Positions 1-64,000 of a DNA stretch of 64,000 bases are shown piece by piece. The position numbers were made by a program, and so were the translations under genes. The notes under the pieces were generated by a model. That model was not told the origin of the DNA and did not search any database. It saw only the letters and a program-made list of their open reading frames with translations. Positions within the stretch are counted from its first letter, which is position 1; every line of letters begins with the position of its first letter. The stretch comes from Akkermansia muciniphila (GTDB lineage: Bacteria > Verrucomicrobiota > Kiritimatiellia > RFP12 > JAAYNR01), in the NCBI GenBank assembly GCA_945870025.1, contig CAMBQN010000004.1, forward strand, positions 65,017-129,016. Reading direction: 5' to 3'.

Positions 1-2718
1 AAAAAACTGGTCAAGCTTGGCCGACGGCGCCACGGCTTTCTTCACCAACTCCTCGGACTTGAGCAGCCCCAGGTGGCAGCAGACCTGCCGAAGGCGCAGC
101 AGCATCGCCAGAATTTCCATGCGGCAGCGACCGAATCCCTTCTCGCGCACCAGGTCGCCAATCTTTCGCCGTGATTCCTGCAGCAGCGTGTTGTAGACCT
201 GCTGTTGGTCGGGAGTCAGGATGCAGTACGACACCTTCTCGATTTTAGCGGGGAGGTCCTTGGCGACGTCCTTCTTGAGGCGTCTGAGCAGGAAGGGGTG
301 AAGCTTGCGGCGGAGTTTGAGCTGCGCCTGCGCGCCCGATTCCCCGCCCACGCCGATCGGCCCTTCGTAATGCGCGTGAAACGTGTCGTATTCGCCGAGA
401 TAGCCGGGCATCAAGAAGTCCATGATCGACCACAGGTCGGCGACCGAGTTTTCGACGGGCGTTCCGGTGAGCACCAGCCGGGACGCCGCGCGGATCTGCT
501 TGGCGGCGACGGCGTTCTGCGTGGAGCGGTTCTTGATGTGCTGGGCCTCGTCGAGAATGGCGACCGAAAAGGTGTGGCTTGCGTAGCAGGCTTCGAGATC
601 GCGGCGCAGCAGCGCGTAGGAGGTGATCACCACGTCGTGTTGGGGGATCTGTTCAAACAGCGTGTGGCGAGAGGACCCATTGAGCACGAGGCGCCGCAGC
701 TTCGGGACGAAGCGCTCGGCTTCGCGGTTCCAGTTCTCAACCAGACTCGTCGGACAGACGATCAGGGCGGGCTTGCCTCGGACATCGGTCGAGACGCGTT
801 CCAGACTGAGCCAGACCAGCGTCTGAAGGGTCTTGCCGAGGCCCATCTCATCGGCAAGCAGCCCACTGAACCCCGACGCTTCGAGGAAACGAAGCCAGTA
901 CACGCCCTGCTTCTGGTAATCGCGCAGGGTTTGTTCGAGCCTATCGTCGCCCAGCGGGACGGGCGTGAGCTTCAGGTCGCGGTTTTGCTGCCGCGCAGAG
1001 GCGCGCCAATCGGGCGGCTCTTCGACGTCAATTCCGTCGATAGCCGCCAGCGAGGACTGGACGAATGGCGCGTAGACCGTGGGGAGGCGGAAAGTTCCGG
1101 GGCGCCCGCCGTCACGCGCCCGGCAGTCGCTGAAGACATCGCGCATCGACTCGACGGCCGAACGGTCGATGAGGATAGCCTGGCCATCGCGCTCGATGAA
1201 CGACTCCCGGCGGTTCAGAGCGCGCTGGATGTCGGCGGGCGTCAGCGCCGGACCTCCGGCGCATTCGAAATCCAGACCCACCTCAAACCAGTTCGTTCCG
1301 GAAGACGTTCCGACCCGGACCACCGGCGTGACCACCGGCATCGCCTCATAAAAGTCCGCCACGCGGCCTTCGGTCGTGACCTTCCACCCCATCCGACGCA
1401 GTGCGGGGAGGTCGCTGCCGAGAAAGTTGAGCACGGCACGCGTGCCGATGATCGGCTCAAAGCCGTCGCCCTGCTCTCCCGAAAAACCCAGGGTGTTGAG
1501 GTGGTGAAGCGCCCGCAGTTCCAATTCCGGGTTGCGTCCCCAATACTGGAGCAGGTCATCGGGATCGGGAATGGTGAAGGCCCCCGCCGTGTCGGGCCCG
1601 GCTACGGCAAACGAGGTCTGTCCATAGGTGGCCCTCAGATCAACCGCGATCGAGGCGGGGCTGCCCCGCACCACCAGGTGAAAGACCGGTTGGGCACAGG
1701 AGATGGTGAAGAGATCGGAGTCGATCTCGCAAACCACGGGGATGTCCTGCTGCAACCGGGGTAGCTCGTTCTGCATAAAACGCAGAACGTCGGCACGGGG
1801 AATGGCCACCGGATCCGCGCTCCAATAGAGCGCGTGGTAGGGGAGGGGAAGTGTTTTTTTCAGTGGCCAGAGGGCGTCGTTGACCAGCGCCCAGCTTTTT
1901 TTGTTGCAGGCCAGATAGGTCGGAAAAGTCGTCGGGTTGGCGCCTGGGATGGCCGTTTCAGGAAAGATCAACAGCTCGCCGGTCTCGCGGTCGAGGTCGA
2001 CGCGCAGGGAGAAGTCGAGCGGCGTGTCGCGGACGTTGACATCGGTGTTGTCGGTGACCGGCAGCGCGCGGCGGCGCGAGAGTTCGAGGATGTTGAAGAA
2101 ATCAGACGTGTTGACCGTGACTCGGGCGGGCGGAGTGCCTTCGCAGATATCCTCCAGCACCGAAAGCAGGGTGTCATCGGCGTGTGAGAGGGCGTAACCG
2201 GCGGGGTCGGTGAGCGCGGCGGAGGGAAGGAGTTGGGCGCCGATCTGAAAGACGCAGCCGAGCTCGACCGCATCGCGCGCTACGGCGTCGGTCCAGTCCT
2301 TGGGAAGAAACACCAACAGCGTCGCGGGGGTGCCGCGGGGGTTGCGGCGGATCGGCGTGGCGGCAGCGCGGGCGGCCGTGGCGCGGGCGTGGCGCTGTTC
2401 CTCCTGATATTTTTGTTCGCGAAGCGGGTCCGTACTCCGCTGCATCACTAGAATCGCCATGGCCACGACATGCGAGCAGATCAGATTCTGTTCCCGGTTG
2501 ATGTAACAGGGGCAGTGGCTCTCGACCGTTCCGTTTTCATTGATTTTAAGTTTGGAGACGAGATTGGCGCCGCTGCTGCGGGCGACAACCCCCTCCAGCC
2601 ACGGACCGTTTACGTCCGCGCGCAGGACGCCGCCGCGTTTGACGAGCGCTTCCGCCTCGCGATAAACAGCGCCGCCGCCCCAGTTAAGAATTTGATTCTG
2701 GCTCAGCTTGATCGGCAT
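1..2718 (-). CDS. SNF2-family helicase with N-terminal SWIM zinc finger (C-terminus runs off the window)
   Basis: Absent from the ORF track because there is no stop inside the window. My reverse-strand translation from ATG (2718-2716) stays open for 906 codons to position 1. It begins MPIKLSQNQILNWGG and has a SWIM-like CPCYINREQNLICSHVVAM. SNF2 motifs follow: LLADEMGLGKT, ILDEAQHIKN, LTGTPVENS. Confidence 0.85.
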   Translation of the reverse strand, partial: MPIKLSQNQILNWGGGAVYREAEALVKRGGVLRADVNGPWLEGVVARSSGANLVSKLKINENGTVESHCPCYINREQNLICSHVVAMAILVMQRSTDPLREQKYQEEQRHARATAARAAATPIRRNPRGTPATLLVFLPKDWTDAVARDAVELGCVFQIGAQLLPSAALTDPAGYALSHADDTLLSVLEDICEGTPPARVTVNTSDFFNILELSRRRALPVTDNTDVNVRDTPLDFSLRVDLDRETGELLIFPETAIPGANPTTFPTYLACNKKSWALVNDALWPLKKTLPLPYHALYWSADPVAIPRADVLRFMQNELPRLQQDIPVVCEIDSDLFTISCAQPVFHLVVRGSPASIAVDLRATYGQTSFAVAGPDTAGAFTIPDPDDLLQYWGRNPELELRALHHLNTLGFSGEQGDGFEPIIGTRAVLNFLGSDLPALRRMGWKVTTEGRVADFYEAMPVVTPVVRVGTSSGTNWFEVGLDFECAGGPALTPADIQRALNRRESFIERDGQAILIDRSAVESMRDVFSDCRARDGGRPGTFRLPTVYAPFVQSSLAAIDGIDVEEPPDWRASARQQNRDLKLTPVPLGDDRLEQTLRDYQKQGVYWLRFLEASGFSGLLADEMGLGKTLQTLVWLSLERVSTDVRGKPALIVCPTSLVENWNREAERFVPKLRRLVLNGSSRHTLFEQIPQHDVVITSYALLRRDLEACYASHTFSVAILDEAQHIKNRSTQNAVAAKQIRAASRLVLTGTPVENSVADLWSIMDFLMPGYLGEYDTFHAHYEGPIGVGGESGAQAQLKLRRKLHPFLLRRLKKDVAKDLPAKIEKVSYCILTPDQQQVYNTLLQESRRKIGDLVREKGFGRCRMEILAMLLRLRQVCCHLGLLKSEELVKKAVAPSAKLDQFF

Positions 2719-3013
2719 GGGTAAGCCGTTAGTGGTCGGTCAGGTTGTCAAACACTCCCTTGCACAGCATGCAACGGCCGGAATACGACGGTTTCTCAGC
2801 GATCATGTCAATACCTCCAGTTCAATTTCGCGTGGTTCAAACATTCGATAAAGGACAGGTCCCTTTTCAAGCAGACCGCGGTACTTTATCACAAATCCTT
2901 TGGTTTTGGGTATCCCATTACACGTCTTGTCTTTGCGTTGTGTGATTTTTTTGGTATCTTTCTCTTTTTCATGAGCAGGTCGCCAGACCTGCCAGGCTAT
3001 TGAGGACAGGACT

Positions 3014-6000
3014 ATGCAGATACTTAAAGCGATTTTTGGGACCAAGAATCAGCGCGACGTGAAGCGGATGCGTCCGATGGTGGCTCGGATCAATGCGTGG
3101 GAACAGCAATATCAGGCGCTCTCGGATGTCGACCTGCGCGCCAAGACGGTGGAATTTCGGGAGCGGGTGAGGCTAGGCGAGACGCTCGACAGTCTCCTGT
3201 TCGAGGCCTTTGCTGTGGTGAAAAACGCCTGTCGCCGGTTGTGCGGCTCGCGTCGGATGGTGTGTGGCCACGAATTGCCGTGGGAAATGGTGCCGTTCGA
3301 CGTGCAGCTCATGGGCGGCATTGTGCTGCACGAGGGGAAGATTGCCGAAATGCAGACCGGCGAAGGCAAGACGCTGGTGGCGACCCTGCCGCTCTATCTC
3401 AACGCCCTCTCCGGCAAGAACGTGCATCTGGTGACGGTCAACGACTACCTCGCCCTGCGCGACTCGCAGTGGATGGGGGCCGTGCTGGAATTTCTCGGCC
3501 TGACGGTCGGATGTATCCAGAATGACATGTCGCCGACGCAGCGGCGGCAGCAGTACGCCTGCGATGTGACCTACGGCACCAACAGCGAATTTGGCTTTGA
3601 CTACTTGCGCGACAACGGCATGGCCATGGATCCGTCGCAGGTGGTGCAGAACGGCCATACGTTCGCCATCATCGACGAGGTGGACAGTATTCTGATTGAC
3701 GAAGCCCGGACGCCGCTGATCATTTCCGGCGTTGCCCAGCAGGCAGCCGCACACCAGTATGCCGAACTCAAGCCGCTGGTTGAGCGACTCTTCAAGCGGC
3801 AGCAGGAGCTGTGCAACCGTCTGATCGGCGAGGCCAAGCAGGCGCTGGATGCCAAGGATCAGGAAACGGCGATGTGGCGGCTCTTCCAGGTCTACCACGG
3901 CACGCCCAAGCACAAGCAGTTTCTCCACCTGCTGGAAGAGACGGCCGTGCGGAAGCTGCACGAGCAGGTGGAGAGCATGATGCTCACGGAGATGCGCAAG
4001 GAGCAGGCCCGCGATCTTCGGGAGGAGATGTTTTTCACGATCGACGAACGGACCCGCGAGGTCTCGCTGACCGACAAGGGGTGCGAGGCGATGAATCCGG
4101 ACGATCCGTCGATGTACCTGATGCCCGACCTGATCACCACGATGTCGGCGATCGAGGGCGACACGTCGATCAGCCCCGCCGAGCGGACCCTGCGCACGCA
4201 GACGGCGCGGTCCGATTTCATGGAGCGCAGTGAACGGGTCCGCAACGTCGACCAGCTTCTCCGCGCCTACAGCATCTACGAACGCGACGTGGACTACGTG
4301 GTTCAGGACAACCGGGTTCTGATCGTGGACGAGTTCACCGGCCGCATCCTGCCGGGCCGCCGCTGGAGCGACGGCCTCCACCAGGCGGTGGAGGCGAAAG
4401 AGGGCGTGCAGATCGAGCGCGAGACGCAAACCCTGGCGACCATCACGATTCAGAACTACTTCCGCCTCTACAAGAAGTTGGCGGGTATGACCGGCACCGC
4501 CGAAACGGAGGCGGGCGAGTTCTCGGATATATACAAGCTGGACGTCTCGGTGATTCCCACCAACCGTCCGATCCGCCGCGTCGACCAGAACGATCTGATC
4601 TTCAAGACCCAGCGCGAGAAGTTTAAGGCGGTCATTGAAGAGGTGTCCGAACGCCATCGCAACGGCCAGCCGGTGCTGCTCGGCACGGTGACGGTCGACA
4701 CGTCGGAGGTCATCAGCCGCATGTTGCGCATGGCCCACATCCCGCACAATGTGCTGAATGCGAAGAACCATGCGCGCGAGGCCGAGATCGTCGCGCTGGC
4801 GGGCCAGCCGGGAACCGTGACCATCGCCACGAACATGGCCGGCCGCGGCACCGACATCAAGCTCGGCCCCGGCGTGGTGTGGGCGCCCGAGTCGGTGGTC
4901 AAGTCGCAGCTCACGCTCGAAGAGAAACCGGCGGGCGAGGCTCGGACGCTGCGGGATCTGCTCAACGAGCGCCCCTGCGGACTCCACGTGATCGGCTCCG
5001 AGCGCCATGAATCGCGCCGCATCGACCGTCAGCTCCGCGGCCGGTGCGCCCGGCAGGGCGACCCCGGCTCGTCCCGGTTTTATATTTCGCTCGAAGACCA
5101 GCTCATGCGGTTGTTCGGCTCCGACCGCATTTCGGGGATCATGACCCGCCTCGGCATGCAGGAAGGCGAGGCACTCGAACACCGCTGGTTGAACCGCTCG
5201 GTCGAGACAGCGCAACGCCGCGTGGAGCAGCAGAACTTCTCCATCCGCAAACGGACGCTCGAATACGACGATGTGATGAACAAGCAGCGTTCGGTCATCT
5301 ACGAGCTGCGGGGTGAGGTGCTCTGCTCGGATTCGCCGCACGAAAAGATTCTGGACATCTTCAACGACTTGATCCTTTCCCAGTGCGAAGGCTTCCTCGA
5401 ATCGCGGAAGGTCAGTGAGTGCCGACCCGCTGAACTGGCCGAGGCGTTGATGACGGCGTTTCCGATCGCCGTGACCGCCGATGAGCTGGGGGCGTTTGCG
5501 GGCAAGCCGGAGGATGCCGCCCAACAAATATATTCGCGCGTGGCCGAGGCTTACGAGGTGAAGTGCGCGATGGAGCCGCCGGCATCGCTGGCGTTTCTGG
5601 AACGTCAGGTGGTGCTGAGCTGCATTGACCAGCAATGGCAGGAATATCTGCGGGCCATGGACGAACTGCGCCACGGGGTGAGCCTGCGCGCCTATGGCCA
5701 GCGCGATCCGCTGGTGGAGTACAAGCGCGAGGCGTTCAAGATGTTTGAAGAGCTGGTCGAGCACATCAAAACCGATGTCGCGCATACGGTCTTCCGCGCC
5801 ACGGCGTCGATTGACAATTTCGACCGTCTGATGCATGGCGGCGGCGTCCGTCGGCAGCAGACCATCCACCAGTCGGTCTCGCTTCTGGGGGCTGCCAACG
5901 CGGAGGACATCACCCCGTTTGACGACAACGCGCAGTCGTCAATGGCGGTTCCGGCCGGGGCGGCGGCCAATTTTGATGCGGCGCTCGATGCCATGGGCAA

Positions 6001-6115
6001 GCCCGCCGCCACGCCGCAGCCGGTCCGCCGCGACGAGCCGCGAGTGGGCCGCAACGATCCCTGCCCGTGCGGCAGCGGCAAGAAGAACAAGAAGTGTTGC
6101 GGCCAAGGTTCATGA
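3014..6115 (+). CDS. secA: Preprotein translocase ATPase SecA
   Basis: 1033-aa ORF. N-terminus [19 protein letters not shown], Walker [13 protein letters not shown]-like [21 protein letters not shown], and the C-terminal zinc motif [14 protein letters not shown]. Confidence 0.97.
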
Positions 6116-6210
6116 CGGTGTGAGACGTCGCGAGACGACGTGTGAGGGTGTGTGAGATGGGACGAAGACGGACGCGGCCGCCAGCGGACTGGCGGCCGAA
6201 GAGGAGACTG

Positions 6211-6804
6211 ATGAGACCGCTACTGATTGTGATGTCCGCGCCGTCCGGCGCGGGAAAGACGACGCTGTGCGACCGGTTGCTGCAGGACTATCCCGAAATC
6301 ACCTATTCGGTTTCCTGTACGACGCGCGCCCCACGCGGGTTGGAAGAGGATTGCGTGGACTATTTCTTTCTGACCCCCGCCGCGTTTGCGGAGCGGGTTG
6401 CCGCCGGCCGGTTTATGGAACACGCCACCGTTCACGGCAACCGTTACGGTACGCTGCGCGAACCGGTTGAGGAGGCGCTGGCCGAGGGGCAAAGCGTGCT
6501 GATGGATATTGACGTCGAGGGAGCCGCCCAGGTGCGGGCGTTTGTTGAAACGCTGCCTGCAGGGCATCTGATGCGCGATGGGTTTGTCGACATCTTCGTG
6601 CGTCCGCCTAGCCTGGCCGCGCTGCGTGCCCGACTCGATGGACGGGGCGAGGATTCGGAAGAGGCGATGGAGATCCGGATGGAAAATGCCGCGGGCGAAA
6701 TGGCGCGCGCCGACGAATTTGGCCACCAGATCGTCAACGATCATCTCGAAACAGCCTATCGCGAACTGGTCGAGGTGATCGAGGAGGCGGGACGCGCCTA
6801 TTAG
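6211..6804 (+). CDS. gmk: Guanylate kinase
   Basis: P-loop SAPSGAGKTT and the TTRAPRGLEEDCVDYFF motif. I prefer the internal ATG at 6211, preceded by GAGGAG, over the ORF-track start at 6142. Confidence 0.9.
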   Translation: MRPLLIVMSAPSGAGKTTLCDRLLQDYPEITYSVSCTTRAPRGLEEDCVDYFFLTPAAFAERVAAGRFMEHATVHGNRYGTLREPVEEALAEGQSVLMDIDVEGAAQVRAFVETLPAGHLMRDGFVDIFVRPPSLAALRARLDGRGEDSEEAMEIRMENAAGEMARADEFGHQIVNDHLETAYRELVEVIEEAGRAY

Positions 6805-6909
6805 CGCCTTACAGGCCCGCAACACCAATAAAAAAAGTTGTTATCCCCCTTTCTCTCTGGGAGAGGGAATGTGTGAGGGTTGCGGGTGGAGCCCGCATTA
6901 GATTTTCGG

Positions 6910-9900
6910 TTAGTCGGCCGCCTTGGTGACGGGTTTATCCATGTCGAAGAGCAGGCTGCGGGAGCGTTGACCGGTCTTAACATCGTAGAAGAGCACGAAG
7001 ATGTTGCCGGGATCGGTATTGTAATCCATGCCAATCGGATTATCCACAGAGGCTGAGATCTGCACCAAGAGCGTGTTTTCGCCCTGACGCAGCTTGAAGG
7101 GTCCTTTGGGCATCTTCGCGTTCGGTCTCGAGTCATAGATCAGTTGGCCGTTGAGCAGAAAGCGGCCGACGAAGCGCCTATCGCTGATGGGTGGCGTTGA
7201 TTTTTTGTCTTCTTTGTTTACGCTATGGACCACCTGATCGTCTAAACAGGTATAGGCGACCGTCCGGCGGCCGGCCTTGACGGTGACTTCGCGGTCGTCG
7301 GGAGACCAGACGCGGGTGGCCGCGCAAATGACGTCCAACGCCTTCGGCAAGGGTTTAAGATTACCGAGCCAGATACTGTTTCCAAACATCGCCCGCGTCC
7401 ATCCCTTCAGGGGATCCGAAGCCCCGAAAATGGTCTTCGTGTTTCCGGACCAGGGTCCGTCGGAATCGAGCAGATCTCCAAGCTCCGCAGACCGCTCGAT
7501 CATCTGAGAGATATCCGCATCGCCGCCATCCTTTGCATAAGCGCCGTCACTATCCTTGATCGTCGGCATGGTGCTGGCGTTATTGACCCACCAGCGCGAG
7601 AGGGTGCGCACTTCGACGATGGTTTCGCCTTCCTGAGAAGAGGCGGGTGCGAGTGTCGCGCGGTAAGTGATCGGGTACTGACCGTCGGATACGGCGATGT
7701 CCTGCGGCCGGCAGGGAATGGTGACGCTGATTCCTTTTTTGGCGGGGACATCGACGCGCTGCGTCGGCTTCGGCATGACGATCCCTTCGACCGGCTGTAG
7801 TTCGATGGTGATCGTCTGTGTCGTGGCGGTGGCGTTGGTCACGATCACCGAGGCGGCACCGTCGATGAGTCCATTGATGACGGGCGGGGCGACATCCCAG
7901 GGATTGGTCAGCAATCGCACGTTCTGCCGAACTAGGACCGTGCCGTCGGAGGTCTTAACCCAGACAGGAATGGTCAGGTCCCGGCGCTGGATCTGGCGCG
8001 CGGTCTTGCGGGCGATGACGACCGGTATTGAGAAACGGGTCGTCGTTTTCGGGGCGGCGGTGAACTGGCACGAGGCAATGCCTCCGGGGAAGCAGTTTGT
8101 GGGCAGGGCCGATCCGAACTCGAGTTTCAGCGGTTCGTCGCCGCCATTGGAGAACGTGCCGGTCAGATTGAAGATGCCGATATCGGGAACACGCAGATCC
8201 GGCAGAGGATCAACCTGAAGCCTATGTTGTTTCGGGCGTTCGTCCAGTTTCGCGGTCCAGCCGGTGCCGAGCGGATTCTGGTTACCGCCGAGGTCACGGA
8301 TGGTCAGGGGCAGTTCAACGCGTTGACCGGTGGCCATATTCAGGACCTCGAGCGTGGCCGGGCCTTCGGACTCGGTGCCCATGATCCAATACTCGAAGAT
8401 CCCTTTGCCGCCTTCGAACAGCCGGTGCTGGACCGAGTTCGAAACCGGTTCGTTCCTGGGCCCGCGCCGCAGGGTGCCGCACAGGGTCGTGCTCCGGGCC
8501 TGTGGCTTTCCGTCGGGCCCCTGGATTTCGCAATCGACGCGAAGCGATCCGCCACGGCCGACCTCGGGGCTGACGGTGCGGGCGACGAATTTTCCGGCAG
8601 GCGCCTCGACCAGACCTAGGATGGCGCCGGAGCCGGCTCGGGCGGAAACGTCAACATGGCGTAAACCCTTGGTTTCGACAACCGGGTAACTGCGGTCGTC
8701 GCGCACGTCGTAGAGGGAGACGATGCGCGGGTCGGCGATGAGGATGCGCGCGGTCACGATTGACGGCAGGACGACGATCCTGTCGACCTCGACCTCACGC
8801 TCGCCAGGCTCGAATGTCAATTCGTAGTCGCTACCGCTGAACAATTCATAGCTGGGGCCGGCGGCCTCCCAGACGAAACCGTCGGTCGGAACCTCGGCAC
8901 GCAACCTGGCGCCCCCCGGCTTGCCCCAGATGCCCGGCGGGTCATAGGCCTTGCCATCGCGCTTCATGGAGAACCGGAGCGTGTATTCAGGCTTCGCCGG
9001 CGCTGTGCTCACCTTGCGACGGATCCAAACCTGACCCTCCATCGTCTCCTGACTCTTGAATCTGAGGGTGACCGGCGTCATGCCGGCCTTGAACCTGACC
9101 GGCTTGTCCGGCGCAAATCGGGCTGCGGCCTGCTTCTCGCGGGCGTCAATGTCCCAGTTCGAGAGCGAACCCTCGAGGACGTTGTTGGCCTGCATCAGGA
9201 GATAGCGCTGCGATCCGTCGGCAGTGTCGAGAATCCGACAGACGATGCGTCGGTCAGTGCGTCCGGAACTGTCGACGACGCGAAAGACGTCTCGCGTCAA
9301 TCCCTGGCGTTCGAGCACCGCGAGCCAAAACTGCGTCCACCCCTCGTAATCCCACGGTGACTCATCGCCCGACCGGGCACCCAATCCGCAGATTTCACTT
9401 TCCAAATTGACGTAAATGAAGAGCCCCTTGCCGACCTGGCCGAAAATCAGCCCGGCGGCGTCGGTCAAACCACTTTTGGCCGTCACACCTGAGGCCGAAC
9501 CGAGCTTGCCGTAGAGCCAGGCGTCGCGGACGCCCGGCAGAAGCTTGGCCAGCGGGTTCAGGTCAACTCGTTTGACTCCGTTGCTATTCTCCCCGGCCGA
9601 CACCTGTACGCCAAATTCGGCGGCGATGGTCGGACTTCCATTGGGCGTCGAGATGAGAACGGCGCCGTTCTCGACGGCACGGCGGATGGCGGCAATCTGT
9701 TCCGGTTTGATGTCGTTGTTATTCCCGTCAATGATGATCCGGTACTTCGTGACGTCCTTGTCGCCTTCGATCCGGGCCATATAGGATCCGTTCTTGGCGG
9801 CGTCGGGCAAGATGCCCAAGGCCACCAGCATCTCGTTCACCGGCGTGGCGTTGTTGACGCCGGGACCATAGACGACGATGTCAGGGGAAATCCGCGCGCG

Positions 9901-12714
9901 CGTGTCGATGAGGATCGGTTCGTAGGGTCGGACCGTGTGGATGGCGTTGCTGAGCGTGGTCAGGCCCCACCACCAGGAGCCGTTTGACGGAAAGTGACCG
10001 CCCGACTGAAAGAGCGTGACATGTCGGGCGTTGCCGGCGATCGAGGCCCATATCTTGCGCGCCTGGCCGGAGAAAGTGTAGTCGTTCTTGAAGTCCATCA
10101 GCCATGTCTTGGCAGCACGGGGATGGCTCGGAATATCGCTGATCAGCCCGACGGCCGGAAGGAGCAGGTTGCCGTCGTAGAAGCGTATGTGCAAGCCGTC
10201 GTAGTACCATTCTCTGTTGTTCTGGCCGGCTTCCACACGCATGTAGGGATTGCGCTCGCGAACAGCCAGGCTGCGGGTATGGATGGTCAAGTTGCGCAGC
10301 CAGTAGAAGACCCATCCCTTTTCACTTGGGGAAGAGCCGAACCCGGTCTTGAACTTGGCAAAGGGGAGTTCTTCCCAGGACAGGATGTCGGAGCCTTCGT
10401 TCTGGTTGAGCTTCTCGACGGTTTTCGTGAACCCCTGCAACATATACTCGAGCTGGAGCATGTAGTCGTAGCCCCAGGAAAGGTCCTGCATTTGGCTTTC
10501 TTCGATCATGTCTCGCGACACCTGGCGCGCATTCTTGCCCTCGCTGATGTAGCCCTCCGTCCGGCCATGAGCCTGCTCAATATACGGGAGGGCGGGTTGC
10601 TTGAAGCGATACGGATCGCTCTGCGGCTTCTTGCTCTTGGCTACGGCGTTGAGATAGTGATCGCCCGCGCGTGTCGGTTGGATGAAGATGTCGGTGGTGT
10701 CAAAACTCCACTCGTACGGAAAGCCGGGGTAGGAAGGGAACGAGCCGTTGCCGGCCAGCGTGTTGATCCCGGCCATGTGCAGGTTCGCGGCGATCGGCTT
10801 TATTTCCGACTGTATCCATTCGGACCACTGGAAAATACGGCGCTGTTCGTAAATCGCCTGGCGGGCCAGCGGTTTGACGAGACGACCGTAAATCTTCTCT
10901 GCATCGTCAACCAAGTCGACGCGCAGGCTGTACTGTGCCGGCGGCAAGGTGCCCGGGAGCAGCATGTCCAAGGCGATTGCATCCTTGCCATTCCACGGCG
11001 CCTGCCAGACCCGATAGACCCGGTCGAGGTCTTCGTTCATTAGCTGCAGACGCGCCTGCAAGGGCGGATAGGTGCCGGTCGAAGAGTCCTTGACCTGTAA
11101 CTTCACCGGGACGAGGACCTCGCCGTCGATTATGGCCGGCCACCCCTCCAAGGCCATCTCGAAACGTCCGCGCACCTCGACCAGCCGCTCCATGCGGTGC
11201 AAGACCTTGTCGTCTGCGTCACGCGCGGAAATCTCCAACCGGTAGTCGGGGCTCGGAAGCGTCAGGATCGGCAGGTCCAGCCCCAGATCCAGCAACGTCC
11301 ACTCGCCGATTTTGCTAGACAGGCTCTTGCCCGTGACGCAGGCGACTTCTTTGCCGTCTGGCGCAAACAACTTCATCTCGGGCACGATCGGCGTTGCCGT
11401 TTCCTGATGCCGGACAAAAGACACGACGACCTTGTTGGTAGCGCCGGCGAAAAAAGGCTGAGGCTTGATCGGTTCATTACGCCAACCGACGGACGCCGTT
11501 CGGTGGTCGGGACCGTCCTTGAGCCACGTGAAGAGATTCCGATGGAATAGGCTCGGATTTTGAATATCCCAATACTTCACAGGATTGAGAACGGTAGGCG
11601 TTAGGATGGCCGCATCGAGTGTCTGGTCAACTTCCGACATCAACAAAGATCCCCCTCGCCCGATTCGGCGATAGCCACAGTAGAAAGCCTTGAACACCGG
11701 CAGTTGATCGTCGATCGGCGGAAAGGCCGGGTTTTTTTCGAGTTTCTCGGGATACAATTCATCCCATGGACCTCGTTGATAGTGGTACTCGCCCTTCAGC
11801 TTGCCCCGTATGGCCGCGTCCCCTTTGCCGATCATCTCATAAATCTGCTCGATCCAATACAGGAATTGCGCGTCGATGATCACCTGTCCCCCGCGTCGGG
11901 CGTAGTGGTAGAGGCGCCACAGCATGAACGGGGAGCTATCACTGCCCGACAAGCGAAACAGCAGGGCGATATCAAAACGCGGCTCGCCCGTTTCGTCGAA
12001 GGTCAAGCCCTCATTGATCAAATCGCGGCCCAGTGTTTTACCTGCAATACCCAGAACGGTGCCCTGAAACGCCTCTTTCACCATAGGCACGAACAATTTG
12101 GGCAGATTGACCGAGGCCAGATTCATTCTCGTCTTGGACCAGCGCGACTTGAGATTGTCCGGTTGGCCGGCGATGCGGGCGCTGGCCTCTTTGGCAAAAA
12201 ACCGCGTCCACTCGTCGGCGTTGTTTTCAAAGGTTTTTACGGCCTCCGTCGCGCGTGGGTCGCCGATCTGGCCAAGCGCGTAAAGGACGCACTCGCGGAG
12301 GAACGCGTCTTTCGACATCTTTTCGTCGCCGAGCCACCTAAGCAGGGCGGGGACCGCCTTCTTGGAACGCATCTGACCGGCGGCACAGGCGACAGTCGGC
12401 CGCATTTTAACGGGAATATCCGCAAAGCCCATCCACTCGCCGTAGTTATCGCGAAGCTGATCCATCGTCTGTCCGGTGCTGAGTGTCCAGATTCCATTGT
12501 GGTCGCTCGTCTGGACCATGGCATTCAAATGAGTCGTCAGTTCTTCAGCGTTCGGAGCGTTCACAATCGCTTCGAGCTCGTTGAGTGCCCTGGCGCCCGC
12601 CGCTAGCCTGGGATCCAAGGCGATAATACCGGCTAGGAGGGCGAGGCAGAGACCAGTCTTGCGGTAAGAAAAAACGTGTTTCAGTTCATGCCTGTCAATC
12701 GAATGAACATTCAT
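6910..12714 (-). CDS. Giant (1934 aa) signal-anchored multidomain protein of unknown function; N-terminal HEAT/PBS-lyase-like repeats
   Basis: Uninterrupted 5.8-kb ORF with a hydrophobic N-terminal segment (GLCLALLAGIIAL). HEAT-like PALLRWLGDEKMS...ALGQIGDPRATEAVKTF. Long beta-rich regions and a C-terminal lectin/CBM-like end. No catalytic family recognised. Confidence 0.7.
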   Translation of the reverse strand: MNVHSIDRHELKHVFSYRKTGLCLALLAGIIALDPRLAAGARALNELEAIVNAPNAEELTTHLNAMVQTSDHNGIWTLSTGQTMDQLRDNYGEWMGFADIPVKMRPTVACAAGQMRSKKAVPALLRWLGDEKMSKDAFLRECVLYALGQIGDPRATEAVKTFENNADEWTRFFAKEASARIAGQPDNLKSRWSKTRMNLASVNLPKLFVPMVKEAFQGTVLGIAGKTLGRDLINEGLTFDETGEPRFDIALLFRLSGSDSSPFMLWRLYHYARRGGQVIIDAQFLYWIEQIYEMIGKGDAAIRGKLKGEYHYQRGPWDELYPEKLEKNPAFPPIDDQLPVFKAFYCGYRRIGRGGSLLMSEVDQTLDAAILTPTVLNPVKYWDIQNPSLFHRNLFTWLKDGPDHRTASVGWRNEPIKPQPFFAGATNKVVVSFVRHQETATPIVPEMKLFAPDGKEVACVTGKSLSSKIGEWTLLDLGLDLPILTLPSPDYRLEISARDADDKVLHRMERLVEVRGRFEMALEGWPAIIDGEVLVPVKLQVKDSSTGTYPPLQARLQLMNEDLDRVYRVWQAPWNGKDAIALDMLLPGTLPPAQYSLRVDLVDDAEKIYGRLVKPLARQAIYEQRRIFQWSEWIQSEIKPIAANLHMAGINTLAGNGSFPSYPGFPYEWSFDTTDIFIQPTRAGDHYLNAVAKSKKPQSDPYRFKQPALPYIEQAHGRTEGYISEGKNARQVSRDMIEESQMQDLSWGYDYMLQLEYMLQGFTKTVEKLNQNEGSDILSWEELPFAKFKTGFGSSPSEKGWVFYWLRNLTIHTRSLAVRERNPYMRVEAGQNNREWYYDGLHIRFYDGNLLLPAVGLISDIPSHPRAAKTWLMDFKNDYTFSGQARKIWASIAGNARHVTLFQSGGHFPSNGSWWWGLTTLSNAIHTVRPYEPILIDTRARISPDIVVYGPGVNNATPVNEMLVALGILPDAAKNGSYMARIEGDKDVTKYRIIIDGNNNDIKPEQIAAIRRAVENGAVLISTPNGSPTIAAEFGVQVSAGENSNGVKRVDLNPLAKLLPGVRDAWLYGKLGSASGVTAKSGLTDAAGLIFGQVGKGLFIYVNLESEICGLGARSGDESPWDYEGWTQFWLAVLERQGLTRDVFRVVDSSGRTDRRIVCRILDTADGSQRYLLMQANNVLEGSLSNWDIDAREKQAAARFAPDKPVRFKAGMTPVTLRFKSQETMEGQVWIRRKVSTAPAKPEYTLRFSMKRDGKAYDPPGIWGKPGGARLRAEVPTDGFVWEAAGPSYELFSGSDYELTFEPGEREVEVDRIVVLPSIVTARILIADPRIVSLYDVRDDRSYPVVETKGLRHVDVSARAGSGAILGLVEAPAGKFVARTVSPEVGRGGSLRVDCEIQGPDGKPQARSTTLCGTLRRGPRNEPVSNSVQHRLFEGGKGIFEYWIMGTESEGPATLEVLNMATGQRVELPLTIRDLGGNQNPLGTGWTAKLDERPKQHRLQVDPLPDLRVPDIGIFNLTGTFSNGGDEPLKLEFGSALPTNCFPGGIASCQFTAAPKTTTRFSIPVVIARKTARQIQRRDLTIPVWVKTSDGTVLVRQNVRLLTNPWDVAPPVINGLIDGAASVIVTNATATTQTITIELQPVEGIVMPKPTQRVDVPAKKGISVTIPCRPQDIAVSDGQYPITYRATLAPASSQEGETIVEVRTLSRWWVNNASTMPTIKDSDGAYAKDGGDADISQMIERSAELGDLLDSDGPWSGNTKTIFGASDPLKGWTRAMFGNSIWLGNLKPLPKALDVICAATRVWSPDDREVTVKAGRRTVAYTCLDDQVVHSVNKEDKKSTPPISDRRFVGRFLLNGQLIYDSRPNAKMPKGPFKLRQGENTLLVQISASVDNPIGMDYNTDPGNIFVLFYDVKTGQRSRSLLFDMDKPVTKAAD

Positions 12715-12949
12715 AGAGCATCATCCTCCATCGGACTCGTGCATTGAGACTCGCCTGACTCTTCAACCGACACCCCATCGTCTTCTGCGCGGCACCATAC
12801 CGTCCCCAAAACGAACAGGAGAAATGTCGCACATTCGGAGGCGTTTGTCTACCCTTCCTGACGCAAGCCGTCAGGCGCAGCGTCCGGGGGGTAAGAGTCT
12901 CAACCTGCTTAGCCTCTCTGCGGGGCCAACGGACGTCGCTTCCGGCATC

Positions 12950-13429
12950 TCAGGACAACGTGGTCAGAAAATCCACGAGACCGGGAATGGCAGCGGTGAT
13001 GCGTTCGCGGCAGAGTCGGTAGGCGGCGGTGCTGGCGCCGACGGGATCATCGATGTCGTGGTCGCGGGGCGATTCGTCGGCTGCGAATGACCGGAGCAGG
13101 AATAGGCGCTGCTCGGCGGCGGGGTGGTCCTGGAGGATCTGGTCGCGATGGGTGCTGGCGAGCGCGACGATCACAGAGGCCTGACGCACCAGCGCGGGGG
13201 TCAGCATCCGGCTGCGGTGGGCAGAGAGATCGATGCCGAAATCGCGCAGCGCGGCGACGGCGCCGCCGCTGGCGGATAGTCCGGGAATCGCGCATAGCCC
13301 CGCCGACGCGATTTCCCATTCCGCGTCCGCCGGCAGCGCATGCCTCAGCAACGCCTCGGCCATCGGACTGCGGCAGGTATTGCCGGTGCAGACGAAGATC
13401 ACGAGGCGTTGGGCCGATCTGGGGGACAT
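12950..13429 (-). CDS. Low-molecular-weight protein tyrosine (or arginine) phosphatase
   Basis: CX5R(S) P-loop VCTGNTCRSPMAE near the N-terminus and a downstream DDP acid loop (DIDDPVG). Size is 159 aa. Confidence 0.85.
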   Translation of the reverse strand: MSPRSAQRLVIFVCTGNTCRSPMAEALLRHALPADAEWEIASAGLCAIPGLSASGGAVAALRDFGIDLSAHRSRMLTPALVRQASVIVALASTHRDQILQDHPAAEQRLFLLRSFAADESPRDHDIDDPVGASTAAYRLCRERITAAIPGLVDFLTTLS

Positions 13430-13433
13430 GGTG

Positions 13434-14321
13434 TTACCGCGAGGCGGCCCGACGGGCCGATTCCAGGGTGTTGTGCAGCAGCATGGTGATGGTCATGGGG
13501 CCGACGCCGCCGGGAACGGGCGTGATCCGCCCGGCGGTCTCGCACGCCGAGGCGAAATCCACGTCGCCGACGAGCCGGAAGCCGTTGCGGGCCGTCGCAT
13601 CGGGGATGCGGTTGACGCCCACGTCGATTACCGTCGCGCCCGGCTTGATCATGCTGCCGGTGACGGTTCCGGCGCGGCCGGCGGCGACCACGAGGATGTC
13701 GGCCTGGCGGGTGAAGGAGGCGAGGTCGCGCGTGCCGGTGTGGCAGACCGTGACCGTCGCATTGCCGCCGGGGGCCTTGCGCATCAGCAGATGCGCGACC
13801 GGCTTGCCGACGATGTTTGAGCGTCCGACGACCACGGCATGGCGGCCCGAGGTCTCGACGCCGCTGCGGATCAGCAGTTGGATAATGCCGTGCGGGGTGC
13901 AGGGGAGGTAGCACGGTTCGTCAATGAGCATCCGCCCGATGTTTACCGGCGTAAAGCCGTCCACATCCTTGGCGGGCGCAATGGCGTTGATCACGGCTTT
14001 CTCGTCAATGTGGCGCGGCAGCGGGAGCTGGACGAGAATGCCGTGGATGCGGGGGTCGGCGTTCATGCGGCCAACCTCGGCCAGCAAATCGGCCTGCGAG
14101 ATGTCAGGCGAGAGACGGCGATCCTCCGAGAACATTCCAGCCTCGGCGCAGGCCTTCTCCTTAGCGGTCACGTACGAGGCCGACGCGGGATCCTGTCCAA
14201 CCAGAATCACGCCAAGCCCCGGCGTCACGCCCGCGCTTGCCTGGAGTTCCGCCACCTGGCGCGCGATCTCCACGCGCATTTCCGCCGCCGCCTGCTTGCC
14301 GTCAATGATGATTGCGCTCAT
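13434..14321 (-). CDS. folD: Bifunctional methylenetetrahydrofolate dehydrogenase/cyclohydrolase
   Basis: MSAIIIDGKQAA..., VILVGQDPASASYVTAKEKAC, GILVQLPLP, VVVGRSNIVGKP and PVPGGVGPMTI. Start moved to ATG at 14321, 22 codons inside the ORF-track start. Confidence 0.93.
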   Translation of the reverse strand: MSAIIIDGKQAAAEMRVEIARQVAELQASAGVTPGLGVILVGQDPASASYVTAKEKACAEAGMFSEDRRLSPDISQADLLAEVGRMNADPRIHGILVQLPLPRHIDEKAVINAIAPAKDVDGFTPVNIGRMLIDEPCYLPCTPHGIIQLLIRSGVETSGRHAVVVGRSNIVGKPVAHLLMRKAPGGNATVTVCHTGTRDLASFTRQADILVVAAGRAGTVTGSMIKPGATVIDVGVNRIPDATARNGFRLVGDVDFASACETAGRITPVPGGVGPMTITMLLHNTLESARRAASR

Positions 14322-14348
14322 GGGGCACCTCTGAAAGATAAAGAAGTG

Positions 14349-14385
14349 GCGCTTGCAAAACCCATTTCGCCGGTTCTGCAAGCGC
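14349..14385. repeat. Solo family-A hairpin GCGCTTGCAAAACC-N9-GGTTCTGCAAGCGC
   Basis: 14-nt arms with one A/C (G:U on the other strand) mismatch. Located between the ferredoxin stop and the folD start. Confidence 0.8.
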
Positions 14386-14428
14386 ACGATTCAGATGCAG
14401 ACCGGCCGCAGCCGGCGGTACAGACGCC

Positions 14429-14602
14429 TCACGCGCCGGGTTCGATCGCATCGTTCGGGCACGCGCCCGTGCAGGCGCCGCAATCCACGCAGGTGTCGGC
14501 GTCGATCACGAATTTGGGGTCGCCCTCGCTGATTGCTTCAACCGGGCAGGAATCCTTGCACGCGCCGCAGCGGGTGCATTTGTCGGTAATGACGTAGGCC
14601 AT
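14429..14602 (-). CDS. 2x[4Fe-4S] ferredoxin (57 aa)
   Basis: MAYVITDKCTRCGACKDSCP...CVDCGACTGACP contains two CxxCxxCxxxCP motifs. Start taken at the MAYV methionine (14602). Confidence 0.85.
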   Translation of the reverse strand: MAYVITDKCTRCGACKDSCPVEAISEGDPKFVIDADTCVDCGACTGACPNDAIEPGA

Positions 14603-14739
14603 GATGTGTTTCCTTATGTTTGTCCCGAGCCGCCGATCCGGTCCCGCGGACAAACACGGGACACCCTGTGACGTGGGAAAGGCGAATATGATACCCGATT
14701 GGACCGCTTCGGGCAAGCAGAGGATTTTTAACAGCAGAG

Positions 14740-14902
14740 GCGCTTGCAAAACCTCCTTCGTCGGTTCTGCAAGCGCAGTATTCAGAAGTCAGTATTCAGA
14801 ATCAGAACCCTTTCTTGAGCAGGGTCTTATCCACATTCTGGTTCCTGACTTCTGTATTCTGACTTCTCTCTTGCAAACACCCCGGAGGGGTTTTGCAAGA
14901 GC
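14740..14902. mobile_element. Family-A composite palindromic (MITE-like) element, 163 bp, flanked by the 8-bp direct repeat CAGCAGAG
   Basis: The left end is a hairpin GCGCTTGCAAAACC-N9-GGTTCTGCAAGCGC (14740-14776). The interior is an imperfect inverted repeat built of ..TTCAG.. heptads (AGTATTCAGAAGTCAGTATTCAGAATCAGAACC ... GGTTCCTGACTTCTGTATTCTGACTTCT). The right end is a hairpin TCTTGCAAACACCCC-GGA-GGGGTTTTGCAAGAGC. The direct repeats are at 14732-14739 and 14905-14912. Confidence 0.75.
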
Positions 14903-14989
14903 CTCAGCAGAGATTTCGCTTAATTTTGCGCATAAGATATCGCTTCTTATACATGGCTGTGGCAAACTTACAGTTTTACAAGGAGCGCC

Positions 14990-16141
14990 ATGAATAAATC
15001 TGCACGTTTTCTGCTTCATGCCTTCGTTCTTCTAGCCGTCACCGTCGCGTTTGCTGGCGAGCGTGCGTGCGAGTGGACGAATGTCACCCGCATTGTGGCT
15101 GTCGGCGATGTCCATGGTGACTATGGGCAACTGGTCACATGCCTTCGGAACGCCGGCGTGATTACGGAAACCAACACGTGGGCCGGCGGGAAGACGCATC
15201 TCGTCCAAACCGGCGATATTCTTGATCGCGGCCCCAGCTCAAAGCAAGCCATGGATCTGCTGATGGCCCTTGAACCCCAGGCGGAACGGGCTGGCGGCAT
15301 GGTTCATCCGCTCCTGGGTAATCATGAGGCCATGGTGCTCGCCGGCGACTACTCGTATCTTGACCCGCACGAGGCGGACGCCTACGGCGGTCTGGACGAG
15401 TTCAAGAAGAGCATGGCGGCGGAAGGAAAATACGGTCAATGGATCCGCGGACACCAGGCGATCATCCGGATTAACGACATTCTCTTTGTGCACGGCGGAA
15501 TCACCGGCACGCAGACGAACCGGTCGCTCGCGGAAATCAACGCGCGGGCCGCAGCCGCACTCGGCCCACGCGATGTGACCAAAGCCGGCGATTCCATCGA
15601 GGTTCTTTGGTGCCGTGATCTCGCCTTGGCTCCGAAGGCGGATCTGGAGTCCATGCTCGCGCCGGTTTTCCGTAAGTATGACGTGAGACATGTCGTGATT
15701 GGGCATACCGTAGTCAAGAATCCGCCGCGCATCAAGAGCCGTCTGCAAGGCGCCGTCATCCTGATTGATGTCGGCATGTCGCGCACCTACAGGGGCGGCC
15801 CCGCAATCTGCCTGCTCATCGAGAACGGTACGTTTTCGGCCGTTAGCGACGAGGGCAAGACCGAGATCGAGACGGAAGCGCAAGGCGAAACCTTCGCTCA
15901 AGAAGGCGGATTTCGTGAGAAGCTGACCGCCATCCGTACCGAGGCCCGGGCGCTGGAAGAAAATGCTCCGGTCTGTCCCGAGTGCGGCAAGCCCATGAAA
16001 CGCCGCACGGCCAAAGCCGGCTCGAACGCGGGTCACGATTTTTGGGGCTGCACCGGCTATCCGGCGTGCAAGGGGGTGCGGAAGATCGAGCGACCGGAAT
16101 CGACCGGAACGACAGGTGGCGAGAACACCGCTAACCGCTAG
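14990..16141 (+). CDS. Signal-peptide PPP-type metallophosphoesterase fused to a C-terminal topoisomerase-type C4 zinc ribbon
   Basis: Signal-like N-terminus MNKSARFLLHAFVLLAVTVAFAG. PPP motifs GDVHGD, GDILDRG, GNHE. C-terminus CPECGKPMKRRTAKAGSNAGHDFWGCTGYPACKG follows the zf-C4_Topoisom pattern. Confidence 0.8.
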   Translation: MNKSARFLLHAFVLLAVTVAFAGERACEWTNVTRIVAVGDVHGDYGQLVTCLRNAGVITETNTWAGGKTHLVQTGDILDRGPSSKQAMDLLMALEPQAERAGGMVHPLLGNHEAMVLAGDYSYLDPHEADAYGGLDEFKKSMAAEGKYGQWIRGHQAIIRINDILFVHGGITGTQTNRSLAEINARAAAALGPRDVTKAGDSIEVLWCRDLALAPKADLESMLAPVFRKYDVRHVVIGHTVVKNPPRIKSRLQGAVILIDVGMSRTYRGGPAICLLIENGTFSAVSDEGKTEIETEAQGETFAQEGGFREKLTAIRTEARALEENAPVCPECGKPMKRRTAKAGSNAGHDFWGCTGYPACKGVRKIERPESTGTTGGENTANR

Positions 16142-16403
16142 CCTCGCTCCACGAGTCACTATTCTGCCAAATCCCCTTGACTTTATAACGATTGGTCAGG
16201 GTCAAGCATGGCCGGCCGGGGCACTGTTTCCAGGGGCGTTACGTAGACACAGATTCCCTGTCCCCGAGATCCTCCCGCCCCAAACGATCCCTGATGGCGG
16301 TGCTGGATCGGCTGGAAGGTAAGAAAGAGGATAGGAAGATCGTCCGCTGACGGCGTTATATCTCCCTGCGCGACTTTCACGAGTCATTTACCCGCAACGG
16401 ATT

Positions 16404-17147
16404 TCAGGCGTCCAGTCGCTTGATGTCGGCGGGTCGGAGGTCTCGCCAGGTTCCGGGCAGGAGCGTGGGCGCGGTGAGGCTGCCGATTGCGGTGCGGACG
16501 AGGCGAACGACATGGAACCCGGCGCGGGCGCAGAGGTGCCGGATCTGCCGGTTGCGGCCTTCGGACAGGGTGATCGCCACGAGGTGGCAGGTGTCCCCGG
16601 CCGACAGGATGCGGACGTGGGCGGGGCGGGTGAGGTAGCCTTCCAGTTCGATCGGTTCGCCGAGACTGCGGACGGCGGCGGAGGACAGCCGGCCCACCAC
16701 GGTCACTTCATAGGTCTTGGTGTGACCATGGCGCGGGTGGGTCATCCGCTGGATGAACGCCCCGTCGTTGGAGAGGAGCAGCAGCCCCTCGCTTTCCTTG
16801 TCCAACCGCCCCACCGGCACGAGCCGTTCGGGGAGATCGACCAGCTCGCATACCGACCGCCCCTGCGTCGTGTCCATGCTGCATACCACGCCCGGCGGCT
16901 TGTTGAGAAGGACGGTGCGCAGCCGTTCGACGGCCGGAAGCGGGGCGCTGTCCAGAAGGATGACGTCATTTCCGGGATTGACACGGAAGCCCGGTTCTGT
17001 GATTGTGGCACCGTTGACGGTGACCCGGCCAGAGGCGATGATCTCGGCCGCATGCCGGCGCGACGCCACGCCGCTGCGGGCGAGGACGAGCTGGAGGCGG
17101 TCGGCGCCAGCAGGGATTGGAGTTTGGGGTAATGGAGTGTTTGGCAT
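16404..17147 (-). CDS. Pseudouridine synthase, RsuA/RluB family (S4 domain plus catalytic domain)
   Basis: S4-like RLQLVLARSGVASRRHAAEIIASGRVTVNG and catalytic GRLDKESEGLLLLSNDG. Start moved to MPNTPLP (ATG at 17147). The upstream 120 codons of the track ORF look non-coding. Confidence 0.85.
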   Translation of the reverse strand: MPNTPLPQTPIPAGADRLQLVLARSGVASRRHAAEIIASGRVTVNGATITEPGFRVNPGNDVILLDSAPLPAVERLRTVLLNKPPGVVCSMDTTQGRSVCELVDLPERLVPVGRLDKESEGLLLLSNDGAFIQRMTHPRHGHTKTYEVTVVGRLSSAAVRSLGEPIELEGYLTRPAHVRILSAGDTCHLVAITLSEGRNRQIRHLCARAGFHVVRLVRTAIGSLTAPTLLPGTWRDLRPADIKRLDA

Positions 17148-17316
17148 GGGTTTGTCGGACCGGGAGTATATGCGAAAACCGAGCGCCGTGTCGCTAAAAA
17201 AACCGCGCGTCGGCTGGTGGGCGCGTTTTCGCTTCTGGTTGTGGAGGCTGTGGGCCCGGCGATGAACGACCGGACAGGCGCGCCGGGTAGGCGGGTGTGA
17301 CGAAGGAGGAAAGACC

Positions 17317-20034
17317 ATGGGACAGAAATTGTTTGTGATCGATGTCATGCCGATTTTGTATCGGGGGCATTTTGTCTTTCTCAAGAGTCCGAGGCTGACC
17401 AGCACGGGACTCAACACCTCGGCCTTGAACCTGTTCGCCATGACGGTCGCGCAGATACTCGCGGAGCATGAGCCGTCCCATCTGGCGCTCGTGCTCGACT
17501 CCACCACGCCGACGTTCCGCCATCTGGAATACCCCGCTTACAAGGCCCAGCGGGAGAAAACGCCGGAAGATATCACGGCGGCCCTGCCGATGGCTATCGA
17601 GCTGGCCAAGGCGCTCAATATCCCGATGCTGCGAGTGGAGGGCTTCGAGGCCGACGATCTGATGGGGGCGCTGGCCACCTGCGCCAGCCGGGAGGGGCTG
17701 GAGACCTATCTGGTCACACCCGACAAGGACATCGCCCAGTTGGTCGACGCCACCACGCGCCTCTACCGGCCGGGCAAGGCGGGCTTCGGTCCCGAGATTT
17801 TGACGGTTGACGACGTGTGCAAACACTGGGACATCGCCAGTCCGGCGCAGATGGTGGACTACCTGGGGCTGGCGGGTGACGCCGCCGACAACATTCCCGG
17901 CATCACCGGCGTCGGCGAAAAAACGGCCGTGGCGTTGCTCAAACAATTCGGGTCGCTCGATGCGGTGCTGGACGGGGTTGCGTCCATCAAGGGTAAGCTC
18001 GCCGAGAAGGTCGCCACGGGCCGTGAGCAGGCGCTGATCAGCCGGCGGCTGGCCACGATCCGGCGCGACGTGCCGCTGCCGGTGACACTGGCGGATCTGG
18101 TGCGGCGCGAATTCGATCGGGATGCGCTACAGGCCGTCCTGGCCAAATACGAGCTGCTGCAAGTCGGCCAGCGTCTGCTGGGCGGCGAGGCCGTCGTGAG
18201 GGCTGCCCAGCCCGAGGTTCGCACGATTCGCGATACGCCCCATGCCTACACCTGCGCGAGCGACGAAGCCGAGGTGGTGGCGTTGCTCGCCGAACTGCGT
18301 GCGGCGCCGCTGTGGGCGTTCGACACCGAGACCACGGGCCTGGAGGCCTGGCAGACCGAACTGGTCGGCATCTCCTTTTCGACACGGGTCGGCACGGGCT
18401 GGTATCTGCCCGTGCCAGCCGATCCCGCCGCGCGGGAGGCGCTGCTGGCCCGGTTCCGTCCGCTCTTTGAAGATCCGTCAAAAACGCGGATTGCCCACAA
18501 CGCCAAATTCGATCTCACCGTGCTGCGGCATCACGGCATCGGCGTGACCGGCACGCTGCACGACACGCTCCTGACGCACTACGTGCTCGACGCGGCCGAG
18601 CGGCACGGGCTGGATTATCTCTCCAAGCAATACCTCGGATACGACCCTGTTCCGATCACGGCGCTGATCGGTGAGCGCGGCCCAGGGCAGATCACGATGC
18701 GCGAAGTGCCGTTGGAACAGGTAGCCGAGTATGCGGCCGAGGACGCCGACGTTGCCCTGCGGTTGCACGAGCATTTGCGGCCGCTGGCGGATGCGGCCGG
18801 GTGCGCCCATGTGCTGCAGGCCAGCGAGGAGCCGCTGATCGCGGTCTTGATCGCGATGGAGGCCGAAGGAATCCGCCTCGACACCGCCGCCCTCAAGGTC
18901 TGCGGCCGCGAACTAGACCGCGACTTGCTGGATCTGGAACTAAAAATCCGAGAGTATGCGGGCGGCGGCAGCTTCAACATCGCATCGGCCAAGCAAATGG
19001 GCGAGCTGCTGTTTGGTCAGCTCAAGCTCGACCCCGATGCCAAGCGGACCGCATCGGGGCAATACGCGACCGACGAGGACACCTTGGTCAGACTGGCGGG
19101 GAAGCATCCGATCGTGGAGCTTATCCTCGATCACCGCGCCTGCAGCAAGCTGAAGGGCACCTATGTTGAAAAGCTTCCCGAAAGCATCAATCCGCAGACC
19201 GGGCGCATCCACACCACCTTCAGCCAGGCGATGACCGAGACCGGGCGGCTCTCCTCGGTGAACCCCAACCTGCAAAACATCCCGATTCGCACGGCGCGGG
19301 GGCGGCGCGTGCGAGCGGCGTTTGTGCCGCGGGACGCGGGGCACGTGCTGATCTCGGCCGACTACTCGCAGATCGAATTGCGGGTGATGGCGGCGATGAG
19401 CGGTGACCGCGGGCTGATCGAGGCCTTTGCGCGCGGGGCCGACATCCATACCGAGACCGCCGCGCGGGTGCATGGCATACTGCCGGCGCTGGTGACGGCC
19501 GAGATGCGGTCACAGGCCAAGATGGTCAATTTCGGCATCATCTACGGCATCAGCGCCTTCGGCCTGTCGCAGCGGCTGGGCATCCCGCGCAAGCAGGCCG
19601 CCGAGCTGATCGAGCACTATTTCGAACAATATCCCGGCGTCAAGACCTACATGGACGCCACCATCGCCGGTGCGCGCGAGCACGGCTACGTCACGACGCA
19701 TCTCGGCCGGCGTCGCTGGCTGCGCGACATCACCTCCCGCAACGCCACCTCGCGTCAAGCGGCCGAGCGCAACGCGATCAACACGCCGATTCAGGGGACG
19801 GCGGCCGACCTGATCAAGCTGGCGATGGTGCGCATCCAGCACGAGATCGAGACGCGCCGGATGCGCGCACGGATGGTGCTGCAGGTGCATGACGAACTGG
19901 TCTTCGATGTGCCGCGCGACGAGATCGAGGCCGTCCGGACGCTCGTTACGGAGGCCATGCGCAACGCCCTCGACCTCGGCGTACCGCTCGATGTTGAGAC
20001 CGGCGTCGGCGAAAACTGGCTGGAAGCGCATTGA
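17317..20034 (+). CDS. polA: DNA polymerase I
   Basis: 905 aa. 5'-nuclease region (AYKAQRE..., GDAADNIPG), 3'-5' exonuclease (FDTETTGL) and polymerase motifs (ADYSQIELRVMA, QVHDELVFD). Confidence 0.97.
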   Translation: MGQKLFVIDVMPILYRGHFVFLKSPRLTSTGLNTSALNLFAMTVAQILAEHEPSHLALVLDSTTPTFRHLEYPAYKAQREKTPEDITAALPMAIELAKALNIPMLRVEGFEADDLMGALATCASREGLETYLVTPDKDIAQLVDATTRLYRPGKAGFGPEILTVDDVCKHWDIASPAQMVDYLGLAGDAADNIPGITGVGEKTAVALLKQFGSLDAVLDGVASIKGKLAEKVATGREQALISRRLATIRRDVPLPVTLADLVRREFDRDALQAVLAKYELLQVGQRLLGGEAVVRAAQPEVRTIRDTPHAYTCASDEAEVVALLAELRAAPLWAFDTETTGLEAWQTELVGISFSTRVGTGWYLPVPADPAAREALLARFRPLFEDPSKTRIAHNAKFDLTVLRHHGIGVTGTLHDTLLTHYVLDAAERHGLDYLSKQYLGYDPVPITALIGERGPGQITMREVPLEQVAEYAAEDADVALRLHEHLRPLADAAGCAHVLQASEEPLIAVLIAMEAEGIRLDTAALKVCGRELDRDLLDLELKIREYAGGGSFNIASAKQMGELLFGQLKLDPDAKRTASGQYATDEDTLVRLAGKHPIVELILDHRACSKLKGTYVEKLPESINPQTGRIHTTFSQAMTETGRLSSVNPNLQNIPIRTARGRRVRAAFVPRDAGHVLISADYSQIELRVMAAMSGDRGLIEAFARGADIHTETAARVHGILPALVTAEMRSQAKMVNFGIIYGISAFGLSQRLGIPRKQAAELIEHYFEQYPGVKTYMDATIAGAREHGYVTTHLGRRRWLRDITSRNATSRQAAERNAINTPIQGTAADLIKLAMVRIQHEIETRRMRARMVLQVHDELVFDVPRDEIEAVRTLVTEAMRNALDLGVPLDVETGVGENWLEAH

Positions 20035-20370
20035 ATGAAAAAATGCCCCTATTGCGCCGAAGACATTCAGGACGCCGCCATCAAGTGCAAGCACTGTGGC
20101 GAATTTCTGAATGGGTTTAGACCCCCGCAGGCGTCCGAAAAGGGTCCGTGGTACTTCCGCAACTCCTTTATTGTCATCGCGGTCTTGTCTCTCGGGCCTT
20201 TGGCCTTGCCGCTGATCTGGTGGCGCCCCAAAACCTCGCTCGCCTGGAAAATCGTGCTTACCATCGGCATTCTGGTGCTGAGCTGGTTCTTATTCCAGGC
20301 GACAATGAAATCCATCGCGACCATCAAAGAGCTTTATAAGGCGATGGATTCGATCATGATCGGCGCATAG
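20035..20370 (+). CDS. Zinc-ribbon membrane protein (111 aa)
   Basis: Starts immediately after the polA stop. N-terminal CPYC...CKHCG zinc ribbon followed by two hydrophobic helices. Confidence 0.6.
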   Translation: MKKCPYCAEDIQDAAIKCKHCGEFLNGFRPPQASEKGPWYFRNSFIVIAVLSLGPLALPLIWWRPKTSLAWKIVLTIGILVLSWFLFQATMKSIATIKELYKAMDSIMIGA

Positions 20371-20409
20371 ACACGCCTTGACTGTGCGATTGTTTTCCGG
20401 CACACGGCG

Positions 20410-20418
20410 TGGTATACT
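20410..20418 (+). promoter_or_regulatory. Candidate extended -10 promoter element (TGgTATACT) for rubredoxin
   Basis: TGGTATACT lies 27 nt upstream of the rubredoxin ATG, with a purine-rich GAAAGGAAAA between them. The TTGACT at 20378 sits 29 nt upstream, which is too far for a canonical -35. Confidence 0.35.
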
Positions 20419-20444
20419 GTCCGCCACGAAAGGAAAATGACCCT

Positions 20445-20606
20445 ATGAAAAAGTACGTGTGCAATGTGTGCGGCTATGTGTATAACCCTCTCACGGGCGA
20501 CCCGGAGCATGGCGTGGCTCGTGGGACGGCTTTTCCGGATGTTCCAAGCGACTGGACATGTCCCGAATGCGGTGTTGGCAAGGATGATTTTTCAGTTCAG
20601 GAGTAG
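20445..20606 (+). CDS. Rubredoxin
   Basis: [13 protein letters not shown]...WTCPECG has the two CxxC knuckles. 53 aa from the internal ATG at 20445. Confidence 0.9.
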
Positions 20607-20611
20607 ATCGG

Positions 20612-21847
20612 ATGGATATCGGACAGCAGGTTGATTTGGAGATTGCCTCCCTGGTCTACCGTGGGAACGGTCTGGCCCGCAAGGATGGTTTGGTTGTTTT
20701 TGTTCCGCATGTCGCGGCCGGTGAGCGTGTCACGGCCGAGATCGTGCGGGTGCGCAAGAATTATGCCGAAGCTCGCCTAGTGGCGGTGGAGGCGCCGTCT
20801 CCCGATCGAATCGCTCCCTGCTGCACGCTTGCCGACGGCACATTGGTTCCTGGCTGCGTGTACGACCATCTCGCCTATCCGGCCGAGGTGGCGGTGAAGA
20901 ACGGGCAGTTGCTCGACATGTTGCGACGGCTGCCCGGGTGCGCCGAGGTGCAGGCCGATCCGCCCTTCGCCTCGCCGCTGTCCCTCCATTACCGCAACAA
21001 GATCGTGCTGCATGCGCGGCGGCCGCGGGGGACGCCTGCCGAGACCGTTGGCGAGCCGCCGATCCTCGGCTATCTGGCGGAGGACAACCGGACGGTGATC
21101 GACCTACCGCAATGTCCGCTCGCCCGCGCGCCGATCAACGAGGCCCTTGCCCGGTTCCGAGACGGAGAGTCGTTCCGGCAACTGGCGCACGGCGATGACG
21201 TGACCTTCCGTTGGACATCGGCGGACGGGGTAAAGTCCTGGGTGGGGCGTCCGCCCCAGGATCTGATGCTCTCCGAGACCAGTCTGGCTGGCCCCTTGAC
21301 GGTGCCCGCCGACGGGTTCTACCAGGTCAATCCCGAGGTCGGCTATGCACTGGTCCGCCAGATCGCCGAGTGGTATGCGGCGGAGCGGCCCGGGGTGTGC
21401 GACGTGCTCGACCTTTATTGCGGGGTCGGTGTGTTCGGGCTGGCCTGCGCCGCTGCGGGCACGCGGAACCTGCTCGGCGTCGAGTCAGGCCGGGGAGCCG
21501 TCGCGGCGGCGCAAGCCAATGCGGCGGCGCTGAATCTTACAGGCGCATTCCATTGCGTGTCGGTGGCGCAGGCCGCCAGCCAGCGTTTCGGAGGAATTGA
21601 CTGTGCGCAGGCCGTGGTGATCGCCGATCCACCGCGGGATGGATTTGAGCCCAAGGTCGCCGCCGCGCTGGTGCGGGCCAGTCCGGCGCGCATCTTCTAC
21701 GTCTCCTGCGATCCGGCCACCCTGTGCCGGGATTTGAAGACGTTGCTGGCGGGTGGTTACCGGATATCCGGAGTCCGGATGTTCGATATGTTCCCGCGGA
21801 CCGCGCATTTTGAATCAGCCGTGGTGCTGACACGCGCGCAGGCCTGA
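20612..21847 (+). CDS. TRAM-domain RNA (uracil-5-)-methyltransferase, RlmD/RumA/TrmA family
   Basis: N-terminal TRAM-like beta barrel. SAM motif DLYCGVGVFG, IADPPRDG and the catalytic-Cys region YVSCDPATLCRD. Confidence 0.8.
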   Translation: MDIGQQVDLEIASLVYRGNGLARKDGLVVFVPHVAAGERVTAEIVRVRKNYAEARLVAVEAPSPDRIAPCCTLADGTLVPGCVYDHLAYPAEVAVKNGQLLDMLRRLPGCAEVQADPPFASPLSLHYRNKIVLHARRPRGTPAETVGEPPILGYLAEDNRTVIDLPQCPLARAPINEALARFRDGESFRQLAHGDDVTFRWTSADGVKSWVGRPPQDLMLSETSLAGPLTVPADGFYQVNPEVGYALVRQIAEWYAAERPGVCDVLDLYCGVGVFGLACAAAGTRNLLGVESGRGAVAAAQANAAALNLTGAFHCVSVAQAASQRFGGIDCAQAVVIADPPRDGFEPKVAAALVRASPARIFYVSCDPATLCRDLKTLLAGGYRISGVRMFDMFPRTAHFESAVVLTRAQA

Positions 21848-21919
21848 AACGAGTAGGGGATCCGTTGGCTTTTCGTGCACTTCGTGGTCTTCGTGGTGAA
21901 TTCAACTTCCGAATCCAGG

Positions 21920-23356
21920 ATGAATAGTCGCATGGAAAAGGCGGGCGCGGATGTGCCTGAACAGGTGGCTGCTGCGCTCAACGCGGGCAGTCTGCTGGAG
22001 GGCGTGTGTCGGCTCGGCGTGGCGGTTTCGGGTGGCGCCGACTCCGTGGCGATGCTGCATCTGCTGACTCCGGTGTGCCGTCGGCAACGCATCACCCTGG
22101 TGGCTCTGCATCTGAATCACGGGTTGCGCGGTGTGGCGTCGGATGGTGACGCGGCTTTTGTGCGGACGTTATGCGCCCGGCTGGGCATCGTCAGTGTGGT
22201 CGGTCGTGTGCGCGGGCTGGATGGCAAACGCCCAAAGCGGCGCGGGGCGTGTCAGTCGCTGGAAATGGCGGCACGCGCGGCGCGGCAGGCGTTCTTCCGG
22301 CGGGTGGCCCAAAGGCATCGGCTCGATGCGGTAGCCGTCGCGCATCACCGCGACGACGTGGCCGAGACGGTGTTGCTGCGGCTGATGCGGGGCGCCGGGG
22401 CGGCTGGTTTGTCAGGGATGCGGCCGAGAGCGATGGTGGACGGACTGCTGGTGATCCGTCCGCTACTGGGCATCGCCCGCGAGGCTTTGCGCGCGTGGAT
22501 GAGGCTTCATAACGAGGTCTGGCGCGACGATGCGAGCAACACCGATATCTCCATTCCTCGCAATCGCGTGCGGACGTCTGTGTTGCCTTTTCTGGAAGAG
22601 ACGTTTGGATCCGGGGTCGTCGGCGGACTGGCCCAATCGGCGGATCTGCTGCGCGAAGACGATGCGGCGCTGGATGCGCTGGCGGCCGATGCCCAGACGG
22701 CAACGTGCGCCGGGACGGGATTGATCGCCGACCGGCTGATGCCACTGCCGGCGGCGCTGCGGCGTCGGGTGGTGTACCGGTGGATGCTGGATCGCGGCGG
22801 GGCGGCGGCGGCCACATTCGAGACGGTTCGCCGGGTGCTGGAGAAGCTCGCGGAGGGAAGTCGCCGTTGGCGGCTCGCGGCTGGCGGAGGCATTCGAATC
22901 GGCTACCGGGAGGGTGTGCTATCAACCGATACCGGCGGGCCGGTAAAGGTTAAGCTGAACACGCGTTTTCTCCGGAGGAACGGCACGGTCATGGTGGGTG
23001 ATCTGCGTGTGACGGTTCGGCCGGCGGTTCGGATTGTGCGGGAAGGCGGGCCTGTGGGGCGCATGCCCGCGCAGTGTACGATCAGCGCCGAAGCGGTTCG
23101 AGGCAAGCGGCTGGCGGTGCGCTGCCGCAGACCGGGCGACCGGATCGCGCCGCTTGGAATGTCCGGCAGTCGCAAGGTTCAGGACGTGCTGGCCGACGCA
23201 AAAATCCCTGTCGAACGGCGCGACAGGGTGCCGCTGCTCGTCTGCGGGAACGAGGTGGTCTGGATACCGGGCTACCGCGTCGCCACGCGATTCGCCGTAC
23301 CCAGCCCCACCGCTCCCGCACTGCTGATCAGGGTTGCTAAGACTAGAGGCGCTTGA
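21920..23356 (+). CDS. tilS: tRNA(Ile)-lysidine synthetase
   Basis: PP-loop VAVSGGADSVAMLHLL, then HLNHGLRG and AHHRDD. The start is uncertain (GTG 21875, ATG 21920 or ATG 21932). The last three codons and the TGA stop lie inside a repeat element (see findings). Confidence 0.85.
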   Translation: MNSRMEKAGADVPEQVAAALNAGSLLEGVCRLGVAVSGGADSVAMLHLLTPVCRRQRITLVALHLNHGLRGVASDGDAAFVRTLCARLGIVSVVGRVRGLDGKRPKRRGACQSLEMAARAARQAFFRRVAQRHRLDAVAVAHHRDDVAETVLLRLMRGAGAAGLSGMRPRAMVDGLLVIRPLLGIAREALRAWMRLHNEVWRDDASNTDISIPRNRVRTSVLPFLEETFGSGVVGGLAQSADLLREDDAALDALAADAQTATCAGTGLIADRLMPLPAALRRRVVYRWMLDRGGAAAATFETVRRVLEKLAEGSRRWRLAAGGGIRIGYREGVLSTDTGGPVKVKLNTRFLRRNGTVMVGDLRVTVRPAVRIVREGGPVGRMPAQCTISAEAVRGKRLAVRCRRPGDRIAPLGMSGSRKVQDVLADAKIPVERRDRVPLLVCGNEVVWIPGYRVATRFAVPSPTAPALLIRVAKTRGA

Positions 23357-23474
23357 AAAACCCCTGCAAGCGCCGGTTTCAGGTTTCAGTGTTCAGGTTT
23401 CAGGAAGACGCAACATCGTGTGGTTCTTCCTGACACCTGAACTCTCCGCTTGCAAAACAGGGTTTTGCAAGCGG
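23348..23474. repeat. Family-A composite element filling the whole tilS / 599-aa-gene convergent spacer
   Basis: GGCGCTTGAAAAACCCCTGCAAGCGCC, then (GTTTCAG)x4 ... GGTTCTTCCTGACACCTGAAC, then a perfect 13-bp hairpin CCGCTTGCAAAAC-AGG-GTTTTGCAAGCGG (23446-23474). Confidence 0.8.
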
Positions 23475-23478
23475 CTCA

Positions 23479-25254
23479 CTACTTAATCTCTTTCGCGCCT
23501 TTGGCTGCTGGCGCCTCCTCTGCAACATCATCGCCATCGCCTTCACCCTCGTCATCGATGGTGGCGTTCATACCTTCAGAGGGATTGACCGCCTTGAAGA
23601 TCGCGGTCAAGGAGGTGATTTCAGATGTCGTGATCAGGATGGCCGATTCGGACTGTCCGCCGGTGGCCCACTCGGCCATGACGACGCCATCGCCGGTCGG
23701 AAGAGCGGATGCCGCTTCGGCGGGGACGACGTGGGTCATGGTCAGAATGACCTTGGCGATCCCTGACAGGGAGAGGCGGCTGATCACAAAGGGAGCGGAC
23801 GCCGGCGCGAGCAGTTGTGTGATGCGATTCGCCTCGACGGAGGGTTTTACTGGCGTATCGATCCGGTCGATGACCTGCTCAACCATCGCGGGCGCGCCCA
23901 TGCCGAAGGCGAGGGTCTTTCCTTTTGCCGCATACTCATAGCCCGGTTCCATCAGCTTCATCATGATGCGCATGGGCTTGAGTCCGGCTTGCATGGCCTC
24001 ATCGAGGTCTTTCGGATCCAGATTGGCGGGCATCTGGTCACGGAGCAGCTTCTTGAATCCATCTTCGTCGAGCGCGGTTTTGAATGTATGGATCTTCACA
24101 TCCTTGTACGTGCGTACGACGGGAGCGGGCATCTTCATGGCGGACTGCTGCATAAGGGCTGCGAACACCGGCTTTTTCATCATCGCCAATTGCTCATTCA
24201 GATAGGTCTCAGCCTGGGGCATGCCCATCATTCCCTGAACCAGAATGGCGTTCGTGCGGCAGTTGGCGGTGAGGGCGAGCGGGGCGCCGATGGCGCGCAG
24301 GGACTGATCGAACAGCTCCGCAAGATCCTTCGCCTCGACCGTAGCGAGACCGGGCGAGAGACGCATCATCGACGTATACAGGTCGACGATCTGCTTGCGC
24401 AGGGTCGCGGGGAACGTGTAGCTACCAGCCGCGCAACGGAACAGTCCGTCTCCATCCATGACCGTCAGGTATTCGGGGGTGACGGGCTTGGCCGAAGCGA
24501 GCAGGGCGGCGATGTCGGAGTCCTTGACCGGGGTGACCCGTGAGCGGATGGCGAGGCCATCACGCTGCACGGCGATGCCGATTTGCATGGCCTCGATCTG
24601 TCCGAGCACCTGGCCATAAAAATCAAAGAGCGCCTCCATGGACTGCTGGGTCTGTTTGGCGTTGGGCAGGCCCGACTCCGACAGGCCGGCGAAAGCCGTC
24701 GTCTTGAAGTGGTTGATCATCGGCTTCATGGCGGCTGGGAAGACCACCACGCGGATCGTTCCCGGGATGGAGGGTAGCGACGGCAAAGCGGGAGCGTTCG
24801 TACCTGCGCACGCTTCGAGATCGGCGGCCTTGGGAGCGAAGAGTACACGGGTTCCGACCACGCGGGCGGCACCCCCATTAAAGACATACACACCATTGAC
24901 GGGTGCAGGGAGTTTGCCTTCATTGCCGATGATCGCCTGAAGATAGGCGGAAGCGTTCGTGCCCACCGGGGTGAGTTCCATGATAAAGCCCGTCTTAGCG
25001 TTGCCGACATCGAAGATGTGTAAGGCCACCGGTTGGTCGGGATTGATTTGGGCAGCCCCTGGGAGCGACATCGTGAGCATCATCGGCATGGCGCCGAGCT
25101 GGGGGGCTTTAAAGACTTCGGCGCCCAGAAAAAGCTGCTTTTGGAGAGAGGCGTAGCTCTCAACATAAACAGAACAGATGCGGGTTGCGGCAGACGAGAC
25201 GAGAGGGAGGATTGCGCAAAGCGCGATGGTGAACAGGTGGAAGAGGCGGGTCAT
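23479..25254 (-). CDS. Secreted hypothetical protein (~591 aa) with an acidic C-terminal tail
   Basis: Signal peptide MTRLFHLFTIALCAILPLVSSAA. Long ORF with normal composition and no recognised domain. Tail is DDEGEGDGDDVAEE. Confidence 0.6.
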   Translation of the reverse strand: MTRLFHLFTIALCAILPLVSSAATRICSVYVESYASLQKQLFLGAEVFKAPQLGAMPMMLTMSLPGAAQINPDQPVALHIFDVGNAKTGFIMELTPVGTNASAYLQAIIGNEGKLPAPVNGVYVFNGGAARVVGTRVLFAPKAADLEACAGTNAPALPSLPSIPGTIRVVVFPAAMKPMINHFKTTAFAGLSESGLPNAKQTQQSMEALFDFYGQVLGQIEAMQIGIAVQRDGLAIRSRVTPVKDSDIAALLASAKPVTPEYLTVMDGDGLFRCAAGSYTFPATLRKQIVDLYTSMMRLSPGLATVEAKDLAELFDQSLRAIGAPLALTANCRTNAILVQGMMGMPQAETYLNEQLAMMKKPVFAALMQQSAMKMPAPVVRTYKDVKIHTFKTALDEDGFKKLLRDQMPANLDPKDLDEAMQAGLKPMRIMMKLMEPGYEYAAKGKTLAFGMGAPAMVEQVIDRIDTPVKPSVEANRITQLLAPASAPFVISRLSLSGIAKVILTMTHVVPAEAASALPTGDGVVMAEWATGGQSESAILITTSEITSLTAIFKAVNPSEGMNATIDDEGEGDGDDVAEEAPAAKGAKEIK

Positions 25255-25362
25255 GACGACGTCCTTTCGTTTGTGCACTCTGACTTGTGGCGCAGCAACA
25301 AGCCGCTGCTTAAACCGTCGGGAATTATTGCACGTTACATCGAAGGTGTCCAGCGCGTTTTT

Positions 25363-25439
25363 TGGTGGGCGGTGAGGGACTCGAACCCCCGACAGCCTGG
25401 GTGTAAACCAGGTACTCTAACCAACTGAGCTAACCGCCC
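25363..25439 (-). tRNA. tRNA-Val (anticodon UAC), CCA encoded
   Basis: Reverse complement reads GGGCGGTTAGCTCAGTTGGTTAGAGTACCTGGTTTACACCCAGGCTGTCGGGGGTTCGAGTCCCTCACCGCCCACCA. It has a 7-bp acceptor stem, D-loop AGCTCAGTTGGTTAGAG, anticodon stem CCTGG/CCAGG with loop TTTACAC, and T-arm GGTTCGAGTCC. Confidence 0.9.
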
Positions 25440-25505
25440 CAGTCGTCTGTGGTCGTAAAAAGTACCATACTCGACAGGGGTCTGCAAGCCAATCCCCCGA
25501 CAGCC

Positions 25506-25647
25506 CAGCAATTCTAATTATGACAGCCGCTATCGGGATCCAAATCGTGATCGGGACCGAAATCGACGAGAAAGCAAGGAATTCGACCCCGATAGCGATA
25601 GCGATTTCGATTTCGACTGTACGGATGTGCCATAATTAGAATTGCTG
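25506..25647. mobile_element. Family-B MITE-like element, copy B1 (142 bp), with 17-bp TIRs and a 9-bp flanking direct repeat
   Basis: TIRs are CAGCAATTCTAATTATG (25506-25522) and CATAATTAGAATTGCTG (25631-25647), a perfect inverted repeat. CCGACAGCC occurs immediately outside both ends (25497-25505 and 25648-25656). The interior holds CGAT-based hexamer arrays around a GGAATTC core. Confidence 0.85.
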
Positions 25648-25658
25648 CCGACAGCCAA

Positions 25659-27431
25659 TCACTTGCCCGCCATGCGAAAGTTGCCGAATCGCAGCTCGCC
25701 GCCAGCGGGCGCGTAGATCAACACGTTGAGCTTGCCAACCTCGGCGGGCAGGGGGAGTGTGTCGCGGTATTCCCAGGCGGTCAATGCGCTCTTGAAAGTC
25801 TTGTCGGCGCAGACGAAAAACGCGGTGTTTCGGCCGGGTTTGATGTAGAATGGCACCGTTTCAAAATAGCGCCCGCCCGCGTCGAGTCCGAGCGCCACTC
25901 GCGTGCCGCACGTGAGTCGGCTTTCCACGTCAACCAGCAGCGTGTCGCCCACGCGCAGCGTCAGCGCAGGCTCGCACAGCCGGCTAAACACCGTCTTTTC
26001 CTTGCTCCCAACCTGGAACCGCACCACAAGCCGCCCGTCGGCCTCAACGCCTTCCGCCGCATCGCCCCATTCCTCGCGAACCCATGTTGCCGTTTGACCG
26101 GCCCCACGGATAGGACGAGTCGGGCCCTCGGGCGGTCGCGCGTCGGACGGGTCGGACGCGCGGCGCATCCCGCCCGAGGCCTTGTCCACAAACGTCAAAT
26201 CAATCCCGCCGTGCTGACTGAGGAAGTACAAGATGAGGTTGACCCCCATCCGCGTCGCCCCTTCCTGCATCTCCGCCGGACTGAGGCTGGTAAGCGAGTC
26301 TTTCAGCGGCTGCGTGTGGGGATCGATGTTGAGGCCGTCACCATAATCGTTACGCGTGTAGATCACCGCGACACGTCCGTTGATCCGTATTCCCTCGATG
26401 TAGTCCTCACGGTATTTGTCGCCCGGCGGAATGGCATAGCCCTTGTAGCCGCGGGTCAGATCATAACCGGTGCGCCAGCCCTCAAAATCAGCGCCCAGCC
26501 GCTCGATGACCGCGTCCGGCAGAACCCGAGCGATTTCACGCCGGAAGGCCCGATCAAAGGTTTCATCGCGGTAGTGCGTCGAGTCATCGGCCCACAGGTG
26601 TCCGTTTTTCTGCAAATACTCGCGCAGGTTGCGCACTTCTGCGTCGGTGAAACGAAAATCATTATGACCGGTCAGATACACAAACGGAAGCCGTTTTAGT
26701 TCGGGTTGATCGAGCCGCACGACGGTGTCACCGGCCATCAGCGACATGCCGGTGCGCTCACGAAGTTGATGACTTAGAAACATCATCGCGGTCCGCGCGC
26801 AATCCCAGTCGCCGCCGTATTGCGCCAGGGCCAGCGTCGCCGAGACCGTGCCCGGACCGCTGCTGCCGCCCTTCAAGGCCAGATCGCCAGCCGTGCCGCT
26901 CTGTCGCCGCTGCGGCTGGCCGGTTCCCTTGGGCAGGGCGATACCGACGTTTCGCGCCGCATCCGGACGGTGTGCGTCGCCCACGGCCGCCACGCTTACC
27001 GCCGCCGCTGTCTTTCGCTGCGTCGCGCCACCCCCCGCATCCGACGCGCGGGCGACCGTTGCGGCTGTCGCTCCGCTCCCGGTCGACGTCGCGGCCGGTG
27101 CGGCACGGCGCTGCGCCCCGGCGGCCAGCGTGACCGTCTCCGCAACCACCGCAGCCGTTCCGGCTACCTGCCGCTCCGGCCCGAGGCTCTCCGGATGCGC
27201 CGCGTCGGGCGCCGCCCCACGTGCCGCGCCGCCCGACGCGACACGCGCCAGACCAACCGTCGCCGCCTCCGGCTGACGCGCATCGGCCCCGGCCGCCACA
27301 CCGCTCGCCGCCGACGTGCGATGCGCCGCGCCACCAGCCGCTTCCGACGCACGGGCGACCGTTGCGGCTGTCGCTCCGCTCCCGGTCGACGTCGCGGCCG
27401 GTGCGGTACGGCGCCGCGGCAGGTGCGGCAC
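25659..27431 (-). CDS. C-terminal portion of the split giant protein: Ala-rich ~100-aa repeats, DUF4159-like domain and a C-terminal beta domain
   Basis: DUF4159-like block LPFVYLTGHNDFRFTDAEVRNLREYLQKNGHLWADDS...VIYTRNDYGDG. The N-terminal 160 aa are the same repeat peptide encoded, in another frame, by the upstream ORF. The GTG start at 27431 is probably artefactual. Confidence 0.7.
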   Translation of the reverse strand: MPHLPRRRTAPAATSTGSGATAATVARASEAAGGAAHRTSAASGVAAGADARQPEAATVGLARVASGGAARGAAPDAAHPESLGPERQVAGTAAVVAETVTLAAGAQRRAAPAATSTGSGATAATVARASDAGGGATQRKTAAAVSVAAVGDAHRPDAARNVGIALPKGTGQPQRRQSGTAGDLALKGGSSGPGTVSATLALAQYGGDWDCARTAMMFLSHQLRERTGMSLMAGDTVVRLDQPELKRLPFVYLTGHNDFRFTDAEVRNLREYLQKNGHLWADDSTHYRDETFDRAFRREIARVLPDAVIERLGADFEGWRTGYDLTRGYKGYAIPPGDKYREDYIEGIRINGRVAVIYTRNDYGDGLNIDPHTQPLKDSLTSLSPAEMQEGATRMGVNLILYFLSQHGGIDLTFVDKASGGMRRASDPSDARPPEGPTRPIRGAGQTATWVREEWGDAAEGVEADGRLVVRFQVGSKEKTVFSRLCEPALTLRVGDTLLVDVESRLTCGTRVALGLDAGGRYFETVPFYIKPGRNTAFFVCADKTFKSALTAWEYRDTLPLPAEVGKLNVLIYAPAGGELRFGNFRMAGK

Positions 27432-30400
27432 GGCGCTGCGCCCCGGCCGCTAGCGTGACCGTCTCCGCAGCTACCGCAGTCGTACCGGCTACCTGTCGCT
27501 CCGGTCCGAGGCTTTCCGGTTGCGCCGCTTCGGGCGCCGCCCCACGTGTCGCACCGCCCGACGCGACACGCGCCAGCCCGACCGTCGCCGCCTCCGGCTG
27601 ACGCGCATCGGCCCCGGCCGCCACACCGCTCGCCGCCGACTTTCGCTGCGCCGCGCCACCCACCGCATCCGACGCGCGGGCGACCGTTGCGGCTGCCGCT
27701 CCGCTCCCGGTCGACGTCGCGGCCGGTGCGGCACGGCGCTGCGCCCCGGCGGCCAGCGTGACCGTCTCCGCAGCCACCGCAGCCGTTTCGGACGCCTGCC
27801 GCTCGGGTCCGAGGCTTTCCGGGTGCGCCGCTTCGGGCGCCGCGCCGCTCGGCGCGACACGGGCCAGCCCGACCGTCGCCGCCTCCGGCTGACGCGCATC
27901 GGCCCCGGCCGCTACATCGCTCGTCACCGACTTTCGTTGAGCCGCTTCGTCCTTTGCCATGGCCCGTTGCAGATCAACTGCACGTGCAGCATCCGCCCGC
28001 GCCACGCGTTCTGCATGTTTGGCCGACGCCTGCCGAAGTTCTTCCGGACTCGCCGCTGCGGTCGGTACCGGTTCACGTTCCGCTTCATCGGCCTTCCGTT
28101 CAATCGCATCGGGCATGCGCTCTCGCATCTTCGCCTCCATTGCCGCTACGGCGCTGGCGCTGAGGTCAGGTTGTGCGAGATCGGCTGCAGCGCGTGCCTC
28201 GGCCGCAGAAAGCGACTGCTCCGCCTTGGCCTGCTTGTCCAGTTCGGACGGCGTGTCCTTCACGGCAACAGCGCCAGCGGCTGGCGCCAGGGAGAAGCCC
28301 AGCTTCTCCTCGAGCGATCCGATCGTCACCGCCAAGGAGGGCGAGATTTGCTCCAAGGTCACCACCCGCGTCTGTAACAGCAGGTCGAGTGACAGCAGAA
28401 AGACGAGAACGTGCATGACCAGGCTTGCTGCAAAATATTTTGCGAGTCGGTTTTCTTCGCCTTGCGTCATCCGCCACAGCAGATAGAGGAGAATCAAAAG
28501 CAGGAGCAGAACCCCCGCAATCCGCCACGCATTATAGCTTCCGGCCGCGGCGGGGGTAACGGACGTCGGTTCGTCAACGGCGGCGGAGGGCACAACCTCC
28601 GAATTCGAAGCCGCCTCCGGTTCGGGTGGCGGCGTTTCGATTATCGGTTCGGGTTCAGGTTCAGGTTCAGGTTCCGGTGCGGTGACTACCGCCTGCTCCG
28701 GCTCGGGTGCGCGTTCAGGCTCTACAAGGACTTCGGCTTTGGGTTCCGGAACAACGACCCCTACAGTCCATGGAATCTCGACGGTGTTCCATCCCCAACT
28801 GATCGCCACCCGGCCGGTGAGTTGGGTGGTGGATCCGATTCCGGCGGTTCCTACCACGATCTGCCAGCGTGTGGTCTCGACCCCCAACGTCACGTCGCGA
28901 ACACCGTCGAAGCGGCCGTCAAACCCCAGTATCACCGCTTGCACGCGGCAGGCGCGGTCGGCAGCCTGCACGACGCCCCACACCGTTCCGGTCACCACCT
29001 GCCCCGGCGCGACAGGAGTCCACGACAGCTCCCTGGGTCCGATGACAATGGGCGGCGCACGGATGCGCACACAGACACTCACCTCGGCTCGTGGAAGCGT
29101 GCCGACGGTCACCACCACTCGTCCGGTGGACACGCTTGGGCGCGCGTCACGACCCGCTGTCACTGCCAGCCCCAGCTCGAGCTGCCGTCCTTCGGGGATG
29201 TTTTCGCCACTCGGCAACAGGGACACAAGCCCTGCGCTGAACCCTTGCACATCGGCGGTAAAGTGTCCGCGCCCCGCGATCACCACTCGTCCCGTCACCG
29301 TGCAACCGGGGTCAAGTTCCAAAACCAGCGGCTTAGGCTGCACCCAGAGCGCGTCCCGCCGCATCGGCGTCACGTGTTGATGCTGGACGGCGATGCGTTG
29401 AAAGGGAAGGCCGGCTTCGGTGACGCCCCGTGCCGTTGCCTGCCAGACCGACGGGCCTGGGCCAGCCGGAACGGCAAAACCCTCGAAATAACCGCGATCG
29501 GTTACGTCGAGTTTCTGTTGGGCGCCGCCCGTGCCGGTCGTCAGCGACACATCGCAGCCGCGTGTCATGGCCTCGCCGTCGCGCACGACCAGTGCCGCTA
29601 CCGCCTGAGGCACGGCATCGGTCACAACGCCTGTGGGCGGGAACAGCACGAGTTCCAGATCACTTTCGGCGGTCGCGGCCAGTGCGCCGAGGCCCGTGGC
29701 CCGCCACAGACCCCTTGCGGGCGCATACCGCTCGGCCATGGAATCGCTCGCGCGGGCCGTCCGCAACGCCACCGCCGCCCCGCCGTCCGGGAGTGTGATC
29801 ACGGCCTGGACATCCTCGTCAGCGGCCAGCGTCAGCGTCAGCAGGCGCACGCTGTCGTCCACCGGAACATCGGCATCGTCCGTCGTGAGATCCCAGGTGC
29901 CGATCGACACCGAGGGGTGGATGGCCAAAACGATTTCCTGAAAAATAGTCTCCAGACGGGTCATGTCGGGCGCAAATGAAAAAGTTCCGCCGGTATTCTG
30001 GGCAATGCGATCCAGGGTATTGCTGTCGGCCAACGTGGAGAGCCCGACGGTATAGACCGGGATACGCGAGGCCGTGAATCGGCGATGGGAATCTTCATAG
30101 CGACCCGGTTCGTCCCTGCCGTCCGACAGCACCACGACGATCTTGCGGGAGTCGGGGAGGGTGGCGAGGGTCTGGTCGGCCAAAATCAGCGCGGCGTCGA
30201 GATCGGTCGAGCCGCGCGCGACCAGACCTGCCATGGCCTGTTCGAACGTCCCCGTGTCAGCCGGCGGGGTAGGGGACAGGAGCAGGCGCGGCCGCCGTTC
30301 AAACGCGACCACTGAGAGGGTGCGCACGACGCCGCGGCTGGCGGCGATGCGCGCAAAGAGGGTCAGCGCGCTGACGCGCAGACGCGCGGGATCGGTCTTG

Positions 30401-30813
30401 CGCATGCTGAACGAGTCGTCAATGACCAGCGCCACGTCTATCCGGCTGGCGGCAGATTGCACGGCTTTTGTGAGGCGCAGTTCGCGCGTGCCGTTGGTTC
30501 CCTGGGCACACAGCACGAGATCCGACAGTCCCTGTGCGGCTGCGGGCCATCCGCCCACGTATATCTGCCAGCCACCGCCGATGGGCCGGGCCAGTACGCG
30601 GCGCACGTCACCCGATCCGGAAGGTCCTTCCACGCGCGCCGAAAACGCAGTGGATCCGGGCGCCTCGTCGGCACCGAGGGACACAAAACCGTAATGGCCG
30701 TGGGACTCGAACGTCGCGGCGCGGACGGCGGCGGCAGACCACAGACAGGCACACAGCAACGCACGACCGGTGAGCCGTGCCAACCGCCCCGTTGTCCGCT
30801 GTTCCGTCGCCAC
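26758..30813 (-). CDS. N-terminal portion of the split giant protein: signal peptide, vWA (MIDAS), beta-rich region, (EP)n linker, 2 TM helices, TolA-like helical region, Ala-rich repeats. The last ~225 codons are out of frame
   Basis: vWA motifs VALVIDDSFSM, GSTDLDAAL, VVVLSDGRD. Linker PEPEPEPEPEPIIETPPPEPE. TM helices AWRIAGVLLLLLILLYLLW and YFAASLVMHVLVFLLSLDLLL. After ~aa 1124 (nt ~27443) the translation becomes Arg/Gly-rich junk (APYRTGRDVDRERSDS...) while the repeat peptide continues in the frame of ORF 25659..27431. Confidence 0.75.
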   Translation of the reverse strand: MATEQRTTGRLARLTGRALLCACLWSAAAVRAATFESHGHYGFVSLGADEAPGSTAFSARVEGPSGSGDVRRVLARPIGGGWQIYVGGWPAAAQGLSDLVLCAQGTNGTRELRLTKAVQSAASRIDVALVIDDSFSMRKTDPARLRVSALTLFARIAASRGVVRTLSVVAFERRPRLLLSPTPPADTGTFEQAMAGLVARGSTDLDAALILADQTLATLPDSRKIVVVLSDGRDEPGRYEDSHRRFTASRIPVYTVGLSTLADSNTLDRIAQNTGGTFSFAPDMTRLETIFQEIVLAIHPSVSIGTWDLTTDDADVPVDDSVRLLTLTLAADEDVQAVITLPDGGAAVALRTARASDSMAERYAPARGLWRATGLGALAATAESDLELVLFPPTGVVTDAVPQAVAALVVRDGEAMTRGCDVSLTTGTGGAQQKLDVTDRGYFEGFAVPAGPGPSVWQATARGVTEAGLPFQRIAVQHQHVTPMRRDALWVQPKPLVLELDPGCTVTGRVVIAGRGHFTADVQGFSAGLVSLLPSGENIPEGRQLELGLAVTAGRDARPSVSTGRVVVTVGTLPRAEVSVCVRIRAPPIVIGPRELSWTPVAPGQVVTGTVWGVVQAADRACRVQAVILGFDGRFDGVRDVTLGVETTRWQIVVGTAGIGSTTQLTGRVAISWGWNTVEIPWTVGVVVPEPKAEVLVEPERAPEPEQAVVTAPEPEPEPEPEPIIETPPPEPEAASNSEVVPSAAVDEPTSVTPAAAGSYNAWRIAGVLLLLLILLYLLWRMTQGEENRLAKYFAASLVMHVLVFLLSLDLLLQTRVVTLEQISPSLAVTIGSLEEKLGFSLAPAAGAVAVKDTPSELDKQAKAEQSLSAAEARAAADLAQPDLSASAVAAMEAKMRERMPDAIERKADEAEREPVPTAAASPEELRQASAKHAERVARADAARAVDLQRAMAKDEAAQRKSVTSDVAAGADARQPEAATVGLARVAPSGAAPEAAHPESLGPERQASETAAVAAETVTLAAGAQRRAAPAATSTGSGAAAATVARASDAVGGAAQRKSAASGVAAGADARQPEAATVGLARVASGGATRGAAPEAAQPESLGPERQVAGTTAVAAETVTLAAGAQRRAAPAAAPYRTGRDVDRERSDSRNGRPCVGSGWWRGASHVGGERCGGRGRCASAGGGDGWSGACRVGRRGTWGGARRGASGEPRAGAAGSRNGCGGCGDGHAGRRGAAPCRTGRDVDRERSDSRNGRPRVGCGGWRDAAKDSGGGKRGGRGRRTPSGCGAKRRYRPAQGNRPAAAATERHGWRSGLEGRQQRSGHGLGDAGPGAIRRRLGLRADRDDVSKSSTS
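26936..27936 (-). repeat. Coding tandem repeat, ~303-bp unit, ~3.2 copies, nearly identical at the DNA level
   Basis: The string GCGACCGTTGCGGCTG(T/C)CGCTCCGCTCCCGGTCGACGTCGCGGCCGGTGCGG recurs near 27051, 27353 and 27680. The encoded peptide is ...AAPAATSTGSGA(T/A)AATVARAS...GADARQPEAATVGLARVA...ESLGPERQ...AETVTLAAGAQRR. Confidence 0.9.
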
Positions 30814-30851
30814 ACGCCCTCCATCCGGTGATCGGCAAACCGCGCGCCGTT

Positions 30852-31265
30852 CTACTCATCCGTCTGAAACGTCGCCACGGACACCTGCGTGATCTTCGCC
30901 TTTTCGCAGGCGTTAAGCACCTTCACAAAATCGGTATGCCGGGACCGCTTGTCGCAGCGGATCACCACCGAGACACTCCCGTGCTGGCGTTGCGCTTCGA
31001 CAAAGAGTCCGTCGAGCTGTTCGATGGTCAGCATCCGCTGGTTCACCACGATTGCGCCCGCTTCGGAGACGTTGACGACGAGCAGATCGGGCAGTTTGGC
31101 CCGTTCTCCCCCCTCGGTCGCGGGGGCCAGTCGGATGGTGATGTCCTTTTCGGCCTCATAGAAGGTCGTCGCCACGAGAAAGAAGATCAGCAGGAGGAAC
31201 ACGATGTCGATCAACGGCGCAATGCGAACGCCGCTTCCCTCGTCATCCTGGCATAATGCGCGCAT
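30852..31265 (-). CDS. exbD: Biopolymer transport protein ExbD/TolR
   Basis: 137 aa. IAPLIDIVFLLLIFFLVATTF TM helix followed by the periplasmic ExbD fold pattern (ITIRLAP..., VVIRCDKRSRHTDFVKVLNACEKA). Confidence 0.85.
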   Translation of the reverse strand: MRALCQDDEGSGVRIAPLIDIVFLLLIFFLVATTFYEAEKDITIRLAPATEGGERAKLPDLLVVNVSEAGAIVVNQRMLTIEQLDGLFVEAQRQHGSVSVVIRCDKRSRHTDFVKVLNACEKAKITQVSVATFQTDE

Positions 31266-31278
31266 GTCGTACCCCCGG

Positions 31279-32001
31279 TTACCGCTTCAGGCCCTTGCGC
31301 ATGGCCGCCACGATTTCGAGCGCGGCGTCCTCCATTTCGCGCAACAGGTTATCGGCGCGGATGCGGAAGATATGGTAAACGATGACGGACGGGACGGCGA
31401 CAGCCATGCCGAATGCCGTAGTGAGGAGCGCCTCACTGATCCCCTCGGCCAGCAGCTCGGTCCGTCCGAGGGCGTTGGACTTGGCCACCACGTCAAAAGC
31501 CTTGATCATGCCGGTCACGGTGCCCATCAGTCCGAGGAGCGGCGCGACATCGGCCACGATGGCCAGCGGCTTGCAATTGCTGCGCAGGTTGTAGAGGACG
31601 CGGCCGCCCTCCTCCTCGAGTCCGGCCTCCATCTCGAATCCGTCTGCCTCGGCCCGCGCCAGACCGCCGCCCACGAGCCGCGCAAACTCCGATCGTCCGG
31701 TCCGGCAGACCTCCCGAGCCTCATCCAAACGTCCCTCGCGGGCCAGACCGAGGAGCCGTTCATGGAGCTTGGCCGGAAAAATTCGGCTGTGGCGCAATCC
31801 GATCCACCGCTCAAAGATGAACGCCACCATCACCACCGAGCACAGCAGGATCGGCCACATCAGGGGACCGCCCCGATCAAACAAGTCCTCGAGGCTCTGA
31901 CCGGTGTTCGGCGTTGTCGCAGCCCCCTGTGCCCAAGCCGCTCCAGCTACCAGCACTCCGGCAGCCGCCGCCCATACCGCTTTGATTCTCACCTGTGCCA
32001 T
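31279..32001 (-). CDS. exbB: MotA/TolQ/ExbB proton-channel protein with N-terminal signal peptide
   Basis: LMWPILLCSVVMVAFIFERW and the conserved C-terminal LGLMGTVTGMIKAF...EALLTTAFGMAVAVPSVIVYH. Start moved to MAQVRIKAVWAAAAGVLVAGAAWAQG (ATG 32001). The longer track ORF (to 32250) merely translates repeat element B2. Confidence 0.85.
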   Translation of the reverse strand: MAQVRIKAVWAAAAGVLVAGAAWAQGAATTPNTGQSLEDLFDRGGPLMWPILLCSVVMVAFIFERWIGLRHSRIFPAKLHERLLGLAREGRLDEAREVCRTGRSEFARLVGGGLARAEADGFEMEAGLEEEGGRVLYNLRSNCKPLAIVADVAPLLGLMGTVTGMIKAFDVVAKSNALGRTELLAEGISEALLTTAFGMAVAVPSVIVYHIFRIRADNLLREMEDAALEIVAAMRKGLKR

Positions 32002-32024
32002 ATCACGCCTCACTTTGAAAACCT

Positions 32025-32162
32025 CACCGCATTGTTGGCGGTCATGTTTTTCTTTCGGGGTCGGGGTCGGTATCGGTATCGGGGTCGAATTTCCGTTGTT
32101 TTTATCCGAAACCGATCCCGCCCCCGACGCCGATGGTCCTATCTCCAAAATGAGAATTTCTG
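32025..32162. repeat. Family-B element, diverged copy B2, opposite orientation
   Basis: ...CGGTATCGGTATCGGGGTCGAATTTCCGTTGTTTTTATCCGAAACCGATCCCG... aligns with the reverse complement of B1. The right TIR CAAAATGAGAATTTCTG (32146-32162) matches 15/17 to B3's. The left TIR is degenerate. It lies between the TPM gene and exbB. Confidence 0.6.
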
Positions 32163-32185
32163 ACCCTGATTCCTGCTCCCTCCCA

Positions 32186-32950
32186 TTACCAGCGGCCGGA
32201 GGCCCCGCCGCCGGAAAAACCACCGCCACCGCCGCTGAATCCGCCACCACCGCCGCCGCCGCCCCAGGACGAGCCAGAAGTTCCGCGGCTGCGATAGGTA
32301 TTTCCGCGACGGCGATTGGACCACGTTCCGATCAAGAACACCAGCAGGCAGCACGCAACGAACAACCAGAATACGTGGATTCGCAGGCTGCCGATGTGGA
32401 TATAGTCATCGTTTTCAGGAGGCGGTTCCGGCATGCCCGTTGGCGTCTTGCCGGTTACAAAAGCATGCACCCGCTGAACGGCGAAGACCGTGCCGTCGCC
32501 GAAACGTCCGGCGCGAAAGTAGGGCGTCATGCCCCGGATGATGTCGCCGGCCCGCGCATCGTTGACCGGCCCTTCCCAGCCGCGGCCGATTTCGAGGCGC
32601 ATTTCATGGCTGTCGCGCACAAGCAGCAGAATGGCGCCATCGTCCCGGCCCTTGTTTCCGATTTTCCAGGTTTCCGCGACCTGCACGCTGAAGCGCTCCA
32701 GCGAATCGCCGTCCAGAGTCGGCAGGGTCAGCACGGCCATCTGTCCTCCGGTCGCCTGTTCCAGGTCCAGGATGGCGCGTTCGACGCGCACGGCGTCGTC
32801 GCCTGGCAGCATGCCGGCGCGATCCACCACGCGGCCGTACAGCGGCGGCACGGCGGGCGCTGCGCCGGCCTTTAGGCAAGCCAGCGCCAGCACGCAGGCC
32901 ATCACACGGAACACCGTGTCAACTCTTGGTGATGGTATTCGTCCGTTCAT
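32186..32950 (-). CDS. TPM-domain (YgcG-like) protein with TM helix and Gly-rich tail
   Basis: Signal peptide, then TPM block VVDRAGMLPGDDAVRVERAILDLEQATGGQMAVLTLPTLDG...GAILLLVRDSHEMRLEIGRGWEG, a TM helix and the tail GGGGGGGFSGGGGGFSGGG. Confidence 0.8.
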   Translation of the reverse strand: MNGRIPSPRVDTVFRVMACVLALACLKAGAAPAVPPLYGRVVDRAGMLPGDDAVRVERAILDLEQATGGQMAVLTLPTLDGDSLERFSVQVAETWKIGNKGRDDGAILLLVRDSHEMRLEIGRGWEGPVNDARAGDIIRGMTPYFRAGRFGDGTVFAVQRVHAFVTGKTPTGMPEPPPENDDYIHIGSLRIHVFWLFVACCLLVFLIGTWSNRRRGNTYRSRGTSGSSWGGGGGGGGFSGGGGGFSGGGASGRW

Positions 32951-32959
32951 GGATATCGT

Positions 32960-33517
32960 TTAGAACTTCACCTGCGGCGGCTGGACCAGATTCTGCCCCT
33001 GCGGCGGCTGGAAATACTCGGCTTTTTTGAGATCAAGTCCCGGCGCAAAATAGCATCCCGGAATTCCGCGGATGGATGCGTTCAGGTTCTTGACGGCCTC
33101 GTTGTACCGCGTCCGAGCCACGGCGATGCGGTTTTCCGTGCCGGCCAGTTCGTCCTGCAGACGGGTGAAGGTCTCGCTGGCGCGAAGGGCTGGATAATTC
33201 TCGGCGATGGCCATCACGCGCCCTAGCCAGTCATTCATAGAGGCGTTGGCCTCGGCCTTGGCCACCGGCCCATTGGCGCTCAGTAGACGGCTGCGCGCCT
33301 CGGCAACCTGGATAAAAATATCCTTCTCATGGGTGGCATAGCCCTTCACCGTTTCCACTAGGTTGGGCACCAGGTCCGCGCGTCGGAGCAGTTGCGTGTC
33401 GATCTGGCTCCACTGTTCCTTGACGGTCTCATCCTGACGGATCAGCCCGTTCCGCGTTGACACCAGCCAGAGGGCCGCAATAACGCCCACGACAGCCACG
33501 ATAATTAGGTTCTTCAT
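32960..33517 (-). CDS. lemA: LemA family protein
   Basis: N-terminal TM helix then NGLIRQDETVKEQWSQIDTQLLRRADLVPNLVETVKGYATHEKDIF...RYNEAV. Typical LemA, and typically paired with a TPM protein. Confidence 0.9.
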   Translation of the reverse strand: MKNLIIVAVVGVIAALWLVSTRNGLIRQDETVKEQWSQIDTQLLRRADLVPNLVETVKGYATHEKDIFIQVAEARSRLLSANGPVAKAEANASMNDWLGRVMAIAENYPALRASETFTRLQDELAGTENRIAVARTRYNEAVKNLNASIRGIPGCYFAPGLDLKKAEYFQPPQGQNLVQPPQVKF

Positions 33518-33544
33518 GAGCGCACTCCTCCGTGTCTTTTGTTC

Positions 33545-35116
33545 TCACCCCTCACGCGGCGGGCGACCCTTGTGGAAGGGAGGCCCTTTGGGACGGCCCG
33601 GGGCGGGGCGTGGCGGTGGACGGCCCCCGCCGGAATCTCCGCCTCTGCCGCCGCCGCGCTGGAAACGTGGCGGCGGGCCGCCGCCACGACGATCCCGGCC
33701 ACCGTAATCACGCCCCTGCTGCTGGCGGAGCTGGTCGAGTTGCGTCTGGGCCAGCCCGATGGTTTCCGGTCCGGATTCCGCATGCTGATCCAGAATTTTT
33801 GACGCCAGTTTGGTCGCCACATCGACCGGATCCGCGCCGTTGGCGATGAGTTCCAGAACCAGCACACGGCCGTTGGGCGAGATCGCTTGGCTCTCAAGCG
33901 CCTCCGTCAGAAGGGCGCGGCGGTTGACCCGCAATTGCTTCAGGCTGGGCACCGGCTGCCCTTCGAGCTTGGTGCCGATCCCGCGCTCGAGCCGCTTGAT
34001 GGTCTCAAACTCTCGGGGCGTAACCAGCGTGATCGCCGTTCCCTTTTTGCCTGCGCGGCCGGTCCGGCCGATGCGGTGGACGTAGCCCTTGGCGTCGAAC
34101 GGCAGGTGGTAATTGAAGACATGAGACACGTCGGGAACATCGAGGCCGCGGGCGGCGATGTCGGTCGCCACGAGGATGTCGCTCGTTCCCTGACGGAAGC
34201 CGTTCATGACGGTGTTGCGTTGCCGTTGTTCCATGTCGCCGTGCAGCGCGCGCGCCCCGAAGCCGTGGCTGCTCAGCGCCTCCTGCAACCGGTCGGTCTC
34301 CTCGCGGGTGCGGCAAAAGACGATGGCCTTGCGCGGCCGCAGCGACTCCAGCAGCCGCACCAGCGCGACCTCGCGTTCGCTCTCGGCGATCACATGGTAA
34401 ATCTGCCGGATATCCGCCTTGGTCGCCGCCTGATCCTCGACGGTTCGCACCGAGACCGGATCACGCATGAATTTTGCGGCCAGGCGCCGGATCGGGTCGG
34501 GCATCGTCGCCGAGAAGAGCAGCGTCTGGTGCTCCTCCTTCACATGCGACAGAATTTCCTTCACATCGTCGAGGAAGCCCATGTCGAGCATCTCGTCGGC
34601 TTCGTCCAACACCACCATCCACGGACGCATCCCGGCCAGCTTGCCGGAACGGAGCAGATCGAGCAGACGGCCGGGCGTGGCCACCAGGGCATGCACGCCC
34701 CGCTCCAGCATGCGGAGCTGGACGCCGTAGGACTGGCCGCCATACACCGTGCCGGTCTCTACGCCTGCAAAACGGCCCAAACGGTGGATTTCACCGCTGA
34801 CCTGTGTCGCCAGTTCGCGGGTGGGGGTGATGACCAGCAGCTCGATTCCCCGATCAAGGGTCATCCGCTGCATCGCGGGCAGGGCGAACGCCGCAGTCTT
34901 GCCCGTACCGGTTTGCGCCTGCGCGATCAAATCACGGCCAGCCAGCACATACGGAATCGCATCGCGCTGGACTGGACTCGGCACCTTGAAACCGGCGGCC
35001 TCCACGCCCTTGCGAATCTTGTCGGAGAAATTAAAGGCGGCAAAAGATCCCGTCTCATCCGCATCCATCGCATCGGCCGCATCGGCCGTATTTTGACACA
35101 CGTCTTCCTGATCCAT
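33545..35116 (-). CDS. DEAD-box ATP-dependent RNA helicase with RGG-rich C-terminal tail
   Basis: Q-motif region, AQTGTGKTAAF, VLDEADEMLDMGF, SAT, ARGLDV and HRIGRTGRAG. Tail is GGRDRRGGGPPPRFQRGGGRGGDSGGG. Start moved to MDQEDV (35116). Confidence 0.93.
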   Translation of the reverse strand: MDQEDVCQNTADAADAMDADETGSFAAFNFSDKIRKGVEAAGFKVPSPVQRDAIPYVLAGRDLIAQAQTGTGKTAAFALPAMQRMTLDRGIELLVITPTRELATQVSGEIHRLGRFAGVETGTVYGGQSYGVQLRMLERGVHALVATPGRLLDLLRSGKLAGMRPWMVVLDEADEMLDMGFLDDVKEILSHVKEEHQTLLFSATMPDPIRRLAAKFMRDPVSVRTVEDQAATKADIRQIYHVIAESEREVALVRLLESLRPRKAIVFCRTREETDRLQEALSSHGFGARALHGDMEQRQRNTVMNGFRQGTSDILVATDIAARGLDVPDVSHVFNYHLPFDAKGYVHRIGRTGRAGKKGTAITLVTPREFETIKRLERGIGTKLEGQPVPSLKQLRVNRRALLTEALESQAISPNGRVLVLELIANGADPVDVATKLASKILDQHAESGPETIGLAQTQLDQLRQQQGRDYGGRDRRGGGPPPRFQRGGGRGGDSGGGRPPPRPAPGRPKGPPFHKGRPPREG

Positions 35117-35385
35117 AGTGACTCCCTCGGTTTTCTGGCCCGGATGAGAATTCTTCAAAAGACCGGCACAGAATCCGCGGATTAAGCCTGAGGCGGCGGA
35201 ACAGGACGGCACGGGGAAGAATCGCCAAGCACCGTGCAATTGGGGGACAATTTAGCAGGTTTGATGAAAATGTCAATGAGAATCAAGCCTCATCAAACAA
35301 CATGATCTCCTGTTGGGTGATTTTGCTCGATATCCGAAGTCTATTCGTGTAAGCTCTTACATCCATTTCAGCGAGGAGCACGACT

Positions 35386-37863
35386 ATGGGAATCACCAAG
35401 AAGACGTTTCGGAAGATGCACGACCGCCGTGTGGCGATGACGACCGAAGGGCTGCGGGAGGATTTCGCGTGGCATCTCCGTTATACGCTCTCCAAGGATC
35501 AGGGGCTAGCCACGGACCGCGACTGTTACACGGCCTTGTCGAATGCGGTGCGCGACCGTCTGGTGGAACGGTGGATCGCCACGCAAAAAAGCTACCACGA
35601 GCAGAATGTCAAGCGTGTGTACTACCTCTCTCTGGAGTTTCTGATCGGCCGGTTGCTGGGCAACAATGTGATCAATCTGCGGATGGAGGAATCCTGCCGC
35701 GAGGCGCTGGATGAGGTCGGGCTGGATTGGACCACGTTGCGCGACTACGAAGCGGACGCGGGGCTTGGCAATGGCGGCCTGGGGCGTCTGGCCGCCTGTT
35801 TTCTCGACTCGATGTCGACGATGCAAATCCCCAGCATGGGATACGGGCTTCGGTACGATTACGGCATTTTCACTCAGCGGATCATCAACGGCGCACAGGT
35901 CGAGGAACCGGATCACTGGCTCAAAAACGGCTATCCTTGGGAGGTGGCTCGGCCCGAATACACGCAATCCGTTTTGTTTGAAGGCTCGGTCGAAGCGGTT
36001 CGGAACAACGGCCGCATGGAGTGGCGCTGGATCAACGCGAAGCCGGTGATCGGTGTGCCGTTCGACCTGCCGATCGTCGGTTATGGAGCCAAGGTGGTGA
36101 ACACCCTCCGCCTGTGGTCGGCGCGGGCCGACGACGCCTTCAACTTTGATGACTTCAATCGGGGATCGTATGTTGAGGCCGTGGAAAACAAAGTGCTGGC
36201 CGAGAATCTGACCAAGGTTCTGTATCCCAATGACAATGTGCTCGAAGGGAAGGAGCTGCGGTTGCGGCAGCAGTATTTCTTTGTCTCCTGCTCGGTGCAG
36301 GATATGCTGCGGCGGTTTCAGAACGACAATGACGATTGGGCCACCCTGCCGGACAAGGTCTTCATCCAGCTCAACGAGACTCACCCGGCGCTGGTCATTC
36401 CCGAATTGATGCGGCTGCTGGTCGACCGGGAGCACGTGGACTGGGATTTCGCCTGGAATCTAACCTGCCGATGTGTGGGCTACACCAATCACACGATCCT
36501 GCCTGAGGCTTTGGAAAAGTGGAGCGTGCCTCTCATGCAGCGACTGCTGCCCCGGCACATGCAGATCATTTACGAGATCAACGGCCGGTTTGTGCGACAT
36601 GTCGCCGTGCGATGGCCGGGCGAGGTCGATCGCCTGCAACGGATGAGCATCATCGATGAGGCCGGGGAGAAGCATGTGCGAATGGCCCACCTGGCGATCA
36701 TCGGCGCGTCGACGGTCAACGGCGTAGCCAAGCTGCATTCCGAAATCATCCGCAAAAAGCTATTCGCCGATTTCGCCGATTTGTGGCCGGAGAAGTTTCA
36801 GAACAAGACCAACGGTATCACGCAGCGACGCTGGCTGCTTCAGGCCAATCCGGATCTGTCCGATCTGATCACCAGCCGGATCGGAGCGGGATGGATCACC
36901 GACCTCTTTCAGCTCCGCAAGCTCGAGCCCCTGACTCAAGACCGGGCGTTTCTCAAGGCGTTTCGGGCGACGAAGCAAGCCAACAAAGTCGCCCTGGCCG
37001 CGCATATCCTCGCAACCGTCGGCGTCACGGTTGATCCCGAGTCGCTGTTTGATGTCCAGGTGAAGCGGTTGCACGAATACAAGCGCCAGTTGCTGCTGGT
37101 GCTGTATATCATCGTCTTGTTTGATCGGATGATCCGTGACCCGAATTACGACATGCATCCGCGGACGTTCATATTCTCCGCCAAGGCGGCTCCGGGATAT
37201 TACGTTGCCAAGCTTATCATTCGGCTGATACACGGTGTCGCCGACGTGGTCAACAGCCATCCCCTGATCAGCAAGAAGATCAAGGTCGTGTTTCTGCCGG
37301 ACTACCGGGTGTCGCTGGCCGAGAAGATCATCCCCGCGGCGAATGTCAGCGAACAGATCTCGCTCGCTGGCACGGAAGCGTCGGGAACGGGCAACATGAA
37401 ACTGATGCTCAACGGAGCGCTGACGGTCGGCACACTGGACGGCGCGAATGTCGAGATTGGCGAGGCTGTGGGCGATGACAACATCTTCATCTTCGGGCTG
37501 CGGGCCGATGAGGTTACAGCGAAACGCCCCGCCTACCGGTCGCGGGATGTGTACGAGAGTGATCCTGAAATCCGCCGGGCGATCAATCTGATCCAGCAAA
37601 ATGTTTTTTGTGTCTTATCGCCCGGTCTGTTTGATCCGATCATCCAAACCCTGCTCGATTACAACGATTATTACATGCTGCTGGCTGACCTGCGCGCCTA
37701 TATCGAGACGCAGGAGGCGGTGGACGCGCTCTATCGCAAGCCGTTGGAATGGGATCGTAAGGCGTTGATCAACGTGGCCCGTTCGGGGGTCTTCTCCTCC
37801 GACCGGACGATCCGCGAATATGCCGAAGAGATTTGGCACGTGAACGCCTGCGATGTGGAGTGA
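35386..37863 (+). CDS. glgP: Glycogen/maltodextrin phosphorylase
   Basis: 825 aa. YLSLEFLIGR, GLGNGGLGRLAACFLDS and the PLP-lysine region EASGTGNMKLMLNGALTVGTLDGANVE. Confidence 0.95.
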   Translation: MGITKKTFRKMHDRRVAMTTEGLREDFAWHLRYTLSKDQGLATDRDCYTALSNAVRDRLVERWIATQKSYHEQNVKRVYYLSLEFLIGRLLGNNVINLRMEESCREALDEVGLDWTTLRDYEADAGLGNGGLGRLAACFLDSMSTMQIPSMGYGLRYDYGIFTQRIINGAQVEEPDHWLKNGYPWEVARPEYTQSVLFEGSVEAVRNNGRMEWRWINAKPVIGVPFDLPIVGYGAKVVNTLRLWSARADDAFNFDDFNRGSYVEAVENKVLAENLTKVLYPNDNVLEGKELRLRQQYFFVSCSVQDMLRRFQNDNDDWATLPDKVFIQLNETHPALVIPELMRLLVDREHVDWDFAWNLTCRCVGYTNHTILPEALEKWSVPLMQRLLPRHMQIIYEINGRFVRHVAVRWPGEVDRLQRMSIIDEAGEKHVRMAHLAIIGASTVNGVAKLHSEIIRKKLFADFADLWPEKFQNKTNGITQRRWLLQANPDLSDLITSRIGAGWITDLFQLRKLEPLTQDRAFLKAFRATKQANKVALAAHILATVGVTVDPESLFDVQVKRLHEYKRQLLLVLYIIVLFDRMIRDPNYDMHPRTFIFSAKAAPGYYVAKLIIRLIHGVADVVNSHPLISKKIKVVFLPDYRVSLAEKIIPAANVSEQISLAGTEASGTGNMKLMLNGALTVGTLDGANVEIGEAVGDDNIFIFGLRADEVTAKRPAYRSRDVYESDPEIRRAINLIQQNVFCVLSPGLFDPIIQTLLDYNDYYMLLADLRAYIETQEAVDALYRKPLEWDRKALINVARSGVFSSDRTIREYAEEIWHVNACDVE

Positions 37864-37892
37864 GGGTTACGCGATCCTAGAAGGAGTCAACG

Positions 37893-38774
37893 ATGCGTGT
37901 AGCGAGGCGGGGCTGGAATCACCGCGTGCGGTTCATGCAACTGCTGGCTGGCGTCATGCTCGCCGCGTTGCAGGGATATGCCGGAGACGGGTCGGCGGAT
38001 CGGGTGCGGCTGATTGCCGATCGTGATGCGGTTACGCCCGGCGCGTCGTTCACGTTGGCGGTCGAGTTGCAAACCCAGCCCGGCTGGCACACCTATTGGC
38101 TGAACCCGGGTGACGCGGGGCTTCCGCCGACGCTGCGCTGGCGTCTGCCCGAAGGGGTTCGTCTATCCCGTCTGCAATTTCCAACGCCTGCGCGGTTTGA
38201 AGAAGCGGGAATGGTGTCGTTCGGCTATGAAGACCGGGTGTGGCTGCTGGCCGATTTTGAAGTCGGAGGCGGCTTCACCGGAGATAAGATGGAAATAGGT
38301 CTGGCCGCCAACTGGATGGTCTGCCGCGAGGCCTGCATGCAAAAAAAGGGAGAAGCGCAGGTCGCCCTGATCGTCGCCGCAGAGGCTCCCACCCAAACAA
38401 ACGCAACGACCGCAGCCGATTTCGCCCGCTGGCGGGACCGGTTGCCAAAGTCCGTTCCCGGCTGGACAGCGCGCGCGCAATCCGAACGGAAAGGATTACG
38501 GCTCCGGATCGAGCCGCCAGCGGGATCGGGACCGGAGGCGGCGGCGTGGGCCCGGGCGCAGTTCTATCCACTCCAGCGCGACGCGATCGAGCTTCCGGCC
38601 GCACAAAAGTGGCGGCGTGACGGCGCCGGTTGGGAAGCCCTGCTGCGATCCGGCCCCAAGCCATTCAAAGGGGGAGACGTGGTGGAAGGGGTTTTGGTCG
38701 TGTCGGCTGCAACGGGCGGCGATGCGAGCACCCCACGCGCGTGGCTGGTGCAGGCCACGGTCGAGGGGAAATAG
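37893..38774 (+). CDS. Periplasmic protein with DsbD-N-terminal/DsbC-like thiol-disulfide domain
   Basis: Signal-like N-terminus, then GWHTYWLNPGDAGLPPTLRW...FPTPARF...ANWMVCREACM, resembling the DsbD alpha-domain family. Function not certain. Confidence 0.6.
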   Translation: MRVARRGWNHRVRFMQLLAGVMLAALQGYAGDGSADRVRLIADRDAVTPGASFTLAVELQTQPGWHTYWLNPGDAGLPPTLRWRLPEGVRLSRLQFPTPARFEEAGMVSFGYEDRVWLLADFEVGGGFTGDKMEIGLAANWMVCREACMQKKGEAQVALIVAAEAPTQTNATTAADFARWRDRLPKSVPGWTARAQSERKGLRLRIEPPAGSGPEAAAWARAQFYPLQRDAIELPAAQKWRRDGAGWEALLRSGPKPFKGGDVVEGVLVVSAATGGDASTPRAWLVQATVEGK

Positions 38775-38870
38775 AGGTACTTGCAAAACGCCTCGTGACA
38801 GCCGAGACCTTTTTTCTCCCCAACACCATTACGGTATGTCCAAGACGAATGTGTTGACTGAATACTCAAA

Positions 38871-40682
38871 ATGGATGAGCCAAACAAAATCGTTACCGTC
38901 AACCATTACCCATGGCGGGAGATTGGGCGGAGATTTTTGCCTTTGACGTGGCCGCATCGTTGGCGCGGACTTTTGGCGGCCGTGTTGGTGGGCGTCGTCG
39001 GCCTTGCTGTGGCGCTGCAGCCGCTGTTTCCCAAGTATATTATCGATGAGGCGATTCCACAGCATAGTCTGCGCTTGGCACTGCTGGCGGCTGGCGTTTT
39101 TCTAGTCGTGATGTTTGTGCGCATGGCCATCTGGTTCTGGGCCATGACCATGGTGTATAAGATACAATTGTCCGTTCTTTACGAACTGCGGGCCATGAGC
39201 TTCGCGCACCTGCAACAGCTTTGCTTGCGCTTCTATAGCCAGTTTCCTTCAGGTTTCCTGTACGAGCGGGTGTTCGGCAACTCGATCAATACGCTCGGCA
39301 CTGTCATGATGATGGTTTTTACCCAATTGGTTACCTTTGTCGTGGGGCTGATCTTCAGCCTCGGATTCTGTCTGTATCTGAGCCCGGTGCTGACGGTAGT
39401 GATTCTGGCGGGCGGGATTGGCTATGTGATGGCTGCGCATCTTCTGTCGGGGCGAATCTACGCCAAGACGCGGGATGCCAATGAAGCCAACATGAACATC
39501 GTCAGTGTGATCATGGACAAGCTTCGCGGGCATAAGACGATTCAGGCCTTTGCCCTGGAGGAACGGGTGCAGGCGGAGTTCTGCCGGCAAATGCAACCAG
39601 CCATGCACAAGTGGCTGGTCAGCGTCCTCGAATCCATGAAATTCCATTTTGCCACGGAAGGGCTGAGCTATTTGATCACCGCATCCGTATTGGTCGGCGG
39701 TGCCGTACTGGCCGTGCGTAACGAGGGTCAGTTTCCGCTGGGCACGCTGGTGGCCTTTATCGGCTACCAAGCGACGCTGATCGGTATGATCTCGGCCATA
39801 ACCAACATGTACGGTCAGATCATGGGAGCGCGCACCGCCTTTGATCAGTTATTCTCTGTGCTCGACACCAAAAGCACGGTAGTGGATCGGCCGGGGGCTG
39901 TCATGCCAAAGGATATTCAGCCACGCCTGGATTTCCGCGACATCACTTTTTGTTACGGTGAGATTCCGGTGCTTCGGAATATGAACCTGGCGATTCCGGC
40001 GGGCAAGACGACCGCGCTAGTGGGGCGCAGCGGCAGTGGCAAGTCCACCCTGGCCAACCTGATGATGCGCTTCTACGACCCCTTGAACGGCGCCGTACTT
40101 CTGGACGGACACGACATTCGGGATCTGCCGCTCCGCGAGTACCGGGCTTTGTTCGGCGTCGTGTTGCAAGACCCGTTCCTGTTTGACACCACTATTGAGG
40201 ACAACATGCGTGCTGTCCGGCCCGATGTCAGCGAGGCCGAACTGATTGAGGTCCTCCGGCAGGCCGGGGCCTGGACATTTATCGAGGCGTTTCCGGAGAA
40301 GCTGCGACACCGGGTGGGCGAAGGCGGCAGCCAACTCTCCGGTGGCCAACGGCAGCGTCTGGCCTTGGCGCGCTGTTTATTGACGCGGAGTCGGGTGGTG
40401 ATCCTGGATGAGGCTACCTCGGCGCTGGACGCGGAGTCGGAGCGCCTGGTGCAGCAAGGACTCGATGTTCTCTGCCGCGACCGCACGGTAGTCGTTATCG
40501 CGCACCGCCTCAGCACCATTCGTCATGCGGATCGGATTGTGGTTATGGATCAAGGGCAGGCCGTAGAGCAGGGGACCTTTGACGAGCTGCTTGCCCTGGG
40601 CGGGCATTTTGCCCACCTCCATGCCATTGCCACCTCCACCTCAACGCAGCGGATCAAGATCGAAGAAGCAGGTTTTACCTGA
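38871..40682 (+). CDS. ABC transporter, fused permease/ATPase (MsbA/exporter type)
   Basis: Six-TM N-terminal half. Walker A GRSGSGKSTL, signature LSGGQRQRLALAR, Walker B VVILDEATSALD and H-loop VIAHRLST. Confidence 0.9.
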   Translation: MDEPNKIVTVNHYPWREIGRRFLPLTWPHRWRGLLAAVLVGVVGLAVALQPLFPKYIIDEAIPQHSLRLALLAAGVFLVVMFVRMAIWFWAMTMVYKIQLSVLYELRAMSFAHLQQLCLRFYSQFPSGFLYERVFGNSINTLGTVMMMVFTQLVTFVVGLIFSLGFCLYLSPVLTVVILAGGIGYVMAAHLLSGRIYAKTRDANEANMNIVSVIMDKLRGHKTIQAFALEERVQAEFCRQMQPAMHKWLVSVLESMKFHFATEGLSYLITASVLVGGAVLAVRNEGQFPLGTLVAFIGYQATLIGMISAITNMYGQIMGARTAFDQLFSVLDTKSTVVDRPGAVMPKDIQPRLDFRDITFCYGEIPVLRNMNLAIPAGKTTALVGRSGSGKSTLANLMMRFYDPLNGAVLLDGHDIRDLPLREYRALFGVVLQDPFLFDTTIEDNMRAVRPDVSEAELIEVLRQAGAWTFIEAFPEKLRHRVGEGGSQLSGGQRQRLALARCLLTRSRVVILDEATSALDAESERLVQQGLDVLCRDRTVVVIAHRLSTIRHADRIVVMDQGQAVEQGTFDELLALGGHFAHLHAIATSTSTQRIKIEEAGFT

Positions 40683-40699
40683 GACGGCGAACCGGGGAC

Positions 40700-40808
40700 T
40701 TACTTCTGTCGGCGGCATTGGCCGGGTGTGGTGCCGAAGTGGCGGCGGAAGCGGGTGGCCAAGTGACGCTGGTCAGTGTAGCCGCACGTGCTATGGCCAC
40801 ATAGGCGT
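40700..40808 (-). pseudogene. Remnant of an AraC-family regulator (only the last ~30 aa of the HTH domain)
   Basis: Reverse-strand translation gives ...CGYTDQRHLATRFRRHFGTTPGQCRRQK*, matching the AraC C-terminal pattern G[FY]xDQxHxxRxFRRxxGxTPxQxRR. The adjacent frame reads VAIAR just upstream. No upstream body exists; the region is occupied by the fucosidase start on the opposite strand. Confidence 0.55.
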
Positions 40809-40824
40809 CATAAGGAGAAACCAA

Positions 40825-42573
40825 ATGGAAACAAACGACACGCCGTTCTCGGAACCAGCCGCCCCAGTGGTCACCATGGACCGTATGTGGGGAGGCGATG
40901 CGATCGGCGCCGGTCTGGATCCGGAGACCGTCACCACCCGCCTGCGCGCGTTGCGCTTCGGCATGTTTGTTCATTGGGGACTGTACTCTTCATTGGCGGG
41001 CAGGTGGCAGGGGAAGACCTATTACGGCATCGGCGAATGGATGATGCATTCGGCCATGGCTGGTATTCCGGTCGCCGAATACCGGCGTCTGGCCAGCGAC
41101 TACAACCCGCGCCATTTCGATGCGACCGCCTTTGTGAATCTCGCCCAGTCAGCTGGCATGCGCTATATCATCATCACGGCCAAGCATCATGAAGGCTTCG
41201 CCATGTTCGGCTCGGAGGCCGATTCCTTCACCATCGCAAATAGTCCTTTTGGGCGCGATCCCATGCGGGAGCTGGCAGACGCTTGTCGCGCGGCGGGGCT
41301 CGGTTTCGGCTTTTACTACTCACACTTTCAAGACTGGACAACGCCCGGCGGCGCTCGCGGGCCGGAGCAGGATGATCACGATGCTCCGGCGACCTTTGAG
41401 CACTACTTCCGGAGCAAGTGCCTGCCGCAGGTGGAAGAGATCACTACGCGCTACGGCGAACTCTCCTTTGTCTGGTTCGATACACCGGGCGCCATGGAGA
41501 AGAAGTACATCGAGGAGCTCTATGCGCTGGTGCGTCGCAACCAGCCGAACGCACTGGTCAACAGCCGCATCGGCCATGGCTGGGGCGACTATTCCAGCGA
41601 GGGCGACATGGAGATCCCGCAGGCGAATGTCGCGGGGCCGTGGGAGGCTTGTGACACCACCAACGATTCGTGGTCCTTTGCCTGGTACGATCGCAATTGG
41701 AAGGATACGCGCGAGATTCTGATCCGCCTCACGGGCGCCGCCGCTCGTGGAGGTGCCTACCTCCTGAATGTCGGACCTGATCCCGATGGCCGCATCCCGG
41801 CGGCGGCGGCGCAAAACCTGCGCGATGCCGGTGCCTGGATTGCCCGTCACCCACAGGTCGTCTATGGGACCGCCGCGTCACCCTGGGGGCATGCTTTGCC
41901 CTGGGGCGATGTCACCGTTGCCGCCGACGGAACCCTTCACCTGATTGTGCTCCAACGTCCAGCCTCCGGCGAACTTTGGCTTCCCGGCCTGCGTTCTCCG
42001 GTCACCGGCGTCCATCCATGCGGGGAACCCGGCACGCGCCTGGCCACCCGACAGCATGGCTCGTGGACCGTGATCCGGCTTCCGCCGCAACCGGTCGGGA
42101 TTGGTCCGGAAGTGTACGAGCTGACGGTGTCCGGCGCCTTGCAGGTGGACCCGACGCCTGGCGTTGACCCCCTGTTGCCAACCGCGCTCCCGGCAGCATT
42201 TGCCGCGGTCACTGGCGCTGTGACGCATAAGGCGCAGTGGATGGAGAAGTTTGGCGAATGGAAACACGCTGAGCAGGTAGGGCATTGGAGCGCGGAGGGT
42301 GCCGTCCGCTGGACCGTGGAATTTCCTGTTGCCGGCGACTGGCGGATTAGTGTGCGCTGTCGCGGTGAAGGGCGCTTGGTGTGGAAGTGTGCATCGGACG
42401 AAGGCGACTTTGTTCAGAATCAGCAGGGCGCCACGGCAGCCTATGCCGTCATGCCGCTGGGCTTCTTGACCATCCAGACAGCAGGCCGCCGCACGCTGAC
42501 CCTGTCGCTCCTGGATGGCAATCGTGACTCCGCGAGTCTGGAAGGCATGGTAGTAAGCAAGGGGATGTTATGA
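40825..42573 (+). CDS. Alpha-L-fucosidase (GH29) with C-terminal beta-sandwich domains
   Basis: FGMFVHWGLYS...YIIITAKHHEGFAMFGS is a GH29 hallmark. Start moved to METNDTP (ATG 40825), preceded by AAGGAGA. Confidence 0.85.
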   Translation: METNDTPFSEPAAPVVTMDRMWGGDAIGAGLDPETVTTRLRALRFGMFVHWGLYSSLAGRWQGKTYYGIGEWMMHSAMAGIPVAEYRRLASDYNPRHFDATAFVNLAQSAGMRYIIITAKHHEGFAMFGSEADSFTIANSPFGRDPMRELADACRAAGLGFGFYYSHFQDWTTPGGARGPEQDDHDAPATFEHYFRSKCLPQVEEITTRYGELSFVWFDTPGAMEKKYIEELYALVRRNQPNALVNSRIGHGWGDYSSEGDMEIPQANVAGPWEACDTTNDSWSFAWYDRNWKDTREILIRLTGAAARGGAYLLNVGPDPDGRIPAAAAQNLRDAGAWIARHPQVVYGTAASPWGHALPWGDVTVAADGTLHLIVLQRPASGELWLPGLRSPVTGVHPCGEPGTRLATRQHGSWTVIRLPPQPVGIGPEVYELTVSGALQVDPTPGVDPLLPTALPAAFAAVTGAVTHKAQWMEKFGEWKHAEQVGHWSAEGAVRWTVEFPVAGDWRISVRCRGEGRLVWKCASDEGDFVQNQQGATAAYAVMPLGFLTIQTAGRRTLTLSLLDGNRDSASLEGMVVSKGML

Positions 42574-44000
42574 AGAGTGTGATGGCACGGACGACACCTA
42601 TGCGCCAACGCGCGCCGGACGCGATGCTGCCCGGAGATTATCCCGACCCATCGGTGTTGCGGGTCGGCGAAACCTTTTACCTGACGACGTCCTCGTTCGA
42701 ATACTACCCGGGGCTGCTCATCTGGAAATCCACGGACCTTATCCGCTGGCAACGTGTCGGGCATGCGCTGCGGCGGTATGTCGGGTCGGTATATGCGCCG
42801 GATCTGGTCGAGCACAACGGCATCTATTACATCTACTTTCCGGCGGGCGGCACGAACTGGGTGGTCACGGCGCCGCACCCGGAGGGGCCCTGGAGCGAAC
42901 CGATCGACCTGGCCGTCGGGCATATTGACCCCGGGCATGCCGTGGACGAGCAAGGCCGGCGCTTTCTGCATCTTTCGAAAGGCTACCTCGTGCCGTTGAC
43001 TGCGGACGGACTGACGGTGACCGGCAAGCCTGAGAAGGTGTATGACGGATGGGGCTATCCGGCCGACTGGCTCGTCGAGGGGTTCTGTCTCGAAGCGCCG
43101 AAGATCACCCGGCGTAATGGTTTCTATTACCTGACCGTTGCCGAGGGCGGCACGGCCGGGCCGGCTACCAGCCACATGGTGGTCTCCTCCCGCGCGCTAA
43201 ATCTGCGCGGCCCCTGGGAACATTCGCCGTACAATCCGATTGTGCATACGGCCAGTGCCGACGAGCGGTGGTGGTCGAAGGGGCATGGTACGATCTTTGA
43301 TGATCCGGCCGGTCGCTGGTATATCGTCTATCATGGGTACGAAAAGGGGTATCACACGCTCGGCCGTCAGGCGCTCCTCGAGCGGATCGAGTGGACGCCG
43401 GACGGTTGGTTCCGGCTACGGAAGTCCGCGAGTCGCAAGCCGATTGGCGGCTGCCGTGACTCGATCGGGCTGAGCGACGATTTTGCATCCGACCGGCTCG
43501 GCCTGCAATGGCAGTTCTGGAAGGATGGCGACCCGCAACGCTATACGGTCGGCGGCGGCTTGCGCCTGACGGGACGAGGCACGGAGGTCGGCAACAGCAG
43601 CCCGCTCCTCTGCATCCCCGCGCACCATGCGTACGAGGTGACGTGCGAGATCGATGTGCCGGACGGAGTTCTGGCCGGCCTGGCGTTGTTCTACGACGAG
43701 GCGCACAGTTTCGGCATCGGCGTCGCGGGGCGCCGGCTGGCGTACTGCCGTGAGCACTGGCACGTGGACGAGGGCGAACGGCCGGCGGGCAGCCGGCTGA
43801 CATTAAAGATCCGCAACGACCGTCATCAGGTATCGCTGCTGTACGGCACGGGGGATACGTTCACCCTGCTGCCACGGGCGTATGATCTATCAAGCTGGCA
43901 TCACAACGCCTTTGGGGGCTTCTTGAGTCTGCGCATCGCGCTGTTCGCCGCTGGGCAGGGTACGGCGGAATTCCGCAATTTCCGCTACACAGAAATCTAA
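42570..44000 (+). CDS. GH43 glycoside hydrolase (beta-xylosidase/alpha-L-arabinofuranosidase type) with C-terminal concanavalin-like domain
   Basis: PGDYPDPSVLRVGETFYLTTSSFEYYPGLLIWKSTDLIRWQ and EAPKITRRNGFYYL. Overlaps the GH29 stop by 4 nt. Confidence 0.85.
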   Translation: MKSVMARTTPMRQRAPDAMLPGDYPDPSVLRVGETFYLTTSSFEYYPGLLIWKSTDLIRWQRVGHALRRYVGSVYAPDLVEHNGIYYIYFPAGGTNWVVTAPHPEGPWSEPIDLAVGHIDPGHAVDEQGRRFLHLSKGYLVPLTADGLTVTGKPEKVYDGWGYPADWLVEGFCLEAPKITRRNGFYYLTVAEGGTAGPATSHMVVSSRALNLRGPWEHSPYNPIVHTASADERWWSKGHGTIFDDPAGRWYIVYHGYEKGYHTLGRQALLERIEWTPDGWFRLRKSASRKPIGGCRDSIGLSDDFASDRLGLQWQFWKDGDPQRYTVGGGLRLTGRGTEVGNSSPLLCIPAHHAYEVTCEIDVPDGVLAGLALFYDEAHSFGIGVAGRRLAYCREHWHVDEGERPAGSRLTLKIRNDRHQVSLLYGTGDTFTLLPRAYDLSSWHHNAFGGFLSLRIALFAAGQGTAEFRNFRYTEI

Positions 44001-44026
44001 GGGGGCTTCAAAGGGACAATCCTTAC

Positions 44027-44048
44027 GGCCGGAACCGGAGTTCCGGCC
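44027..44048 (+). terminator. Perfect 9-bp stem/4-nt loop hairpin downstream of GH43 (GGCCGGAAC-CGGA-GTTCCGGCC)
   Basis: Read directly from the sequence. It has no U-tract, so terminator function is only presumed. A related hairpin lies at 44080..44103. Confidence 0.35.
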
Positions 44049-44079
44049 CACAGCTCGTCTATCATGCCATAGCCACCGT

Positions 44080-44103
44080 AGGCCGGATTTCCATATCCGG
44101 CCT
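44080..44103 (+). terminator. Second 9-bp hairpin (AGGCCGGAT-TTCCAT-ATCCGGCCT) sharing the GGCCGGA core
   Basis: Read directly from the sequence. A third TTACGGCCGG half-site follows at ~44106. Confidence 0.3.
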
Positions 44104-44146
44104 GTTTACGGCCGGTCTGGCGGGGACAGGCCCGAGGTTTCTCCAT

Positions 44147-44206
44147 CTTTGTCGCGAACTTTGTCGGGAGCTTTGTCGACAACGTTCGCGACTAAGCTCG
44201 CGACGG
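44147..44206. repeat. 12-bp tandem array (5 units): CTTTGTCGCGAA / CTTTGTCGGGAG / CTTTGTCGACAA / CGTTCGCGACTA / AGCTCGCGACGG
   Basis: Period-12 repetition read directly. The first and last units contain mutually complementary GTCGCGAAC / GTTCGCGAC. Confidence 0.7.
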
Positions 44207-44217
44207 TAGAACCCGGC

Positions 44218-44293
44218 GGACGACTACGGCGACGACTACGGATAACGAGGGGAATTCCGAATTCGTCCACCGTCGTCGTCGCCGTAGTCGTCC
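44218..44293. repeat. Family-C palindromic element: 19-bp perfect stem (GGACGACTACGGCGACGAC / GTCGTCGCCGTAGTCGTCC) around a GGAATTCCGAATTC core
   Basis: Arms at 44218-44236 and 44275-44293. The loop is TACGGATAACGAGGGGAATTCCGAATTCGTCCACCGTC. The right half is related to 48062-48104. Confidence 0.8.
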
Positions 44294-45186
44294 ACCGACC
44301 CGTGTCCGGCGGGACTGGAACAGGAAAACCACGCCAGGCCCTGCTTGCGGTAGGCGCGGGGGCCGATGCCGATCTCGCGCTTGAAAAGCCGGCTGAAATG
44401 GAACGCGTCCGGGTAGCCGCAGGCCTCGCCCACCTCGGCCACCGTGTGATCCGTCGTAACCAGCATCTGCTGGGCCCGGCGCAGGCGGATCCGCGCCACG
44501 TATTGCAGCGGCGGCACTCCCAACACCCGACGGAAGGCCACGTGGAACCGGGAGGGCGACATGTGCGCCCGCTCCGCCAGGTCGTCCCGCGTCAGGGGCT
44601 CCTGCACGTGCTGCTGGATGAAGGCCAGCACCGGCGCGAGCCGCGCGGCGCCTTCCTCAAAGGCTTGGTAGGACGGTCGCAGGGTCGCCTGGCTCAGCAC
44701 CAGCCTCAGGAGTCGCAGTCCGATCTCCTGGATCTCGATCCGAACCGCCAGTGCGCCGTCGTCTCCCTTGGCCAGCAACTGGCTCAGCCGCGCGCTGCCG
44801 TCCCCGAGTTCCGGCGAGGTCGCCCGCGACGCGAGGTCAGGGACGTCGTAGAAATCGAACAGGCTCACCGACCCCAGCACGCGGAAGTTCAGGTGGCTCC
44901 ACCAACTGGCACCTTCCCGGCTCTCGAATACTTCGACCCGGTGCCTCACGCCGGGAGCGATGAGAACTGCGCCGCCCGGCCGCGTCTCGACGGTCTGCAC
45001 ACGCGCCGCGCGCTCGACATCGACCCGGAGCCGGCAGCTCCGTCCCTGCGTCACGAGCAAGGCCGGAAGAATCCGCCAGCCCGTGCTGTGGCCGTTGGGG
45101 ACCGGGGTCACGCCCGCAGTCTCCACCTCCACCGTCAGCGACTCGACCAGCCGCGCCTCGAACCTCGCGGTCTCCGGAACTCCCAT
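44236..45186 (-). CDS. AraC-family transcriptional regulator
   Basis: C-terminal double HTH LTRDDLAERAHMSPSRFHVAFRRVLGVPPLQYVARIRLRRAQQML...ACGYPDAFHFSRLFKREIGIGPRAYR. The N-terminal half is cupin-like. The last ~19 codons (VDDYGDDDGGRIRNSPRYP) are encoded by the family-C repeat. Confidence 0.85.
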   Translation of the reverse strand: MGVPETARFEARLVESLTVEVETAGVTPVPNGHSTGWRILPALLVTQGRSCRLRVDVERAARVQTVETRPGGAVLIAPGVRHRVEVFESREGASWWSHLNFRVLGSVSLFDFYDVPDLASRATSPELGDGSARLSQLLAKGDDGALAVRIEIQEIGLRLLRLVLSQATLRPSYQAFEEGAARLAPVLAFIQQHVQEPLTRDDLAERAHMSPSRFHVAFRRVLGVPPLQYVARIRLRRAQQMLVTTDHTVAEVGEACGYPDAFHFSRLFKREIGIGPRAYRKQGLAWFSCSSPAGHGSVDDYGDDDGGRIRNSPRYP

Positions 45187-45431
45187 GGTTCTTCCTCCCC
45201 ACCCAGCACTTTACGACAGTTCTTCGACATCCCCGTCCATTCCGACCACGCTGCAAATGTGAGATTATGTGGCATCGCTGGTGAAGAGTCAACATTCGGA
45301 GGATACAAATGAACAGGACTACCAGCGCAAGACCTGACCGGCGTGGGCCTTACCATGAATCGTAGGCAACATGAACAATTACTGGCGATGATAAACCAAA
45401 CCGCGACGAAAACAGCAACGAGGACAAGGCC

Positions 45432-47624
45432 ATGAGCACCTCAACCCATCAAAATCCATTGGCGTCGATCACCACTCAACCAGGCATTCCGCAAGTCGAT
45501 TTTTCCTATGCCTTCGCCACTCCCCACCGACTGACGGTCTGTCTGCCTGACAGCAGCGACAAAACCCTGGTCGACTGTCAGGCTGGTTCGTTGCGACTGG
45601 CGTGGAGTTACGACGACCAGCGCAACAAACCGCTCGCCGCTTTCACCACGCCGGCCACCAACTGGGAAGTCACGGTGACGCCGGAGGTGGATGGTCATGC
45701 TTGCGCGTCGAGCCGTTGGTCGCGACTCGATGGATGGATGCCGGTTCTAGTCTATGTTGCCGACGATGGTCTGGTGTCCATCCGCATGGAGGCGATCGGC
45801 GGACCTACCGCGATGGTGCTGCGGATCCGGGTGGCGAACCGCGACCAAACGCCGCACCAAGTGTCCGTTCCCTGTGTAAAGCCAGGGGGTTGGCTCGGTT
45901 TGAATCCTGGCTGGATCGACCCCGACGACGATCGGGATGTACTGTTGGCAGGTTGGATGGATCGCGCCGACCGGATCATCGTTATGGTGGCCGGCAACGC
46001 CGACCTTGCCCTGCGCGCAGTTTCCACCCTCTGCCCGACATGGAATCTTGCCCCGGGCGATGAACGCGAGATATACCTGATCCGACCCTACCGAGCCAAC
46101 CATCGTGACCTTCCGGCTCTGCGTCGTCACGATTGGGCTCAGGAATCCGAAGCCGGCCTGGCCGCCTGGCGCTCGCTCCTGAATCGCTGCGCCAAGGTCA
46201 CCATTCCCGATGCCGGAGTGCAAGGGGCCTTCCAGGCCTGTGTGGCCGACTGTTTCGTGATGCGCGAACCCGTGGCCGATGGTTCGGTGGTCGCCTCGCC
46301 AGGCACGGAATGCTACCGAGCGCCCAACTCCTTCGAACCACTGATCGTCTCCGTGTTGTTCGATCAACTGGGTCTGCATGCCGAAGCCCGCGGCAACACC
46401 GCCATGTTCCTGGAACGTCAGGATGAACACGGCAACTGGGCCGATCCCGACGGATGGGTACATCACATGTGGGGCGCCTCAGGAGTGAAATCCTGGGCCA
46501 TCCTTGAGCATGCCCGACTCACGGCCGACACGACCTGGTTGGCCACGGTCTTCCCGCGCATGTTGGCAAGCAGTCGCTGGCAGGACTCGCGCAGGGCTAA
46601 AACCCGAGTGCTTGTTGATGGCCAACGATCTCTGACGTATGGCCTCATGCCACGCGGTTTCGGCGATTGCGGCCTGCAGGCCCGGGATGATGGGAACTAT
46701 GACTATTTCCTGCCCCACAACATCCTGGCGGTTGCAGGCGACGCTCTGACCGTGGCGGCTGCTGAGATTCTGGGCCGGTCAGACGTGCTCGACGAGGTGC
46801 GCCGCATCTACGCCATAGCCCAAAACGATCTGCTCCAGGTTCTGGATCGCGGGGCGATTGCCGAAGACGGTTATCGCTGGATTCCAGGTGTGCCAGGGCA
46901 CACCTGCGGCAGTCGCTGGGGAGCGCTCTACGCCGCGTTTCCCTGCAATATTCTGGCACCAGATCATGAACTGATCAGCGGAACCATCCGCAAAATCGAG
47001 GCGCGGATGAGTCCCGGTGGCATCCCAGTCCACACCGGTTGGATGAAGGATGGCATGTGGGTGGCCATCACCCTTGACAATCTGGCTGAGGTCTTGTTGC
47101 AACGTGACCAGAAAGGCGACGCCGATGCCGCGGTGCGGTATCTCTACGCCACGCTCAACCACGGCACGCCGTTATACACCTGGTGCGAGGAACGCGGCCA
47201 GGAACCTGGCGCCAAGGATTGTTCCGGCGACCGGCAGCACCTGTGGACACCGGTGGCGGTCGCCCGATTTATTCGCGATGCCCTGGTCATGGATGATGGC
47301 GAGACACTCCACCTGGCCCGAGGCACGGCCCGTCATTGGTTGGAACAGGGGAAGACGATTGCCATGACGACTGCACCGACCCATTTTGGCGTGGTGTCTT
47401 TCGACATCGTTTCGGATGTGAACAACAGACAGATCAAGGCGCGAGTCACCATGCCTGCCAGAGAATCCGCGAAGGAAGTTCGTCTCCACCTACGCCATCC
47501 AACGTCAGCGCCGATCAAGAGCGTCACGGTCAACGGCAATTCATGGAAGGACTTCAACGAGGACAAGGAGACGGTCACACTGAAGGATCTGACTGGTGAT
47601 GTTACAGTAACGACTCAATACTGA
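45432..47624 (+). CDS. Hypothetical 730-aa protein, possibly a glycoside-hydrolase-like (alpha/alpha)6 enzyme
   Basis: Long ORF of normal composition, divergent from the AraC gene and adjacent to GH29/GH43. No motif I can name with confidence. Confidence 0.5.
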   Translation: MSTSTHQNPLASITTQPGIPQVDFSYAFATPHRLTVCLPDSSDKTLVDCQAGSLRLAWSYDDQRNKPLAAFTTPATNWEVTVTPEVDGHACASSRWSRLDGWMPVLVYVADDGLVSIRMEAIGGPTAMVLRIRVANRDQTPHQVSVPCVKPGGWLGLNPGWIDPDDDRDVLLAGWMDRADRIIVMVAGNADLALRAVSTLCPTWNLAPGDEREIYLIRPYRANHRDLPALRRHDWAQESEAGLAAWRSLLNRCAKVTIPDAGVQGAFQACVADCFVMREPVADGSVVASPGTECYRAPNSFEPLIVSVLFDQLGLHAEARGNTAMFLERQDEHGNWADPDGWVHHMWGASGVKSWAILEHARLTADTTWLATVFPRMLASSRWQDSRRAKTRVLVDGQRSLTYGLMPRGFGDCGLQARDDGNYDYFLPHNILAVAGDALTVAAAEILGRSDVLDEVRRIYAIAQNDLLQVLDRGAIAEDGYRWIPGVPGHTCGSRWGALYAAFPCNILAPDHELISGTIRKIEARMSPGGIPVHTGWMKDGMWVAITLDNLAEVLLQRDQKGDADAAVRYLYATLNHGTPLYTWCEERGQEPGAKDCSGDRQHLWTPVAVARFIRDALVMDDGETLHLARGTARHWLEQGKTIAMTTAPTHFGVVSFDIVSDVNNRQIKARVTMPARESAKEVRLHLRHPTSAPIKSVTVNGNSWKDFNEDKETVTLKDLTGDVTVTTQY

Positions 47625-47660
47625 AGCCATCCTCATCGAAGCGACCCGCAAGGATGAAGG

Positions 47661-47880
47661 CAAGGAATCAGGGAATGCGCGAAGCGGGTAGGGCAGCGGC
47701 GTCCCCGCTGAAGAGAAAAGCTGAAAGCTGAAAGGCGCTTCGTGCAAGGGATCAGGAAAAGCGCGAAGCGAGGTAGGGCGACGGCGTCCCCGCTGAAGAG
47801 AAAAGCTGAAAACTGAAAAGCTGAAAACGGAAAGGCGCTGCGCGCAAGGGATCAGGGTCAGCGAGAAGCGATGTAGACGC
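47661..47880. repeat. Tandem family-A-like units (84 bp, 100 bp and a partial unit) containing (GCTGAAA)n heptad arrays
   Basis: Unit 1 is 47661-47744 and unit 2 is 47745-47844. Both read CAAGGRATCAGG..GCGCGAAGCG.GGTAGGGC..CGGCGTCCCCGCTGAAGAGAAAAGCTGAAA...GGCGCT.CG.G, with 2 versus 4 heptads. A 17-bp inverted partner of AGGGCGACGGCGTCCCC (47775-47791) lies at 47923-47939. Confidence 0.8.
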
Positions 47881-48061
47881 TTGCTGCAGACCGGCAGGCA
47901 TTTCCATTATCAGCGGCGCGGCGGGGACGCCGTCGCCCTCGTGCGCTGCGCGGACACCGATTGCTTTTGATCATGGACCTGCGGTCAGAGAGAAGGAACG
48001 CGTAAGGAGTGTGTGTGGGTATGTGAGTGTGTGGGTGAAGGCGCGAAGCGGGTCTGTGTGT

Positions 48062-48190
48062 GAAATCGTCATCCGTAGTCGTCGCCGTCGTCGTCCACCG
48101 ACCGATGCGACGGCCGCAGGAGGATGTAGCAGGGATCGACCGGAGGGAATCGTCATCCGCTCTCGTCGCCCGCTCTCGTCCACCGGACGG
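48062..48190. repeat. Two direct family-C half-copies (48062-48104 and 48146-48190)
   Basis: The two copies are GAAATCGTCATCCGTAGTCGTCGCCGTCGTCGTCCACCGACCG and GGAATCGTCATCCGCTCTCGTCGCCCGCTCTCGTCCACCGGACGG. Compare 44259-44302, GAATTCGTCCACCGTCGTCGTCGCCGTAGTCGTCCACCGACCCG. Confidence 0.75.
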
Positions 48191-48242
48191 AGAAAGACTC
48201 GGTTGACGATTACGGGTGACGTGTGCAGGCGAGCGTGGATGG

Positions 48243-48397
48243 CAGCAATTCTCATTATGGTCGTCGATTTCGGTATCCAAATCGAAATCGGGATCGGGAT
48301 CGACGAGAAAGATGGGAATTCAACCCCGACCCCGATAGCGATAGCGATTTCGATTTCGATTTCGACTGGCCGGATGCGATCAAAATTAGAATTGCTG
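48243..48397. mobile_element. Family-B MITE-like element, copy B3 (155 bp)
   Basis: TIRs are CAGCAATTCTCATTATG (48243-48259) and CAAAATTAGAATTGCTG (48381-48397). The interior is collinear with copy B1 (…CGACGAGAAAG..GGGAATTCAACCCC(GACCCC)GATAGCGATAGCGATTTCGATTTCGATTTCGAC…) with one extra hexamer in two of the arrays. No flanking direct repeat. Confidence 0.8.
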
Positions 48398-48524
48398 GAG
48401 GGTGAAAAGGGGACAGAGAAATAGAGTCAGGATGGAATGGCGCTTACTTAAGCGATGTTTCCGATCATAATCCTAATCTTAATCCGTTCTCCACCAGCAC
48501 GTGTTCGTCGAAGCGTCGCGGCCG

Positions 48525-49601
48525 TTACCCGTTGCGCGCTTCGAAGTCGGCCATGAAGCCGACCAGCGTCTGAACTCCGGCGACAGGGAAGGCGTTGTAA
48601 ATCGAGGCGCGGACACCTCCCACGGAGCGATGTCCCTTGAGACCCTTCATGCCTAGCTTGGAGGCTTGGGCGATGAAGAGGTCTTCCAACTCAACCGTGG
48701 GCAGGCGGAACGTCACATTCATGTCGGAGCGACATTCCTTGCGGGCGGTGCCGCGGTAAAACGCCGTCGCATCGATCCGCTGATAGAGCAGCGCCGCCTT
48801 TTCGGCGTTCTGCTGGTGCATCCGCTCCAGGCCGAACGCCTTGAGCCAGCGGGTGACCAGGGTCAGAATGTAGATGCTGAAGCAGGGCGGAGTGTTATAC
48901 ATCGACTTGTTCTCGATGTGGGTGCTGTAGCGGAGCATCGTGGGAAGGGTCTTGGACTCTTTTTCGGCAAAATCCTTGCGAAGGGCGACGACCGTGACTC
49001 CTGAGGGCCCCAGATTTTTCTGGGCACCGGCGTAAATGAGCGAGAACGGTTTGGCGTTGAAGGGGCGCGACAGGATGTCCGAAGACATATCGGCCACGAG
49101 CGGGGCGTTGGGGGAGGGGAATGCCTTCCATTGCGCGCCCGAGATCGTCTCGTTCGAAGTGAGGTGCAGATAAGCGGCGCCCGGCGTCAGCTTCAGATCG
49201 CCGGGTGCGGGGACGCGCGTCGGCACATCCTTTTCGCAATCTGCGGCGACGGCCACCGTGCCGATCAGGCGGGCCTGCTTGAGGGCAGCCGAGCCCCAGC
49301 TCCCCGAATTGACGTAATCGGCGGTCTGGCCTGCGCCCAGAAAGTTCATGGGAATCATGCCGAATTGCAGGCTCGCGCCGCCCTGAAGCAGCAGCACCTC
49401 AAACGCATCGTCAAGGCCGAGCAATTCCTTCAGGTTGGCGATCGCCTCGTCATGGACCGCCTCGTACTCCTTGCCGCGGTGCGACATCTCCATGATGGAC
49501 ATCCCCGAACCTTTGTAATCGACGAGATCGGCTTTGGCGGCTTCGAGGACTTCGACCGGCAGCATGGCCGGACCGGCGCTGAAATTCAGAATGCGTGACA
49601 T
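48525..49601 (-). CDS. serC: Phosphoserine aminotransferase
   Basis: MSRILNFSAGPAMLPVEVLEAA...SIMEMSHRGKEY... is the classical SerC N-terminus. 358 aa. Confidence 0.95.
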   Translation of the reverse strand: MSRILNFSAGPAMLPVEVLEAAKADLVDYKGSGMSIMEMSHRGKEYEAVHDEAIANLKELLGLDDAFEVLLLQGGASLQFGMIPMNFLGAGQTADYVNSGSWGSAALKQARLIGTVAVAADCEKDVPTRVPAPGDLKLTPGAAYLHLTSNETISGAQWKAFPSPNAPLVADMSSDILSRPFNAKPFSLIYAGAQKNLGPSGVTVVALRKDFAEKESKTLPTMLRYSTHIENKSMYNTPPCFSIYILTLVTRWLKAFGLERMHQQNAEKAALLYQRIDATAFYRGTARKECRSDMNVTFRLPTVELEDLFIAQASKLGMKGLKGHRSVGGVRASIYNAFPVAGVQTLVGFMADFEARNG

Positions 49602-49668
49602 GGCTATTCTCCTAATTTGGCGTGATGCAAAGCATGTTAGCCGTGGACGGGCGGGAAGTCAATGCCCT

Positions 49669-50913
49669 TCATAACGTTTCCAGGAAGGTCTCGGTGCGTG
49701 CGCGAAGCAGCTCCGTGTCCTCCAGATTGTAGTCGGTGCTCAAGTTGAGGAACGGGATGCGGCGGTCGCGAAGCGTGCGTTCGATGCGGCAGTTTTCGAG
49801 GTCAAACGCATGGCAGAATCGGAGCGCATACTGAACGACACCGTCGGCATGCTGCTTTTCCACGAGGTCGATGATGCGGTTGAGCCGGGTGGTCTGTCCG
49901 CAAAAGCAGGGGCAAACCAACCCGAAGGCTGCGCGTTCCGCGAGCGCGCGGTAAGCCGCATCGAGGCTGGTGCCGGCGAGAACGACCGGATCGCTGCAAG
50001 ACTGGGTGCCCGTGCAGATGGTATCGGCGACGACGTCGGCCCCGCACAACTCCAGAATGTTGAGTGGCTTAAAATTCGGCCAGATAATCGGCGAGCCCGT
50101 GAGCACGACGCGTCGCCTCAAGCTGCGGGGTTCGGGCACACACGCCTGAACCTCGGCGAGGAGAATTTCGGCAGGCTTGATCCAGGTTTCGAGGGGTTCG
50201 GGCGAGAACAACGAAGCCTGGACCGTGACGAAGAGGTCGCGTATGGAGAGCGAGCCGGGCTGAGCGGTGCGCGCAACCTGCAGGCGGCGGATGAGATCGT
50301 TACGGCGCGCCGTGAGGGCGATGGCGGCGAGCAGACCGGCGCGGTTCAGCGTGTGGCCGGTGATGGTGGCTACAAATGCCGCGAGCCTTTTGAGTTCGGC
50401 GACAATCTCGTCGGCGTGGCACGCGCTATCCGGGTCCGTCGGCAAGGCGAGTTGAAAGACCGGGCCGAAATGGGCGAGGATGTCTGCCAGTTTGCGTTTA
50501 GCATCGCAAGAGGCGGGGATCACAAAGGCATCACAGGTTCGGGGAATGCCGTCTTCGCGCAGAAAAAGACCCAACGTCGCCTGAGCAAGCGGGCAGATGT
50601 CGCCGGTGAGGTGCTCTTCTCCAGACAGGGCCGCCGCACTGTTGCCGCAGTCGAGGCGGACCGTATCTGCTCCAGCGGCCAGGATGACCTCGACGGGGAT
50701 GAAATTGCAGAGGATGCCGATGCGGGGACGGGGCTTGGGCGCCTCCGCCGCGTTGACCAGGCGCTCGACAAAATAGGGAATGCTGGAGGGCCGGTTTGGC
50801 GCATCGTCCAGATGTTGGCGTTGGGCAGACTCAACCATCGCCTGCTTGCGACGATTGCCGGGACTGTCGGAGGAGACGAGCGGAGTGCGGTTTTTTTTGT
50901 CGGATCGGTTCAT
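49669..50913 (-). CDS. 2-hydroxyacyl-CoA dehydratase family protein (HgdB/BcrC/BadD-like D-component)
   Basis: IGILCNFIPVEVILAAGADTVRL..., CPLAQATLG, VIPASCDAKRKL, and C-terminal GVVQYALRFCHAFDLE...IPFLNLSTDY. Start moved to MNRSDKK (ATG 50913). The track ORF's upstream 180 codons are antisense to ispF. Confidence 0.75.
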   Translation of the reverse strand: MNRSDKKNRTPLVSSDSPGNRRKQAMVESAQRQHLDDAPNRPSSIPYFVERLVNAAEAPKPRPRIGILCNFIPVEVILAAGADTVRLDCGNSAAALSGEEHLTGDICPLAQATLGLFLREDGIPRTCDAFVIPASCDAKRKLADILAHFGPVFQLALPTDPDSACHADEIVAELKRLAAFVATITGHTLNRAGLLAAIALTARRNDLIRRLQVARTAQPGSLSIRDLFVTVQASLFSPEPLETWIKPAEILLAEVQACVPEPRSLRRRVVLTGSPIIWPNFKPLNILELCGADVVADTICTGTQSCSDPVVLAGTSLDAAYRALAERAAFGLVCPCFCGQTTRLNRIIDLVEKQHADGVVQYALRFCHAFDLENCRIERTLRDRRIPFLNLSTDYNLEDTELLRARTETFLETL

Positions 50914-51037
50914 GGTTTTTATAGAGTGCCAAAAATGCAGGAGAAAGGCCAGTGCGATTTCTTTTTGGATAGCATGCAGGGCGAACGCCCTGATTACGCG
51001 ATTGTTTCCGCGCGCATTTTTCGGTATACTCACGCGC

Positions 51038-51541
51038 ATGATCAGGACCGGAATAGGATTTGATGCGCACCGCCTCGCCGCTGGCCGTCGGCTGGTGATT
51101 GGCGGCGTGGAGATACCCCACGAGCGGGGGCTGGATGGCCACTCGGATGCGGATGTGCTGGCGCATGCGCTCATGGATGCGCTGCTCGGCGCCATCGCGG
51201 ACGGCGACATCGGCCACCATTTTCCCCCGTCAGATGCGCGCTGGAAGGATGCCGACAGCCTCGTCTTGCTGCGCCAGGTAGCCGACAGGCTGCGAACGGC
51301 GGGGTGGGGGATTGTCAACACCGACGCGACGGTCCTGGCTGAGGCTCCCCGGCTAGCCCCGTTCATTCCGGCCATGCGCCAGAAACTCGCCGCGGCCATG
51401 TCCATCGACGTGCAGGCGGTCTCCGTGAAAGCCACCACGGTCGAAGGGATGGGTGCCATCGGACGCCGGGAGGGGATCTCTGCAATGGCCGTGGCCTCGG
51501 TTGCGCCACTCGCCGGTCACGCCCCGCTGGCCGTTTCATAG
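51038..51541 (+). CDS. ispF: 2-C-methyl-D-erythritol 2,4-cyclodiphosphate synthase
   Basis: MIRTGIGFDAHRL...GHSDADVLAHALMDALLGA...DIGHHFP. Start at the internal ATG 51038. Confidence 0.93.
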   Translation: MIRTGIGFDAHRLAAGRRLVIGGVEIPHERGLDGHSDADVLAHALMDALLGAIADGDIGHHFPPSDARWKDADSLVLLRQVADRLRTAGWGIVNTDATVLAEAPRLAPFIPAMRQKLAAAMSIDVQAVSVKATTVEGMGAIGRREGISAMAVASVAPLAGHAPLAVS

Positions 51542-51556
51542 AAGGAACCGAACACG

Positions 51557-52966
51557 ATGCAGTTTTACAACACACTGACGCGATCCAAGGAGACGTTCGA
51601 ACCGTTGGAAAAAGGCCATGCGCGCCTCTACACCTGCGGTCCGACGGTCTACAACTTCGCCCACATCGGCAATTTTCGCGCCTACGTCTTTGAGGATCTG
51701 TTGCGCCGCACCCTCCGCTACGCCGGGTTGCGGGTGACGCAAGTGATGAATTTGACGGATGTGGACGACAAGACGATTCGCGGCGCGATAACAGCCGGAC
51801 TGCCCTTGAAGCGGTACACACACCCTTTTATCGAGGCGTTTTTTTCGGACCTGAAAGTGCTCAATATCGAGTCTGCCGAGGTCTATCCCGCCGCGACGGA
51901 CCACATCCCCGAGATGATCGTGCTGGTGCAGTCCCTGCTGGACAAGGGACTGGCCTATCGCACCGATGACGGTTCGGTCTATTTCAAGGTGGACGCCTTT
52001 CCGCAGTACGGTCGGCTGGCTCATCTCGACCGCACGAGTCTGCGAGTGGGCGCACGCGTCGCCCAGGACGAGTACGAAAAGGAAAGTGTTGGCGATTTCG
52101 CCCTGTGGAAGGGTTGGGATGAAAAGGACGGCGAGGTCGTGTGGGACGCACCGTGGGGGAGGGGACGTCCCGGTTGGCACATTGAGTGTTCGGCCATGAG
52201 CATGAAATATCTTGGCGCATCGTTCGACATCCATACCGGAGGGATCGACAACCTGTTTCCGCACCACGAGAATGAAATCGCGCAGGCCGAGGGCGCCACC
52301 GGCGAAACGTTTGTCCGTTACTGGCTCCACTGCGCCCATTTGCGTGTCAACGGGGAGAAGATGTCCAAATCGTTGGGCAACTTCTTCACGCTGCGCGATC
52401 TGATCGCACAAGGGTGGGGGGGGCGCTGGATCCGCTACGTCTTGATCAGCGGCCACTACCGGCAGCCACTGAACTTCACCTTTGATGCTCTGGAGGCATC
52501 GCGAACCGCCTTGTCACGCATCGATGCGTTTGTCGACCAGCTCGCCGAAACCGCAGGCGGGTGCGAGCCGTCTGCGGATCTGCCCTCCTGGGCAGCCGCT
52601 GGCCGCGATGCTTTTGATGCGGCGGTTTTTGACGATCTGAATCTGCCCGAGGCGCTGGCGGCTCTGTTCGGAATTGTGCGCGACGGAAACGCCGCCGTGA
52701 GCGCCGGCACCGTGACGCCTGCGGAGGCGGCTGCCATCGCCGCCTTGCTCAAGCAGTTTGACCGCGTGCTGGGCGTGCTCCAGTTTGGGCGTGTGTGTGA
52801 CGAGGCGGTGCCCGCCGCCATTCAACAATTGGCCGACGCCCGCAGCGCGGCACGAACACAGAAGCATTGGGCCGAGTCCGACCGGCTGCGCGATGCGATT
52901 GCCGCCGCGGGCTGGGAAGTCCGCGATTCCAAGGATGGTCAGAAATTGAAGAAACGGCAGGCCTAG
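51557..52966 (+). CDS. cysS: Cysteine--tRNA ligase
   Basis: YTCGPTVYNFAHIGNFR (HIGH-type) and GEKMSKSLGN (KMSKS). Confidence 0.96.
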   Translation: MQFYNTLTRSKETFEPLEKGHARLYTCGPTVYNFAHIGNFRAYVFEDLLRRTLRYAGLRVTQVMNLTDVDDKTIRGAITAGLPLKRYTHPFIEAFFSDLKVLNIESAEVYPAATDHIPEMIVLVQSLLDKGLAYRTDDGSVYFKVDAFPQYGRLAHLDRTSLRVGARVAQDEYEKESVGDFALWKGWDEKDGEVVWDAPWGRGRPGWHIECSAMSMKYLGASFDIHTGGIDNLFPHHENEIAQAEGATGETFVRYWLHCAHLRVNGEKMSKSLGNFFTLRDLIAQGWGGRWIRYVLISGHYRQPLNFTFDALEASRTALSRIDAFVDQLAETAGGCEPSADLPSWAAAGRDAFDAAVFDDLNLPEALAALFGIVRDGNAAVSAGTVTPAEAAAIAALLKQFDRVLGVLQFGRVCDEAVPAAIQQLADARSAARTQKHWAESDRLRDAIAAAGWEVRDSKDGQKLKKRQA

Positions 52967-53647
52967 ATGCGCGGAATGTTTATCACCTGTGAAGGGCCCG
53001 AGGGAAGCGGCAAGAGCACGCACAGCCGGCGGCTGGCGGAGCAGTTGCGCGCCTGCGGCCTTTCGGTGCTGCACACGCGGGAACCCGGCGGCACGCCGAC
53101 CGGTGAGGCGGTACGCCTGCTCTTGCAGCACGATGGAGCGGGGGAGTCGCCCGTGGCCACGGCCGAGGTGCTCCTCTTTTGTGCCAGCCGCGCGCAGTTG
53201 ATCGCCCAGGTGATCGCGCCGGCGCTGGAGCGCGGCACGTGGGTGGTGTGTGATCGCTTTACCGATTCGACGCTGGCCTACCAAGGCTACGGCCGCGGGT
53301 TTGATCTGCCGACCCTGCGCGCGTTGAACACGTTCGCCACCGGCGGGCTGGTTCCGGACCTCACGCTGCTGTTCGATGTCGACACGCCACTTGGCTTGAA
53401 ACGCGTCCATGCTCGGACAGCAGCATCGGGCGCTGTTCCAGCCGATCGCTTTGAGCGGGAATCACTGGCCTTCCACGAGAAAATACGAAACGGGTTCCTC
53501 GACCTCGCGGCGAGCGAGCCCAGCCGTTTTCGCGTGTTGGACACCACGCCGGCGGTTGATGCTGTTTTTGCGAACGTCTGGAAGGCGGTGCAGCCCCATC
53601 TGCCCGCTTCAATCACAACCGGAAAGGCGGTCGATCATGCAGGTTGA
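52967..53647 (+). CDS. tmk: Thymidylate kinase
   Basis: FITCEGPEGSGKSTH P-loop, TREPGGTP and DRFTDSTLAYQGYGRG. Confidence 0.92.
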   Translation: MRGMFITCEGPEGSGKSTHSRRLAEQLRACGLSVLHTREPGGTPTGEAVRLLLQHDGAGESPVATAEVLLFCASRAQLIAQVIAPALERGTWVVCDRFTDSTLAYQGYGRGFDLPTLRALNTFATGGLVPDLTLLFDVDTPLGLKRVHARTAASGAVPADRFERESLAFHEKIRNGFLDLAASEPSRFRVLDTTPAVDAVFANVWKAVQPHLPASITTGKAVDHAG

Positions 53648-54623
53648 CGCAGCCTTTGACTGTATGAAGCATGCCTACGAATCCGGACGGATGCCCGGCG
53701 GCCTGATCATCACGGGCGACATCCGCGGGGATGCGGCAGAGCTGGCGACGCGGATTCTGCAAATGCTCTACTGCCAGGAGCCGCAGGCACCGTGCCGCGC
53801 GTGTGCCGGCTGCCTCCGTGTCAGGGATCAAACCGCTTATGACGTCGTCTGGATCGTGCCCGAGAAGAAATCTAGGCAGATCAGCATTGATCAGATGCGC
53901 GATCGATTGCTGGCCGTGATCGGACAAACCTCGTTTGAGGGCGGATGGAAGGCCGGCGTCATTGTCGGCGCTGACCGCATGAGCCCGTCCGCATCCAACG
54001 CATTCCTCAAGACCTTGGAGGAACCGCCGCCACAGACCCTGTTTCTATTGCTCACCGATAGTCCGCAGAACCTCCTGCCAACCATTCTCTCGCGCTGCCA
54101 GCGATTGGATGTGGACCACGATGTCCACACGCTGAACGCCGTCTGGCGCAGCGAACTGTTGCAGATTCTCGCTGCGCCGCTTCCGCCGGGTCCGATATCG
54201 GCACTGGCGACGTCTGCCCAGATAGGCGCTTTGCTGGCGACGATGAAAGAGGAGGCTGAGACCCAGGTCAAGGCTGAGGCCAAAAACGAGGTTGATGTAG
54301 ACGCATCGGGCGATGTAATGAGTGCGCGCATCAGCGCGCGTTACCGGGAACAGCGTCTGGCGCTCCTGATTGCTCTGCAGGACTGGTACCGTGACTTGCT
54401 TGTGATTCGTTCCGGTGGTGCGGCCGATCTGCTGCACTATCCAGAGCAGCAGGAGACCCTGCGCATGCGTGCGGCGGGTCTGACGGGCGGGCAGGCGCTG
54501 GCCAACGTCGCGGCCATTGACGGGATACAGCGCCAATTGGAACGAAACCTCTCGGAAGATTACGTTTTGGCTTATTGGATGGATCGCATTGTTACAGGTG
54601 TTCAAGCGGAGAGACGGGTATGA
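53637..54623 (+). CDS. holB: DNA polymerase III delta-prime subunit
   Basis: Follows tmk, the usual synteny. CRACAGCLRV zinc module, SASNAFLKTLEEPP and LPTILSRCQ. Start at ATG 53637, overlapping the tmk end. Confidence 0.8.
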   Translation: MQVDAAFDCMKHAYESGRMPGGLIITGDIRGDAAELATRILQMLYCQEPQAPCRACAGCLRVRDQTAYDVVWIVPEKKSRQISIDQMRDRLLAVIGQTSFEGGWKAGVIVGADRMSPSASNAFLKTLEEPPPQTLFLLLTDSPQNLLPTILSRCQRLDVDHDVHTLNAVWRSELLQILAAPLPPGPISALATSAQIGALLATMKEEAETQVKAEAKNEVDVDASGDVMSARISARYREQRLALLIALQDWYRDLLVIRSGGAADLLHYPEQQETLRMRAAGLTGGQALANVAAIDGIQRQLERNLSEDYVLAYWMDRIVTGVQAERRV

Positions 54624-55477
54624 CCGGATTGGAAAAAGTGTGTGTCGTGCAGGTCGCCGGAGAAGGCAAGCGGATCTGTCGATTGAGGGCCGACATCGAT
54701 CCCCCCGGCCCGGGCGATACGGTGATCGTGGCGATTGACGACTGCGTGGAAAACGGTGTGATCGTAGACGTCGAGCTGACAGCAGATATGAAATCCGCTA
54801 CATTCCTCCGGATGGCCACAGAGGCCGATCAGAGCCGGATCGAGGCAAATCGGGCGGCGGCCAAAATTGACCTGGGGCGGATCACCGAACGGGTTCGTGC
54901 TGCCGGCATCGCTTTTAAGCCGCTGAATGCCCATTACAGTTTGAACCACGACCGATTCGTGATTCAGTTCGGATGTGAGGAGGAACTGGAAAACAATCGG
55001 ATCATCGCCCTGATCCCGGTTGACATCAAAGCCCGCATCGATTTGAGACCGGTCTGGCCCCGGGAGTTATGCGCTATGATCGGCGGCATCGGGTGCTGCG
55101 GACGCGCGTATTGCTGCTGCACGTGGCAGAACGAGTTTGTTCCGATTAATATAGGCATGGCCAAAATTCAGGGCGTACCGCTTCTGCCGACGAGTCTCAA
55201 CGGTGGGTGCGAACGGATCAAGTGTTGCTTGCGGTTCGAATTTGAGCAATACTGTGACGCGACTAATGCCTTACCGCCTTTGGGCACGGAGGTCGAAGGG
55301 TCCGGTGTGAGGGGCCTGGTTGTCGGGCACGATGTGTTGCGCGGTATCGTGACGGTGCGGACCGGCGATGGTAAGCAACAACGCATACTGGTTGCCGAGT
55401 TGCGCCGCGCTTCGAAGCCGAACAGCGGTTGCGCAAACGGTCCACACGCGGGCCACTGTGCGAGAAAAAAGGAGTAG
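54620..55477 (+). CDS. PSP1-domain protein (RicT/YaaT-like)
   Basis: ATGA overlap with the holB stop. PSP1 C-terminal block with a Cys-rich patch (GGIGCCGRAYCCCTWQNEF...GGCERIKCCLRFE). The tmk-holB-yaaT order is conserved in many bacteria. Confidence 0.8.
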   Translation: MTGLEKVCVVQVAGEGKRICRLRADIDPPGPGDTVIVAIDDCVENGVIVDVELTADMKSATFLRMATEADQSRIEANRAAAKIDLGRITERVRAAGIAFKPLNAHYSLNHDRFVIQFGCEEELENNRIIALIPVDIKARIDLRPVWPRELCAMIGGIGCCGRAYCCCTWQNEFVPINIGMAKIQGVPLLPTSLNGGCERIKCCLRFEFEQYCDATNALPPLGTEVEGSGVRGLVVGHDVLRGIVTVRTGDGKQQRILVAELRRASKPNSGCANGPHAGHCARKKE

Positions 55478-55484
55478 GGGAGCC

Positions 55485-55931
55485 ATGAACGTGCGCATAC
55501 GAATCGTAAGCGGGCCTAATCTGGCCTTGCTGGGAACGCGGGAACCCGGGATTTATGGCCGGGAGACACTCGATGACATCGTGCGGGCGGTGACCCATCA
55601 TGCCGCTGCAGCGGGCGCTTCGGTCGAGCATTTCCAGAGCGATGTCGAGGGGGATCTGGTTCGGCACATCGGGTCGAGCCGCGGGATGTGCGATGGCCTC
55701 ATCATCAATCCAGCCGCCTATACGCACACCAGCGTGGCCGTGCGCGATGCGATCAGCGCATGCGGTCTGCCCTGCGTCGAAGTCCATTTGTCCAACACAC
55801 ACAGTCGCGAGCCGTTTCGTCATGAGAGTCTGACGGTTCCGGTTTGCATCGGCCAGATCATGGGATTTGGTGGCTACGGGTATATTCTCGCCTTCGATGC
55901 AATCGCTCATTATCTCAATCAGAAAAGGTAA
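55485..55931 (+). CDS. aroQ: Type II 3-dehydroquinate dehydratase
   Basis: GPNLALLGTREPGIYG, IINPAAYTHTSVA and VEVHLSNTHSREPFRH. Confidence 0.93.
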   Translation: MNVRIRIVSGPNLALLGTREPGIYGRETLDDIVRAVTHHAAAAGASVEHFQSDVEGDLVRHIGSSRGMCDGLIINPAAYTHTSVAVRDAISACGLPCVEVHLSNTHSREPFRHESLTVPVCIGQIMGFGGYGYILAFDAIAHYLNQKR

Positions 55932-55938
55932 GGTCGCT

Positions 55939-56889
55939 ATGAACGATGGGGTGACGAAGGCGGGCACGGGCAGCACAAAGAATTCGGTCGACATCTGGGT
56001 GGTCGGTTCGATCGGGATTGACGATATTGCCACACCACGGGAGGCGCGCAAGGATGTTTTGGGTGGCTCGGTGACCTACGCCTGTGCTGCGGCATCATTC
56101 TTCGCACGTGTCGGCGCGGTAGGTATTGTCGGCTCGGATTTTCCCGAAGCGTTTATGGCGCGATATCGCTCTTTTGGTATCGATTTGGCCGGTTTGCAGC
56201 GCGCGCCAGGCCCGACCTTCCGTTGGAGCGGGGAGTATGAGACGGACTTCATCAATCGCCGGACGATCCGAACGGAGCTGGGTGTTTTTGCCGACTTCAA
56301 GCCGGAGTTGCCGGAAGCCTTTCGGGGAACGCCGTATGTGCTGTTGGGCAACATCGGTCCGGAGCTTCAGGAGCATGTTTTGAATCAGGCCAGCGGGGCT
56401 CGTTTCGTCATTGCCGACACGATGGATTTGTGGATCAACATTGCGAGAGAAGCGCTGCATCGCGTGATCAAGCGGGTGGATCTGCTGATGCTCAACGACG
56501 GCGAAGCGCGGTTGTTGACGGGCCTGCACAACCTGAGGGATTGCGCTGCGGCAATTCTGTCGATGGGGCCACGTTACGTGGTAATCAAGAAGGGCGAGCA
56601 CGGAGCGCACCTGTTTTCCAAGGATGGTCTGGCGATCATTCCGGCCTATCCGGTTGATGCGGTGACCGATCCGACCGGTGCAGGCGACACCTTTGCGGGC
56701 GGATTTCTCGGCTTTCTGGCCCGTTCCGGGCGAACCGACGAGGCAGCCATCCGAACTGCGTTGCTTTATGGTGCGACAGTGGCGTCGTTTGGAGTTGAAG
56801 CGTTCAGCTTGGAACGGCTGGAGCGACTGACCATGGCTGAGATCGAAGCGCGGCTTGTCGATTTGCGTAAAATGATGACGATCCGTTGA
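55939..56889 (+). CDS. PfkB-family carbohydrate/nucleoside kinase
   Basis: GGSVTYACAA near the N-terminus and the C-terminal DPTGAGDTFAGGFLGFL ATP/anion-hole motif. Confidence 0.85.
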   Translation: MNDGVTKAGTGSTKNSVDIWVVGSIGIDDIATPREARKDVLGGSVTYACAAASFFARVGAVGIVGSDFPEAFMARYRSFGIDLAGLQRAPGPTFRWSGEYETDFINRRTIRTELGVFADFKPELPEAFRGTPYVLLGNIGPELQEHVLNQASGARFVIADTMDLWINIAREALHRVIKRVDLLMLNDGEARLLTGLHNLRDCAAAILSMGPRYVVIKKGEHGAHLFSKDGLAIIPAYPVDAVTDPTGAGDTFAGGFLGFLARSGRTDEAAIRTALLYGATVASFGVEAFSLERLERLTMAEIEARLVDLRKMMTIR

Positions 56890-56989
56890 TGCCCGTCGTT
56901 TTCGTTAAAATAGGCAAACGAACCACGCGCGAGTTTACATAACATATATTATGCGACGTTTGAGATAGGCTTCCGCGTCATTCGTCGTC

Positions 56990-57955
56990 TTACAGCCTAT
57001 TCAGCGTCCGTATCATCGCAGCTCGCGACGCCACCGGCATGGATTTCCATCCCAGCACGGATTTGATCTTTTGGTTTGAGACCACGTAGGATTCGGTCAG
57101 CTTCCGGAGTTGCTCGCTGTTGATCGGCAGCCGCAGTGCGTCGCCAATTCGCGCCGCTAGTCTAATCCATCCAGCCGGCACCCTCCAGATACGCGCGGGT
57201 TTGCCCAACGTATCGGCCATCAGGGTGATCAGCTCGTTGGTCGAGAGGGTCTCGTCATCAGCCACCTGATAGATCCCGGACACCGCATTTCCGGTCAGCA
57301 GTCCATCGACCACCGCGCAGACGTTGACGATCGAGGCGAACGAGCGCTGGTTGTCGAACGCGCCCAGCGGCCATGGCGTCCCTTTTCGAACGAGCGTGTA
57401 CAGCAGATTGAGATTCCCCTTGTTTCCCGGGCCGTGAATCATGCAGGGGCGCAGGATCACGCCGCACAGGGCCTCGGGCCGCGCGACGGCGGCCTCCAGG
57501 ACAATCCGTTCCGCTTCCAGCTTGCTCTTTCCGTAGGGCGTTTGCGGGGCAGGCACCGCGTCTTCCGTGAGCACGCCGTCAACCGCATCGGCGCACGCCT
57601 TGACGGAACTGAACAGAATGAACCGGATCGGGCGCGGCGGTGCGGCGTCCGCGATCCGCCGTACGATTCTATCGGTCAGCCCCGCGTTGATGTCGAAATA
57701 GCTTTGGGCGTCGACTGTGCGCTGGGTGTCATGCGCTTTTCCGGCCAAATGCAACACCGCATCAATCTCACCCCACGGCACCCGCTCCAGATCGTCCCAC
57801 GTAAACATCCGCGCATACGCGCCACCGGATGCGGGAGAAGCCCCGGCCACATCCAGTGCCCAGACTCCCCTACCCCGCTCCGCAAGATAGGCCGACAGGT
57901 TGGTCCCCACAAAACCAAACGCCCCCGTTATCAGCACATGTCCCATTAGATTCAC
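56990..57955 (-). CDS. NAD-dependent epimerase/dehydratase (extended SDR)
   Basis: Rossmann motif ITGAFGFVGTNL and catalytic YGKSK. Confidence 0.85.
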   Translation of the reverse strand: MNLMGHVLITGAFGFVGTNLSAYLAERGRGVWALDVAGASPASGGAYARMFTWDDLERVPWGEIDAVLHLAGKAHDTQRTVDAQSYFDINAGLTDRIVRRIADAAPPRPIRFILFSSVKACADAVDGVLTEDAVPAPQTPYGKSKLEAERIVLEAAVARPEALCGVILRPCMIHGPGNKGNLNLLYTLVRKGTPWPLGAFDNQRSFASIVNVCAVVDGLLTGNAVSGIYQVADDETLSTNELITLMADTLGKPARIWRVPAGWIRLAARIGDALRLPINSEQLRKLTESYVVSNQKIKSVLGWKSMPVASRAAMIRTLNRL

Positions 57956-58026
57956 ACTAGAGGCTCTGGCAACCCTTCATTTTTTGCGCAACGACCTGCC
58001 GCACTCCAAACGAATGCCGTAAGTAT

Positions 58027-58048
58027 TGCACGTTCCTGCGAACGTGCA
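58027..58048. promoter_or_regulatory. Perfect palindrome TGCACGTTC-CTGC-GAACGTGCA in a divergent AT-rich promoter region (candidate operator)
   Basis: 9-bp arms with a 4-bp spacer, read directly. It lies between the epimerase (minus, start 57955) and ORF 58216 (plus). Confidence 0.4.
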
Positions 58049-58215
58049 TAGTCCAAAAAAACAAGATGTATCTAATTGCTCAGCAACAAGCTACAACTAC
58101 ATTAAATGAAAAAGTGTCGATAGACAATCGCTTTGGAATGTGCGATACTGTTTGTGCTCGTTTTGCAACAGCCTCGCTTATCCATTGATTTAACCGAGAT
58201 CACGAGGGAATACTC

Positions 58216-59454
58216 ATGACCATCCATGATCGAACGCTCATCCGACGTCTGGCGGCAGAAGTCGCCGAAATTGCCGCTTTGCCCATTCATGAACAGAAGC
58301 GTGCGATGTGGCGCCGCCTCAACAACAAGCATCCCGATCGGCCCATGGTCATGATTGACCAGGTGTGTTGGAACGAAATGAACGTGGATGAAGAACTGAC
58401 GTTGCGATGCAAGGACGCGGAATGCCGTCATTATGAGGGACACCTGCGGCAGATTCTCTACCAATGGCGACACTTCCGCGTGGACATGGTGGTCGATCCG
58501 TTCATCCGCGTTTCCAAGGCGGTGTCTCATTCCGGTCTCGGCGTGGGGACGATTGATGCGGAAATCGCCATCACCGATCCGACCAATTCCGTGGTCGGGC
58601 ACCGTTTCACCAATCAGTTTGAGACCGATGCGGATCTGGATAAAATCCGGAATCCAGTCGTGGCGTATGACGCACAGGAGACCGCCCGCCGCCTGGAGGC
58701 CGCACATGCCCTTTTCGACGGCGTTCTGGATGTGGTTGAAGTCGGATACGATCCGTCCTATCTCACGGTGTGGGATCCGATCAGCTTCTGGATGGGCGTC
58801 GAGGGGGCGCTGTTTGCGCTGATCGACCGGCCGGAATTCATGGCCGAGATGGTGCGCCGCGTGGTCAACGGATATCTCAGCATGCTCGATCAGATGGAAG
58901 CATTGGGGGTGTTGTGCGGCCCCCAGCCCACGGTTCATTGCACGGGTGCCTATACGGACGACCTGCCCGCCCCGGGATTCGACCCCGCCCATCCCCGCAC
59001 ACGGGATCTTTGGATGTTCAGCATGGCGCAAATGTTTTCCACCGTCTCGCCGGCGATGCTCCAGGAATTTGAGATCGACCCGTGCATGCCGCTCTTCCAA
59101 CGGTTCGGGCTGGTTTATTACGGCTGCTGCGAGCCGCTCGACCTCAAGCTGGACGCCGTGCGGAAAATACCTAATCTGCGGAAGATATCCATGAGCCCGT
59201 GGGTCGATGAGGAACGCGGAGCGGCCGGAATCGGACGTGACTACGTCTATTCGCGCAAGCCCAACCCCGCGCTGCTCGCGTGGCCCTCCTTCAGTGAGCA
59301 GGCGATCCGCGAGCACCTACAAGCGTCCGTGGACGCCTGCGCCCGCCATGGTTGTCCGCTTGAGCTGATTCTCAAGGATGTCAGCACCGTGAAGTACGAG
59401 CCCCGCCGCCTGTGGCGCTGGGCCGAAATCGCCATGGACGTTGTTGGGCATTAG
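58216..59454 (+). CDS. Hypothetical 412-aa protein (possibly a URO-D/MtaA-like TIM-barrel; weak call)
   Basis: Normal amino-acid composition, unlike the His/Arg-rich antisense ORF 58102..59316. The C-terminal YYGCCEPLD...KISMSPW resembles uroporphyrinogen-decarboxylase-like proteins, but I cannot confirm this. Confidence 0.55.
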   Translation: MTIHDRTLIRRLAAEVAEIAALPIHEQKRAMWRRLNNKHPDRPMVMIDQVCWNEMNVDEELTLRCKDAECRHYEGHLRQILYQWRHFRVDMVVDPFIRVSKAVSHSGLGVGTIDAEIAITDPTNSVVGHRFTNQFETDADLDKIRNPVVAYDAQETARRLEAAHALFDGVLDVVEVGYDPSYLTVWDPISFWMGVEGALFALIDRPEFMAEMVRRVVNGYLSMLDQMEALGVLCGPQPTVHCTGAYTDDLPAPGFDPAHPRTRDLWMFSMAQMFSTVSPAMLQEFEIDPCMPLFQRFGLVYYGCCEPLDLKLDAVRKIPNLRKISMSPWVDEERGAAGIGRDYVYSRKPNPALLAWPSFSEQAIREHLQASVDACARHGCPLELILKDVSTVKYEPRRLWRWAEIAMDVVGH

Positions 59455-59462
59455 CATTCGCC

Positions 59463-60374
59463 ATGCATATCCACCGTACAACAGCCGCCGACCTCATCGC
59501 CCTTCGTCCCGCCCATGACGCATTCGTGGGCGTGGATTCCGACGGGTGCGTTTTCGACACCATGGACGTGAAACAGAAAGCCCATTTTCACCCGCTTATC
59601 TGCACGTTCTGGGGGCTGGAACGCATCGAGACGCAGGTGCGCGCCGCCGCCGAGTTCGTGAATATCGCATCCAAAACGCGCGGTCAGAACCGCTTTACCA
59701 ATCTCCTGCTGACCTTTGAGATGCTCGAAACGTGGGATGTCGTCCGAGCATCCGGCGTGCCGCTGCCGCGCACCGATGCGCTGCGAGCGTACTGCCAGTC
59801 GGGGCTGCCGCTCGGTAACCCGTCGCTGCAAGCCGAGGTTGCCCGTAGCGGCGACCCGGACCTAAAGCGCGTGCTGGAATGGAGCCTCGCGGTCAACGTC
59901 GACATTGACACCCGGATGCGGCCCACGCCGCCTTTCCCGTGGGCGCTCAAGAGCCTGGAGCGAATGGCAAGCGACTGTGACGCCATTGTGGTTTCGCAAA
60001 CCCCGGAAGAGGCTCTGCTCAAGGAATGGCATCATCATGGCATCGCCCATCGGGTCGCCGCCATCGCCGGGCAGGAGGTCGGCTCCAAGGCCCACCAGAT
60101 CCGGCTCGCCACCGACGGCCGCTACAGGCCCGGCCGCGTGCTCCTGATCGGTGACGCGCCGGGCGACCTCGCGGCGGCCACGGATGCGGACGTCCTCTTT
60201 TATCCGATCCTCCCCGGCCGCGAGGACGCCTCCTGGCACCGGTTCCACGACGAGTCCTTCGACCGCTTCCTCGCCGAAACCTATGCCGGCGCCTATGCCG
60301 AGGATCTCACCCGCGCCTTCCTCGACGCCCTGCCCGACACGCCGCCCTGGCTGACCCCGGCATCGCGCTCCTGA
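59463..60374 (+). CDS. HAD-superfamily hydrolase
   Basis: Motif I VGVDSDGCVFDT (DxD) and motif IV LLIGDAPGDLAAA. Start at ATG 59463. Confidence 0.7.
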   Translation: MHIHRTTAADLIALRPAHDAFVGVDSDGCVFDTMDVKQKAHFHPLICTFWGLERIETQVRAAAEFVNIASKTRGQNRFTNLLLTFEMLETWDVVRASGVPLPRTDALRAYCQSGLPLGNPSLQAEVARSGDPDLKRVLEWSLAVNVDIDTRMRPTPPFPWALKSLERMASDCDAIVVSQTPEEALLKEWHHHGIAHRVAAIAGQEVGSKAHQIRLATDGRYRPGRVLLIGDAPGDLAAATDADVLFYPILPGREDASWHRFHDESFDRFLAETYAGAYAEDLTRAFLDALPDTPPWLTPASRS

Positions 60375-60390
60375 GCGAAGCGAATGAGAA

Positions 60391-61143
60391 TTACTCCTCC
60401 CAGACGCCGTCAGCTTCCATCTGCTGTCGCAGGTTCTGCTTCATCGTGGGCCGATGGCCGAAGAGAAGCGAGCCGATGCGAATCCACGTCGCGCCTTCTC
60501 GAACAGCCGCTTCAAAGTCGTTGGACATGCCCATAGACAGATGGGGCAGGCCGATCCCAAAATCACGCGTCAGCCGGTCGCGCAACTCGCGCAGCCGGGA
60601 AAAAAACGGGCGCGTCTGTTCGGGATCAGGACAGAACGGCGCGAGCGTCATCAATCCGACCAACGTCAGCGCGCGGCACGCCAGCGCCCGCTCCACCACC
60701 TGCGGCACATCCTCGGGCTTGATGCCGAACTTGCTCGCCTCGCCCGAGACATTCACCTCGAGCAGGATGTCGGCACGCACACCCGACTCATCGGCGGCCT
60801 CGTCAAGCTGTTCGACGAGCCGTGTCGAGTCGATCGAGTGGATGGTCGAAAAGAACCCCAGCGCCGGACGGATCTTGTTTCGCTGAAGATGGCCGATCAG
60901 GTGCCAGTCGGGGCCTGTGACGCACTGAGGGATCTTGAAGGCCGCCTCCTGCACGCGGTTCTCGCCGAAACGGCGAATGCCGGCCTCCCACGCCTCGGCG
61001 ATCACCTCGGGGCCGAACGTTTTGGTGACCCCGATCACCTCGACCTCGTCCGGGCTGCGGCCCGACTGTTCGCAAGCGCGCGCAATCCGTTCCCGGATCT
61101 GCTCCAGAATCGTTGCGACGCTGTCTGCTGTGTTTCTGTCCAT
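60391..61143 (-). CDS. yggS: YggS-family pyridoxal-phosphate homeostasis protein
   Basis: VIGVTKTF (PLP lysine), FGENRVQE, WHLIGHLQRNK, LSMGMSNDF. Confidence 0.9.
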   Translation of the reverse strand: MDRNTADSVATILEQIRERIARACEQSGRSPDEVEVIGVTKTFGPEVIAEAWEAGIRRFGENRVQEAAFKIPQCVTGPDWHLIGHLQRNKIRPALGFFSTIHSIDSTRLVEQLDEAADESGVRADILLEVNVSGEASKFGIKPEDVPQVVERALACRALTLVGLMTLAPFCPDPEQTRPFFSRLRELRDRLTRDFGIGLPHLSMGMSNDFEAAVREGATWIRIGSLLFGHRPTMKQNLRQQMEADGVWEE

Positions 61144-61147
61144 ACGC

Positions 61148-61747
61148 TTACGCCACCTCCTGCCGTCCCCCGAGCGCCCGCTTCAGGGTGAGCGGGTCGG
61201 AATAGCCGACACCGCTGTCGGCGGGCAAGCCGAACGCCAGGCGCGTCACCCGCACGCCGCGGGCGCGAAGCCGTTCGGCCAGATAGCCAGCGGTGGTGTC
61301 GCCATCGAGATCGGTGCTGAGGGCTAGAACCACTTCGCGCACCCCCTCGGCCTGAACACGGTCCAGGAGCGTCTGAATGCGGAGTTCCGCCGGACCGGTC
61401 ATCCGCGCTGGCGAGAGCTTGCCCAGCAGCGCGTGGTAGCGACCGCGAAAGCCGCCGGATCGCTCGATCGCCAGAATGTCGCCCGGTTCTTCGATCACGC
61501 AGAGGATTTCAGAATCCCGACCCGAACCCGTGCAGAGTGCGCACGGATTGGCGGCGGTGGTGGTGAATCCGCCACAGACATCGCAGCAGCGCACCTGTTC
61601 ACGGGCTGCCGCCAGCGCGGCGCTCAGCTCGTCGAGCAAATGTTCTGGCCGACGGACGAGCGCCAGAGCCGCCCGCTCAGCCGAGCGGCGCCCAAGTCCC
61701 GGCAGGCGCGACAGACTCCGCACCAGATTGTCCAACGGACCGATCAT
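61148..61747 (-). CDS. recR: Recombination protein RecR
   Basis: LSRLPGLGRRSAERAAL (HhH), C4 zinc finger CDVCGGFT...CALC and the Toprim segment ILCVIEEPGDILAIE. Start at MIGPLDN (61747). Confidence 0.93.
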   Translation of the reverse strand: MIGPLDNLVRSLSRLPGLGRRSAERAALALVRRPEHLLDELSAALAAAREQVRCCDVCGGFTTTAANPCALCTGSGRDSEILCVIEEPGDILAIERSGGFRGRYHALLGKLSPARMTGPAELRIQTLLDRVQAEGVREVVLALSTDLDGDTTAGYLAERLRARGVRVTRLAFGLPADSGVGYSDPLTLKRALGGRQEVA

Positions 61748-61752
61748 GGCGT

Positions 61753-62079
61753 TCAGCCCAAGCCCCCGAACATGCCAGCCATGCTCGAATCCTTCATCAG
61801 TTTTCCCATCGCCTCCTGGGTCTGCTTGCGCACCCCTTTGAGTGCTGCGTTGACCACGGTGTGGAGCATGGTCTCGAAGCGATCCGGCTTGCCGGCAACC
61901 ACTTCCTTCAGCGCCTCCGGGGCGATTTTGATCGAGATAATTGAGAAGTCGCCGCGCGCCACGCACGAGATTCCGGCGTTGGTGTATTCAAAGGTTATCT
62001 TTTCAACTTCCGATTGAAGGCGCTTGGCCTCCTTGCGCATCTGCATCGCCTGCTTGACCTGATCGAACATATTGGCCAT
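61753..62079 (-). CDS. ybaB: Nucleoid-associated protein YbaB/EbfC
   Basis: 108 aa, MANMFDQVKQAMQMRKEAKRLQSEVEKI.... Sits immediately upstream of recR, as is usual. Confidence 0.9.
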   Translation of the reverse strand: MANMFDQVKQAMQMRKEAKRLQSEVEKITFEYTNAGISCVARGDFSIISIKIAPEALKEVVAGKPDRFETMLHTVVNAALKGVRKQTQEAMGKLMKDSSMAGMFGGLG

Positions 62080-62245
62080 GAGAATCCTCTTCTAGTGGTT
62101 CGTGAATAGTCGCCCCCAAGGGGTCGTCCGGTAATGGACGGGGGGAAGCATACACAACGCGCGGATAAATTGCAATTCCTACGCTTGTTTTCCAGACGGA
62201 TTATCGGTATGATCATCTCCGTACTGCATCCGGATTGCGTTCTGC

Positions 62246-63220
62246 ATGGAAACTGTTATGACATCGAACATTCCGCCCAAGCAAACGGTCACCGGTTCCC
62301 CCGGCACGCCGAATCCGGCCTTCGAGCAGCCGTATGCAGGCATACCGGAGCAACCGGGCGCACTGGTCTCGATCCACAACGCCGCACTCCACGCGACCCC
62401 CGACTCATTCCCCGTACTGAAGGCGTTCCAAGACTATCTGGAGGCCGAACGGCAGCGTGCGCGCCGCCGGCTGGTTCTCTTATCCGCCTTTTTCGCAGTT
62501 CTCCTCATCGTAGTCATGGTCGGCCTGATCGCCATCGGCGTCTCGATCTATGGAGACCTATCGGCCAAGAATGACAAACTGTTTTCGGTGCTGATCGATC
62601 AGCACACGGCGCCGGCCGGACGGATGCCGGCGGAAACCGATGCCAGCGCCCGTGAACGCGCCATTGAGGAACAGGTCGCAGCCAGACTGGCCGCAGCCTC
62701 CAGACCCGCACCCGGGGCGTCTCCGGGCATCGACGTCGCTGCACTAGAACGCATCATTGAAGAGCGTGTCGCCGCCCGGATGGCCGCCGCCCAGCCAAGC
62801 GTGCCAAGCCCCGCGCCAGCCAATCCTCAACCGTCCGCCCTGGATGATATCAAGGCCACACTGGCTGCGATTCAAAAGGAGAACGCGGCGCTCCGTTCGC
62901 AACCCACGAGGCCATCGAGCATTGGTGCGCTCGTCCCGCGTTCCGCCGTCGAGAATCTGAACCCGCCACCCGCCGCAGAACCGCCACCGACGGCGACGGC
63001 TCCCATCGCACTTGCATCCTCAATCCAACCGGCGGTCAGCCTGCCGGTGCCCCTGCCCGTGGTGGCCGTCGCCCCGGCTGTTCTCCGAAAACCGCTCGAA
63101 CAAGCTCCGTCTGCGGTCGCCCAAGCTTACCAGACATCGGGTGACCGTCTCACGGTCGGCATCCCGGGGAAGAATTCGGAAGAACCGATCCCGTGGCGAA
63201 TCGTCCTGCCCAAGCCTTGA
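62246..63220 (+). CDS. Hypothetical single-pass membrane protein, Pro/Ala-rich
   Basis: TM helix LVLLSAFFAVLLIVVMVGLIAIGVSIY. Internal duplicated motif ER(A/I)IEE(Q/R)VAAR(L/M)AAA. Low complexity, so coding status is only moderately supported. Confidence 0.5.
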   Translation: METVMTSNIPPKQTVTGSPGTPNPAFEQPYAGIPEQPGALVSIHNAALHATPDSFPVLKAFQDYLEAERQRARRRLVLLSAFFAVLLIVVMVGLIAIGVSIYGDLSAKNDKLFSVLIDQHTAPAGRMPAETDASARERAIEEQVAARLAAASRPAPGASPGIDVAALERIIEERVAARMAAAQPSVPSPAPANPQPSALDDIKATLAAIQKENAALRSQPTRPSSIGALVPRSAVENLNPPPAAEPPPTATAPIALASSIQPAVSLPVPLPVVAVAPAVLRKPLEQAPSAVAQAYQTSGDRLTVGIPGKNSEEPIPWRIVLPKP

Positions 63221-63266
63221 AACGGCAGGCATCTGGAAACCGCGTTTCATTCAGAAAGGCTGTGTC

Positions 63267-63809
63267 ATGATTCATCCGATTGTCACCTTTGGCCATGCAA
63301 GTCTGCGCTGCGAATCCCGTGTTGTTCCGACCGTCACCGATGAAATTCGCCGGCTGGCCGCCGACCTGATCGATACCATGCATGAGGCTAGCGGCGTGGG
63401 CCTCGCCGCTCCTCAGATCGGTCGCGAAGCGGCGGTGTGCGTCATCGACATCCCCCCCGACGCCGAGAAGCCGGTATGCCGCGCCTTCAACGCCGCGGTC
63501 CCTATGCCGCTGGTGCTGATCAACCCCGAGATTCTCGCCACGGAAGGAAGCCAGCGAAACAACGAGGGCTGTCTGAGCTTCCCCGAGATCTACGCCGTCA
63601 TCTCCCGCCCCAATCAGGTGACGGTTGCCTTCCACGCACTGGATGCGTCTCGCCAAACCCTCACCGTGCAAGGTCTTCTCGCCCGCGCCGTAATGCATGA
63701 GATTGACCACCTCAACGGCGTCCTGCTGGTCGACCGCATGTCACAGGTGCAGAAACTCGCCGTCGCCGGCAAGCTCCGGCGCCTGAAAAAAGAGGCCAAA
63801 CAAGCATGA
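63267..63809 (+). CDS. def: Peptide deformylase
   Basis: GVGLAAPQIG, EGCLSFP and HEIDHLNG metal-binding motifs. Start at ATG 63267. Confidence 0.93.
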   Translation: MIHPIVTFGHASLRCESRVVPTVTDEIRRLAADLIDTMHEASGVGLAAPQIGREAAVCVIDIPPDAEKPVCRAFNAAVPMPLVLINPEILATEGSQRNNEGCLSFPEIYAVISRPNQVTVAFHALDASRQTLTVQGLLARAVMHEIDHLNGVLLVDRMSQVQKLAVAGKLRRLKKEAKQA

Positions 63810-64000
63810 GCAAGCAAGCGGCACGAACCATGCGCATCGACCTCGCGGCGGCGGACGTGACGACGGACGAATCACGCCGTGCGGCCCGGCGGTCCGACAC
63901 GGTGACGACCACCGCCTTCTCGGCGAAACGACATGAGCGGCTGAATCGCGACACCCCTTACGATCTGTTGCTGGAGAGTGTCTACGATGCGGTGTTGATC
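63806..64000 (+). CDS. Partial ORF (N-terminus only), unknown; not fmt-like
   Basis: ATGA overlap with the def stop. It reads MSKQAARTMRIDLAAADVTTDESRR...PYDLLLESVYDAVLI and runs off the window. The last residues could begin a PAS-type domain, which is speculative. Confidence 0.4.
   Translation, partial: MSKQAARTMRIDLAAADVTTDESRRAARRSDTVTTTAFSAKRHERLNRDTPYDLLLESVYDAVLI

Follow-up and report, generated by a model that had tools for sequence, protein, structure and literature searches.

A 169-bp palindromic sequence between a ferredoxin gene and a metallophosphoesterase gene probably belongs to a family of non-autonomous DNA transposons (MITEs). It lies in the window, which is the whole 64-kb stretch of DNA analysed here, and belongs to a genome (G000) of 2.76 Mb in 59 contigs with 62% G+C. 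The assignment to a MITE family follows from target-site duplications at the ends of the copies, empty sites in sister genomes, a palindromic target preference and the sharing of one set of ends by unrelated interiors. The family, which is abundant and recently active in freshwater Kiritimatiellia and other PVC bacteria, is new, and the MITE kind of element is already known.

Boundaries and fold of the element

The first-pass annotation had placed a palindromic element at 14732-14912 and described an 8-bp direct repeat, CAGCAGAG, on both of its sides. The palindromic element is real, but BLAST against its own genome and an alignment of 13 copies put its true ends at GAG...CTC, giving the narrower bounds of Table 1. 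The target duplication is likewise present but comprises only 4 bp, AGCA. The left occurrence of CAGCAGAG is made up of a C, the AGCA and the GAG that opens the element, and the right occurrence is made up of the last C of the closing CTC, the AGCA and a GAG that stands in the flank by chance.

Each end of the element is itself a hairpin. The 14-mer GCGCTTGCAAAACC, which has nine matches at up to two mismatches in the 64-kb window against 0.69 expected, lies at 14740-14753, and its complement with one mismatch lies at 14763-14776, forming a convergent pair. A second convergent pair, more degenerate, is found at 14868-14882 and 14887-14901, so that the proposed arrangement of four 14-mers as -> <- ... 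-> <- holds. The outer arm of the right cap doubles as the right terminal repeat, and the terminal arms of the element (14734-14753 and 14889-14908) are 90% complementary. Between the caps is the longer imperfect inverted repeat of 7-bp units that had been described from the outset: complementarity between its arms (14776-14802 and 14835-14861) is 81%, and both repeat 7-nt units, giving periods of 7 and 14. The word set of the left heptad arm is the same as that of the arms around a PF05635 gene in the sister genome G004 (locus L022).

The single-stranded element forms three hairpins, namely the two caps and a central heptad stem, with GAGG/CCTC closing the structure. RNA folding, one of the checks that the first-pass annotation had proposed, gives -79.7 kcal/mol, far more stable than shuffled sequences (z -9.0), and the DNA fold of -43.1 kcal/mol stands out to a similar degree (z -8.9 against shuffles). 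The element is without coding capacity, and the ORFs that cross it are spurious in this genome of 62% G+C. The Rfam search that had also been proposed gave no covariance-model match for 14000-15300 at E <= 1. Both strands of 14250-15050 are free of terminator-like sites, and no T run follows the hairpins: the element is not an intrinsic (Rho-independent) terminator.

Table 1. Features of the element, its relatives in the window and the neighbouring genes (positions in the window; TSD, target-site duplication)
Feature	Position	Strand	Remarks
folD	13434-14321	-	
Old truncated subfamily-A left half (cap and heptad remnant)	14346-14395	+	85% identity to 14733-14786
Ferredoxin gene fdx	14429-14602	-	57 aa, 2x[4Fe-4S]
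Left TSD copy, AGCA	14733-14736	.	Identical 4 bp beyond the right end
Subfamily-A element, probable MITE, 169 bp, GAG to CTC	14737-14905	+	BLAST and 13-copy alignment; orthologous copy in G004
Left cap hairpin: terminal repeat GAGGCGCTTGCAAAACC, 9-nt loop, complement GGTTCTGCAAGCGC	14737-14776	+	14 nt, 93% complementary
Left heptad arm, CAGTATT / CAGAAGT units	14776-14805	+	Period 7 and 14
Central loop or spacer of the heptad hairpin	14806-14834	+	Alignment and folding
Right heptad arm, CTGACTT units	14835-14867	+	Complementary to the left arm
Right cap hairpin: CTCTTGCAAACACCC, 4-nt loop, GGGGTTTTGCAAGAG and CCTC	14868-14905	+	
Right TSD copy, AGCA	14906-14909	.	Matches the left copy
Metallophosphoesterase gene	14990-16141	+	
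Subfamily-B copy, 132 bp, filling a convergent intergenic spacer	23346-23477	-	TSD ACTA at 23342-23345 and 23478-23481
Likely 21-bp scar: left terminal repeat with 2 mismatches (GAGGTACTTGCAAAAC) fused to GCCTC	38775-38795	+	

A dispersed family with common ends

That the element belongs to a dispersed family was suggested by the window and is borne out by the genome, in which BLAST with half-elements finds ~97 loci: ~50 full copies of a subfamily B, ~12 full copies of a subfamily A, and fragments. The 14-mer GCGCTTGCAAAACC is accordingly not confined to the window, having 239 matches in the whole genome at up to two mismatches, 41 of them exact. Members range in size from 132 to 184 bp. Subfamily A, which includes the element at 14737-14905, is ~175 bp long with a left-cap loop of 9 nt, and subfamily B is ~146 bp long with arms built of GGTKTCA words. 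Subfamilies A, B and C have in common, at either end, an outermost stretch of 16-17 bp, the terminal inverted repeat GAGGC(G/T)CTTGCAAAAC, and the caps contain TTGCAA. Caps are also found alone, as units of ~40-46 bp running from GAG to CTC (C18:48557-48602, and at loci L070 and L110).

Copies of subfamily B match their consensus at 97-100% identity, and two sister genomes, G003 and G004, have identical copies. Several contigs of the assembly (C12, C30, C46, C47, C49 and C52) have copies at their ends, which indicates that the family breaks the assembly. In some copies the cap stem has changed on both sides, so that pairing is kept: GCACCTGCAAAACC...GGTTTTGCAGGTGC at C17:37775, CCGCGTGC...GCACGCGG at C5:8638 and CCGCCTGC...GCAGGCGG at C2:63348, which are individual examples and not formal covariation statistics.

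The loci of the window that had been listed as relatives are a mixed set. The copy proposed at 23348-23474 is a member of subfamily B with an ACTA duplication, and the stop codon of the ORF upstream (23354-23356) falls within its terminal repeat. The solo hairpin at 14349-14385 is also related, being the left half of an old truncated subfamily-A copy, and the half-site near 38783 is likely a 21-bp scar at a stop codon. This scar starts within the TAG stop of the ORF 37893-38774, and by our estimate the chance expectation of a 16-mer of its type in 64 kb is ~0.03. Two other loci have to be withdrawn: 47661-47880 is a different heptad array without caps, which BLAST does not find, and the half-site near 25478 is not a member and flanks another MITE family.

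Target-site duplications and empty sites

Among 51 full elements in the genome, 27 are flanked by perfect duplications of four base pairs and a further four by perfect duplications of five. Over all fetched loci, perfect duplications are present at 73/119 unique elements (61%), 63 of four and 10 of five base pairs, against 0/126 in a control with shifted flanks. The duplicated bases differ from copy to copy, and the reconstructed target is palindromic, T-N-W-Y-NNNN-R-W-N-A. The profile has T at 0.62 in position -4 and Y at 0.88 in position -1, with R at 0.80 in position +4, the first base beyond the duplication, and A at 0.63 in position +7.

Sister genomes with empty sites give a direct demonstration of arrival by insertion, which had been suspected from the flanking repeat. 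When the two flanks of a copy are joined with a single copy of the duplication, the 17 resulting queries yield gapless matches at >10 loci in G003, G004, G002 and G001. At the nucleotide level the duplicated bases stand exactly once in these empty sites: GGATAACA, element, AACAGGCAAGG stands against GGATAACAGGCAAGG, and TATAAGT, element, AAGTGACC stands against TATAAGTGACC. The flanks are only 80-97% identical between source and sister genomes. In G004 one copy is nested within another, with the duplication AATA. At most of the sites where G000 has a copy, G004 or G003 has none, from which it follows that many insertions are younger than the split between G000 and its closest relative, G004, and that the copies are dispensable.

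Two sites are occupied by different subfamilies in different genomes, which simple cut-and-paste does not predict. At C41:15569 G000 has a subfamily-B copy where G004 (C335:5975-6144) has a subfamily-A copy with the identical duplication TGAG. At C50:5073 G000 again has B where G004 (C257:1532-1699) has A, with the same duplication AGAG, and the more distant G003 is empty there. Such sites could be hot spots into which insertion occurred repeatedly, or the resident copy could have been replaced, for example by excision followed by gap repair from another copy through the shared ends.

Placement of the copies and history of the locus

The copies are placed close to the ends of genes. In a rough gene call of our own (1,823 ORFs, 85.5% coding), a predicted stop codon lies no more than 7 nt from an end in 24/55 full copies, and a start lies that near in 0/55; copies are found in tandem, convergent and divergent spacers. 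Because of the GAG...CTC ends, insertion after T or TA regenerates TGA or TAG, which would leave the neighbouring gene unharmed. An example is C23:2063, where AAGT is followed by the GAGG of the element and the empty site in G003 reads AAGTGACC. We infer that placement at stop codons reflects a preference for AT-richer targets in a genome of 62% G+C, together with selection against harmful insertions.

The element at 14737-14905 has an orthologue in G004, at the same site and with the same AGCA, which carries an extra 63-bp duplicated left end. In G001-G003 similarity ends a few bases short of the element. At almost the same spot G001 has a copy of another MITE family, with CCAGCAATTCTAA ends, and a representative of that family is also present in the window at 25497-25656. 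A promoter-like site for fdx is located at 14716-14688 on the minus strand, 20 nt from the element.

The remnant at 14346-14395 has a different history. Located between the stop of fdx and the start of folD, it occupies the same site in 5/5 genomes of the genus, and more of the heptads is left in G001 and G002; the fdx-folD synteny is kept in all five. The ferredoxin gene is indeed flanked by two family-A loci, as the first-pass annotation pointed out, but this bracketing is coincidental. The ferredoxin gene was considered as the cargo of a composite transposon, and the idea was rejected: because the two flanking loci are of very different age and the fdx-folD order is ancestral, the bracketing defines no composite transposon.

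Distribution beyond the genome

The consensus of subfamily B matches 16/41 relatives. The terminal repeat reaches much further: the exact 17-mer is found in many PVC MAGs, mostly from lakes and sediments, which include Kiritimatiellia and bins labelled Lentisphaerales, Victivallales, Verrucomicrobiota, 'Akkermansia sp.' and Neomarinimicrobiota. In these MAGs it caps elements of 110-190 bp whose interiors are mutually unrelated, some consisting of heptads and others of GC-rich hairpin modules. Within the class the exact terminal 16-mer has 13-71 copies in 7/151 genomes, which belong to five families, and 0-4 copies in the rest; the reversed pattern, used as a control, gives 0-1. A patchy distribution combined with one terminal repeat on many interiors points to the terminus of a mobile element, not to a host signal.

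The 113 GTDB loci with the exact 17-mer are all MITEs or chance matches. Contig starts of G104 carry a longer element, of 504/645 bp, which is also non-coding. Viral contigs have 79 single matches, which is the chance level, and plasmid sequences have no match to the family. No similarity to annotated sequence was found, and the papers searched make no mention of the repeat or of MITEs in these phyla.

Alternative explanations

The heptad interior has a counterpart in the genus, and this allows a different view of the family. PF05635 genes (23S rRNA intervening-sequence protein, four-helix bundle) are present in 11/11 genomes searched and lie, in this genus, between inverted arrays of family-specific 6-7-nt words; G000 has three, each between arrays of a private word. 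At two loci in sister genomes the arms use the very word sets of the interiors described here, GGTKTCA as in subfamily B (G001 L020) and AGAAGTC/AGAATTC/AGGAGTC as in subfamily A (G004 L022). The elements might thus be worn-down PF05635 cassettes that have lost the gene and are moved or copied by whatever moves the cassettes, the TTGCAA hairpins being the outer ends of the cassette; that both subfamilies have heptad hairpins would be an odd coincidence under random capture. This origin is nevertheless improbable. The gene-bearing cassettes examined are all without TTGCAA caps and no capped element has a gene within it, the boundary at the duplication is marked by caps and not by heptads, the same caps enclose interiors without any heptads in other genomes, and many heptad arrays in the genome itself are uncapped. 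The caps are probably the transposon ends and the heptad hairpin captured passenger DNA, as the words shared with the PF05635 arms of sister genomes suggest. A hairpin-bounded nuclease cassette of the DUF559/PD-(D/E)xK type was also considered and rejected: neither the remnant in G000 nor the gene in G001 is bounded by TTGCAA caps, and only MITE fragments are found next to them.

The very stable fold, the 24/55 copies directly past stop codons and the truncated cap between fdx and folD, kept at one site throughout the genus and possibly with compensation of a change in G002, would suit sequences that the host selects for their structure or regulatory effect (transcript-end hairpins, RNA stabilisers or protein-binding sites) and that have spread by function. 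That is decidedly improbable for a family whose copies are dispensable, since G004 or G003 lacks the element at most of the sites where G000 has one; in addition, the hairpins lack a T run and any terminator-like site, Rfam offers no match, copies are spread over tandem, convergent and divergent spacers, and proximity to stops follows from the preference for AT-rich palindromic targets. A further candidate is a REP/BIME-like system, with the caps as REPs, the composites as mosaic BIMEs and a RAYT (Y1 HUH) enzyme working through single-strand intermediates. The family resembles the REP, BIME and REPIN sequences of Enterobacteria and Pseudomonas in being extragenic palindromes of high copy number, often just downstream of genes, and in the mosaics of small hairpin modules that make up its interiors, clearest in G012; its ends are hairpins, most genomes with the elements have Y1_Tnp genes, and one lone terminal repeat lies at G000 C1:135988, ~190 bp upstream of an IS200-like gene. 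REP/REPIN elements, however, are not known to duplicate their target, and they depend on a RAYT gene that has the same REPs on its two sides. In the present family duplications are the rule, and duplications of variable sequence, 4-5 bp long, together with clean empty sites are not known as products of Y1 enzymes such as those of IS200/IS605 and RAYT. The Y1 genes at G000 C1:136192-136647 and G012 C8:57452 are flanked by palindromes of their own, which are different and not dispersed, and no terminal repeat lies near the other Y1 loci. Occurrence is discordant as well, as G037 has elements without a Y1 match and G015 has 33 Y1 matches without elements. The family is not a REP/RAYT system, and a role for such an enzyme is extremely improbable. 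Of the two outcomes that the first-pass annotation had named as refuting, confinement of the 14-mer to the window and an explanation by a known REP/BIME family with its RAYT, neither occurred.

Search for a helper transposase and a possible mechanism

With the preferred reading, that of a MITE family, comes the expectation of a helper enzyme encoded elsewhere. The search covered PF01609, PF13586, PF07592, PF13546 and PF01797 (Y1), and most of the genomes were fragmented MAGs. In the genome itself, pairs of terminal repeats 250-6000 bp apart enclose ordinary genes and no transposase, and the long repeats and contig ends are paralogous gene clusters without an IS. Matches to PF01609, PF13586, PF07592 and PF13546 in up to 41 genomes have no terminal repeat in the fetched flanks, and the occurrence of these families does not follow the presence of the elements. 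The long-read genome G012, which is 99% complete, has 66 terminal-repeat matches against 4 in the control, and every pair at the scale of an IS consists of separate or truncated MITEs, the repeats belonging only to MITEs, truncated copies and tandem arrays, with no transposase enclosed; an IS4-like element of G012 has unrelated 21-bp inverted repeats. An ISL3-like reading, with ends GGCTCTT and an 8-bp duplication TCNNNNGA, was rejected, the outer bases not being repeated. An autonomous IS with the terminal repeats of the family was thus found neither in the genome nor in G012 nor in the flanks of the tested families.

A transposase acting in trans would bind the terminal repeats. A dimeric DDE-type enzyme is the most likely candidate, as the stagger is short and fixed and the preferred target palindromic. 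Such an enzyme would cut at the GAG/CTC ends and join them to 4-nt staggered cuts in AT-richer DNA, which in a genome of 62% G+C would be found mostly just past stop codons. Since every terminal repeat is followed by its complement, each end is a hairpin; the hairpin probably matters for propagation, as it has been kept by compensatory changes in sub-lineages. Hairpin ends are atypical of MITEs mobilised by DDE enzymes. The interior would travel as a passenger, probably derived from the heptad arms around the PF05635 genes of the genus, and any effect on neighbouring genes, whether through an RNA hairpin, a transcript end or stability, would hypothetically be secondary.

A bolder version of this scheme is unlikely, though specific. 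The elements would be the miniature form of an undescribed PVC transposon type, whose enzyme lies outside the tested IS families and reads the ends as hairpins. It would cut with a 4-5-bp stagger at palindromic targets close to stop codons, with the stop rebuilt; interiors would be swapped by gap repair, and heptad arms of PF05635 genes would have been picked up on the way.

Comparison with known elements and implications

Bacterial MITEs with terminal inverted repeats and target-site duplications include Correia in Neisseria, RUP in Streptococcus pneumoniae, Nezha in Anabaena/Nostoc and Chunjie in Geobacter. The present family is like these in being 100-200 bp long and non-coding, with terminal inverted repeats, a short duplication of fixed size and dozens of intergenic copies; it also shares with known bacterial MITEs the folding into long hairpins and a presence or absence that differs between close relatives. 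It differs from Correia and RUP, which duplicate TA, in duplicating 4-5 bp of variable sequence. It differs from known bacterial MITEs in general in that each terminus is a hairpin and in that one terminal repeat is combined with many unrelated interiors over several PVC lineages. RUP, Nezha and Chunjie have been assigned a helper IS, in contrast with the present family, for which none was found. Heptanucleotide repeats have reportedly been noted in Geobacter metallireducens.

What sets the family above the routine is the combination of hairpin-shaped ends, heptad words held in common with PF05635 cassettes and no recognisable helper; the missing helper, in a lineage in which activity is clearly recent, is a defined problem. 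Ends, duplication and target rules are now defined for a repeat that breaks assemblies and occupies ~97 loci in a 2.8-Mb genome, and copy numbers are similar in scattered Kiritimatiellia, Lentisphaerae-like and Verrucomicrobia MAGs. Gene calling is affected too, in that the stop codons of some ORFs, as at 23354-23356 and 38772-38776, are supplied or rebuilt by terminal repeats. The insertion polymorphisms, which can be dated, can be used to track strains in lake metagenomes. The shared heptad words provide a handle on the spread of heptad-repeat hairpins: if heptad arms of PF05635 genes have indeed been picked up by the elements, this would link two orphan repeat systems.

A heptad family distinct from the capped elements

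Within the window lies a tandem pair of ~110-bp units that the first-pass annotation had listed as a related copy of the family-A element. TTGCAA caps, the hairpin termini common to subfamilies A and B of the MITE family, are absent from these units, and BLAST with the subfamily A and B halves as queries did not recover them. The array is a heptad family separate from the TTGCAA-capped elements.

Locations of the heptad units, the scar and genes outside the window; G000 is the source genome
Feature	Location	Contents
Heptad units	window 47661-47880	each unit: AAAGCTG heptads, GGCGTCCCCGC module, GGCGCT..TGCAAGGG motif
21-bp scar	window 38775-38795	GAGGTACTTGCAAAAC+GCCTC, the left terminal repeat fused to the right end's last 5 nt
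IS200-like Y1 gene, 151 aa	G000 C1:135988-136760 region, outside window	own inverted palindromes (CCCAGGGTTGCCGCAACGCGGCTACCCTGGG) as flanks
PF05635 (four-helix-bundle) gene	G000 C7:37180-37491, outside window	
PF05635 gene	G000 C14:30009-30320, outside window	
PF05635 gene	G000 C25:30072-30383, outside window	

All three PF05635 genes of the source genome have inverted arrays on both sides, built of a word private to each gene (GGCTGTRAG, GTTCTTRG and GATCCC/GATTTC). A third design of cap plus short-period arms, in which GGCGCTAAGTTAAG...CTTAACTTAGCGCC caps enclose GATTAC/TAATCG hexamer arms, occurs in the sister genomes G002 (C24 and C127; loci L066 and L069) and G003 (C44; L027); at the G003 locus a PF05635 gene sits between hexamer arms of this type.

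Capped elements beyond the MITE, a lone repeat and a scar

The long-read genome G012 holds one tandem array at each of two loci, L184 (C4:68000-79000) and L185 (C11:238800-241500). One array repeats, at least 3-4 times, a ~1.77-kb unit comprising a 315-aa secreted-protein gene and a TTGCAA-capped element; the other has four repeats of a 559-bp unit with one cap. Longer non-coding elements, measuring 504 and 645 bp, also carry these hairpin caps; they lie at L337 (G104 C51:79-723) and at contig starts of the MAGs G104 and G064 (L326-L335). In these MAGs many contigs start 80-140 bp within such an element.

In the source genome a lone TTGCAA terminal repeat, its right partner absent, lies ~190 bp upstream of the Y1 gene. 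The scar, whose start falls within the TAG stop of the ORF at window 37893-38774, may be the remnant of an internal deletion or of an excision.

Different elements at the same or nearly the same site

The ferredoxin gene has a promoter-like site on the minus strand (window 14716-14688; TTGCCC, 17 nt, TATCAT), separated by 20 nt from the family-A element's left end. Comparison of sister genome G001 (C72; L035) with window 14700-14740 shows that the other MITE family of the window has a copy in G001, located upstream of the ferredoxin promoter at nearly the same point as the family-A element in G000 and G004. Members of that other family end in CCAGCAATTCTAA and have arms made of hexamers; window 25497-25656 is an example.

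At two further loci, subfamily B in the source genome and subfamily A in sister genome G004 share an identical insertion site and 4-bp duplication (G000 C41:15569-15714 versus G004 C335:5975-6144; G000 C50:5073-5218 versus G004 C257:1532-1699); at the latter locus G003 has an empty site. The presence of B in one genome and A in the other at these sites reflects either a hot spot or else replacement in place.

Follow-up and report, generated by a model that had tools for sequence, protein, structure and literature searches.

What is the 142-bp sequence that lies between a protein-coding frame and a tRNA-Val gene in the 64-kb stretch of DNA analysed here (64,000 nucleotides, hereafter the window), and how did it come to be placed there? 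The sequence, designated B1, occupies positions 25506-25647. Read directly, it starts with the left terminal inverted repeat (TIR) CAGCAATTCTAATTATG (25506-25522, plus strand), which was also recovered in a 17-mer search, and ends with the right TIR CATAATTAGAATTGCTG (25631-25647, minus strand). Both TIRs are perfectly complementary (17/17) and enclose an interior of 108 bp. The element is flanked on either side by one copy of the 9-mer CCGACAGCC (left copy at 25497-25505, right copy at 25648-25656, both read directly). Direct reading of the DNA thus reproduced exactly the layout given in a preliminary description of this locus, i.e. perfect 17-bp TIRs, a 9-bp direct repeat and a 108-bp interior. 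That description had also named a case that would speak against an insertion, namely a 9-mer that is only part of a longer duplicated flank. The duplication proved to be exactly 9 bp long: The bases outside differ between the two copies (ccc and cag around the left one, ctg and aat around the right one), so the repeat does not belong to a longer duplicated flank. When up to three mismatches are allowed, the TIR 17-mer is found five times in the window versus 0.03 times expected by chance, and all five occurrences are ends of B1 or of two other copies, B3 and B2. The 9-mer CCGACAGCC occurs five times versus 1.09 times expected, once inside the tRNA-Val gene (25389-25397).

The interior is composed of hexamer arrays around a GAGAAAG..GGAATTC core, as had been noticed before. 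The left array (ATCGGG ATCCAA ATCGTG ATCGGG ACCGAA ATCGAC; 25532-25567, plus strand) follows the motif (ATCGNN)x6 and represents, according to sequence and folding, the 5' arm of a hairpin. The right array (GACCCC GATAGC GATAGC GATTTC GATTTC GAC; 25585-25617, plus strand) follows the motif (GAYNNC)x5; sequence, repeat pairs and folding assign it to the 3' arm. Between them, the central core GAGAAAGCAAGGAATTC (25568-25584, plus strand), which is conserved in copies of the same subfamily, constitutes the loop. The core is asymmetric and defines the orientation of the element. Since both arrays are complementary to each other, the element folds over its entire length into a single hairpin; the folding energies of its two strands are -58 and -70 kcal/mol, with z values of -6 and -8.

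Such a very stable fold could also be expected from a non-mobile hairpin, of RNA or DNA, whose structure is conserved because it serves the host as terminator or insulator between the two neighbouring genes, as mRNA 3' stabiliser or as small RNA. That B1 begins, in the direction of transcription, 2 nt past a stop codon would suit this reading. In the opposite direction points the search against Rfam 15, which at gathering thresholds yielded only tRNA and in a permissive scan one noise match, a plant miRNA precursor with 25 bits versus 90. Furthermore, a U-tract following the hairpin is absent from either strand, and the scan for it returned only a 5-bp internal stem. The open reading frames in B1 are trivial (39-42 aa). 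Two of 39 aa are arranged symmetrically on both strands and extend from an ATG in one TIR to a stop codon in the other, and their reading frame would survive insertion or deletion of hexamers, as might be expected of a small protein-coding gene. Against a gene it can be held that frames of this kind are a trivial outcome of the palindromic TAATTATG ends, that no ribosome-binding site precedes the start, that a second subfamily (see below) has lost the start codon (ATTTTG) and that the same TIRs enclose interiors without sequence relationship.

To find relatives of B1, 185,579 species-representative genomes were scanned with a pattern that comprised one TIR and the conserved core. As only these two parts were demanded, the second TIR and the flanking repeats were free to vary. 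The scan yielded 34 further loci in a handful of MAGs, which are mostly labelled Kiritimatiellia/Kiritimatiellae and in some cases "uncultured Akkermansia" or Terrimicrobiaceae. Two MAGs contain at least 14 pattern-matching copies each, and nhmmer adds extra copies. Together with the three copies in the window, 37 pattern copies are available, 28 of which have the second TIR, so that the further TIR-bearing copies to be expected of a dispersed element do exist. Among these 28, perfect flanking repeats (9/9) are found in 15, and every 9-mer is different (e.g. tttagtcct, tgtcaggag, cttgtcagc, ggcggtcgg, taatttcat, ggccagggc, cccgcacac). Three more copies match at 7-8 of 9 positions and three are one base out of register, while flanking 9-mers agree by chance at about 2 of 9 positions. 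Judged from sequence, site-specific 9-bp repeats are the hallmark of transposition in which the target is cut in a staggered manner, here by 9 bp, and the flanking repeats are designated target site duplications (TSDs) in the following. Copies without TSD (B3, L013, L016, L018, L022, L027 and L031) are the diverged ones; age or recombination between copies may have removed the repeats.

The interiors fall into two subfamilies: sub1 includes B1 and, as a diverged branch, B3, whereas sub2 includes B2. The arm sequences differ between sub1 and sub2, while their complementarity is retained, and the number of hexamer units varies among copies in multiples of 6. B1 shows only two differences from the 142-nt sub1 consensus. 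This, together with its perfect TSD and its absence from a relative (see below), indicates that it is a young insertion. B3 (48243-48397, plus strand) is confirmed as a full-length copy of 155 bp from a diverged sub1 lineage: It deviates from the sub1 consensus at 39 positions, has one mismatch in each TIR and extra hexamer units, and lacks a TSD. For B2, previously delimited as 32025-32162, the copy itself is real and diverged, but the homologous part according to nhmmer spans only 32054-32162 (minus strand). One end of this sub2 copy is truncated, and a single recognisable TIR, CAGAAATTCTCATTTTG, is left with three mismatches. The same truncated B2 is present at the orthologous site of the Kiritimatiellia MAG L011, which means that this insertion is old.

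The copies bear on the question of a host hairpin, too. Arms that diverge in sequence and remain complementary would be in line with selection for a structure. In 24 of the 28 copies, the fold is more stable in one orientation, the mean difference being 5 kcal/mol. Such a strand asymmetry is what would result from G-U pairs formed on only one strand. However, the copies are closely related, so the asymmetry is not independent evidence. Moreover, they occur in either orientation and in surroundings that are unrelated to one another, with site-specific 9-bp duplications.

The next question concerns the neighbourhood. B1 lies between two genes on the minus strand, the upstream ORF (25659..27431), whose stop codon (25659-25661) is 2 nt away from the right repeat, and tRNA-Val(tac) at 25363-25439, which was identified with ARAGORN and Rfam. 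ORF prediction and ARAGORN thus agree with the earlier placement of the insertion, 2 nt from a stop codon and beside tRNA-Val. A putative promoter of the tRNA gene, which would be the targeted one (see below), can be proposed at 25459-25487 (minus strand). It consists of the -35 box TTGCAG (25487-25482), a 17-nt spacer and the -10 box TACTTT (25464-25459), which lies 19 nt ahead of the tRNA start. The -35 box starts 18 nt from the left end of B1. It is weak, as it matches the consensus at 3 of 6 positions, and a strict consensus promoter scan made no call for this putative promoter. The copy of the 9-mer in the tRNA gene and the fixed distance between the insertion and the tRNA promoter are absent from the preliminary description.

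The sequence shared with the tRNA gene suggests another origin. B1 could be the remnant of a site-specific integration at tRNA-Val, and its repeats could be att duplications left by a tyrosine integrase. The repeat cccccgacagcc is also present within the T-arm of the tRNA, and the 12-mer GGCTGTCGGGGG (minus strand) occurs twice, in tRNA-Val (25386-25397) and at the target site (25494-25505). In addition, the ortholog in another MAG (L083) has a phage-integrase gene in its vicinity. By contrast, the repeat is situated upstream of tRNA-Val and not at its 3' end, and the 142-bp element between the repeats bears transposon TIRs. The duplication amounts to exactly 9 bp. It has this length at the other copies as well, where the 9-mers bear no relation to any tRNA. 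These 9-bp TSDs at unrelated sites effectively refute the att reading, and the probability that it applies to B1 is slight.

An insertion should have an empty counterpart in relatives, as the preliminary description had pointed out, and such a site was found in the metagenome contig L081. The flanking protein encoded there is 93% identical to that of the window, and the tRNA-Val of L081 differs at a single position. The minus strand of the window has the order GTGATT, GGCTGTCGG, the element, GGCTGTCGG once more and GGGATTGGCTTGCAG, whereas L081 has GGATTAGGGGTCGGGGGATTGGCTTGCAG at the same place. The 9-mer AGGGGTCGG (minus strand) is present once and without an element; it is related to the 9-mer of the window, with a match of 6/9. 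When the element and one TSD are removed from the window, both sequences can be aligned without gaps and colinearly over 309 nt with 90% identity, through the junction. Left of the junction, the homology to L081 comprises only 13 nt (4 nt plus the 9-mer at 6/9), because the upstream neighbour is a different one in L081. The boxes TTGCAG and TACTTT are both kept in L081, with a varying spacer between them. The single-copy site AGGGGTCGGGGG of L081 matches the tRNA only partially in the empty state, which is a further argument against att duplications. Six other loci (L082-L087) encode orthologs of the flanking 599-aa protein with 65-85% identity. Upstream of these orthologs, no tRNA-Val is located, so they are uninformative on the empty site.

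How widespread are the TIRs themselves? A scan of metagenomes for both TIRs at a distance of 95-125 nt yielded at least 120 loci. Along with three copies in the window and 34 genome loci, these bear out the earlier statement that the family is multi-copy. Among the matches listed there are 121 elements with dozens of unrelated interiors on host contigs whose GC content ranges from 33% to 67%, and the carriers include low-GC, cyanobacteria-like contigs. The CGAT-hexamer family accounts for 4 of these 121 elements. In the combined pool of genome and metagenome loci, again among the matches listed, a perfect 9-bp TSD was detected at 67 of 145 unique sites and a match of at least 8/9 at 81. When the 121 listed interiors were folded without their TIRs, the median z was -4.2, and 55% were below -4. 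The different cargos have in common the hairpin form, which most of the interiors show, and a length of ~130-155 bp, a range that the search itself imposed. These sequence comparisons indicate that the CGAT-hexamer interior is one lineage, or one cargo, of a large group defined by its TIRs. The interior had been called unusual for a MITE. It is unusual, but it does not define the element, as many unrelated interiors are enclosed by the same TIRs, and BrickBuilt (see below) provides a precedent for tandem arrays inside a MITE.

Which enzyme might move such elements? In the preliminary description it was stated that the window contains no transposase and that the element is non-autonomous, and a partner with the same TIRs was envisaged. 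The route to this partner was a single-TIR scan of viral contigs with 27 matches. Nearly all of them were discarded as chance occurrences in AT-rich phage contigs, as they had neither a second TIR nor an nhmmer match. One match, L056, had a TIR beside the end of an ORF. A second viral-contig scan intended to extend L056 returned only the same truncated locus. Homologs of the L056 ORF tail are ORFs of 55-67 aa, and their contigs bear elements with the same TIRs on both sides. Searches of Pfam and NCBIfam with the 38-aa tail and with a frameshifted ORF of 376 aa gave no significant match. More than 3400 homologs of the 376-aa ORF were found. They are typically 445 aa long and located mostly on contigs of ~1.4-2 kb, as expected for a repeated IS. 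The locus L062 was rejected as helper: It represents a copy of the IS that harbours, nested within it, another and unrelated element similar to IS1182 (DUF772/DDE_Tnp_1/DDE_Tnp_1_6).

The resulting IS, found in other bacteria, is ~1425 bp long, has B1-like TIRs (CAGCAATTCTCATTTTG / ...CATTATG) and contains a single ORF for a 445-aa transposase. Copies on long contigs measure 1421-1425 bp and have the ends CAGCAATTCTCATTTTGGCG and CAGCAATTCTCATTATGGCC. The TIR of B1 agrees with the IS ends at 15-16 of 17 bases, the mismatches falling on two variable TIR positions, and the consensus of the TIR end is CAGCAATTCT[A/C]ATT[A/T]TG. The TSDs of the IS have the same length as those of B1, each with a match of 9/9 (ATACAGAGA in L075, GCATGGGGG in L076, CCACTCGCA in L068/L069). 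L064 is a 1015-bp derivative of the IS with an internal deletion and a TSD of 8/9. On metagenome contigs of ~1.5 kb, the left and right flanks of the IS copies mostly do not match, and their TSDs cannot be used; such contigs are probably repeats collapsed in assembly. Hence, a partner that shares both the TIRs and the TSD length does exist, outside the Kiritimatiellia lineage. In the Kiritimatiellia sequences examined, which are MAG fragments only, the IS was not found. In addition, tblastn with the 445-aa transposase detected no homolog in the 64-kb window or in the related loci L001-L034, which means that B1 is non-autonomous, as had been stated.

The 445-aa protein matches curated models only below their thresholds: E values of 7e-4 to 0.08, below gathering, were obtained with Pfam DDE_Tnp_1 (PF01609), and an E value of 3e-4 with NCBIfam IS4 (NF033591), where the score of 20 bits compares with a cut-off of 152 bits. 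It contains the motif RWKIENE. Motifs of this type are typical of the DDE 'E' region in IS4-like enzymes. The transposase is predicted to be a divergent IS4-like DDE enzyme. RefSeq homologs with 41-54% identity from Nostoc, Acaryochloris and Gloeothece plasmids are named 'ISNCY family transposase', and one metagenome homolog has received the same name from NCBI. The copy in Nostoc punctiforme, located on plasmid pNPUN02, begins with CAGCAATTCTCATCATG and encodes a homolog that is 54% identical to the transposase. By the name of its RefSeq homologs, its length of 1425 bp and its 9-bp TSD the helper IS resembles ISNCY, while curated DDE models match it only at sub-threshold level. It might belong to the ISMae2 group of ISfinder, whose elements measure about 1.4-2.4 kb and have 9-bp direct repeats.

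The IS has consequences for two of the readings introduced above and for a third one. B1 ends that match IS ends at 15-16 of 17 bases and the empty site in L081 both argue against a hairpin of the host that does not move. An inserted copy could be put to secondary use, yet this cannot account for the origin of the element, and a host hairpin is a very improbable explanation of B1. The palindromic architecture, the intergenic location and the presence of multiple copies might also recall REP/REPIN-type palindromes spread by a RAYT (Y1/HUH). To our knowledge, REPINs have neither a target duplication nor TIRs of the DDE-IS type, and the fixed 9-bp TSDs and the DDE IS partner contradict such an assignment. 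A REPIN or a small protein-coding gene has, taken together, a negligible chance of being correct.

With high confidence, B1 can be regarded as a non-autonomous DNA transposon, a MITE. It combines TIRs, fixed-length TSDs, small size, dispersal in many copies, an autonomous partner and insertion polymorphism. The MITE reading of the preliminary description has thus gained additional copies with site-specific TSDs, an empty site and a partner IS, and a transposase in cis is missing. The two 17-bp TIRs would be the only parts of B1 needed for mobility. A transposase supplied in trans would bind both TIRs and then cut or copy the element. Subsequently, the element would be joined to a target whose strands are cut 9 bp apart, and repair of this stagger would generate the direct repeat CCGACAGCC. 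From the shared ends and the shared TSD length, we infer that the 445-aa transposase could mobilise B1. The interior would be non-coding cargo, whose complementary arrays turn B1 into one long hairpin, and replication slippage would alter the number of hexamers. The hairpin may aid synapsis of ends separated by no more than ~110 bp; alternatively, it may exert an effect on read-through RNA. These results document a new MITE family and a candidate helper IS for the little-studied Kiritimatiellia-type bacteria and account for three repeats of the window. At a more general level, they outline a cross-phylum system of one 17-bp TIR pair, a transposase beyond curated domain models and interchangeable hairpin cargos of ~130-155 bp.

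A MITE as such is ordinary biology. The only surprise is a preference for targets close to promoters, which emerged when the flanks were read outward from every element end. In the B family, an outward-directed TTGAC was found in 13 of 52 flanks and an inward-directed one in 1, with a background of about 5% per 60-mer. Eight of these 13 start exactly at offset 18, i.e. 9 nt past the TSD. In the TSD-confirmed metagenome elements among the matches listed, 50 of 158 flanks have a TTG that starts at offset 17 or 18, with ~3% expected. These elements have unrelated interiors and provide an independent replication of the rule. In 45 of 81 listed elements (56%), TTG is present on exactly one side, and in none on both. 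The flank with TTG can be on either side with respect to the element's own orientation. In flanks selected for TTG, the next bases are preferentially A (57%) and then C (70%), and T/A is enriched at positions 41-47, where a -10 hexamer is expected after a spacer of 17 nt. TANNNT at a spacer of 16-18 nt was detected in 11 of 30 TTG flanks compared to 21 of 201 controls. The IS ends display the same TTGAC trend in a weaker form (6 of 46 flanks). A test for ORFs downstream of TTGAC flanks was non-discriminating (24/27 versus 144/189), because high-GC sequence is full of open frames. B1 fits the family-wide rule, with its offset of 18 from the -35 box of tRNA-Val.

A fixed phase of 17-18 bp would hardly be expected if insertions were only retained where intergenic DNA tolerates them. 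Selection of the target is the simplest reading of this phase, and capture of a target 17-18 bp upstream of a -35-type hexamer would place B1, at 18 bp from the TTGCAG of tRNA-Val, where it is found. A more far-reaching proposal is that the transposase of the whole group selects its targets by reading promoters. One end would be positioned upstream of a -35 box of the TTGAC type, at a distance of 17-18 bp. For this, the transposase would recognize either the hexamer or an RNA polymerase bound to the promoter (via sigma region 4 or alpha-CTD), and widespread, cross-phylum hairpin MITEs of ~140 bp would systematically remodel the DNA just upstream of promoters. For this proposal, we consider the chances to be evenly balanced. 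If the phase reflects target choice and not survival bias, these elements would provide a rare bacterial example of transposition directed to promoters. In yeast, integration tethered to promoters is known for Ty1/Ty3, and a promoter-reading transposase, if true, would be the bacterial counterpart. In this case, systematic effects on promoter-upstream regions would be predicted, here on that of tRNA-Val.

Among known systems, the closest named lead for the B1 family, by analogy, is Nezha, a MITE of Anabaena variabilis/Nostoc sp., whose presumed helper is ISNpu3 of Nostoc punctiforme (Zhou et al. 2008, as summarised in PMC3184786 and PMC6042816). According to these summaries, Nezha elements comprise ~130-170 bp (template copy 138 bp) and are flanked by direct repeats of 9-10 bp such as CATTATCTAC. 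As far as the summaries go, B1 resembles Nezha in its size class (142 bp), in TIRs shared with an IS, in repeats of 9-10 bp, in a stable hairpin and in empty and filled sites among relatives. The likeness concerns size, length of the direct repeats and the homologous IS of N. punctiforme. In contrast to Nezha, B1 resides in a Kiritimatiellia-type host with ~60% GC and has a CGAT-hexamer interior. Nezha reportedly prefers A+T-rich sites. A fixed distance to -35 hexamers is not reported in the summaries of Nezha (PMC3184786, PMC6042816).

By description, B1 can also be likened to Correia/NEMIS elements, Chunjie and BrickBuilt, as all are short, non-coding, bounded by TIRs, hairpin-forming, intergenic and often adjacent to promoters. 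Correia/NEMIS elements of Neisseria are characterized by a TA duplication, 26-bp TIRs and an IHF site, and they affect expression via the promoters they carry. With its 9-bp TSD and 17-bp TIRs of other sequence, B1 does not answer to this description. It shares the 9-bp direct repeat with Chunjie of Geobacter, which has a 21-bp TIR (PMC3184786), and an internal tandem array with BrickBuilt of Porphyromonas, a MITE with an internal minisatellite (PMC4596501). Correia elements are mostly found just upstream of genes (PMC10969869). Whereas their promoters are part of the cargo, the distinguishing feature of B1 is the position of its insertion relative to a -35 hexamer of the host.

The 142-bp MITE beside tRNA-Val (B1, 25506-25647) is inserted at a target site that has sequence in common with the tRNA gene. 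The 12-mer cccccgacagcc (minus strand: GGCTGTCGGGGG) occurs in the window both in the T-arm region of tRNA-Val (25386-25397) and ≈100 nt upstream at the B1 target site (25494-25505). At the upstream position, the empty-site relative L081 has AGGGGTCGGGGG. The presence of the 12-mer at both positions may be due to chance or to local gene conversion. Independent MITE insertions at different MAG loci also adjoin common conserved sequences: The right flanks of L006, L025 and L031 have CAGGGCAAACGCATCT(A/T)ATTTTTT in common, and a promoter-like TTGACCGGGGAG(A/C)GGATACCTGCTT(T/A)AAT is found in the flanks of both L002 and L018. Repeated targets are one possible reading of these sequences, conserved promoters of RNA genes another. 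B3 (48243-48397), the diverged copy of interior subfamily sub1, has no target-site duplication (TSD), which may be because the region upstream of it is dense in other repeats (window 47687-47952, 44214-44300/48062-48170). This region comprises two direct repeats of ≈85-100 nt (GGTAGGGC..GCGTCCCCGCTGAAGAGAAAAGCTGAAA..) with an inverted partner as well as a TCGTCATCCGTAGTCGTCGCCGTCGTCGTCCACCG-type repeat that is also present at 44214-44300.

Elements with the same terminal inverted repeats (TIRs) were found inserted side by side in L074 (58-282) and L014 (46-336). In L074, exactly 9 bp (CTTGCAGTG) lie between a ≈207-bp TIR-bounded element and the likely helper IS, the insertion sequence that shares the TIRs of B1. 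In L014, a third interior type with its own TSD (gttttttgtg) follows 10 bp after a copy of the second subfamily, sub2. A MITE-bounded cargo unit is possible in L018 (4235-5011), where a gene pair that looks DUF4160/DUF2442-like from its ORFs lies between a full sub1 copy and the right end of a sub2 copy (..CCCCGATGACCCAATCGCCTCATAATGAGAATTGCTG). The whole unit is not flanked by a TSD.

Another short repeat family is present in the window (14345-14400, 14737-14810, 23345-23405 and 23440-23475) and in L001. In its members, TTCAG-type microsatellite runs such as agtattcagaagtcagtattcagaatcagaa come after a hairpin, GCGCTTGCAAAACC...GGTTCTGCAAGCGC. The family may correspond to 'family A' of the preliminary description. 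A longer member (L001 1414-1588, with the ends GAGGCKCTTGCAAAACC) is inserted within the TIR of a sub2 MITE copy and splits it.

In the ORFs upstream of B1, a repeat of ≈300-325 nt is present in three tandem copies with 61-96% identity (27003-28000). They are located where two minus-strand ORFs of 1351 aa (26758..30813) and 590 aa (25659..27431) overlap in different frames. Both ORFs probably belong to one very large gene that contains the repeats and was split by a frameshift or by misassembly within them.

In many helper IS copies, the final ≈55-65 transposase codons were called as a separate ORF (L062 3708-4168, L063 1-283, L065 2400-2694; proteins P0001-P0017). Either an in-frame TGA (..LTHTVLE*MDDKY..) or frameshifts separate this tail from the rest; intact copies read ..VLDWADGKF... 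Decay, assembly error or recoding could account for the separation. In L062 (1894-4191), the transposase gene of the helper IS copy lacks its 5' part, and nested within this copy is an unrelated IS1182-like element (DUF772 + DDE_Tnp_1 + DDE_Tnp_1_6).

Follow-up and report, generated by a model that had tools for sequence, protein, structure and literature searches.

The window, a stretch of 64,000 nucleotides from a 2.76-Mb MAG (59 contigs, 62% GC; G000 below), contains a 142-bp repeat, B1, that is very probably a non-autonomous DNA transposon (MITE) whose interior consists of hairpin-forming arrays that gain and lose units after insertion. The kind of element is ordinary; the unusual part is that the same 17-bp ends surround unrelated interiors in several phyla. 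An initial annotation of the window had described positions 25523–25630 as a GGAATTC-type core flanked by short-period arrays. That segment is the interior of B1 rather than the whole element, which spans 25506–25647 and carries inverted ends (TIRs) and flanking 9-bp duplications (TSDs):

25497–25505, left TSD copy CCGACAGCC, the identical 9-mer standing on both sides of B1
25506–25647, B1 element, a 142-bp MITE flanked by 9-bp TSDs
25506–25522, plus strand, left TIR CAGCAATTCTAATTATG, perfect reverse complement of 25631–25647
25529–25564, plus strand, left hairpin arm of six hexamers, GCTATC GGGATC CAAATC GTGATC GGGACC GAAATC
25565–25590, plus strand, loop/core, GACGAGAAAGCAAGGAATTC then GACCCC, with GAATTC at 25579–25584
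25591–25617, plus strand, arrays of the right hairpin arm, GATAGC ×2, GATTTC ×2, then GAC
25631–25647, plus strand, right TIR, CATAATTAGAATTGCTG when read directly
25648–25656, right TSD copy CCGACAGCC, identical to the left 9-mer
25363–25439, minus strand, tRNA-Val(TAC) gene, with B1 lying 66 nt upstream of the tRNA 5′ end

The two TIRs of B1 are complementary at 17 of 17 positions and enclose a near-palindromic interior of 108 nt that holds no gene; the only open frames are 39 codons long and are created by the TIRs themselves. The core reads AAGGAATTCGACCCC and is followed by GATAGC GATAGC GATTTC GATTTC GAC, together occupying 25577–25617. Tandem Repeats Finder likewise reports CGATAG ×2.7 and CGATTT ×2.5 at 25590–25616. 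The hexamers of the left arm all end in (A/C)TC, which is then followed by G. On the side away from the tRNA gene, B1 lies 2 nt past the stop codon of a minus-strand ORF (25659–27431).

Comparison with related genomes indicates that the element has moved recently within its Kiritimatiellia genus, because one sister species has an exact empty site and other loci hold the element in one species but not in another. At the window locus, the sister species (G002) reads CCCCCGACAGCCAATCAC, with a single CCGACAGCC and no element; the element is also absent there from G003 and G001. At two other loci G004 carries an insertion that G000 lacks, one of these insertions having the TSD ATCGGGTAA. G004 contains copies that are 100% identical to the G000 consensus, its orthologous flanks being about 89–98% identical to those of G000. 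Within G000, 20 of 57 TIR-bounded elements have 9-bp flanks that match with no more than one mismatch, compared with 0.37 expected from permuted flanks, and no more than about one copy in three keeps a clean TSD. The duplications have no fixed sequence and are 9 bp long, which separates them from the TA duplication of IS630-type elements. B1 is also well under the usual MITE limit of about 300–500 bp and has no transposase gene. Its TIRs, TSDs, size, copy number and insertion polymorphism therefore give B1 the defining structure of a MITE. The initial annotation had not recognised these repeats as a described REP/BIME/ERIC/MITE class; a place outside the MITEs does not survive the TIRs, 9-bp TSDs, many copies and empty sites of B, or the TIRs also found in families C and D (described below). 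We infer mobility from insertion polymorphism rather than from a known enzyme. In the mechanism that we propose, a transposase supplied in trans would recognise the 17-bp TIRs and make staggered target cuts 9 bp apart, giving the 9-bp duplication, and one TIR type would serve the subfamilies B1, B2 and B3.

B1 is abundant in its own genome. BLAST at E < 1e-10 gives 59 matches in G000, most of them 92–100% identical over 142 nt, and the genome holds about 55 near-identical copies of the 142-bp element. The B1 copies of exactly 142 nt number 28 and differ from the consensus by a median of three substitutions. When up to three mismatches are allowed, there are 148 TIR-like matches in G000, and 59 elements are TIR-bounded. 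Chance similarity of low-complexity sequence, which the initial annotation had named as a finding that would overturn its proposal, is rejected for B by the 59 near-identical copies. The TIR and core are consistent across copies genome-wide, in agreement with its description of a scaffold with constant ends and a constant core. Two further members of the family lie in the window:

about 32055–32162, minus strand, B2-subfamily copy, arrays GATACC ×2 and GACCCC ×2
48243–48397, plus strand, B3, 155 bp, 78% identical to B1 and with the same TIR

The window copy of B2 has a degenerate TIR (CAGAAATTCTCATTTTG) at one side and is truncated at the other. B2 gives about 25 BLAST matches in G000, and complete copies elsewhere in the genome are 144 bp long and bear the B TIR. 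Since these complete B2 copies and B3 share the TIR of B1, the three are diverged subfamilies of one TIR family, with B3 an older relative of B1. B3 differs from B1 by one extra GACCCC unit and one extra GATTTC unit, as the initial annotation had noted, and Tandem Repeats Finder reports CGATAG ×2.7 and CGATTT ×3.5 in it (48333–48365). The arms of B1, B2 and B3 differ throughout (70–80% identity). The most conserved interior segment is the loop/core, where GGAA(A)TTCGACCCCGAT is common to all three subfamilies by descent. According to a rough gene model (82% coding fraction), 55 of 57 elements are intergenic, and gene 3′ ends are not favoured under the same model. In tandem gaps, 19 elements point the same way as the neighbouring genes and 11 the opposite way, which is no clear bias. 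The spacing of B copies along the genome does not depart from random either, with 15 gaps shorter than 5 kb where 13.8 are expected.

The whole element is predicted to fold as a hairpin, with −56 kcal/mol (z −6.3) for B1 and −85 kcal/mol (z −11.5) for B2. In the minimum-free-energy fold, the left arm pairs with the right arm and the purine-rich apex GACGAGAAAGCAAGGAATTC is unpaired; GAATTC forms the 3′ edge of the B1 loop, adjoining GACCCC. The hexamers share an invariant ATCG in the left arm and an invariant CGAT in the right arm. Because the left hexamers end in ATC followed by G and the right-arm units are of the form GAYNNC, ATCG/CGAT pairing recurs every six bases. In B1 this gives short helices split by 2×2 internal loops, whereas the arms of B2 are almost fully paired. 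The units of the two arms vary independently rather than compensating for one another, as judged by eye on arrays whose alignment is ambiguous.

The arrays vary by whole units. We surveyed the lengths of 43 complete TIR-bounded B1 copies and found one to three GATAGC units and two or three GATTTC units per copy; a single GATTTC is seen in truncated B1 copies only. Whole-unit length variants make up 12 of the 43: GATAGC is one fewer in four copies and one more in two, GATTTC is one more in three, and one to three left-arm units are missing in the remaining three. Indels outside the arrays occur in 4 of the 43 copies (+2, −1, +1 and one 12-nt duplication). The most direct evidence comes from an orthologous pair, G000 C50:13406–13553 (148 nt) and G004 C433:1341–1476 (136 nt), whose flanks are 95.6% identical. 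Both copies carry the private substitutions AAAGAAAGG and GATGCGCC, and they differ by one CGATCC and one CGATTT unit, so unit number changes after insertion. The pair thus separates post-insertion change from subfamily origin and makes the family a well-defined natural example of slippage of the microsatellite type within a transposon. These observations bear out the expansion and contraction of arrays that the initial annotation had proposed, and the replication slippage that it favoured is a sound mechanism for a pair two units apart. Slipped-strand mispairing fits the data and would explain the unit changes most simply, and it is plausibly promoted by a sequence that tends to form hairpins. 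Under such a mechanism, the short tandem arms would misalign in replication or repair and whole 6-nt units would be gained or lost after insertion, yielding length classes of 124, 130, 136, 142 and 148. Some differences replace units while the length stays constant: the 144-bp B2 copies include (GGGGTC)2(GGTATC)2 and (GGGGTC)1(GGTATC)3, and one B1 copy in G004 has GACCCC ×2, GATTTC ×3 and no GATAGC. Each constant-length replacement needs two slippage events or a conversion.

A simple history in which an element inserts once and then slips does not explain all orthologous sites. Of nine orthologous occupied loci compared, three hold the same element, one holds the same element with two unit changes, and at five the occupant differs in subfamily, orientation or both, in the same or a neighbouring position. 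One explanation is that interior and array differences come mainly from templated replacement. Recombination or gene conversion, with the identical inverted TIRs as anchors, would overwrite or flip a resident copy where it stands, as would inversion between the two TIRs of one element. The interior would then change subfamily or orientation while the ends, TSD and site stayed the same. Identical TSDs argue for this kind of TIR-anchored replacement or inversion in place, whereas offsets between TSDs point to preferred spots that were hit repeatedly. The compared loci provide examples of each. The same 9-bp duplication, GAATCCGGC, flanks a B1 at C28:33520 in G000 and a B3-like copy in the opposite orientation on C51 in G002, and at C49:2098 a B2 in G000 and a B1-like copy in G003 have the same left junction. 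The window locus likewise has an identical left junction (CCGACAGCC directly followed by CAGCAATT) at the B1 of G000 and a B2-type element of G004, but in the latter the left end is scrambled and the right flank is another one. In-place replacement would also account for the constant-length unit replacement in some B2 copies. However, the duplications are offset by 1–2 nt at C49:8651 (inverted) and by about 19 nt at C13:43450, which fits independent insertions; TIRs of 17 bp are short for homologous recombination; and no direct intermediate of in-place replacement was seen at the orthologous loci compared. We therefore consider templated replacement a rather unlikely main source of the differences. 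The initial annotation's suggestion that arrays even swap sequence gives way to a different picture, in which most such cases reflect subfamily divergence and different elements at one site rather than arrays mutating within one copy.

The interior design of B recurs in two other families, C and D, the first of which is represented twice in the window:

44214–44297, plus strand, C1, hairpin core of a different MITE family, with 12-nt arm units GACGACTACGGC and loop GGGGAATTCCGAATTC
48062–48103, plus strand, C2, half-hairpin fragment of family C without the GAATTC loop

Families B, C and D have different TIRs and share short-period arms around purine-rich loops ending in GAATTCG(A/T)C. Elsewhere in G000, family C is bounded by TAACTACTCAGG...CCTGAGYWGTTA; its TIR is TAACTACTCAGG, its arms have 12-nt units and its loop reads ...AACGAGGGGAATTCCGAATTC. 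Family D has the TIR GCCTGTCCGAAAAGG, arm units CTTTGTCGCGAG and the loop ...GGGGAAGAATTC. A repeat finder detected the B1/B3 and C1/C2 pairs in the window, and the core and array strings quoted in the initial annotation (B1, B3, B2 on the minus strand, C1 and C2) are all present at or near the places where it had put them, as are the heptad arrays of its family A (Tandem Repeats Finder). Its GGAATTC core shared across families holds in part: B1 has it and GAATTC is found in the C1 and D loops, but B2 has GGAAATTC, C2 lacks the motif and the loop of one C copy is a different one. Across the genome, GAATTC occurs about as often as expected (625 sites in 2.76 Mb, observed/expected 1.02). Its presence at the same loop position in three families is therefore unlikely to be due to chance (on the order of 1e-4 by a rough estimate that allows for family number). 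Minimum free energies around GAATTC sites, compared in a crude test, gave no discrimination. One B1 copy has a family D element inserted in its TIR, and in three contigs a further repeat (E) adjoins the right TIR of B. Ends and interiors may thus plausibly have been recombined when one element inserted into another and a deletion followed.

The shared loop raises the question of function. Several MITE families in G000 might carry the hairpin interior because it, with its GAATTC loop, is a selected module, putatively protein-binding, an RNA element or a promoter. Such selection would account for short-period arms and a purine-rich GAATTCG(A/T)C loop in three families with different TIRs, which the scarcity of GAATTC makes an unlikely coincidence, and for the almost perfect pairing of the B2 arms despite units that differ from those of B1. 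The right end of B1 also has a weak resemblance to a promoter that would read outwards, TCGACT-18-TAGAAT. The remaining observations run the other way. The arms of B1 are poorly complementary and their units vary without compensation, GAATTC is missing from the B2, C2 and C copies named above, and 5 of 16 interiors in the wider TIR superfamily lack significant structure. The element has no Rfam match, and the distribution in G000 is without clear orientation bias or gene 3′ end preference. We consider a selected module improbable; the hairpin is more probably a remnant of transposition, or an aid to it, than a function of the host. A coding role for the element is more improbable by far. Either strand holds a 39-codon frame from an ATG in the left TIR to a TAG in the right TIR, in which the GAYNNC hexamers read as Asp-X repeats and which would be preserved by indels in multiples of six. 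Slippage gives multiples of six whether or not the sequence is coding, however, and interiors in other lineages are unrelated. We rejected a small peptide because the frames derive from the palindromic TIR (TAATTATG / CATAATTAG) and stop codons close the Asp-X frame in B2.

Returning to B1 as a MITE, its ends are found well outside the genus. A scan for the exact TIR pair at MITE spacing, with one genome per species, gave 90 stretches. These come from MAGs labelled Kiritimatiellia, Lentisphaerales, Chloroflexota/Anaerolineales, Desulfobacterales/Desulfobacteraceae, Candidatus Desantisbacteria, Planctomycetota, Ectothiorhodospiraceae and others. What the scan shows as ‘Akkermansia sp.’ is G001, listed in the same genus as the MAG of the window. 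Among about a dozen flank pairs from other lineages inspected by eye, most have 9-bp (occasionally 10-bp) TSDs. The interiors between this TIR pair fall into 14 unrelated clusters. Period 6 is confined to the Kiritimatiellia-type cluster (lag-6 identity of 0.52, compared with 0.22 at other lags), and 11 of 16 representative interiors fold significantly better than shuffled sequences, the other five not. Multi-contig support is strong for one Chloroflexota MAG (28 + 29 TIR matches) and one Lentisphaerales MAG (45 + 38), and the cross-phylum matches that lie on single contigs, those of Terrimicrobiaceae, Planctomycetota, Ectothiorhodospiraceae and Desantisbacteria, could reflect faulty binning. 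Viral contigs do not contain the TIR pair, and the eight single-TIR matches in them occur in AT-rich DNA with no second TIR; four of these eight fall in one conserved gene, on either strand, and we take the viral matches as chance.

Across these lineages the end is thus the constrained part, and the interiors are interchangeable. We see a real possibility, although we would not call it probable, that the 17–20 bp end CAGCAATTCTAATTATG(GC) is the site of one horizontally spreading putative transposase lineage that serves at least 14 unrelated interiors in Verrucomicrobiota/PVC, Chloroflexota, Desulfobacterota and others, with resident copies replaced or flipped time and again at the same sites within a genus. 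If this is true, ends and interiors evolve as separable modules, and the hexamer-array GAATTC hairpin is one such interior, paired also with the other TIRs of families C and D.

We found no autonomous element with B TIRs in G000, its relatives or the collections searched; draft MAGs often miss insertion sequences. Two kinds of candidate parent in G000 were rejected: the TIR pairs 0.3–4 kb apart are all nested or composite MITEs, and C7:68568–78084 consists of two MITE halves around 9.5 kb of ordinary genes. PF01609 transposases in nine relatives have no B TIR near any of their 20 loci. Solo TIRs in the complete 6.1-Mb chromosome OW818680 and in the Chloroflexota MAG have ordinary genes or contig-end MITEs as neighbours, with the exception of one chimeric ISAs1 gene. 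In this Chloroflexota MAG (about 28 copies), a perfect B TIR is directly followed by a frameshifted ISAs1 transposase gene (NF033564, E 1.7e-122). The B TIR is on one side of the gene only, and an ordinary ISAs1 repeat closes the other. In relatives of the gene the left repeat lies about 100 nt upstream of the start codon, so this junction appears to be a truncation.

An ISAs1-like transposase is the best lead, but a weak and doubtful one. ISAs1 relatives in metagenomes have TSDs of 9–10 bp and a terminal CAG, the ISAs1-type MITEs of G000 likewise give 9–10 bp, and the 9 bp of B fall within the 8–10 bp that characterise ISAs1. G000 has 29 ISAs1-type ends, including those of 170–260 bp MITEs with TSDs of 10 bp or more, and four B copies abut ISAs1-type ends, compared with 0.13 expected. 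The ends themselves are partially similar (CAG..CAAT..TCTAA.TT), but alignment of the ISAs1 end consensus CAGGGCAATCGCATCTAAA with B CAGCAATTCTAATTATG needs three gaps. Moreover, B ends do not match the ISAs1 inverted repeat (CAGGGCAATCGCATCT...), with which they have only CAG and a displaced TCTAA(T)T in common. No ISAs1 gene behind a B TIR was found in 80 ISAs1 loci, 401 genomes of the phylum or the metagenome scan, and the pattern of a TIR followed by a DPR motif had no matches in the metagenome scan or the same 401 genomes. A close ISAs1 homologue is absent from 13 of 16 MITE-bearing genomes searched. ISAs1 itself was rejected as the parent, since the 80 ISAs1 loci have a different inverted repeat and no ISAs1 gene in the sets searched is bounded by B TIRs.

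Several known repeats resemble B in part. Correia/NEMIS (Neisseria), RUP (Streptococcus) and MITEAba12 (Acinetobacter) are, like B, intergenic elements of 100–160 bp with TIRs, many copies and hairpin potential. Correia and RUP duplicate TA, and MITEAba12 reportedly gives 9-bp TSDs. To our knowledge, hexamer-array arms have been described in none of Correia, RUP and MITEAba12. REP/BIME and ERIC sequences share with B their intergenic location, repetition and palindromic character. REPs are 20–40 nt long, lack TIRs and TSDs and are handled by RAYT (Y1) transposases; B, with its 17-bp TIRs, 9-bp TSDs and length of 142 bp, is not a REP/BIME. Rfam gives no match at the gathering score and, at a loose E-value, only a plant miRNA hairpin (25 bits, compared with a gathering score of 90). 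Plasmids have no match to B, and the TIR string is absent from open full text. As far as checked in Rfam, plasmids and open full text, the B family is therefore undescribed, and the match to an already characterised repeat family that the initial annotation had thought might overturn its proposal did not appear.

The closest published parallel for the arrays is BrickBuilt, a Porphyromonas gingivalis MITE with a head-to-tail tandem array of 23-nt units (Klein et al. 2015, PMC4596501), which provides a precedent for a satellite inside a prokaryotic MITE. Both are intergenic multi-copy bacterial MITEs with small inverted-repeat ends and an array whose copy number varies between copies; in B, the internal array varies by whole units in 12 of 43 copies. 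BrickBuilt has one array of 23-nt units, whereas B has two inverted arrays of 6-nt units that serve as arms around a unique loop. Host phylum, TIR and TSD also differ, the two being compared by description. Tn3-derived TIME mosaics (PMC4133298) resemble B in that ends and interiors are separable modules, and DTC84 of Donax (PMC3879986), a tandem-repeat MITE, in having tandem arrays between constant ends. Both differ from B in transposase family and TSD length, and DTC84 is eukaryotic. In published surveys, 97.4% of MITE clusters are confined to one genus (PMC11602168), whereas the B TIR occurs in MAGs labelled as several phyla.

What keeps these elements interesting is that their ends are conserved across phyla while the interiors are freely exchanged, and that the same sites often change occupant. 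The TIR/TSD signature that crosses phyla points to a widespread transposase not previously linked to these ends and, if confirmed in complete genomes, would provide a tractable system for interior exchange and phylum crossing. For the genome of the window, about 90 loci in the 2.76-Mb MAG are explained as one MITE superfamily. B repeats and several other short repeat families end almost every contig and so account for the fragmentation of the assembly.

The ends of family B, the MITE family with 17-bp terminal inverted repeats (TIRs) and 9-bp duplications to which the B1 subfamily belongs, enclose many other sequences. A scan of genome contigs (loci L059-L138) found 14 unrelated interiors bounded by an exact B TIR pair and 9-bp duplications. 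The MAGs carrying this pair are labelled Chloroflexota, Lentisphaerales, Desulfobacterales, Desantisbacteria, Planctomycetota, Ectothiorhodospiraceae, and Kiritimatiellia. Dozens of such elements occur in each of two of them, a Chloroflexota and a Lentisphaerales MAG. The Chloroflexota MITE interior (e.g., in L062) starts ATGGCAATTCGACCCCG and has the 12-mer AATTCGACCCCG in common with the B core (GGAATTCGACCCCGAT); it is otherwise unrelated to B1. B1 itself also occurs elsewhere. G025 (CAIOST01, L004/L075), from another family of the same order, holds a B1 copy with 99% identity to the consensus of G000, the MAG containing the window; either the MITE was horizontally transferred recently or the contig is mis-binned. 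The same lake study yielded a ‘Terrimicrobiaceae’ MAG that also has a near-identical B1 copy.

Outside the window, G000 contains a further MITE family, distinct from B, whose ends (CAGGGCGAACGCATCTAA) are truly of the ISAs1 type and whose duplications measure at least 10 bp; copies lie at (contig number and coordinates):

C8:2532-2701, ISAs1-type MITE
C10:5760-6018, ISAs1-type MITE
C35:23729-23985, ISAs1-type MITE
C43:6576-6832, ISAs1-type MITE

ISAs1-type ends number 29 across the G000 genome, and four lie 0–10 nt from a B element, against 0.13 expected. In two sister-species genomes (G004, C83; G002, C27), ISAs1 transposase genes have a CAGGGCGAACGCATCTAA-type end downstream of the gene; G000, unlike these, has no ISAs1 transposase gene with such an end downstream.

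At the B1 insertion site in the window, G002 carries 15 more bases (AGCCAATCCCCCGAC) than its sister species G003 and G001 (L032-L035), giving CCCCGAC flanked by AGCCAATC. This extra piece, within which B1 of G000 sits, may represent an older element's footprint. The G004 element at this locus has a scrambled left end, CAGCAATTGCCCACCATGCAATTC. B1 also has a promoter-like sequence that faces outward:

25613-25642 of the window, plus strand, putative outward-facing promoter-like site TCGACT-18-TAGAAT (9/12 match)

The right TIR supplies the TAGAAT box, and symmetry places the same putative box in the left TIR, pointing to the tRNA-Val gene. The long minus-strand ORFs adjoining B1 contain a 325-bp tandem repeat (window 27090-27945; 2.7 copies, 85% matches).

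Another MITE family of G000, family D, has the TIR GCCTGTCCGAAAAGG, arm units CTTTGTCGCGAG, and GAATTC at the loop end, with two complete copies outside the window:

C2:79239-79560, family D MITE
C7:42031-42212, family D MITE

Both copies target CTA..TAG palindromes (TCTAATTA, CTAGCTAG). Related arms occur at 44147-44204 of the window, and one B1 copy in G000 has a family D copy nested within its TIR.

A ∼150-nt repeat (AGACTAACTGCGCCCCCTCCCC...GTCAATCGACC) opens seven G000 contigs (C14, C23, C24, C25, C35, C43, and C56), in three of which it leads directly into a B element's right TIR. Almost all G000 contig ends are ∼149-nt repeats, so short repeats explain the fragmentation of the assembly. 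Ordinary genes spanning 9.5 kb lie between the first 40 nt and the last ∼45 nt of a B1 element at C7:68568-78084, outside the window; this arrangement could be a composite element or a rearrangement via MITE copies.

The B TIR accounts for a 2.7-fold enrichment of TAATTA across the whole of G000. CAGCTG is strongly avoided (62 sites versus 682 expected, a ratio of 0.09), and GAGCTC and CTCGAG are likewise scarce; these shortages suggest restriction-modification pressure.
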